From Promethearchaeia archaeon (GTDB taxonomy: Archaea > Asgardarchaeota > Lokiarchaeia > Sigyniarchaeales > SOKP01), in contig JAWOFX010000097.1 of NCBI GenBank assembly GCA_046497275.1, positions 1 to 32,000 on the forward strand: a stretch of DNA of 32,000 nucleotides, in the 5' to 3' direction. Position 1 is the first letter of the stretch; every line of letters starts with the position of its first letter. Positions 1 through 32,000 of this stretch are shown here, one piece after another. The position numbers were made by a program, and so were the translations under genes. Below the pieces are notes generated by a model. The model saw only the letters and a list, made by a program, of their open reading frames with translations. It ran no database searches and was not told the DNA's origin.

Positions 1-1398
1 TACCGGATCACGGAGTTCTTCTCCCCGTGCCCTTGGGTCTCGGTGGCAGATTTGAGCCCCGTCCATTTTCGGGGCCATATTTCTCGGCAAATGAGTTGTT
101 ACACACTCGTTAGGAAGTGGCTACTTCTATACCTATCCTTTTGCTGTCTTAGAAATATGACGCCCTTTCGTTTAACACTTAACCTGCACTTTGGGACCTT
201 AACCCAAGTCTAGGTTGTTCCCTTCTCGGCGACGGACTTTACGCCCGCCAACCCGTTTCCCAGAGTCTACAGCGCCAGCAGCTTCGGAGTTTAAGAGAGG
301 GGTGAAGGATCTCTCCTCCAGACTCCTCAATTAGTGCTCTACGCCACTGGCCACCTCGTCTGAGACTTGGCTGAGACCAACTTCGGAAGGAACCAGCTAT
401 TACCGATCTAGATTAGCCTTTTGCTCCTATTCCCAGTTCATCCAAACGAATTGTACGTCAGTACTGGTGCAGACCTCCATCGTCCTTTCGAACGACTTCA
501 TCTTAACCAGGAATAGATCGACCGGCTTCGGGTCTTGCAGCAGCGACTTTAGGCCCTTTAAGACCATTCCTCTGACCTAACTCCTTAGAAGATATCAATA
601 ATCCTTAGGGTAACGGCAAAACCGTACCAAAAGAATTAGGTCAATCTAATGTGATAATTAGGCTGCAGGAATATTGGTTTCCCTATGCCTACGTGGATTA
701 ACCACTTAAGCTCGCCTCTACTACAAACTCCCTGGCCAATGATTCCAGACTGATGATGCAACCCTAGTCCTCTACATTATGATATTCCGTCACCAGAACT
801 CATTCTTGCAGAATCTATCCTTCCAGGCTGCATCCTTACTAAGCTATTTGGTTTCAAGCGCTTTTCACGGCCCTTCCGGGTTTCTTTTCATCTTTAGCTC
901 ACGCTACTACTACACTATCGGTCTTGGGACATATTTAGATTTGCCAATGTGTATCTGGCATTTTCATACGAGAAAACTATCCCGCATTACTCGGGGACAC
1001 TCGCAGCAACCTTCCAATTTACAGTTACGCGGCTATCACGCTCTATGGCTCCGCTTTCCAGGGGTATTCACTTTCAATGGTTAGGTCGTACGAGGCCCAC
1101 ACACCACATTTCCACCAGATTTCTCTGGGGATTCGGTTTGATCTGTTCCGCTTTCGCTCGCCGTTACTCACGGAATCACTCTTGTTTTCTTTTCCTCCCG
1201 ATACTAAAATGTTTTACTTCTCGGGGTTCCCCTTCTCACAGGAGAATCTTGCGGATTATTGAGCCGCAAGCGGATGTCCTATTGAAGAATCTCGGGGTCA
1301 AAGTCTACATGCGACTAACCCGAGCTTATCGCAGCTTGTCACGCTCTTCATCGGTGCCCAAGCCGAGATATCCACCAAACAGCGAAGGCGTATTGGCA
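1..1398 (-). rRNA. rrl: 23S (LSU) rRNA, 5' portion (domains I-II); continues beyond the left edge of the window
   Basis: The reverse complement contains conserved LSU motifs: GGTGGATATCTCGGCTTGGGCACCGATGAAGAGCGTGACAAGCTGCGATAAGC near the 5' end, GACCGATAGTG, GGGAAACC, GACCCGAAGCCGGTCGATCTA and TAGCTGGTTCCTTCCGAAG. The 5' end is approximate, placed by analogy about 22 nt before GGTGGA. Confidence 0.96.
566..675 (-). other. Enlarged, branched LSU expansion segment ES9 (about 110 nt) within the 23S rRNA
   Basis: Insertion between the conserved GGGAAACC and GGTCTTAAAGGGCC blocks. Helices read by eye: ATTCCT/AGGAAT, CTAAT/ATTAG, and a 14-bp TGACCTAATTCTTT/AAGGAGTTAGGTCA stem enclosing two further hairpins. 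Confidence 0.8.
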
Positions 1399-1746
1399 TC
1401 TAATCAGGGAAAGGTTCAGAGAGCTCACGCATAGGTTATTGTCGTGTATGAGATTATACGATCTCAAAACAATTAAAATTTGAGACGATTTCAAAGAAGA
1501 CCTATTCCATATTTAATCTAAATAATATGAAATAAAATTCTTTGGGGAGTGTTCCTATGAGCATGATTCTTCTCATGCTTGGCACGGTATCCTTAAGCAA
1601 CCCAAGGAAAAGTGTTTAGTAATCTTATGGTTGCATAAGCACCTATTTCCTGTCGTATCGAATATTCGATTAGACTTCCATAGAGCCATGCCAGTTATCG
1701 GTGATATTTCATCACACGGATGAAATATGGAACCATCCAATAACTT
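1399..1746 (-). ncRNA. Structured 5' external transcribed leader of the 23S pre-rRNA
   Basis: Non-coding, higher GC than flanking intergenic DNA, and rich in inverted repeats (ATATTTCATC/GATGAAATAT, AGCATGA/TCATGCT, CAAAGAA/TTCTTTG, CATATT/AATATG, CTTATG/CATAAG). The outer helix AGTTATTGG/CCGATAACT closes with a G-U pair only on the minus strand. Confidence 0.6.
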
Positions 1747-1755
1747 GCGATGAAT

Positions 1756-1780
1756 CTTATAAATACTTTCTTATAATATC
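1756..1780 (-). promoter_or_regulatory. Candidate archaeal promoter(s) (BRE/TATA) for the 23S transcript
   Basis: The minus strand reads GATATTATAAGAAAGTATTTATAAG: two TATA-like boxes, the second preceded by purine-rich GAAAG, immediately upstream of the structured leader. Confidence 0.5.
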
Positions 1781-2089
1781 TAATTCATCGACAAATATTT
1801 TAAGTAATTTGAATATTAAAAGTTTTACGGTTTGGAAACCATAAACTTTAATAGATTAAATAGCGAAGCAATAAATTTATTAATAGATAAATATGGGGGC
1901 CTTTTCTAGAATTTGAAAACAATTTAAGATAAAAAATGAAAAATCCTTCTTTTTATGAGGAGATATTTTTTTAGAGCGATGAATACTAATTTAACTAAAG
2001 AGAGAAATAAATTAATATTTTCTAAGAGGAAATATTATATTCTTTTGGCTGAAAATCATATAATGAGATAAATTAATGAATGCGAGAAA

Positions 2090-2962
2090 ATGTCAGAGAA
2101 AACATATATAGGATGCTCGGGTTGGAGTTATGATGATTGGGTCGGTCCCTTTTACCCTAAATCTCTCAACAATAAAGATTATCTAAATTATTATTCAAAA
2201 ATCTTTTATACTAATGAAATAAACACTACATTTTATAATATTCCTTCGAAGTGGATAGTAGAAAGCTGGGTTAAAAGAACACCCGATGATTTTGTGTTCT
2301 CAGCAAAAATTCCCAAAATAATCACTCATGAAAATAAATTAGACCTGAAAGAATGCCATCATCATTTAGATGTTTATTTGAAAGTTATGAATCCTCTCAT
2401 TGAATCTAATAAACTTTTAGCGTTTCTTATTCAATTGCCTCCCTCGTTTAATAAAAAAGATCATTTTGAGAATTTGATATCCTTTATTAATGAATGGCCA
2501 ACAGATTATGAAAATGAGCCTTATCATTTAGTTGTGGAATTTAGAAATAAATCGTGGTTAGAGGAAGAGACATTTAATTATCTAAAAAAAAATTCATTAA
2601 CGTATTGCGCAGTGATCGAACCCAAATTGCCGCCAAGAATGGATATCACAAATACAGACCTTGCATATATTAGATTTCATGGCTTTGGAAAAAAAATTTG
2701 GTTCGATTACTTATTTAGTGATGAAGAAATAGAGAAATATTCTCAAATGGTAAAAGAAGTGATTTCATCTGCTAGAACTGTAGGAATTTACTTTAATAAT
2801 CATTTTTCGGGATATGCGCCTAAGAACTCATTAATGATGATGGATAAACTAAATTTGAGTCCGAGAAATACTCTTGAAGAGATAGATATATTAGAAGTTA
2901 AAAAAAAGTCAGGAACGATTTCAAAAGGACAAACGAGTTTGGATAAGTACTTTTCAAATTAA
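2090..2962 (+). CDS. DUF72 (YecE-like) domain protein
   Basis: N-terminal IGCSGWSY-x-x-W-x-G-x-FYP, EINTTFY, FSAKIPKIITH, LIQLPPSF, VVEFRN-x-SW, YIRFHG and YFNNH match DUF72 motifs. Confidence 0.9.
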   Translation: MSEKTYIGCSGWSYDDWVGPFYPKSLNNKDYLNYYSKIFYTNEINTTFYNIPSKWIVESWVKRTPDDFVFSAKIPKIITHENKLDLKECHHHLDVYLKVMNPLIESNKLLAFLIQLPPSFNKKDHFENLISFINEWPTDYENEPYHLVVEFRNKSWLEEETFNYLKKNSLTYCAVIEPKLPPRMDITNTDLAYIRFHGFGKKIWFDYLFSDEEIEKYSQMVKEVISSARTVGIYFNNHFSGYAPKNSLMMMDKLNLSPRNTLEEIDILEVKKKSGTISKGQTSLDKYFSN

Positions 2963-2981
2963 ATTTTTTAAATGGCTTTCA

Positions 2982-3989
2982 TTGAGTTTATCAACTATGA
3001 ATGAGCAAACTATCACTATAGGTGTCATTGGAGCGGGATCCATAGGAAGTCTATTTGGAGGATACTTAGCAAGCATCTCTTCTGATGAATATGAGATAAA
3101 TGTTTTCTTTTTTGGAAGAGAAGCTCATATTAATGCAATAAATGAAAATGGTTTATTGATACAAACGAAAACAGATAATATTAGAATTAAGAATATCATT
3201 GGATATACGAATCCTAAGGATTTTCTGAGAATTAACGAAAATATACGGTTCAATTTTATATTTCTTACCACAAAAGCGTATGATATTAGTAGTGCTTTAA
3301 TTGAATATAAGGAATTGATTTCTTTAACAGATTGGCTCATAATTTTACAAAATGGAATAGGTAATGAGGAAATTGCTAAAGATCTTATTTTAGATTCAAA
3401 AATTATTCGAGCAATTACATCCCATGGGGCTTTATTGACTGAAAGCGGTACTGTGAAACATACTGGAGAAGGTTTTACTAAAATAGGGTTTCCATTTAAA
3501 AAAACTATTAAAAAAGACCAAAAAGAACAAGGTTATAATCCCTTAGAATTATTGAAATCATTATTTTCGAATGCGGGTATAAAAATCGAGATAGAAGATG
3601 ATATTATTAGAAATTGTTGGGAAAAAGTTTTTGTCAATATTGGAATTAATGCGGTCGGGGCTCTCACCAGATTAAGGAATGGAGAACTATTGGAACGGAA
3701 AGAATTAAAGAAATTAATGAGAGAAGGTATAAATGAAGCGATAATGATAGCAAGGTTAAAAAAAATCAAGTTAACGGATAAAGATTTTGTGAAATTATGT
3801 TTTAATGTAGCAAAAAAGACAAAAAATAATATAAATTCAATGTTGCAAGATATTATGAAAGGAAAGAGAACCGAAATCGATTTTATGAATGGCAGGATAT
3901 TAAAATATGCTCAAGAATTTGAAGTAGATGTTCCAATAAATAGAGTGTTAACAATTTTAATAAAAGGATTAGAAAACTCTAATCTTTAA
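2982..3989 (+). CDS. panE: 2-dehydropantoate 2-reductase (ketopantoate reductase)
   Basis: Rossmann motif IGAGSIGSLFGG, TKAYD, LQNGIGNEE, WEKVFVNIGIN, NSMLQD and TEIDFMNG. The track start is TTG; ATG at 2997 is an alternative. Confidence 0.92.
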   Translation: MSLSTMNEQTITIGVIGAGSIGSLFGGYLASISSDEYEINVFFFGREAHINAINENGLLIQTKTDNIRIKNIIGYTNPKDFLRINENIRFNFIFLTTKAYDISSALIEYKELISLTDWLIILQNGIGNEEIAKDLILDSKIIRAITSHGALLTESGTVKHTGEGFTKIGFPFKKTIKKDQKEQGYNPLELLKSLFSNAGIKIEIEDDIIRNCWEKVFVNIGINAVGALTRLRNGELLERKELKKLMREGINEAIMIARLKKIKLTDKDFVKLCFNVAKKTKNNINSMLQDIMKGKRTEIDFMNGRILKYAQEFEVDVPINRVLTILIKGLENSNL

Positions 3990-4000
3990 AAGGGGGTTTC

Positions 4001-4528
4001 TTATTTTCGTACCATATAATAGGCATTTTCCCCATCCCGATAATAGGCTTTTTTTATGGTTTGAATCTCAAATCCTAAACTTTTATATAAATTTATGGCT
4101 GGATAATTGGATACTCGAACTTCAAGCACGTATTCAGAAATTCCTTTTTGCTTAATTGCTGGCATACTCTTTTTTAAAAGTTCTGTAGCAACACTTTTCC
4201 TCCTATAACCTTCAGAAACAGCAATACTTACTAAATGACCTTTATTAATTAATTTCAGAGTGTTAGTCGAGGGAGTACGTTCGATTCTCCACATCACATA
4301 TCCAATAATTTTCTCAAAGTTGTTTGATGCGCAAGCGATTAAAAAAGAATCGGGATAATTATCTAATATACTTTTGTAGAAAAAATAAGGATAATCTTCT
4401 GGTAATTCCCTTTCATTAACTTCAATAACTCCATCCAAATCATCGGAGGTACATCTGCGAATAATGAAATCTTTTTTATTTTCTCGTAAGCCAAAAATGT
4501 TGGTCTTTGATTCTTTATCGGTTCCCAT
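4001..4528 (-). CDS. rimI: RimI/Ard1-type protein N-acetyltransferase (GNAT)
   Basis: LPEDYP, GHLVSIAV...YRRK, LEVRVSNYPAINLYKSLGF and YYRDGENAYYM are typical of the Ard1/Naa10/RimI family. Confidence 0.88.
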   Translation of the reverse strand: MGTDKESKTNIFGLRENKKDFIIRRCTSDDLDGVIEVNERELPEDYPYFFYKSILDNYPDSFLIACASNNFEKIIGYVMWRIERTPSTNTLKLINKGHLVSIAVSEGYRRKSVATELLKKSMPAIKQKGISEYVLEVRVSNYPAINLYKSLGFEIQTIKKAYYRDGENAYYMVRK

Positions 4529-4615
4529 GGCAATAATCGACCTTTAAGAGTAAATATAATATATTAATAATTTTAATACTTTTAATCTTTTTTGAATGGT
4601 AAAACAAAATAACGG

Positions 4616-5413
4616 CTAAATGTCCTTGAAAGCATCAGTTTTTTGAGTTTCAATATATTTAATAATTAAATCTAATGATTCTTGAATATTTTTTTTATTA
4701 TTAAAATTTTCTAAAATTGATTGAAGATCATCTTTTGATAATTCCTTTAATTCCTTTGCCTTTTTAATCATTAGAGGTAAAGCCCGAATAATATTATCCA
4801 CGATAGTAATATCAGCCCATAAAGCAGTTCTACTGATAGGATTTAAATCAATAGATATCACTTGTTTTCCTATTTTTTTAAGTGCTTCAGTTCGATCTCC
4901 ATCTTCTAAGGGTACAAAAACGAGGTCTGCTTTTTTAATTCCATCTGGATCAACTTTTCGGCGATTACTAGATAATTCTTCAATTTCTACCATTTCATTT
5001 TCTTTTGTTCCAAGAAGTCTTTTCGCACCTGAATTTTTTAGTACTTTCTTGATTGCTTGAATTCTGCCTTCTTTCCTGTAAAAAAGATTAATTTCTAGAG
5101 GGGCATTAATCACTTTTGAAAACTTAACCAAATCATTGGGAACAAGAGCTGCAACATTTCCATTTACGCTGATAACTGGATCTTCAGACAATAAAAATGC
5201 CGCAACTGCAGCTTCAATGGCATTTTTTGCTGCTTCATTTGTTTTCTCTCCAATGATGTAGTCAAAACTTTCCCCTCTTCCATGTGCGATTAATCCGGCT
5301 TCAGCAACAACTAAATTCTTCATTCCTTCAATAATTTTATGGCGATTTTTTAAACTTTCATATCTTGGATGATCCTTTGGAATGGAATTGGTTTTTTCTT
5401 GTTTTCTTGTCAA
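4616..5413 (-). CDS. 4-phosphopantoate--beta-alanine ligase (phosphopantothenate synthetase, DUF137)
   Basis: IPKDHPRYESL, GLIAHGRGESFDYIIGE, ISVNGN, VPLEDGDRTEAL and IDLNPISRTA are diagnostic of archaeal PPS. Confidence 0.93.
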   Translation of the reverse strand: MTRKQEKTNSIPKDHPRYESLKNRHKIIEGMKNLVVAEAGLIAHGRGESFDYIIGEKTNEAAKNAIEAAVAAFLLSEDPVISVNGNVAALVPNDLVKFSKVINAPLEINLFYRKEGRIQAIKKVLKNSGAKRLLGTKENEMVEIEELSSNRRKVDPDGIKKADLVFVPLEDGDRTEALKKIGKQVISIDLNPISRTALWADITIVDNIIRALPLMIKKAKELKELSKDDLQSILENFNNKKNIQESLDLIIKYIETQKTDAFKDI

Positions 5414-5507
5414 TATTCAACAAATCCGATTATTTCATGCTTTATAATTGTAGAAAATAATACAAAAGTTAATAGTTTTTGTAATATTTTTAAATTCGTA
5501 GATTAAT

Positions 5508-6782
5508 ATGAGCCAAGATACTAAGAAAAAAGGTAAGGATCTAAAAAGATATAGGACAAAAAAATTAATAGGACATCTTAGAGATAAAAAAGGATTCCAT
5601 ACAGAACTCATTTCCCTATATATTCCACCAGATAAGAAAGTTTCTGATGTGACTAACTATTTAAAAAATGAGGTTAGTGAAAGTCAGAATATTAAATCTA
5701 AATTAACTAGAAAAAACGTTTTAGATTCAATCTCAACCTTGCTTGGGCAATTGAAAAATTTTAATCAAATTCCAGAAAGTGGGATTATTATGTTTTCTGG
5801 GGCAATACCTCAAAATGATACTCCTGGCACAGAAAAAAATGAGTTATATATTGTAGAACCTCCAGATGTTGTTAATACATTCCGATATCATTGTAATAGT
5901 GAATTTTTATTATGGCCTTTGGAAGACATGCTTCAAGAAAAAGCTACTTATGGATTGATTGTAATAGGGCGTCAAGAGTCCGCTGTGGGATATGTAAAAG
6001 GAAATAGAGTAGAAGTGATTAGAGAGTTTACATCTGGAATCCATAGTAAACATCGAGCAGGGGGTCAATCACAAAGAAGATTCGAAAGATTAATTGAAGA
6101 AGGAGAAAAACGATTTTATAGGAGAATATCTAATGAAATTAATAAAATATTTTTAGATATGGAAGATCTTAGAGGCATATTCATTGGTGGTCCAGGCCCC
6201 TCAAAAGAGAAATTTGTAAATGATGAAAGTCTGGATTATAGATTGCGGGAGAAAATATTGGACGTAGTTGATCTTGGCTATGGTGGCTCAGAAGGAATAC
6301 GCGCATTATTGGAACGTGTTAAAGATAAAATAGAAGATATCAAATACATTCAAGAGAAAAAAATAATGCAAAAATTTATGAGTGAAATCACAAGTGATTC
6401 AGGATTAGCAACCTATGGAATCAAAGAAGTCGAAAAAGGTTTAAATTATGGTGCCGTTGATACTTTAATAATATCAGAGAAATTAGATTTATATAGAGTC
6501 AAATTAAAGTGTTCTAATTGTGATTATATCGAATATCGTATTATCAAAGAAGATGAGTTTGAAGACACCGAGACAATTATTCAAGATGAAGTCTGTCCAA
6601 AATGCAGTTCTAACTCATTTGGATTAGAAGGAAATAAACCTTTAATTGAAGCTTTTGGAGAACTGGCAGAAAGTACAGGCGCAGATATTGAAATTATCTC
6701 AACTGAAACCGAGGAGGGAGAAACTCTTTATAGTACTTTTGGTGGTGTAGTAGCTTTATTGCGATATAAATTCTCTTATTAA
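5508..6782 (+). CDS. prf1: Peptide chain release factor aRF1
   Basis: NIKS motif, YxCxxxF (YHCNSEF), GGQ motif (HRAGGQSQRRF), TELISLYIPP, C-terminal FGGVVALLRY, and a CxxC...CxxC Zn-ribbon insert. Confidence 0.97.
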   Translation: MSQDTKKKGKDLKRYRTKKLIGHLRDKKGFHTELISLYIPPDKKVSDVTNYLKNEVSESQNIKSKLTRKNVLDSISTLLGQLKNFNQIPESGIIMFSGAIPQNDTPGTEKNELYIVEPPDVVNTFRYHCNSEFLLWPLEDMLQEKATYGLIVIGRQESAVGYVKGNRVEVIREFTSGIHSKHRAGGQSQRRFERLIEEGEKRFYRRISNEINKIFLDMEDLRGIFIGGPGPSKEKFVNDESLDYRLREKILDVVDLGYGGSEGIRALLERVKDKIEDIKYIQEKKIMQKFMSEITSDSGLATYGIKEVEKGLNYGAVDTLIISEKLDLYRVKLKCSNCDYIEYRIIKEDEFEDTETIIQDEVCPKCSSNSFGLEGNKPLIEAFGELAESTGADIEIISTETEEGETLYSTFGGVVALLRYKFSY

Positions 6783-6989
6783 AGAGAAGAAAAATAGAAT
6801 TAAAAAGGAAATACTACAAGTTTATAATAACATTTATTGACTTATAATTAAAAAAGGTTAATTATTGATTATCCATGAAATTAGAAGAAAATTTCGATGA
6901 GTTAAGTATTGCGGGAAGGTTTAAAGAGTATGATTGTATAATCTTGGCACCTCATATTAAAGAGAATTCAAAATGGGGGTCGATATAAT

Positions 6990-7973
6990 ATGGAATTAAA
7001 AGATATTCTATTAAATCTGCAAATGGTTATGTTTGGGGGCAAGGGTGGTGTTGGAAAGACAAGTTGTGCCACTAGCTCTGCTATATGGGCAGCAGAGCAT
7101 GGTAAAAGAACCTTAATAATCAGTACAGATCCCGCTCATTCGCTTGGAGATAGTTTGGGATTAGAATTACCCCCGGGAGAGCCCACCCTTGTAAAAGAAG
7201 TAGAAAATTTAACCGCTTTAGAAATTAACCCGAAAGCAAATATGTCAGAGTTCGAAGGAATGACGAATATCAATCCAATAGAAGAAATGGGAATCCCTGG
7301 AATGGGAGAAATGGGGATGTTTGGAGAATTACAAGAGCTTTCCTCGATGAATCCTCCTGGAATTGATGAGGCACTAGCTTTTGCTAAAGTCTTGGAATTT
7401 ATTGAAACAGACCATGATTATGATCTTATAATCTTTGATACAGCTCCAACAGGGCATACTTTGAGATTTTTAGGACTTCCAGAAACTTTATCGGGATGGA
7501 TTGGTAAATTGTTGAAATTGCGATTAAAAATTGGGAATATTTTTGGATCTATAAAAAGTTTTTTCAGCCGAAGTGAAGAAGAAGAGGATGAGGGGAATTC
7601 TCTGGAGTTATTAGAAAAATTGAATGAATCAATAAAAAATGCCCGAGATGACTTAATGAATCCTTCTGTGAATTCATTTATTATTGTTATGATACCAGAG
7701 GAAATGGCAATAGCAGAAACGGGGCGTCTAATTAATCAATTAATAAAATATCAAATTCCCTCCTCTAATATTATTGTAAATCAATTATTTCCAGATACTC
7801 ATGAGTTATGTGATTTTTGTGAAAGTAGAAGAAATATGCAGCAAAAGCATTTAAAAAGAATAAAGGAGATATTTGGAGAGAAAATGAATAAAAATGTCGT
7901 TGAAGTTCCTCTTTTTAAAGAGGAGATCAGAGAATACCAGATGCTAAAAAAAATGGCAGAATTTTTAGTATAA
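6990..7973 (+). CDS. Get3/TRC40-like single-domain ArsA-family ATPase
   Basis: P-loop GGKGGVGKT, STDPAHSL, PPGIDEAL, DTAPTGHTLRFL and C-terminal CDFC (CxxC) followed by RRNMQQKHL. Confidence 0.88.
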   Translation: MELKDILLNLQMVMFGGKGGVGKTSCATSSAIWAAEHGKRTLIISTDPAHSLGDSLGLELPPGEPTLVKEVENLTALEINPKANMSEFEGMTNINPIEEMGIPGMGEMGMFGELQELSSMNPPGIDEALAFAKVLEFIETDHDYDLIIFDTAPTGHTLRFLGLPETLSGWIGKLLKLRLKIGNIFGSIKSFFSRSEEEEDEGNSLELLEKLNESIKNARDDLMNPSVNSFIIVMIPEEMAIAETGRLINQLIKYQIPSSNIIVNQLFPDTHELCDFCESRRNMQQKHLKRIKEIFGEKMNKNVVEVPLFKEEIREYQMLKKMAEFLV

Positions 7974-7986
7974 TAAAACAATCTAT

Positions 7987-8967
7987 TTAACTGATATCAT
8001 CTATTAATTTACAGTAATTGCATATCTTATTATTAGTTGGATATCCACAAATTAAACAGTTGTTAGAAATTGAATTATTATATTCATTATTCAAGATTTC
8101 GGATAACTCAAGAAATCCATTAAAGAGATTGAATTCTATTTCAGGGCTATGGATCTTCAAATTCGTTATGAAATCTAAGACCTTTTTTCTTAAAATTGGA
8201 TATTCTTTTCTGTATGGACACTTTATTTCATAATATTCGAAATTATTCAGATTAGCATAAAGAGCAACTTCATTCTCAGGAAGTTTCATTAACGGATTAA
8301 TTTTTCTTAAATAAAATTCATTAATTGATTTATCTCCTTCGGATAATGAGTTTTGAGCAATGAGATTGAATCTTTTATATAATATATTCATAAGAAAAGT
8401 TTCAGAAAAGTCTGTTAGATTATGACCTAGAGCTAATATTGTTCCCCCCAAATCTTTAGCAATATCATTTAATAATCTACGTCTAATAATGGCACAATAA
8501 TTACATGGAAATCTAAAATCAAAGTCTTCTTTCTTAATTTCTATTATTTCATCAAGCGTTTTACCAATTTTCTCTTTAAAAGAATATATTTTATGAGATA
8601 CCTTATATTTTTTACAAAAATTTTGAGCGGTATCAATTCTCTCACTACTATATTTATCAATACCTTCATTTATCGAAATAGCAATAAGAGGCTTTGAATT
8701 AAAAGTGCTTTTTTGAATTTTAATTAAATTGTATAATAAAGCAATAGAATCTTTCCCTCCTGAGAGAGCAACAATTATTTTATCATCAGGAGATAACATA
8801 TTATACTTCGAAATAGTCTTATTTATGATAGTTTCAACACTGTTTATAAAACATTGACTACATAAGTTCTGTCCGGAATGCTTTCTGACATACACAGACT
8901 TATTTTTTCCACATAAATCGCAAAAAGCGAATATAGATTTTTTAGTATTAATTTTATTTTCTTTCAT
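7987..8967 (-). CDS. ncsA: tRNA 2-thiolation protein, NcsA/TtuA/Ctu1 family (TIGR00269-like)
   Basis: N-terminal Zn finger (CDLC...CSQC), PP-loop ALSGGKDS, CNYCAIIRR, GHNLTD, CPY and a C-terminal CLICG...CNYC. Confidence 0.88.
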   Translation of the reverse strand: MKENKINTKKSIFAFCDLCGKNKSVYVRKHSGQNLCSQCFINSVETIINKTISKYNMLSPDDKIIVALSGGKDSIALLYNLIKIQKSTFNSKPLIAISINEGIDKYSSERIDTAQNFCKKYKVSHKIYSFKEKIGKTLDEIIEIKKEDFDFRFPCNYCAIIRRRLLNDIAKDLGGTILALGHNLTDFSETFLMNILYKRFNLIAQNSLSEGDKSINEFYLRKINPLMKLPENEVALYANLNNFEYYEIKCPYRKEYPILRKKVLDFITNLKIHSPEIEFNLFNGFLELSEILNNEYNNSISNNCLICGYPTNNKICNYCKLIDDIS

Positions 8968-8970
8968 TTA

Positions 8971-10767
8971 CTATCCTGGAATCCAAAATAGATTAAATCC
9001 AAATGTTAAAAATGAGAGTAAAAAATTGCCAACAACGATAAATAAGGTAACTGCTCTAATAGAATTGATTATAATACTTTTTAATTTTGTTTTGCTATCA
9101 TGCATATAGCTATAGGATACTTCTATTAGAGTGCCTTCTTTTATGTTTGATTTCTCCGATATATTTAAGGAAATTGTTGATTTAAATCCATCTCCTATTT
9201 TATCTATTAATTCATAATTTTCTTTACCTAAGGTTATTTCACTCTGATCCTTTTTTTCCCCTTCCATAATAAATTTTATTGAATCTATTTCATCTACACG
9301 GTATTCAGATAATTCCATTTCATTATCGTCCAATTTAAATTTAAACCGATCTTTTTTCTTTCTTTTTTCCTCATAACTCTCTCCAATACCCCAATTAATC
9401 AGTTCTTTAACCACTCTGTCCCCATCAAATATTGGAAGAGGAAGCATATTAAAGAGTGTTATGCTGAAAGAAATGACAAATAACCAGAAGAGTTCTTGAT
9501 TAATAAAGTAGGGAAAGAAATTGGTAAAAAACTGACCGATACTATTTTTATACATATAATAGATAGCACTGGTTATCCCGATATAGGGCTCGGCATTCTT
9601 TACTTTATATGTATAATTCATATTATTTTGCGATGTCAATATTATTTCATTTAGAGTAAAATTAGTTCGAAAACTCCAGAATGTGATACCCTTTGAATAA
9701 TTAAGAGAGATCCCATTTATTTTAGTTATGTTTATATCTAAATTCTCTCCACTTGTGTAATTATAAGTAAGTTTGATGGCAGTGTTATTGATAATCTCGT
9801 ATTTTAAAGGTATTTTGGGGCCTAATGTAATATTTTTTTCGAGGATGCCACTATTTGGGTTGTAAATTTTTAAAGTTAGATTTTCTCCAACAGAAGTGGT
9901 TATCCCCTCTGTTTTATTATTTAAAATAGAATTTAAATTGATCCCCCGATATTGGTCTAATTCTACATAATCTTCATCACTCTGAAAAGGTTTCTTAATC
10001 GCTAAAATTTGATCATTTACTGACAAATTTCCATAATTATAACCCCCTTCGTCTATTGTTAGAACACTTTGTACTTGAGGAACTTGAGAATAAAAAGGTG
10101 AAATCATATGAGGTGCTGCTAAGATTAATAAGAAACCAATTCCAGCGGTTATTGCGTTTATATAAGTTCCAGCAGCGCTAATTCTCAGACGTGTTCCTCT
10201 TGAGTATTTGTTAGAGTTCAATTCTCTCTCATCTACCTCTACGAAAGCTCCAAAACCTATTAAAAAAAATATTCCTGCTCCCAAAACACCAGTCGACTGA
10301 ATTTCAACATCATCCGCAGTTGCGGCAATACCATGTGCCAATTCATGAGTAGTAACTATAAACAATAATGGAATTAGTAAATAAGCAAAGATTGGAAGAT
10401 CCACTGTGACTCCTGGTATTAATGGTGTAATTGCATTAGTTATTGACGGGCTTATTAATAAATTCACAAAATTACTAAAAAAAAACCAAAAAGCAAAAAT
10501 CGTAAAGGAGAAAGAGACGAAAATTCCAATTGTCCAAAAGATTTTCCAAAAACGGGGTGCTTTCTTACCTAATTTCGTTATAAATCTATTTAATCTTTTT
10601 GTTTTAAACATCGCTAACAAAGGAAAGAAAACAGTATAGGCCTCCTTTTTTTTTCGGAGGATTAAGATCATAAGACCCACAATTCCCCAGAAAATTAAAG
10701 ATACAATAAACCAAGGATTGAGTATAAAATCGATTATTGTATCTGTTAAAGTCATATCTAATATCAA
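8971..10767 (-). CDS. Site-2 protease (M50 family, S2P/MBTPS2-like) intramembrane metalloprotease
   Basis: HELAH zinc motif inside a hydrophobic helix, GAFVEVDE, RLRISAAG, NMLPLPIFDG, several TM segments, and a large soluble PDZ-like insert. Confidence 0.92.
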   Translation of the reverse strand: MILDMTLTDTIIDFILNPWFIVSLIFWGIVGLMILILRKKKEAYTVFFPLLAMFKTKRLNRFITKLGKKAPRFWKIFWTIGIFVSFSFTIFAFWFFFSNFVNLLISPSITNAITPLIPGVTVDLPIFAYLLIPLLFIVTTHELAHGIAATADDVEIQSTGVLGAGIFFLIGFGAFVEVDERELNSNKYSRGTRLRISAAGTYINAITAGIGFLLILAAPHMISPFYSQVPQVQSVLTIDEGGYNYGNLSVNDQILAIKKPFQSDEDYVELDQYRGINLNSILNNKTEGITTSVGENLTLKIYNPNSGILEKNITLGPKIPLKYEIINNTAIKLTYNYTSGENLDINITKINGISLNYSKGITFWSFRTNFTLNEIILTSQNNMNYTYKVKNAEPYIGITSAIYYMYKNSIGQFFTNFFPYFINQELFWLFVISFSITLFNMLPLPIFDGDRVVKELINWGIGESYEEKRKKKDRFKFKLDDNEMELSEYRVDEIDSIKFIMEGEKKDQSEITLGKENYELIDKIGDGFKSTISLNISEKSNIKEGTLIEVSYSYMHDSKTKLKSIIINSIRAVTLFIVVGNFLLSFLTFGFNLFWIPG

Positions 10768-10958
10768 TGGAATTATTACAAATTTTAATTTAAAATGAAA
10801 ATTAAATTTATTTATTTTAAAAATTCAAATAAGTGTTAAAAATGTTTAATTCATCTAAAAACACTATAGTGGATTTAAGTTAAAATTATAAGAAATGTTT
10901 AATAATCAAATATACCAATATAAAATAATAATGTATCTCAAACTGCTTTATCAATAAA

Positions 10959-11065
10959 AGCGGGGTGGGCTAGCCTGGTTTATCAATAAGCGATTTACAC
11001 TTATTAAATACGCCGCAGGGCTCATAACCCTGAGACCGTTCGTTCAAATCGAACCCCCGCTACCA
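10959..11065 (+). tRNA. trnM: Initiator tRNA-Met (anticodon CAT at 11023-11025) with a 28-nt intron at position 22/23 (10984-11011); CCA encoded
   Basis: Acceptor stem AGCGGGG/CCCCGCT with A1-U72, G11-C24, anticodon stem CAGGG/CCCTG with three G-C pairs, T arm GTTCG-TTCAAAT-CGAAC. Removing CAATAAGCGATTTACACTTATTAAATAC restores a normal D arm. Confidence 0.93.
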
Positions 11066-11181
11066 TTTTTATCTTCTTCGATTGATATGAATTCTAAACT
11101 TTATGAGTTAATAATTATTCTTTAAAAACATTAAATTAAATATATAATAGAATTTATTAACTGACAATTTGTGGATAAATA

Positions 11182-11925
11182 ATGAGTCAAACAGAAACAT
11201 ATAAAAGATTTCCAGCAGTAAGATGTTGGATTTATCATATTTTAGAAGGAAAGTATTCACATCGAGATAAATCACTTTACACTATATTTGGACAAGTAAA
11301 AAGAGTAAGAATTGTAGCAACAATTGTAGATAAACGTGAATTTATAAATAGTTCCGGAAACCAAGAGGAGGAACTATTTGAAGATAAAGATTCCACTAAT
11401 TCAAGAGTAGAATTTGATTTAGATGACGGAACAGGATTAATAAGAGCGATATTATGGCGTGTAAATCCAGAAGATTATAATGATTATAGTGAAGGAGATA
11501 TTGTTGATATTATTGGATTAATTCGGCGCTGGGAAAAATATACATCTATTTCTCCGGAAATTATAAAAAAGATTCAAGAACCAAATTTTTTATTACTAAG
11601 AGATGCTGAAATTATTCATAGGATAGAGACTGGAGATATTGCAGAAATCCCAGAAATACAAGAGGGAGATAATAATCTAGATGAATTAACTGATGAAATA
11701 GACATTGATTCTCTTTTTTCAGATGAAGAAAATAACTTGACCACTAAAAAAGAAGAAATTTTTGAACTTATAGAAGAATATTCTCAAAATGGCGAGGGAA
11801 TAGCTTTTAATATCATTAAAGAAAAGTTAGATATATCCGAAGAAGAATTAAAGAATTATTTACGGGAATTAGAAATGGAAATGAAGATTTATCAATCAGA
11901 AAATGAGATCTATCAAATTTATTAG
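11182..11925 (+). CDS. RPA2/RPA32-like OB-fold ssDNA-binding protein with acidic linker and C-terminal winged helix
   Basis: VRIVATIV...FDLDDGTGLIRAILW...GDIVDIIGLIR OB signature, then an acidic linker and a helical C-terminus ending ELEMEMKIYQSENEIYQIY. Confidence 0.75.
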   Translation: MSQTETYKRFPAVRCWIYHILEGKYSHRDKSLYTIFGQVKRVRIVATIVDKREFINSSGNQEEELFEDKDSTNSRVEFDLDDGTGLIRAILWRVNPEDYNDYSEGDIVDIIGLIRRWEKYTSISPEIIKKIQEPNFLLLRDAEIIHRIETGDIAEIPEIQEGDNNLDELTDEIDIDSLFSDEENNLTTKKEEIFELIEEYSQNGEGIAFNIIKEKLDISEEELKNYLRELEMEMKIYQSENEIYQIY

Positions 11926-12050
11926 TAATAACTTACTCTGATAAAAAATTCTATTTCTGTAAATGATAATATAGGATTTGATAAGTTCCAAAATCATAAA
12001 ATTATTCTTTCATTAAGGATTACATTTATTATTAAATTATATTATCTATA

Positions 12051-12470
12051 GTGAGAATTATGGATCTGAATAAATACGATGATTTGTTGAATAAAGCATA
12101 TGATAAGATACCAGACAATGTAAAGCAATCAAGTAGGTTCGAGATTCCCGAGGTTAAGGTCAGATATGAAGGAAAGAATACCTATATCACAAATTTTAAT
12201 AAAATTTTAAATACACTTAATAGAGATAAAAAACATTTTATTGGAATTTTTCTTAAAATGGCAGGCACTATGGGAGAGATTAGAGGAAATCAACTCTTTT
12301 TAAAGAGTAGATATAAATCTCAAGTATTAGATAGGTTAATAAAGGAATATGCAGGAAAATATGTATTATGCAATGTATGCAATAAACCAGATACGCAAAT
12401 CGTTAAAGAAGGAAAAAAAGAATATCTCAAATGTACAGCTTGTGGTGCAAGAACAGAAATTAAAGACTAA
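12051..12470 (+). CDS. eif2b: Translation initiation factor aIF-2 beta subunit
   Basis: YDDLLNKAY, SRFEIPEV, GKNTYITNF, and YVLCNVCNKPDTQ...CTACGA Zn ribbon. GTG start in the track; ATG at 12060 is possible. Confidence 0.95.
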   Translation: MRIMDLNKYDDLLNKAYDKIPDNVKQSSRFEIPEVKVRYEGKNTYITNFNKILNTLNRDKKHFIGIFLKMAGTMGEIRGNQLFLKSRYKSQVLDRLIKEYAGKYVLCNVCNKPDTQIVKEGKKEYLKCTACGARTEIKD

Positions 12471-12482
12471 CCAGATTAAAAA

Positions 12483-12779
12483 ATGAAGGTATATCTAAAA
12501 ATACATTATAGAAGTGGCATAGAAACGGTTGCTTGTTGTGATGAGGATCTTTTAAGGAAAGTATTTAAGGAAGGAAATTTGAGGATTGAAATTACCGAGC
12601 AATTTTTTGGTGGTGATTTGATTAATATTAAAGAAGCTGTAGAAATATTAAAAGAGGCATCTTACTTTAATATAGTTGGTGAAACTATTATAAAAGAAGT
12701 AGTCAATCAGAAAATCCTCCCTAAAGAGGGTATAAGACGGATAAATGGTATACCAATGGCCTTGAAGATGATGTTTTGA
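12483..12779 (+). CDS. DUF424 family protein
   Basis: VACCDEDLL...FKEG-x-LRIEI-x-EQFFGG and YFNIVGE-x-II; conserved position next to aIF-2beta and NMD3. Confidence 0.88.
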   Translation: MKVYLKIHYRSGIETVACCDEDLLRKVFKEGNLRIEITEQFFGGDLINIKEAVEILKEASYFNIVGETIIKEVVNQKILPKEGIRRINGIPMALKMMF

Positions 12780-13705
12780 TGCCAAATAGATTTTGTGCGA
12801 TTTGTGGAAAAAAGATTGATGAATCTGCACCCCATTATGGAATGTGTCTTGAATGCTATTTAAAAGAAAACCCATTATTTACTCTTCAAAAAAATTTCTC
12901 TATCAATGTATGTCTTGATTGCCTTAGTTATTCTAAAAAGCAGCAATGGTATGAACCTGAAATAAAAGATATATTTTACATCATAGAAGAAGCAATTAAT
13001 AGTTTTATATTGAAATCACTTTTGAAGAATGATACTATTCAGTTTGAGATTGAGTTTGATCAAAATAGTTTTGAATATTCTTCAAAAGACCTATTAAGGA
13101 CTCTAAAAGTGATCATTGTTGGCAAACTAAAGGACAAGCCCCGAATTAACCACAAGGAGGAGATTGGGGTGAATATAAATTATGAATTATGTGATAACTG
13201 TCAGAAAATTCGGGGGGGATCATATTATACTGCGATTTTACAGCTCCGTGTTAGGAAAGATCAGGATTTTAATTTGATTAATGAAGTTTTAAATGAGATT
13301 CAGAAGTATACAGAAAAATTATTCGATAAAGACCCAAGACATTTTATTTCTGAAGTAAAGGATCAAAAATATGGTGTGGATTTATATTTAAGTACTAATG
13401 AAATTATGAATTATTTAATATCTTTCTTAAACAATAAATACCATTTTCTCCTTAAAAGATCAAAAAAATTAGTAGGAAGAGATAACCAGAAGGGTAAGAA
13501 CATTTATAGAATAAAAACGTTATTAAAATTCTTACCGATTAATAAAGGCGATATCATTTTAATTGATAAGGGGAAAAAGTTCGTAATTGATACAATATTA
13601 AAAACCAAGATTATTTTAAAGGATTATAAAGGTGAAAAAATAACTAAAGATTTTCAATATTTTTTTGATATAGATTTTGAAAAAGTAGATGAGAATCATA
13701 AATAA
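12776..13705 (+). CDS. nmd3: NMD3 family ribosome biogenesis protein
   Basis: FCAICG...CLEC, VCLDC, LCDNC-x-K-x-RGGSYYTAILQLR, GVDLYL and KKLVGRD-x-x-KG...YR. Confidence 0.93.
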   Translation: MMPNRFCAICGKKIDESAPHYGMCLECYLKENPLFTLQKNFSINVCLDCLSYSKKQQWYEPEIKDIFYIIEEAINSFILKSLLKNDTIQFEIEFDQNSFEYSSKDLLRTLKVIIVGKLKDKPRINHKEEIGVNINYELCDNCQKIRGGSYYTAILQLRVRKDQDFNLINEVLNEIQKYTEKLFDKDPRHFISEVKDQKYGVDLYLSTNEIMNYLISFLNNKYHFLLKRSKKLVGRDNQKGKNIYRIKTLLKFLPINKGDIILIDKGKKFVIDTILKTKIILKDYKGEKITKDFQYFFDIDFEKVDENHK

Positions 13706-13728
13706 TATTCTTTTATTGGTGATCTTAT

Positions 13729-14538
13729 TTGTCGAATAATGAGGATGATGATGTGTATTATGATTTAGACCAAAATTTAGATGATTTGATAAAAAAAAAG
13801 ATAGATAATAAAAGAATAAAAAATATTGATGATTCTAAGAAAAGATCTGCTTTTGAATCAGTATTTGATGAGAGAACTATAGTACAATTACAAAAAATAA
13901 TAGAAAAAGAAATTTTAGATAAAGTAGAGGGAATTATTTCCGCTGGGAAAGAAGCAAATGTGTATTTAGGATATAATCCAGAAGGAAAAGAAGTAGCAAT
14001 AAAGATCTATAAAATTGATTCTAATACTTCCAGATGGATGAAGAATTATATAATAGGAGATCCTCGTTTTAAAAAAATTCCTAAAAATATTAGCAAAATA
14101 ATATATTTATGGGCAAGTAAAGAATACAAGAATCTAAAAAGAGCAGAAAAAACGGGATTAAGGGTTCCTAAACCCCTATTTGTAAGGAAGAATATCTTAA
14201 TAATGGAATATATTGGATTTGGAATTATTCCTGCCCCTAGATTAAAAGAAATTAAGAATCCCGTAAATCCTGATTATCTATTAGATGATATTTTGAATTT
14301 TATTAAAAAACTATATCAAGAGGCTAAATTAGTTCATGGAGATTTATCTGAATTCAATATTCTATATCATAATCAAAAACCTTATTATATAGATATCTCT
14401 CAAGCTGTTTCAATAGAACATCCGAAATCGGAAAAATTTTTAGTAAGAGACATTAAAAATATTTTTAAATATTTCGAAAATTTTAATATCGAATTGCCTA
14501 ATCCAGAAAATTTATATTATAATATTATCGATATTTAA
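13729..14538 (+). CDS. rio1: RIO1 family Ser/Thr kinase/ATPase
   Basis: ISAGKEANVY, VAIKIYK, YIIGDPRF, LVHGDLSEFNIL and IDISQAV. TTG start preceded by a GGTGA Shine-Dalgarno-like motif. Confidence 0.95.
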   Translation: MSNNEDDDVYYDLDQNLDDLIKKKIDNKRIKNIDDSKKRSAFESVFDERTIVQLQKIIEKEILDKVEGIISAGKEANVYLGYNPEGKEVAIKIYKIDSNTSRWMKNYIIGDPRFKKIPKNISKIIYLWASKEYKNLKRAEKTGLRVPKPLFVRKNILIMEYIGFGIIPAPRLKEIKNPVNPDYLLDDILNFIKKLYQEAKLVHGDLSEFNILYHNQKPYYIDISQAVSIEHPKSEKFLVRDIKNIFKYFENFNIELPNPENLYYNIIDI

Positions 14539-14651
14539 AAAGATTACAAATCATGAATATTTTTTACGGAAAGATTTGATAAATAATCAAAAATTAAATA
14601 ATAAGAGATCAATTATAAAATGCTTAATCCATAAATTAAGATAGAAAAAAG

Positions 14652-15212
14652 ATGTTTAAACTAAACAAGGGACGGATTGGAGTAGTGATTGGTTCTAATG
14701 GCGAAACTAAAGAAGAAATTGAAAAAGAATTGGGAATCTGTTTAGATATTGATAGCAAAACCGGAGAAGTTGAAATAAAACCAGATCCTGATAGTGATAA
14801 TTACGATCCACTCAATCAATTAACCGCAAAAAAAATAATTCAAGCAATTAATAGAGGATTTAATCCTGTTAAAGCTTTAAAATTAAAAGATTTTGATTAT
14901 GAATTAGAGATATTTAATCTTATCCAAATATTAGGTAAATCAGAAAAAAAGTTGAAAAGAATCAAAGGAAGATTAATTGGGCGGAATGGAGAGATAAGAA
15001 AAGCCATAGAGAGATACGCTGAGTGTTTTGTTTCTATATATGGCAAAACAGTAGCTGTTATAGCAGATTATGAAAATCTCCAAATAGCAAGAAAAGCAAT
15101 AAATATGATAATCACTGGGATGCCTCATCATACAGTTTTAAGATTTCTTGAGGATAAATATAGCGAGAAACAAAAAGAAAGATTTAGAGAGATGTATAAA
15201 CCAGAATTTTAA
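14652..15212 (+). CDS. dim2: KH-domain SSU biogenesis protein Dim2/Pno1 (Krr1-like)
   Basis: Two KH GxxG loops (RIGVVIGSNG, KGRLIGRNG), AINRGFNP, SIYGKTVAVI and GMPH; follows rio1 as in the conserved archaeal cluster. Confidence 0.92.
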   Translation: MFKLNKGRIGVVIGSNGETKEEIEKELGICLDIDSKTGEVEIKPDPDSDNYDPLNQLTAKKIIQAINRGFNPVKALKLKDFDYELEIFNLIQILGKSEKKLKRIKGRLIGRNGEIRKAIERYAECFVSIYGKTVAVIADYENLQIARKAINMIITGMPHHTVLRFLEDKYSEKQKERFREMYKPEF

Positions 15213-15213
15213 T

Positions 15214-15579
15214 TTAAAATCTTATCTTTTTAAGACTTTCTTTAATATTTTTAAATAAGTCCTTTCCATATATAATCTGCCTAATTTCTTTTAGTAAATC
15301 TTCTTTGTTATTTATCTTATTAACGGAAAATAATTCTTTATATTCTTCATCAAATGATTCAGATATTGAGACCTCAAAACTTTTTATTTCATAATAATTC
15401 TGATTAAAATTCTTAACTATAATAATATGACGAGGATAGAGAGTTAATTCACTTAAAGAAATAGACCATCCATCAATAAAATAATGTGTTTCAATTGAGA
15501 AGAACTTATTCCATCGTTCTAAATATTTTAAAATAGAATGTATCTCCTCTTGAGAAGAGGTTGAATATTTACTTTCCAT
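15214..15579 (-). CDS. Hypothetical protein (121 aa) directly downstream of ftsZ
   Basis: ATG-started ORF filling the gap between dim2 (convergent) and ftsZ. No family recognised. Confidence 0.65.
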   Translation of the reverse strand: MESKYSTSSQEEIHSILKYLERWNKFFSIETHYFIDGWSISLSELTLYPRHIIIVKNFNQNYYEIKSFEVSISESFDEEYKELFSVNKINNKEDLLKEIRQIIYGKDLFKNIKESLKKIRF

Positions 15580-15623
15580 GTAATAGACTATAAAAACAAG
15601 TATAAAAAATACGAATTTTTTAA

Positions 15624-16730
15624 TTAATCAGAACTAATTTCATTTATATTAAATATTTCATCCGATAATCCAACTTTTTCTCTTGAAATAGATTGATCTA
15701 TTTCTAATTCTTCAGGAATAAATTCTTTTCCAAATATCTGCGGGGATTTAATACCCGTTATTAATAACATAACTCTTAAAAATCCCTCAAATTCATCTGA
15801 AACCCTTGCACCCCATATAACCATAGAATCATTAACATCCATAGCTTCAGAAATTTTTGCTGCAACAGAATTAGCTTCAGCTAAAGTCATGTCATTGCCC
15901 CCACATATATGTATAAGTGCTCCTTTTGCTCCAGATATATCTACATCTAAGAGAGGAGATCTCAGAGCATCCTCTATGGCTTCGTTTACTCGATGTTCTT
16001 TAGCATTCGATTCACCTACTCCAACTATAGTAACTCCCCCTGTACCTAAAATAGTTTTTACATCTGCATAATCTAGATTAATAAGAGACGGCATAGAAAT
16101 CGTTTCAGTGATACCTTTTACCATAGTGGCTAAAACTTCATCAGCAACGCTAAAAGCTTCAATAATTGGAAGGTTAGGGGCGATATCTAATAATTTATTA
16201 TTATCAATAACTACTAAAGTGTCAACATATCGTCTTAATTTTTTCAGACCATTTTGGGCATTTTCGATTCTTCCTATTTCTGATTTAAATGGCATAGTAA
16301 CAACCCCAACAACGATAGCGTCTTCATTTTTTGCTATCTCAGCTATAATAGGTGCACTCCCTGTGCCTGTTCCCCCTCCCTCTCCACAAGTTATAAATAC
16401 TAAATCAGATTCTCTTAGAACTTTTATTAAATCCTCCCGATCCTCCTCGGCGGCAGCTTTCCCAATCTCAGGATTCCCTCCTGCCCCTAAACCTCTTGTT
16501 AAGTTTTTACCTATTAGAATTTTAATGTGAGACTCAATCATATCTAAATGTTGATGATCAGTATTAACAGCAACGCATTTTGCTCCTTTAATCCCTATTT
16601 TCATTAATCTATCAATTGTATTATTACCAGCTCCTCCAGCACCTACAATTTTTATATTTGCATAACCAATATTTTGGCGATCAGGTCGATTTATTGCTCT
16701 TTTTTTAGCATTTTTAATAAATGATTCCAC
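15624..16730 (-). CDS. ftsZ: Cell division GTPase FtsZ
   Basis: GAGGAGNNTIDRL, VNTD, TRGLGAGGNPEIG, tubulin signature GEGGGTGTG and T7 loop SLINLDYADV. GTG start. Confidence 0.97.
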   Translation of the reverse strand: MESFIKNAKKRAINRPDRQNIGYANIKIVGAGGAGNNTIDRLMKIGIKGAKCVAVNTDHQHLDMIESHIKILIGKNLTRGLGAGGNPEIGKAAAEEDREDLIKVLRESDLVFITCGEGGGTGTGSAPIIAEIAKNEDAIVVGVVTMPFKSEIGRIENAQNGLKKLRRYVDTLVVIDNNKLLDIAPNLPIIEAFSVADEVLATMVKGITETISMPSLINLDYADVKTILGTGGVTIVGVGESNAKEHRVNEAIEDALRSPLLDVDISGAKGALIHICGGNDMTLAEANSVAAKISEAMDVNDSMVIWGARVSDEFEGFLRVMLLITGIKSPQIFGKEFIPEELEIDQSISREKVGLSDEIFNINEISSD

Positions 16731-16900
16731 AATAATTCACTAATAATATTAAAATTTAGTTAAAAGAGAAGAAATTGAACAAAAATTAGAAATTATATAA
16801 TATCTGGATAATATTCATATAATACTCAGATATTATGCATTTTGTAAGTGTGCAAAACGAATCTCAACGCCCAATAATTTCAAATTTATTTTTAATATTA

Positions 16901-18118
16901 TTATAGTGAAAAGTCATTTTCTTTTTCAGGATTGAATATTTCTTGATAATGATTATCCTTTACCAATAAAATACTAGGAAGACGATAAGGAAATCTATTT
17001 GAAAATGTGAGACAATAAGCACCCACATTAGTTATAAGAACTTTATCATTTAATTTTATAGTATCTGTAAAAAAGTAATCTTTTACTAGTATATCTTGAT
17101 CTGTTGGAATAATCCCAGCAATAGATGTTTTAAATTTGTGGGCAGTATCAATTCTGGAAGCATTATAAAATCTAAGAGAGCAATTCGCAAATTTAGGACA
17201 TATATGATTGCCAATGTTTAGAAAGATCCATCTGTCTTTTGAAATTTTAATAACATCAGTCACAAAAACACCCGCGTCCCCAACTATATATCTTCCAGGT
17301 TCCGCATATATTCTTTCAATTCCTATGGATTTTTCCTTAATATAACTTTTTATTCCTTGAGCAATTCTTTTCAATTGTTTTTTTGGCATAACCGTTGCTT
17401 CAGGAAATCCACCACCGATATTTATATTTTTAATATCAAGATTTTTTTGTTTCAATAATTCTTTTGCTTTAATTAGAACCTTAATATTTTCTAAAAATTG
17501 ATTTAAACTGTTCATCTGAGTACTATAATGTGAGAGTAATGTCGTCAGATTAAGATTTGAATATTTAGAAAATAGATTTATTATTTTTTTAACCACTGTT
17601 TTATTTATTTTCACTCCTAACTTACTTTCATATTTCATAGAATTTATACGTAAACAAATGTCTTGAGTTACCTTTAAATCACCCGCTATCTTGTTAACAC
17701 GTTCCAAATCATCTAAATCATATATAATTATCTCCCTTATTGAATTCTCTAATGAGGATTTTATTAATTTATTTGGTAAATATGGACCACCTAATATTAT
17801 TTTATCGGGATTAACCCCCGCTTTAAGAGTTGTATTTAGTTCCGGCAAGCTAATTAATTCAGCACCAATATCCTCTGAAGAGATTATTTTTAAAACTGAA
17901 TCTAAATAGTTTGATTTAATAGAATAGAAACACTGAAATTCAGAAAAAACAGAGTTGAAAATTTCTTTAAAAGTATTAATATTATCTCTTATTCTATTTT
18001 CTATTAAAATCATAAATGGTGTTTCAAATTTCTCTATTAATTCATTCAAGGGGACAGAGTCAATGAAAATTGTATTCATATCCACTTTTAAATAAGGATT
18101 TCCAGCTAATTTTTTCAT
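16901..18118 (-). CDS. Fold-type III PLP enzyme (LysA/ornithine decarboxylase family), divergent active site
   Basis: PLP lysine in FYSIKSN, HYSTQ, NIGGGFP, EPGRYIVG and VGAY. The usual GPLCxxxD motif reads GIIPTDQD. Confidence 0.8.
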   Translation of the reverse strand: MKKLAGNPYLKVDMNTIFIDSVPLNELIEKFETPFMILIENRIRDNINTFKEIFNSVFSEFQCFYSIKSNYLDSVLKIISSEDIGAELISLPELNTTLKAGVNPDKIILGGPYLPNKLIKSSLENSIREIIIYDLDDLERVNKIAGDLKVTQDICLRINSMKYESKLGVKINKTVVKKIINLFSKYSNLNLTTLLSHYSTQMNSLNQFLENIKVLIKAKELLKQKNLDIKNINIGGGFPEATVMPKKQLKRIAQGIKSYIKEKSIGIERIYAEPGRYIVGDAGVFVTDVIKISKDRWIFLNIGNHICPKFANCSLRFYNASRIDTAHKFKTSIAGIIPTDQDILVKDYFFTDTIKLNDKVLITNVGAYCLTFSNRFPYRLPSILLVKDNHYQEIFNPEKENDFSL

Positions 18119-18129
18119 ATTTTTACTTT

Positions 18130-19410
18130 TTAAGAATTAATTAATTTTTGATAAAGGTGATGAGTTTTTTCAGCTATTATCGTCCAATTTAAATTCTCTC
18201 TCACTTTCCTCTGACCTGCTTTACCCAATTTTTTCCTTAATTTCTTATGATTTAATAGCTGTAAAACTTTTTCTTTAATATCTACGGGATCATCAAATTT
18301 TACTAATAATCCATCGGATTTATTTTTAATAACTTCAGAGGTTGCGGCTAAGTCTGCTCCGATCACTGGTTTTCCTGAAGCCCAAGCTTCTAAATAAGCA
18401 ATACCAAAAGCATCACTTCTACTTGGCATTAAATATATCTCTGTTTCCCTAAACGCAGATATCTTATATTTATCAAAATAACCTGATAAATTATCGGGTG
18501 TAAGATTAATGATCCTTACTTCCTTTAATTTTTTAATTTTTGACAATTCCCGATTAAAGGCTTGAGTAGAAGGTCCAATAAAGACAAAATATAATTTGTT
18601 AAATTCTTCTAGAATGTAAGGAATGGATTTCAAAATCGAAATTGCTCCTTTTTCATAATTCTTATAACCGCAAAATAGTATCATTTTATAATTTTGTTCT
18701 CCTTTTTTAAAGAATTTTTTCTTAAAACTAACATTTTTATCGAATTTGTTGAATTTCTCATAATCAACACCCATCGGAATAACGTTTATGATTTTTTCAT
18801 CTATTTTTAAGTTACGGAGTAAAAAAATCTTCTCTTTATTAGTGCAAGCAATCAATTTGTCAAACTTCGGAATTATTTCCATTAAATCCTTATCTAAATA
18901 TCTTGGATTTTCAAAATGAAAAAAAGGAGTACATATTGTTGGTATTTGCAATTTCTCTCCAAAAATTAAAGCATTTAGTAAATTAAAGTAAGGATAATAA
19001 GTTGTATGAATTAGATCGAATTCATTAAGGTCATTTCGCGAAAGATTAAGGAAATTTGTAATAAAAGGGCCGTTATCTAAAAACTTAGTTAAACAATTAT
19101 CCGAGATTTTTAAATTTTTATATTCGTCAATTGATTTTATTATCTCTAATTTTTCTTCTAATGTAAATTCATAATCTATAGGAAATCTATTAATTTTGAC
19201 CTTATTCACTTTTGAATAGTATTTATTTCTTTCTTCAAGAATCCTTCCACTTGAGGATCGTAAAGCGGAAAAATCAATTGCGTTTGAAGTCCAAATATAA
19301 ACATTATAATTAAGTTTTTGTTGGAAAATCTCTGCTAATCTTTGAAAATAGAATTCTGCACCTGAAATAGCAGGAAAATATCTCGTCGGAAGGTACAAAA
19401 TAGATACCAT
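18130..19410 (-). CDS. GT4 (GT-B) glycosyltransferase
   Basis: YFPAISGAE, VIPMGVDYE, PSRSDAFGIAYLEAWASGKPVI and DGLLV. Confidence 0.92.
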   Translation of the reverse strand: MVSILYLPTRYFPAISGAEFYFQRLAEIFQQKLNYNVYIWTSNAIDFSALRSSSGRILEERNKYYSKVNKVKINRFPIDYEFTLEEKLEIIKSIDEYKNLKISDNCLTKFLDNGPFITNFLNLSRNDLNEFDLIHTTYYPYFNLLNALIFGEKLQIPTICTPFFHFENPRYLDKDLMEIIPKFDKLIACTNKEKIFLLRNLKIDEKIINVIPMGVDYEKFNKFDKNVSFKKKFFKKGEQNYKMILFCGYKNYEKGAISILKSIPYILEEFNKLYFVFIGPSTQAFNRELSKIKKLKEVRIINLTPDNLSGYFDKYKISAFRETEIYLMPSRSDAFGIAYLEAWASGKPVIGADLAATSEVIKNKSDGLLVKFDDPVDIKEKVLQLLNHKKLRKKLGKAGQRKVRENLNWTIIAEKTHHLYQKLINS

Positions 19411-19459
19411 ATTTTTTTATAAAATTTGCTTTATTATTTATTATTAGTAATAAAAGATA

Positions 19460-19861
19460 ATGTTTGAGATGTCAAAAGATTTTTTTGAAGTCTTTTTAAA
19501 AAAAGTGGAAAAAAAAGGAATAATTGATGAAGAAATAATAAATATAATAGAAAATAGATTTTCTATCAAGTCAGATTTAGTATTAGAAACACTTAAGAGA
19601 GGGATTACGAAATATTTATATAAACCATCCAATAGGATTCTCTGGACAGCTTTAGGTATCGAAAAAGAACATATTATATATCCTAAATTATATTGTAGTT
19701 GTCGGGATTTCTATAAAGAAGTGGTGATAAATAAAAATCGTAATGTATGTAAACATTTGATTGCTCAAGTGATATCTGTTGCTCTTAATACCTTTAATTA
19801 TGTAGAATTGGAAGATAAAGAATTTGAAATGAGGGTTGAGGAATTAAAGTCAGAATTTTAA
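19460..19861 (+). CDS. SWIM zinc-finger protein
   Basis: CxC...CxH motif: YCSCRDF...VCKHLIA. Confidence 0.8.
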   Translation: MFEMSKDFFEVFLKKVEKKGIIDEEIINIIENRFSIKSDLVLETLKRGITKYLYKPSNRILWTALGIEKEHIIYPKLYCSCRDFYKEVVINKNRNVCKHLIAQVISVALNTFNYVELEDKEFEMRVEELKSEF

Positions 19862-20488
19862 GATTTTAACATTCTCTAAAGAATTCGAAATAAGTTGAGA
19901 GAGATTTAATAATTTTTCAGTATTTTCAATCTCCTTTTCCTTTGCATTTGTTTCCGGATATTGTGGAAAATATTGACAAGATTGAATTTTATATGAACTT
20001 ATATCATAAAGCCCAATTTTTTTATTTAAATTAATAATTTGCTGCTTATTTAGACCGATTAATGGAGATAATTTTATAAAGTTGGTAAAAATTTCATTAT
20101 AAGAATATAAATTCGATAATGTTTGACTGGCTTGCTCTCCTAAGATATCCCCGGTCAGAATAAGATTAGTTCCTTCCATTTTCGCAACTTTAAAAGCAAT
20201 CCGAAACATTAATCTTTTACATAGGATGCAAGTTAATTTTCGAGGACATTTTGTCTTAAAAATTTCCAAATTTGAAGTATGAGGTATAATAAAAAGTTTT
20301 AATTGGTCATTAGTATAATCAGATAATTTTTTTACAATCTTTTTAATTTTTCTCATCATTTCCATATCTAATTTAGAGGTCGTGATGAAGGAAACAAAAA
20401 TAGGTGTAAAGCCCATTTTTATCATAAGATATGATGCAACCGGGCTGTCAAATCCATCTGAGAGTAGTGATATTATTCTTTTATTCAA
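19850..20488 (-). CDS. ThiI-like PP-loop sulfurtransferase, catalytic domain only (no NFLD/THUMP)
   Basis: SLLSDGFDSPVA, LTCILCKRLMFR, TGDILGEQASQTL-x-NL, PLIGLNKQQII and CQYFPQYPET. Only 212 aa. Confidence 0.8.
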   Translation of the reverse strand: MNKRIISLLSDGFDSPVASYLMIKMGFTPIFVSFITTSKLDMEMMRKIKKIVKKLSDYTNDQLKLFIIPHTSNLEIFKTKCPRKLTCILCKRLMFRIAFKVAKMEGTNLILTGDILGEQASQTLSNLYSYNEIFTNFIKLSPLIGLNKQQIINLNKKIGLYDISSYKIQSCQYFPQYPETNAKEKEIENTEKLLNLSQLISNSLENVKILKF

Positions 20489-21086
20489 CGCATATTTCCA
20501 CCCGTTCCCAATTTTGCAAAGATTTATTAAAATCGTCCAAAGATATTTTTCTTGATATATTTATCTTCTTATCAGTCTCTAATCTTCTTATTTTAAGCAT
20601 TAATTTTTTATTTTTCTTTAGATGTTCCTCAGCATTTCTATATTCATCTTTGAAAACTTCCTTTATACTTTTCCAATCTAATTTTTTCAAACGATTGTAA
20701 TTCTCTTCCTTACTTACAAATTTACATAGAGGATCAATAGAAATTTGAAAATTAAATGCATCTTCTTGTTTTAATGATAATGGATATGCTTTACATGCGA
20801 TTGGTTTTACATTTTGAATTTTACATCCCTCATTTTTACTGTAAAATGGACATGATTGGGTTTCATTTTCAAATTTAATTTTATAGGTAAGGACTATTAT
20901 TTTCTGATTTAAAATATCAGGAAAAACTAAATCTTCAATCACTTTGAAATTTATATCTCTTTTTTGTGCGATTTTAATTAATCTATCGACTTCATCAGGA
21001 TACAAAGGTATTCTTTTACTATATTCACCTGGTATCTCATAACAGCAACTTCCACACTTCATGCATTGATATTTAAGTGTTTTCAT
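20481..21086 (-). CDS. YkgJ/UPF0153 cysteine-cluster (CxxCxxCC) protein
   Basis: QCMKCGSCC, CPFY...GCKI-x-x-x-KP-x-x-C-x-x-YP and DPLC. Its stop overlaps the ThiI-like start by 8 nt. Confidence 0.87.
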   Translation of the reverse strand: MKTLKYQCMKCGSCCYEIPGEYSKRIPLYPDEVDRLIKIAQKRDINFKVIEDLVFPDILNQKIIVLTYKIKFENETQSCPFYSKNEGCKIQNVKPIACKAYPLSLKQEDAFNFQISIDPLCKFVSKEENYNRLKKLDWKSIKEVFKDEYRNAEEHLKKNKKLMLKIRRLETDKKINISRKISLDDFNKSLQNWERVEICVE

Positions 21087-21433
21087 GGATTCGTTTAATT
21101 TTAAGTTTTTAGATACATCTAAATCTAATAATAAATATCCAGAAATATTATATCTTTAATATATTAATAATTTATTAGAATTTTGATTTTAATCGATTTC
21201 TTTTTATAATATAATTATCTCAAGAAATTCTTATCTTTAATTTGTTTAAGAATTTTGTAAAATATTTTTTTATTCAAAATTTACTAAATCTTTACTCTTG
21301 ATCTATTTGGATATTATATAATTAAAAATAATCTAAGAAATTATTCAATTTTAGATGTTCTTAAAAAAACATCTTGATAATATTCGTAAATTAATATTCA
21401 CATACCTATTTTTAAAATAGTGAGAAATTTTAA

Positions 21434-22273
21434 GTGGTAAAAAATATGATGAATGAATCTGTTCTTTCAGGCATTAGAATAATAAAACATATGAATCTTA
21501 CTCAAAAAGATTTTATTAATCCAATTGCAGTTTTGGGAATGCCGGGCATCGCTGATGTCGGAAAGTTTGCAATAGATACTCTGATTGGGCAATTACATGC
21601 TCAAAATTATATGGACATTATTTTTGATGATTATCCTGCTGGAGCTATTGTCGATGACAGCTTATTATCTGCTCCTAAAGCAGAAGTCTTATTTTGGAAA
21701 GATCCTCTGAAAAAGAGAGACATAATTTTAATTACTGCTGATGCTCAAAGTCTTACACCAAAAGGAATATATAAAATATCAAATTTCTTAACGGAGATAA
21801 TATATAACTGTGGTATTAATCTCATTATTGCTCTTGGTGCGTATCCAGTTAATAGTAGTAATTTAAGTACGAGGATTCCAAAAATATTTGTAAGTTCCAC
21901 CAGTAAGGAGCTTCTTGGAACATTCCTAGAAAAAAATCATTGCGAAAGGATTCAAAAAGGAGTGATCATTGGAGCAAATGGATTAATCCCAACCTTAGCC
22001 AAGGCAAGATTTAACACAGAGGGCTTAGTATTATTAGCTGAAACAGATAATATAGCTATCATTAATGAAGATATTACAGATTTAAAAGCCTCAATAACAC
22101 TTTTAGAGATGGTTAAGGAATCTTTTAATCTTCCGATAAAAAAGAAATATTCATTAGATAATCTTGATGATATTTCTAAAAATCTTAAATCAAAACGTGA
22201 AAAGTTAGAGAAAGATCTTGAAACTTTACAGATTATGGATACAGAAGAGAAGAGAAAATCATTATATATCTAA
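21434..22273 (+). CDS. PAC2-family proteasome assembly chaperone-like protein
   Basis: VLGMPGIADVGKFA, IILITADAQ, IIALGAY, IIGANGLI and LAET. GTG start in the track; ATG at 21446 is possible. Confidence 0.85.
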   Translation: MVKNMMNESVLSGIRIIKHMNLTQKDFINPIAVLGMPGIADVGKFAIDTLIGQLHAQNYMDIIFDDYPAGAIVDDSLLSAPKAEVLFWKDPLKKRDIILITADAQSLTPKGIYKISNFLTEIIYNCGINLIIALGAYPVNSSNLSTRIPKIFVSSTSKELLGTFLEKNHCERIQKGVIIGANGLIPTLAKARFNTEGLVLLAETDNIAIINEDITDLKASITLLEMVKESFNLPIKKKYSLDNLDDISKNLKSKREKLEKDLETLQIMDTEEKRKSLYI

Positions 22274-22514
22274 AATACACGTTTTTTAACACTTCTTTTT
22301 AATTTTTTCTTATGTTTAAAAGATTAACGGAAATAAATTCTATTTAGAAACTTCGTAATAATGAACCTTATAAAACTACTCGTCTCCTTGCATTTTAATC
22401 GATAAATTTTTTAATTATAAAAAATATTCTAGTATAATAAGAGTCTTTCCTAAATAATGTTAGCTAGAATTATTTCGGGGAATCTCGTAAATAATAAAAT
22501 AATAGTGAAACGTT

Positions 22515-22658
22515 TTGGATTATGTTTGTGCCCGTTGCGGCAAGTCTGTATCAAGAAAGGAGTTAAATGCCTTACCTGGTATTAAATGCTCCCATTGTGG
22601 TTATCGAATTCTCTATAAAAAAAGACCTGAAGTAATTAAAAGGTTAAAGGTCCAATAA
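22515..22658 (+). CDS. rpoP: DNA-directed RNA polymerase subunit P (Rpo12/RPB12 homolog), 47 aa; absent from the ORF track
   Basis: Hand translation from TTG gives MDYVCARCGKSVSRKELNALPGIKCSHCGYRILYKKRPEVIKRLKVQ, with the YxCxxCG...CxxCGYRILYKxR signature. An in-frame TGA at 22506 fixes the start. Confidence 0.93.
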   Translation: MDYVCARCGKSVSRKELNALPGIKCSHCGYRILYKKRPEVIKRLKVQ

Positions 22659-22748
22659 ATTTGAAAAACTTTTTCTAATTTTAATTAACTTTAATTCGAG
22701 AAAAATATGTGATATTTATTTTTTATTATAGGAAATCTGATAGCCATT

Positions 22749-23675
22749 CTATATTGGTTTAATTAAGTTATCATAACTCAGTGAATTGATTAATTCTTTA
22801 TACCTATTCCGAATTGTTGTCTCAGTAACACCAGAGACATATGAGATTTCTTTTTGGGTCCTTCTTTCTCCTTGTTCTAGTGCCGCCAAATAGAGAGCGG
22901 CTCCCGCCAACCCTGTGGGGGCTTTTCCAGCAGTCAATCGATGTTTTTTTGCTAATTTGATTAATTCGGCCGCTCTATTTTGAGTTTTTCCTGAGAGGTT
23001 TAATTCTGCACTAAATCTAGGTATAAAATTAATCGGAGAGGAGACACAAATATTAATTTTGAGTTCTTTTATAATCAAACGATAACATCTCGCAATTTGT
23101 TTTTTATCAACAGAGGTGTATTCAATAAAATCATCGAGAGTTTTGGGAATTTGATTGAGTCTGCATGTTAAATAGATAGAAGCAATAAGCATAGCTTCAA
23201 TAGATCTACCTCTTATTAATCCTTTATTTGCCATTTTCCTATAAATATGAGCTGCCCTTTCTTTAAGATCTCTGGAAATATTAAGTTGAGAAGATAAGCG
23301 ATCCAACTGATTCATGGCATAAGATAAATTTCTGTCAATAGATTTATTTGTTCTTGTTCTTGTGTTCCATTTTCTTAATCTATAGATTTCTGCTTTTCTC
23401 TTCGGTGAAAGTTTTTGTCCAAATGCGTCTTTGTTCTTCCATCCTATGATTGTACTTAACCCTTTATCGTGTAAAGTTAAAGTTGTTGGAGCCCCCACAC
23501 GAACTTTTTTTTTCGCTTCTTCTGTCGAGAATGCACGCCATTCAGGGCCACAATCAATTAATTTTTGGTTTATAACTAATCCGCAATCATTACAAATTAT
23601 TTCAGCTCTTGAATCATCAATTATTAAATTGCAATTACCACATTCTGGACAAAGATTAAAATTTTCTTGAGGCAT
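22749..23675 (-). CDS. tfb: Transcription initiation factor IIB
   Basis: Zn ribbon CPECG...CNDCG, B-reader IDCGPEWRAF, LHDKGLST, LRKW, GLIRGRSIE, and GKAPTGLAGAALY...RRTQKE...VTETTIRNRYKE. Confidence 0.97.
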   Translation of the reverse strand: MPQENFNLCPECGNCNLIIDDSRAEIICNDCGLVINQKLIDCGPEWRAFSTEEAKKKVRVGAPTTLTLHDKGLSTIIGWKNKDAFGQKLSPKRKAEIYRLRKWNTRTRTNKSIDRNLSYAMNQLDRLSSQLNISRDLKERAAHIYRKMANKGLIRGRSIEAMLIASIYLTCRLNQIPKTLDDFIEYTSVDKKQIARCYRLIIKELKINICVSSPINFIPRFSAELNLSGKTQNRAAELIKLAKKHRLTAGKAPTGLAGAALYLAALEQGERRTQKEISYVSGVTETTIRNRYKELINSLSYDNLIKPI

Positions 23676-24026
23676 AAATATATCTATTATATAAATATCA
23701 TCTCTTTAATTTCAATAATTATTCTCGCACTTTTAAATATTTCCGTTTTAATAAATTGCTTAATTAATAAATAGAAAGAAAATTTTATTAATATGAAGAA
23801 TTAAATCAAATTAGTCGATAGATTATTTTTGTCGGAGGATGAGAGTTAGAGTGAATTTTATTAGTAAAATTTTCAAATAATAAAATATAGAAGGGGTTAA
23901 AATTTTCCAGTTAATTATCTTGCTAAAGGATTAGAATAATTTGCATTATTCCATTATTTCAAATAGAGTTATAATTACCTTTTAAGATTAATCAAAAGTT
24001 TTTAATATTTTTTTATTTTTATAATT

Positions 24027-24464
24027 ATGATGCGCCGATTTTCAAAAAGTCATGGACCACATTGTTATCTTCGTTCCTTTAAGACAGAATGTCCAAAATG
24101 TGGAGCAGAAATTCTATATTGGGAATGTACACACGGTTGTAAAGTATTTTTTGAATATCCACCATATGGAAAATTAATAAAACATAAATGTAAAAATATT
24201 AAAGACAGATCCACTAAAAATAAATATAAAGTTATAGTTAAACGACCAAAGGGTTTACTAGAAAATACTTCGAAATATTGTCCAGCATGTGGAAAAGTAT
24301 TCGATAATCAAAAAAGGCTCAATGATCATATTAAACAGATGCAAAAATTCGATTATTTTCACCAGATAATAGGAGTGAAAAATAATGAAAATAATTCTAT
24401 GAGCTCGGATAAGGATAAAAAAGAATATGATCCTCCAAAATTTGGACAAATAAACTTAATATAA
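24027..24464 (+). CDS. Uncharacterised multi-Cys/His zinc-binding protein
   Basis: H-x-x-HC...CPKCG...C-x-HGC...KHKC, followed by a C2H2-like CPACGKVF-x-x-x-x-x-L-x-x-H. Confidence 0.65.
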   Translation: MMRRFSKSHGPHCYLRSFKTECPKCGAEILYWECTHGCKVFFEYPPYGKLIKHKCKNIKDRSTKNKYKVIVKRPKGLLENTSKYCPACGKVFDNQKRLNDHIKQMQKFDYFHQIIGVKNNENNSMSSDKDKKEYDPPKFGQINLI

Positions 24465-24604
24465 GGTTGTAAATACATATTTAATTCGAAATTTTAAAAA
24501 ATGTTTTATCAATATTCTAAAATATTAAGTCATAGAAAATTTTAATAATATTAATTTAGATATATCAATTAAACAAATAACTAGTTTAGGATAAAAATAT
24601 AATT

Positions 24605-25219
24605 ATGCCAGTTGCACCTCAAGAGGCTGTTTCTCATTTAATGCAGAAAGACCCATCTATTATTGCAGCAGTAGTGGTTGAAGGAAAGGGCAATTTAATA
24701 TTTCAAACTGATAATTGGGATGTGACTCCAGATTTAGACCGTGTATTATCCAGTTGGAGAGGTCAAAATGCTCAATTCATCAAAATATCTGGAGTAAAAT
24801 ATTCTATGCTACAATGTACAGGCGAAAGAATGGCAGCAACCTCTATTAAAGGTGAAGGGAGCATAGTTGCTGCAAAAGATGAGGAGCATGCTTTAATAGC
24901 ATATGTCTCTCCTGAGGGAGATATGAGAGGAGCTATGATGGATACTGCTCGTGCTGTAGGAGATATGAGTTCTAGTAAACCCTATATGGAAGAAGAGGGC
25001 CAGCTTGGAAAAGAAATGGAGGGGACAGCACAAGCTCAAAGCGCCTCGAGTAATATTGATCCTGAATTAAAAGCAGAGATTGAATCCTTTTTACAATGGG
25101 TAAAAGATGACGAAGGTTTAGCAGGTTATATAAGATATTATTTACAACAAAATAACATACAGATAATTTCTCAATTATCGCAAGTTTATTCTGAGTTACG
25201 GCAATTATTTGGTGTTTAA
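24605..25219 (+). CDS. Asgard-type profilin domain (about aa 1-122) fused by a linker to an extra C-terminal helical domain (about aa 150-204)
   Basis: GNLIFQTDNWDV, ISGVKYSMLQCTGERMAATSIKGEGSIV and ALIAYVSP resemble, from memory, Loki profilin segments of the type GELITQTENWNI, IQGIKYMI...ER...T-x-I-x-G-x-G and ALITYVNP. Confidence 0.72.
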   Translation: MPVAPQEAVSHLMQKDPSIIAAVVVEGKGNLIFQTDNWDVTPDLDRVLSSWRGQNAQFIKISGVKYSMLQCTGERMAATSIKGEGSIVAAKDEEHALIAYVSPEGDMRGAMMDTARAVGDMSSSKPYMEEEGQLGKEMEGTAQAQSASSNIDPELKAEIESFLQWVKDDEGLAGYIRYYLQQNNIQIISQLSQVYSELRQLFGV

Positions 25220-25364
25220 ACTTTAGAATAAAAATAATTATAATTTAATCCATTGAGATTTTAAATATATTATCTAATTAATTATTCTTTGATTTATTGT
25301 CTTAAACAGAGAAAATTATTTTTGTATCAATAAGTTTAAAATTATTATTAGATTATCGGATGCA

Positions 25365-26447
25365 ATGACTGTAAATGTCGGAGTTGTTGGTGCTAGTGGG
25401 TTTGCTGGAGGAGAAACTGTTAGAATATTATCCAATCATCCAAATGTTAACTTAAATTATATAACATCGAGAAGATTGATTGGTAAATATTTTCATTCTG
25501 TTTATCCGAATTTAAGAAATATTGTTAATTATAAATTTGAAAAATTTAATATTAAAATAGCACAAGAGAAATGTGATATAATTTTCCTCGCCACACCCCA
25601 TGGAATTTCTCAAGATTTAGTACCTTCATTATTAGAAGTTGGCCTGAAAGTTATTGATTTAAGTGCGGATTTTCGTTTAAAAAATCTTGATATTTATAAG
25701 AAATATTATAAAAAAAATCATTCTCATCCTGAACTATTTCAAAAAGCAGTTTATGGATTACCAGAACTACATCGTGATGAAATAAAAGATGCTAATTTAA
25801 TTGCTGTTGCGGGATGTCATGCATCTAGTGCTATTTATGGTTTATATCCATTAGTTCAAGAAAATTTAATCGATACATCCAAAATTATTGTTGATTCAAA
25901 AACAGGATCGTCTGGATCTGGAAAAGGTGTAAATGAATCAACTCATCATTCAATAAGAGCAAACAGCATACGTCCTTATAAAATGACAGGCCATCGACAC
26001 ACCGCCGAAATAGAACAAGAATTGGAAAGAATATTGAAGGATAAAAATATTGAACAAGAAAAAGTAAAGATAGGGTTTTCTGCTCATGCAGTGAATTTAG
26101 TTAGAGGAATTTTATCAACATGTCATGCTTTTTTTCCTAATAATATTGAAATTAATGAAAAAATGCTATTTAGAACTTATCGCAAAGCATTTAGAGAGGA
26201 ACCTTTTTTACGTTTGATTAATCAAAATACGGGTATCTTTAGATTACCAGATCCTAAAGTAATAGTGGGTACAAATTATTGTGACGTGGGATTTCAATTA
26301 GATGATCATTTAAATCGAATAGTAATTTTATGTACACTCGATAACATCGTTAAAGGCACAGCAGGTAATGCTATTCAGTCAATGAATATTATGCTAAAAA
26401 TTTCAGAAAAGGCTGGATTAGATTTTCCAGGTTATTTTCCTTCTTAA
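25365..26447 (+). CDS. lysY: N-acetyl-gamma-glutamyl-phosphate reductase family, LysW-dependent LysY/ArgC type
   Basis: GASGFAGGE, FLATPHG, IDLSADFRL, AVYGLPELHR, catalytic AGC, and GHRHTAEI (LysY-like rather than HRHxPEI), plus DNIVKGTAGNAIQSMN. Confidence 0.85.
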   Translation: MTVNVGVVGASGFAGGETVRILSNHPNVNLNYITSRRLIGKYFHSVYPNLRNIVNYKFEKFNIKIAQEKCDIIFLATPHGISQDLVPSLLEVGLKVIDLSADFRLKNLDIYKKYYKKNHSHPELFQKAVYGLPELHRDEIKDANLIAVAGCHASSAIYGLYPLVQENLIDTSKIIVDSKTGSSGSGKGVNESTHHSIRANSIRPYKMTGHRHTAEIEQELERILKDKNIEQEKVKIGFSAHAVNLVRGILSTCHAFFPNNIEINEKMLFRTYRKAFREEPFLRLINQNTGIFRLPDPKVIVGTNYCDVGFQLDDHLNRIVILCTLDNIVKGTAGNAIQSMNIMLKISEKAGLDFPGYFPS

Positions 26448-26551
26448 TTAATAAGTTATTATTGAAATCTTCTTGAAAAATAGATATTAAATATGATAGA
26501 ATTAATTATTAAATAATTCTTCTATTAATTATATCATTCTAAGAATGAGGT

Positions 26552-27364
26552 GTGAATAATATTTCTGGTTATATAGGAAAAAGCATTAGGTTAGAACGAA
26601 TAATGAATCGGGAGAATGGAAGAACTATCATAATACCAATGGATCACGGATTAACTGTTGGTCCGATAAAAGGAATTGAAAAAAATCTTGGGGAAATAGT
26701 CAATAAAATTGCTTTAGGTGGTGCAAACGCGGTTCTCGGACATATTGGGATCCCACTTTATGCTCATCGTGGTTATGGTCCAGATATCGGATTAATTCTT
26801 CATCTCTCAGGTTCAACATCGATAAGTCCTTCCAAAAATTATAAAGTTCTAGTAAATACTGTATTAGAAGCTGTAAAAATTGGAGCTGATGGGGTTTCTC
26901 TACATATTAATATTGGCACGAAATCAGATCCAGAAATGCTGGAGATTTTAGGCACTATTTCCAGAGAATGTAGGGAATATGGAATGCCTTTAATTGCTAT
27001 GATGTATCCCAGAGGAGAGAATATTCAAGATGAACATGCCGTTGAAGTTGTGAAGATAGCTGCTCGCGCTGCTGCAGAATTAGGGGCAGATATAGTAAAA
27101 ACAAATTGGACAGGAGACCAAGATTCATTTAAGGAAGTTGTTGAGGGATGTATGGCGCCTGTTATAATTGCTGGTGGAGAAAAAGGAGGAATACGAGACA
27201 TTTTGGAGATTACTAAACAATCGATAAGTGTTGGAGGAGCAGGTGTAGCTTTTGGGAGAAATGTATTTCAAACAGAAAATCCCACAAATACCGTGAGAGC
27301 GTTATATCTAATAGTTCACCAAAATTATGAAGTAGATGAGGCAATTAAAGAAGCCGGATTATAA
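26552..27364 (+). CDS. Class I aldolase, probably 2-amino-3,7-dideoxy-D-threo-hept-6-ulosonate synthase (archaeal AroA')
   Basis: GK-x-IRLERIMNR-x-x-GRTIIIPMDHG, LILHLSGST, MMYPRG, GADIVKT, AGG and GRNVFQ. GTG start with a GAGGT SD-like motif. Confidence 0.8.
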   Translation: MNNISGYIGKSIRLERIMNRENGRTIIIPMDHGLTVGPIKGIEKNLGEIVNKIALGGANAVLGHIGIPLYAHRGYGPDIGLILHLSGSTSISPSKNYKVLVNTVLEAVKIGADGVSLHINIGTKSDPEMLEILGTISRECREYGMPLIAMMYPRGENIQDEHAVEVVKIAARAAAELGADIVKTNWTGDQDSFKEVVEGCMAPVIIAGGEKGGIRDILEITKQSISVGGAGVAFGRNVFQTENPTNTVRALYLIVHQNYEVDEAIKEAGL

Positions 27365-27378
27365 TTAAAATAAAGGAT

Positions 27379-27747
27379 GTGAATTTATTTATGAAAAATG
27401 TTATTGATAAATCAATTCAATTAGAAAATCTTCAAATATTTTTTAAACTTTTTAAATTACATAAAAGTTATTTAGCTCTTATCTCAGATCAAAAAGCAAT
27501 GGGAATCGGAGATGTCACTTTAGGAACCCCCCCTAAACTCAAGGGGGGTAAATCTGCCTCTTCTTCTTACAATTTATTTGGAATCCGTCAGCAGTTACTC
27601 AGTTCTATTCTTATTAAAAGAATTTCCAAATATTTAGATGCTCCAGTGCTTCTCCTCTTATTTATTAAGAATAAGATTGAGGAGAATGAAATTACAAAAC
27701 CATTAATTAGTTTTGTTAATGAAAATCTGCAAAGTTTAGAAGAATAA
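27379..27747 (+). CDS. PAC3/PAC4-fold (proteasome assembly chaperone 4-like) protein, tentative
   Basis: The pattern IFFKLFKLHKSYLALIS...IGDVTLGT...SYNLFG...SSILIKRISKYLDAPVLLLL parallels PSMG4-type strand/helix order. Recognised by eye only. Confidence 0.5.
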   Translation: MNLFMKNVIDKSIQLENLQIFFKLFKLHKSYLALISDQKAMGIGDVTLGTPPKLKGGKSASSSYNLFGIRQQLLSSILIKRISKYLDAPVLLLLFIKNKIEENEITKPLISFVNENLQSLEE

Positions 27748-27774
27748 AAAATTTTTGAGAAATATTCTAATAGA

Positions 27775-27920
27775 TGCAGAGAGAGGGATATGTTCTCATG
27801 GAAATGTTTTTTCCTTAGATTTGAACCCCCGTACTCCTATGAGAATGGATCTTGAGTCCATCACCGGTGATCATTACTTTAATTTATTAAAGTAAATTGA
27901 CCGGGCTTGGTTATCTCTGC
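27775..27920 (-). tRNA. trnL: tRNA-Leu (CAA at 27854-27852) with two introns: 30 nt at 21/22 (27867-27896) and 31 nt at 58/59 (27790-27820); CCA not encoded
   Basis: Spliced sequence GCAGAGA-TA-ACCAAGCCCGGTCAACGGT-G-ATGGA-CTCAAGA-TCCAT-TCTCATAGGAGTAC-GGGGG-TTCAAAT-CCCTC-TCTCTGC-A forms a full class II cloverleaf. Both inserts fold into hairpins with BHB/BHL junctions. Confidence 0.92.
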
Positions 27921-27942
27921 ATTTGATAAGGTATTATAAATC

Positions 27943-28170
27943 TTATGTAAAAAGAAACATTAGAACAAACATTACTACCATCATACCTACAAGAAAAACA
28001 ATCTGGTATCTACTTTGTTTCTTCTGTTTCTTCTGTTTTTGCAAATAATTATCTTTGCAAGATTGGCCGCAGAATTTTCTATCGGGAGCCATTGCTTTAC
28101 CACATACAGGACAATGTTGATGTGGGCCCCATTTTTTTTGAATCTGATCCTTCCAAGATGAATTTGACAT
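27943..28170 (-). CDS. DUF2116 family Zn-ribbon membrane protein
   Basis: PHQHCPVCGKAM...FC-x-x-x-C followed by a basic stretch and a C-terminal TM helix; located after pyrH. Confidence 0.85.
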   Translation of the reverse strand: MSNSSWKDQIQKKWGPHQHCPVCGKAMAPDRKFCGQSCKDNYLQKQKKQKKQSRYQIVFLVGMMVVMFVLMFLFT

Positions 28171-28246
28171 ACTATTTTTAACTAATTTCTTCTTTTTTCA
28201 ATATATTAAATAATTGTAAATTGTAAAAAAAATTTATTAAAAAGAT

Positions 28247-28957
28247 TTAATCTGAAATGACAGTTCCAATATTTTGGATATTACCTAACCATAATTCTTG
28301 AAATTTTGATAAATCTAATCCTGAGCCAATTTGAACTTTTAAATGACTACGTTTTAATATTTGTAAAGAAACTGCGTCAAATATCCTATATTCACCTGCA
28401 GCTGCTTGATTTATATCGCTTTCTTTAAGAATAATCTCAGATAATTCAGAATAATTTAAATGTTCTAATAATTTTGCATCTTTATGTTTTTTCGGATCCT
28501 TATTATAAATACCATTAACATTAGTTAATATGATTGTTTGTTTTGCTTTAATAAATTCTGCAACTTCTAAAGCAACGGACGTTGTGCTTTGTCCTGGCTG
28601 CAAACCACCCATAATGATTATTTTTTTACTTAATAGAGCAACAGATAATTCATCAATGTTTTTTGGAACCAAAGGATAAGCGAGATCTTTAAAATAAGAA
28701 ATTAGTAATTTTGCATTGATTTGTGAGAAATAAATTCCGACTAGATCAGCTAAAGCTTCATTCTGAGTGTATTTTCTAATGAAATTAAGATATTCTCTTG
28801 CTATAATGCCTCCTCCAACTATAATAATAATTGCATCATAATTCTTATTTTCTTTCACGAGATCACAGAATTCAGTTATTTTTTTAGAATTGATTTGTTT
28901 ATTTTTATCAAATAAAAGAGATCCTCCAATTTTTATTACAATATTTTTATTATTCAT
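28247..28957 (-). CDS. pyrH: Uridylate kinase (archaeal type)
   Basis: VIKIGGS, VGGGIIAREY, GGLQPGQSTTSVA, TNVNGIYNKDPKK, and QAAAGEYRIFDAV. Confidence 0.92.
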   Translation of the reverse strand: MNNKNIVIKIGGSLLFDKNKQINSKKITEFCDLVKENKNYDAIIIIVGGGIIAREYLNFIRKYTQNEALADLVGIYFSQINAKLLISYFKDLAYPLVPKNIDELSVALLSKKIIIMGGLQPGQSTTSVALEVAEFIKAKQTIILTNVNGIYNKDPKKHKDAKLLEHLNYSELSEIILKESDINQAAAGEYRIFDAVSLQILKRSHLKVQIGSGLDLSKFQELWLGNIQNIGTVISD

Positions 28958-29029
28958 AGAGATCCTTAATTTTAAATTGATTTTTCTTTTTATTATAATA
29001 ACTTTATATAATCACACTTATTAAAATAT

Positions 29030-29989
29030 ATGAAAGGTAAAAGTAAGATCGTTGTTAAAGTCCCACATAGAATTACTGGTTTTTTTGAAATTGTGGATTC
29101 TAAAAATGGAATTAAATTAGAAAATCCAGAACAAATAGGATCGAGAGGAGCGGGTTTCACACTTAATGCTATGGGAACTACGACTATTATATTGAATAAA
29201 ATAATCTCATCTGACACTAATATTAAAGAATTTGAGATATATATAAACAGTATTAAAGTAAATGAAGAGGCAGAAACAACAAATTTTATCTTTAATTATT
29301 TTAGGAGATTAGTTAATTATCCATTTAGTGTTAAGATCTTTCATAGATTTGACCTTCCAGTTGGATGTGGATATGGAGCAAGTGGTTCGGGGGCATTAGG
29401 TACTTCATTTGGTCTAAATAAATTACTTGAGCTCAATTTATCTAATTATGAATGTGGTAAAATTGCTCACATAGCCGAAGTCGTTAATAAAACAGGCCTT
29501 GGGACTGTCTGTGGACAACTCGCTGCAGGTCTTGGTATGGTAGCTGAATCAGGATATCCTGGTAAATATCAACATATTCCTTTTCCAAATGGAATTTATG
29601 TCATTTGCACTAGCTTTGGAAAGATATCAACTCCAGATTTCCTATCCAATCAAACACTTCATTCTATCATCAATATACCTGGAAGAGAAGCATTAAGAAA
29701 GCTAAAAAAAAATCCAAATATCAAAAATTTTGCTGAATTATCTTGGGAATTTGTACAAAAAACAGAGATACTAGAGATATTACATTTGAGTAAAATAAGA
29801 GAATTGATTGTTCAATTAAATGAATTAAATATTATTGGAGCTAGTTTGAATCAACTTGGTAAATCTATTTTTGCAATTTGTAGAAAAAGAGATATAAAAG
29901 ATGTTATAACTATTTTTAATAATTACCAAGAAGAAGAAGAGAAGGTATTTAATTTACATATTGAGAAGAAGGGAGTAAAAATAAATTAA
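29030..29989 (+). CDS. Pantoate kinase (GHMP family)
   Basis: VPHRITGFF, GSRGAG, GHMP motif LPVGCGYGASGSG, AHIAEV-x-x-x-TGLGTV and NQLGKSIF. Confidence 0.9.
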   Translation: MKGKSKIVVKVPHRITGFFEIVDSKNGIKLENPEQIGSRGAGFTLNAMGTTTIILNKIISSDTNIKEFEIYINSIKVNEEAETTNFIFNYFRRLVNYPFSVKIFHRFDLPVGCGYGASGSGALGTSFGLNKLLELNLSNYECGKIAHIAEVVNKTGLGTVCGQLAAGLGMVAESGYPGKYQHIPFPNGIYVICTSFGKISTPDFLSNQTLHSIINIPGREALRKLKKNPNIKNFAELSWEFVQKTEILEILHLSKIRELIVQLNELNIIGASLNQLGKSIFAICRKRDIKDVITIFNNYQEEEEKVFNLHIEKKGVKIN

Positions 29990-30017
29990 TCTAGTTTTAA
30001 GAAATCATAGATTTTAA

Positions 30018-30827
30018 TTATTCCTTAGAATTTAAAGCTTTAGATTTCTTTGTTGCTACTTCTACAGCTGTTATTAATGATGCTCTAATTTTATCTGACT
30101 CTAATAGATGAAGTGCAGTGATTGTCGTTCCACCTGGGCTAGCTACTTTATCTTTTAGTGCTGCAGGATGACTTTTAGTCTCAATTAATAATTTAGCGGA
30201 TCCTAAAACAGTTTGAGAAGATAGTTTAAGAGCTACTTCGCGAGGTAATCCCATCTTCACACCTCCGTCTGTCAAAGCTTCAATTATTAAAAAGATATAT
30301 GCGGGTCCACTACCAGATAATCCTGTCACGGCATCTAAATGCCGTTCGTCTAATTCTACCACTAAGCCAACAGAGTCAAATAGTTTGATTACAAATTCCA
30401 TGTTTTCTTGTTTTACATTATTATTTTTCGAAATAGCTGTAGCAGCTTCTCCAATTAGAGCTGCTACATTAGACATTACCCTTATAATCTGATTTTCTTT
30501 GCTGATATATCTATTTAAATGTTTAATTGAAACTCCAGCAGCTATCGAGATAAAAACTTGATCAAGATTCAATACGGATCCCACTTTATCTAAAATCTCA
30601 TCAATAACTTGAGGAAGAACCGCGATAAGAACATATTTTGATTTTTTAACTAGATCAACGTTATCCTCGGCACTTTCTACATTATATTTATTACATGAGC
30701 TTTCTAATACATTTTTATCAATATCATAAATAATAATTTTGTCAGGTCCAATCAAATTTACTGCTGCTTTCAATAGAGTTGAACCTATTTTACCAATTCC
30801 TATTATTCCAAGCTGTTTTTCGTACAT
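30018..30827 (-). CDS. proC: Pyrroline-5-carboxylate reductase
   Basis: IGIGKIG, ISIAAGVS, IRVMSN, DAVTGLSGSGPAYIF and VASPGGTTI. Confidence 0.95.
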   Translation of the reverse strand: MYEKQLGIIGIGKIGSTLLKAAVNLIGPDKIIIYDIDKNVLESSCNKYNVESAEDNVDLVKKSKYVLIAVLPQVIDEILDKVGSVLNLDQVFISIAAGVSIKHLNRYISKENQIIRVMSNVAALIGEAATAISKNNNVKQENMEFVIKLFDSVGLVVELDERHLDAVTGLSGSGPAYIFLIIEALTDGGVKMGLPREVALKLSSQTVLGSAKLLIETKSHPAALKDKVASPGGTTITALHLLESDKIRASLITAVEVATKKSKALNSKE

Positions 30828-30871
30828 ATTATATTTTATCTGATTTAATTAATTTTATAAGAATAGAATGA

Positions 30872-31405
30872 TCAATACAGACCAAATGAATCTAATCGAA
30901 TTATTTGACAATCTCTAACTCCAAAATCATTCCAAAGATTCATTTCAAGAATTATTTTGTTATTTATTTCTCCTTTTTGTCCAAATTTTAAACCAAGAAA
31001 TTCATTATTTAAAAAGAACGTAATCCCTTTTTTATATTTATTAGGTAAGCGAATATAAATAGAAGCATAACCGTTTTCTTTTGAAAGCATAATAAAAGCA
31101 TTTACTAATCTCTTACCGATCCCTTTTTTACGATAATTAGGATTAATATATAATAGATGTAAATATATGTTTGGAATAATTTTCTCTAAAGAATCTACTT
31201 TTTTACTTTTATCCTCGGCTACTAAAAGTCCTGCTAAAATTTCATCATAATATGCAATTAAGACAAAAAATTTCTTATTTAGGAACCTTGATTTAAAATT
31301 ATCTATCAAATCAATAAATTCTTTCGCACATAAATTCAAATCGAAAAAATTCTCTTGTTTAGCAACCTTAATAGTAATTTTATTTAAATTATCTCGCTTT
31401 TGCAT
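30872..31405 (-). CDS. GNAT family N-acetyltransferase
   Basis: Motif A LYINPNYRKKGIGKRLV. Confidence 0.82.
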   Translation of the reverse strand: MQKRDNLNKITIKVAKQENFFDLNLCAKEFIDLIDNFKSRFLNKKFFVLIAYYDEILAGLLVAEDKSKKVDSLEKIIPNIYLHLLYINPNYRKKGIGKRLVNAFIMLSKENGYASIYIRLPNKYKKGITFFLNNEFLGLKFGQKGEINNKIILEMNLWNDFGVRDCQIIRLDSFGLY

Positions 31406-31407
31406 TT

Positions 31408-32000
31408 TTAGTTTAGAGAAAGCTCCTTTTTTAATTTTTTAATGAGATCATATTTAATGGTACCATTCTCTCTATCAAATCCTTCACATACGGCACTTCT
31501 TATACCAATAATATCTGGTTTAATTTTTTTAATTTTATGTATATCAGCAATTTTAATTCTTCCCGCTAATGCAGTTTTCACATTATAATCAGAAGCTAAA
31601 TCTTTAAATTTAACCAAGTCTTCCACCTTTAGAAAATCAAAAAGATTTTTCTCATCTTTGATATATGTATCAAGCATAGCGATATTTGCTCCAGATTCTG
31701 CTGCTATTACGGGAATAGCCAAGAAAGGAAGACCTTCATCCATTCTAGAATAATCTGCATAACCTGCCGCAACGACTATTATTTCTTTGTTACATTTTTT
31801 TACAGATTTTATAACATTTTTCATTAAATAAATGCCCTCTTTTTTATTTCGAGGGCCTTTAAGGCCAACTTTTATAATATCTGCCCCAGAACATGCCGCT
31901 CCGAACGCAGCTAAAGAAGCACTTCCAGGAAGATTTGGGAAGTCGCCAATTGCTGCACTTAAGAGTTGTTTATTGTTTTCTGGTATAAGATTTTTCATTT
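31408..32000 (-). CDS. mfnB: MfnB / DUF556 (4-HFC-P synthase of methanofuran biosynthesis), N-terminus outside the window
   Basis: SAAIGDFPNLPGSASLAA-x-GAA-x-SGADIIKVGL, VAAGYAD, AMLDTYIKD, ALAG and PDIIGIRSAVC. The family's N-terminal segment is missing, so the gene runs off the edge. Confidence 0.88.
   Translation of the reverse strand, partial: MKNLIPENNKQLLSAAIGDFPNLPGSASLAAFGAACSGADIIKVGLKGPRNKKEGIYLMKNVIKSVKKCNKEIIVVAAGYADYSRMDEGLPFLAIPVIAAESGANIAMLDTYIKDEKNLFDFLKVEDLVKFKDLASDYNVKTALAGRIKIADIHKIKKIKPDIIGIRSAVCEGFDRENGTIKYDLIKKLKKELSLN

Follow-up and report, generated by a model that had tools for sequence, protein, structure and literature searches.

The gene at positions 24605-25219 of the window (the whole 32,000-nt stretch of Promethearchaeia DNA analysed here) encodes a protein of 204 aa, in which a profilin domain is joined through a conserved short motif and a flexible linker to a three-helix domain predicted to pair with a second copy of itself in an intertwined homodimer. 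In the reading that we consider best, this pairing module sets the valency or the location of a two-headed profilin whose binding to actin is proposed from its fold and conserved motif. We put the probability that the protein is a two-headed profilin that regulates actin, with its tails paired, at slightly more than one half (~0.52). The features of the locus are as follows.

24605-25219, plus strand: gene for a 204-aa protein, profilin plus a (predicted) three-helix dimer domain, identified from the ORF translation, homologues, and contigs
24605-24967, plus strand: profilin domain (aa 1-121), with the invariant residues concentrated in the three-strand motif (58-87) and the C-terminal helix
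24968-25009, plus strand: conserved post-profilin motif (aa 122-135; Y127, Q133-L134-G135), modelled without confidence
25010-25051, plus strand: variable flexible linker (aa 136-149)
25052-25216, plus strand: three-helix domain (aa 150-204) of the predicted intertwined homodimer; W165 is invariant
24027-24464, plus strand: zinc-finger gene directly upstream of the profilin fusion, kept as a neighbour in 39 of 42 loci
22749-23675, minus strand: divergent TFIIB gene, kept as a neighbour in 40 of 42 loci and marking positional orthology

The fusion of profilin and tail is real, and the 204-aa ORF stands as the sequence-only reading had described it. The genome carrying the window is 3.85 Mb in size, and homologues of the fusion are labelled Lokiarchaeota or Promethearchaeota; at least 120 full-length homologues were found, the best 120 of which are all 198-212 aa long and aligned over 98-100% of their length. 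The entire ORF is spanned without gaps by an independent contig from a DNA run (positions 24534-25244) and by a contig from an RNA-library run (24368-25401), the RNA-library contigs being a record of coverage of the gene from which the level of transcription is not readable. An artefactual fusion, or a tail that is unconserved read-through, is virtually impossible, being refuted by the homologues, the conservation, the distribution among genomes, and the spanning contigs, as well as by the detection of a 22.82-kDa orthologue by mass spectrometry. The neighbourhood with the zinc-finger and TFIIB genes is also present in the closed genomes of Ca. Lokiarchaeum ossiferum and Promethearchaeum syntrophicum MK-D1. 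The upstream gene encodes an uncharacterised protein with two zinc fingers that is tightly linked to the fusion across the order, i.e. a candidate partner or regulator; the gap between the two genes is 3 nt in MK-D1 and 39 nt in L. ossiferum. A promoter scan at the fusion gene gave a result at chance level.

Residues 1-121 are a profilin, as had been proposed for aa 1-122. In a phmmer search against PDB sequences, the only significant matches were Asgard profilins (E 4e-12 to 5e-8), namely Odin 5zza (4e-12), Thor 7pbh (2e-10), and Loki 5yed and 5zzb (~1e-8 each), and the head is thus homologous in sequence to four solved and functionally characterised Asgard profilins. The Pfam family PF00235 (Profilin) scores 22 bits (E 1.8e-4) on the protein, with a gathering cut-off of 25, and reaches 25.3 bits on the homologue P0158. 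In the AlphaFold model, the head has a pLDDT of 84-95, and its best Foldseek match is Odin profilin 5zza (E 9.6e-11, TM by target 0.86, rmsd 1.6). A Roadblock- or longin-type fold, which the sequence-only reading had named as the outcome that would overturn its assignment, was rejected: ranks 1-48 of the Foldseek matches are profilins, and Roadblock3 appears first at rank 49-50 (E 6e-4, TM 0.60, rmsd 4.5-5.2). Moreover, the central helix, which is uninterrupted and used for dimerisation in Roadblock and longin domains, is interrupted in the model by a three-strand insert (strands 58-61, 64-71, and 75-80). This insert distinguishes profilin from Roadblock and, in Asgard profilins, forms contacts with actin (PMC10933270). 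It also contains most of the family-invariant residues (F58, G63, K65, Y66, S67, L69, Q70, R75, G83, and G85), and 14 of the 30 residues at 59-88 are identical to those of Odin profilin in the phmmer alignment. K65 is aligned with an Odin lysine proposed to bind PIP2 (PMC8410842) and may be its counterpart.

The region between the two domains had been described as a polar, low-complexity linker. This holds for about residues 136-149, to which free variation is limited, and fails for the preceding segment, where a conserved motif had been overlooked: among 121 homologues, Y127 is conserved in 99%, and Q133, L134, and G135 (100%) are also conserved. The Tyr..Gln-Leu-Gly motif was found in 135 of 152 fused proteins, in which the spacing between head and tail has a median of 25 aa (range, 10-144). 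AlphaFold models residues 125-150 as disordered (pLDDT <50). Y127 may be the counterpart of the terminal aromatic residue of eukaryotic profilins, a correspondence extrapolated from the Pfam alignment, in which residue 116 falls on position 116 of the 127 of the profile.

The extra C-terminal helical domain is folded and conserved, and the suspicion that it might be an unconserved or disordered extension can be set aside. Modelled alone, it forms three helices with a pLDDT of 94.5 (helices at 153-167, 172-181, and 185-202 in the model of the protein), and its mean column entropy among 121 homologues is 0.64, as compared with 0.76 for the profilin part and 2.1 for the linker, i.e. the tail is slightly more conserved than the profilin. 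W165 is invariant; F162, G171, L172, and Y195 are nearly so; and Y178, N/D184, and the Phe-Gly-hydrophobic end are also conserved. The domain is acidic, with a net charge of -3 to -4. Pfam gave scattered weak matches to the tail and no family, the PDB sequence search returned nothing under E 0.04, Foldseek found no match, VIA-align with the tail monomer gave a best Z of 5.4 among generic helical matches, none of them clear, and neither NCBIfam nor ESM Atlas annotates a feature in it. The ESM Atlas shape search yielded unnamed Promethearchaeota proteins only (TM 0.87-0.95). The tail is apparently an undescribed domain family; such blank searches are no proof of a new fold, and villin headpiece, which was not listed, is not excluded by them. 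Matches to HNF-1_N (E 0.087) and to an anti-CRISPR protein (E 0.81) were taken as chance. A resemblance to the RIIa/Dpy-30 domains was not supported: PF02197 and PF05186 gave no match at the three copies of this genome at E up to 10; both are also absent among the families listed for members of the tail alignment.

One of the roles suggested for the tail, dimerisation of the protein, finds support in a complex prediction run with controls. For a pair of aa 150-204 chains, the complex score was 0.84 in three runs, against 0.00 for the best of three controls, with our own alignment as input. Of 30 proteins with structures solved as pairs, 20 reached this score mark, as did 1 of the 23 with single-chain structures, and up to 19 in 100 monomers may pass it. 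The three runs agree in at least 97% of contacts, with a pLDDT of at least 92. In the predicted intertwined interface, helix 1 of one chain packs against helices 2 and 3 of the other (I176-L163, Y195-F162, L172-V166, and Y195-W165); Y178 and residue 184 are absent from the contacts listed. Contact positions that were predicted best are also better conserved (entropy 1.29 vs 2.23), and most contact positions stay hydrophobic in fused and stand-alone forms alike, a pattern that would also be expected of conserved positions in the core of a monomer. Recall of a solved structure by the predictor is less likely because neither the sequence search nor the fold search yielded a similar complex.

The tail is a mobile module that also has a stand-alone form, which was not seen in the sequence-only reading. 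The domain is present in 153 of the 154 searched genomes of this Lokiarchaeia order; it was absent from all seven genomes that belong to different orders of the class and from the remaining Asgard genomes of a 301-genome sample. Since it was not found outside the order, it would represent an elaboration of the Asgard cytoskeleton specific to this lineage and is probably not the ancestor of a eukaryotic component. As for whether the C-terminal domain occurs on other proteins too, a check proposed in the sequence-only reading, it was found on Rab-like GTPases, on an LRR protein, and as the product of a stand-alone gene. In 1.8 billion proteins, a profile search produced 62 matches, comprising profilin fusions, stand-alone forms, fragments, GTPases, the LRR protein, and one false match (P0192, with FG-GAP repeats). 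A search for long fusions was empty, but is uninformative because it missed the known carriers of 388-474 aa. The principal copies outside the window are as follows.

C110:39232-39927 (L002:3233-3928): second profilin-tail paralogue, with a longer, lysine-rich linker
C169:17428-17589: stand-alone 53-aa tail gene of this genome, with an in-frame stop just upstream
L001:3429-3590, L059:4826-4978, and L061:4596-4757, minus strand: stand-alone tail genes of 50-53 aa
L048:1981-3039, L049:2114-3538, L073:730-2019, L074:296-1462, and L075:316-1335: mosaic Rab-like GTPase genes

The stand-alone genes (50-56 aa) form one clade across families (99/94 support) and have their own conserved neighbours in most loci, i.e. 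a gene for a Hel308-like helicase and a DnaJ-like zinc-finger gene. The stand-alone gene is ancient, and the GTPase-borne tail is sporadic. Several Rab-like GTPases with proline-rich linkers carry the tail, one of them also with a gelsolin-like stretch (E 4e-4), and one GTPase-tail gene was found repeatedly, in eight cluster members. These tails appear to be recent captures because they are 84-92% identical to profilin-borne copies in relatives. The mosaic genes combine the GTPase, the proline-rich linker, pieces of the profilin gene, and the tail, some with an added zinc finger or gelsolin-like stretch, and look like recent domain shuffling among actin-related genes. Some relatives of the second paralogue have linkers of up to 144 aa. 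A 478-aa ORF upstream of that paralogue (L002:1782-3218) has a weak match to the tail profile at residues 221-255 (E 0.004), probably by chance. The carriers P0179 and P0190 comprise a 435-aa LRR protein with the tail at its end and a protein with ~100 extra N-terminal residues before the profilin; these residues are ribbon-helix-helix-like by resemblance only, with no Pfam match.

This genome also encodes a separate, canonical Loki-type profilin. In addition, a 410-aa protein (L003:2491-3723; C84:45490-46722) combines a profilin-like domain with a TrmB-type winged-helix domain (E 2e-11); its gene lies directly downstream of an actin-like gene, and a Tyr..Phe-Gly motif follows the profilin. 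A fifth, divergent profilin-like ORF of 124 aa (L004:3480-3854; C156:5479-5853) is similar to L. ossiferum Pro2.

Both cultured organisms contain a positional orthologue of the fusion with the same architecture, QEE14768 in MK-D1 and UYP46361 in L. ossiferum, and a stand-alone tail gene (QEE17473 and UYP44705, respectively). UYP46361 is the protein B35_Pro1 of bioRxiv 10.1101/2025.11.30.690169, and the mass listed for it (22.82 kDa) is the same as that of the fusion of 207 aa. According to the available passages of that preprint and of PMC13716822, B35_Pro1 is named a profilin and was detected by proteomics; those same passages make no mention of its tail, and databases label it hypothetical. 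The window protein and Pro1 are 34% identical over their full length, with 28 of 52 residues (54%) identical in the tail and 35 of 119 (29%) in the head. The three-strand motif has diverged in both the L. ossiferum and the MK-D1 orthologues, and Pro1 has lost Glu-Arg and Gly-x-Gly residues, which are retained in the window protein. In the proteome data of L. ossiferum, the mean values are 19.51 for B35_Pro1, 17.38 for the single-domain B35_Pro2, and 21.69 for actin, a comparison that leaves out the third L. ossiferum profilin and does not rank Pro1 as the top one. In the Lokiactin co-immunoprecipitation (co-IP) data (bioRxiv 10.1101/2025.11.30.690169, Table S2), B35_Pro1 was not significantly enriched (log2 ratio 0.31, P 0.17), and B35_Pro2 was enriched only 2-fold (log2 ratio 1.07, P 0.0018). 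Of the two-domain actin regulator that had been proposed, the two folded domains are borne out, and the regulation of actin is left unsupported by the Pro1 co-IP, a result that transfers only partly to the window protein because Pro1 has lost the Glu-Arg and Gly-x-Gly residues.

UYP44705 is most likely GNAMCCOK_00999 because its neighbour UYP44706 (computed mass, 39.86 kDa) matches GNAMCCOK_01000 (39.83 kDa). Under this inferred identifier, the proteome data give a mean of 22.36 and rank 38 of 3061, with actin at rank 59. The stand-alone tail protein thus appears to be very abundant in L. ossiferum, above actin, the estimate being uncertain for a protein of 5.7 kDa. A ~7-fold excess over Pro1, if correct, would probably mean that the module does more than pair profilins.

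In the preferred, two-headed reading, two chains would interlock through their C-terminal three-helix domains into a six-helix dimer bearing two profilin heads on tethers of ~25 residues, with the linker evident from sequence and its flexibility predicted. Each head would bind Lokiactin at its barbed face in the manner of Odin and Loki profilins, as suggested by the fold and the conserved motif, and the avidity of two heads might allow action on paired actin subunits, for instance at filament barbed ends or in nuclei, beyond the buffering of monomers. Mixed dimers, made plausible by the hydrophobic character that most interface positions retain in the stand-alone clade, could reduce the valency or move a head elsewhere because the module also exists alone and on a second profilin paralogue. 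A possible though doubtful alternative, which is not exclusive of the two-headed reading, is that the dimeric domain mainly serves as a docking or targeting platform with a ligand of its own (a protein or a membrane); the abundant stand-alone dimer would then be the main species, and fusion would bring a profilin or a GTPase to its site, by analogy with the docking domain of PKA but outside that family. The single well-supported clade of stand-alone genes with their own conserved neighbours, the apparent rank of the L. ossiferum protein above actin (identifier inferred), the conservation of Y178, N/D184, and the terminal Phe-Gly-hydrophobic end, with Y178 and 184 outside the listed interface, and the presence of the module on Rab-like GTPases and the LRR protein are all in line with such a platform. 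However, the acidity of the domain does not favour binding to DNA or anionic lipids, and the GTPase copies, sporadic and recent, may be neutral mosaics.

It is unlikely that the head keeps the profilin fold but no longer regulates actin, having been repurposed as an interaction or sensor module like Roadblock and longin, which share the core fold. The Pro1 co-IP and the motif divergence in the two cultured orthologues point that way, as do the joining of profilin heads to a TrmB-type DNA-binding domain in this genome and the stable linkage of the fusion to TFIIB and zinc-finger genes and not to actin genes; in the window protein, however, the Odin/Loki-type motif is under strong constraint. 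Profilin-actin affinities are typically weak, so that binding is lost in co-IP, and even Pro2 was enriched only 2-fold. Very improbable is a fold-back of the extension in cis that masks the polyproline or lipid face of the profilin (autoinhibition), although Heimdall and Thor profilins bind polyproline and PIP2 better once their N-terminal extension is deleted (PMC8410842) and the Y127..QLG motif directly follows the C-terminal helix, where it could dock. The AlphaFold pTM of 0.59 and the disordered linker are consistent with independent domains. As for covering of the polyproline face, a further role suggested earlier for the appended domain, it is unlikely for the helical domain because the predicted dimer takes up its hydrophobic residues and the domain also lives without profilin; masking may apply to the short motif and hardly to the helical domain. 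In a bolder and rather improbable extension of the two-headed reading, the tail would be a homotypic pairing tag that wires the actin system of Lokiarchaeia without formins or polyproline: the homodimeric profilin would track or nucleate filament ends, the 5.7-kDa stand-alone microprotein would convert it into a one-headed monomer buffer, and GTPases that captured the tag would couple signalling to profilin.

Asgard profilins are already known, and this orthologue has been counted among them. Odin (5zza), Loki profilin 1 and 2 (5yed, 5yee, and 5zzb), and Thor (7pbh) profilins resemble the head (TM by target 0.69-0.86), with 23-32% identity and conserved motifs in common; the head of B35_Pro1 is further from Odin profilin than that of the window protein. 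These profilins have a single domain of 121-145 aa, whereas the window protein adds the motif, the linker, and a 55-aa predicted dimer domain. Because of its 204 aa with a second folded domain, as against ~120-145 aa in single-domain forms, it is a profilin variant and not a plain member. Heimdall and Thor profilins likewise have an appended segment that possibly tunes the profilin, but their extensions are N-terminal, disordered, at most 25 aa long, and sporadic (~5%), whereas the type described here is a folded C-terminal domain found order-wide (PMC8410842). The Asgard 1DGelX and extended 2DGel gelsolins also combine an actin-binding core with a C-terminal domain proposed to extend activity; their core is gelsolin rather than profilin, and their tails are described as coiled-coil or zinc-binding, which sets them apart (PMC7444086, PMC9433394). 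As small helical homodimer modules on diverse proteins, the PKA RIIa/Dpy-30 dimerisation-docking domains offer a functional analogy only: they have two helices and an X-type four-helix dimer with a docking groove, whereas the tail has three helices, the third of which takes part in the predicted interface. What we take to be a loose motif resemblance links the tail to these domains.

In the searchable literature, which does not reach some relevant texts, we found no account of the tail domain, of its dimerisation, or of the stand-alone form; in the same literature, the accessions of the fusion and stand-alone proteins are uncited and the architecture is undescribed. Cultured Lokiarchaeia use Lokiactin for crawling (PMC13716822), and in Asgard archaea machinery for recruiting profilin-actin to nucleation has yet to be found (PMC9433394). 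Constitutive dimerisation of a profilin, if true, would be a concrete candidate route from a simple monomer binder to a filament-end or nucleating activity. As the fusion and the stand-alone gene are present in each of the two cultured model organisms, direct tests are feasible with small recombinant proteins.

Elsewhere in the window, the ORFs at positions 1-2000 look spurious, and the sequence there looks like ribosomal RNA seen from the other strand. The genes at 5508-6782, 6990-7973, and 15624-16730, which by eye we take to encode release factor aRF1, an ArsA/GET3-like ATPase, and FtsZ, respectively, form an ordinary housekeeping context.
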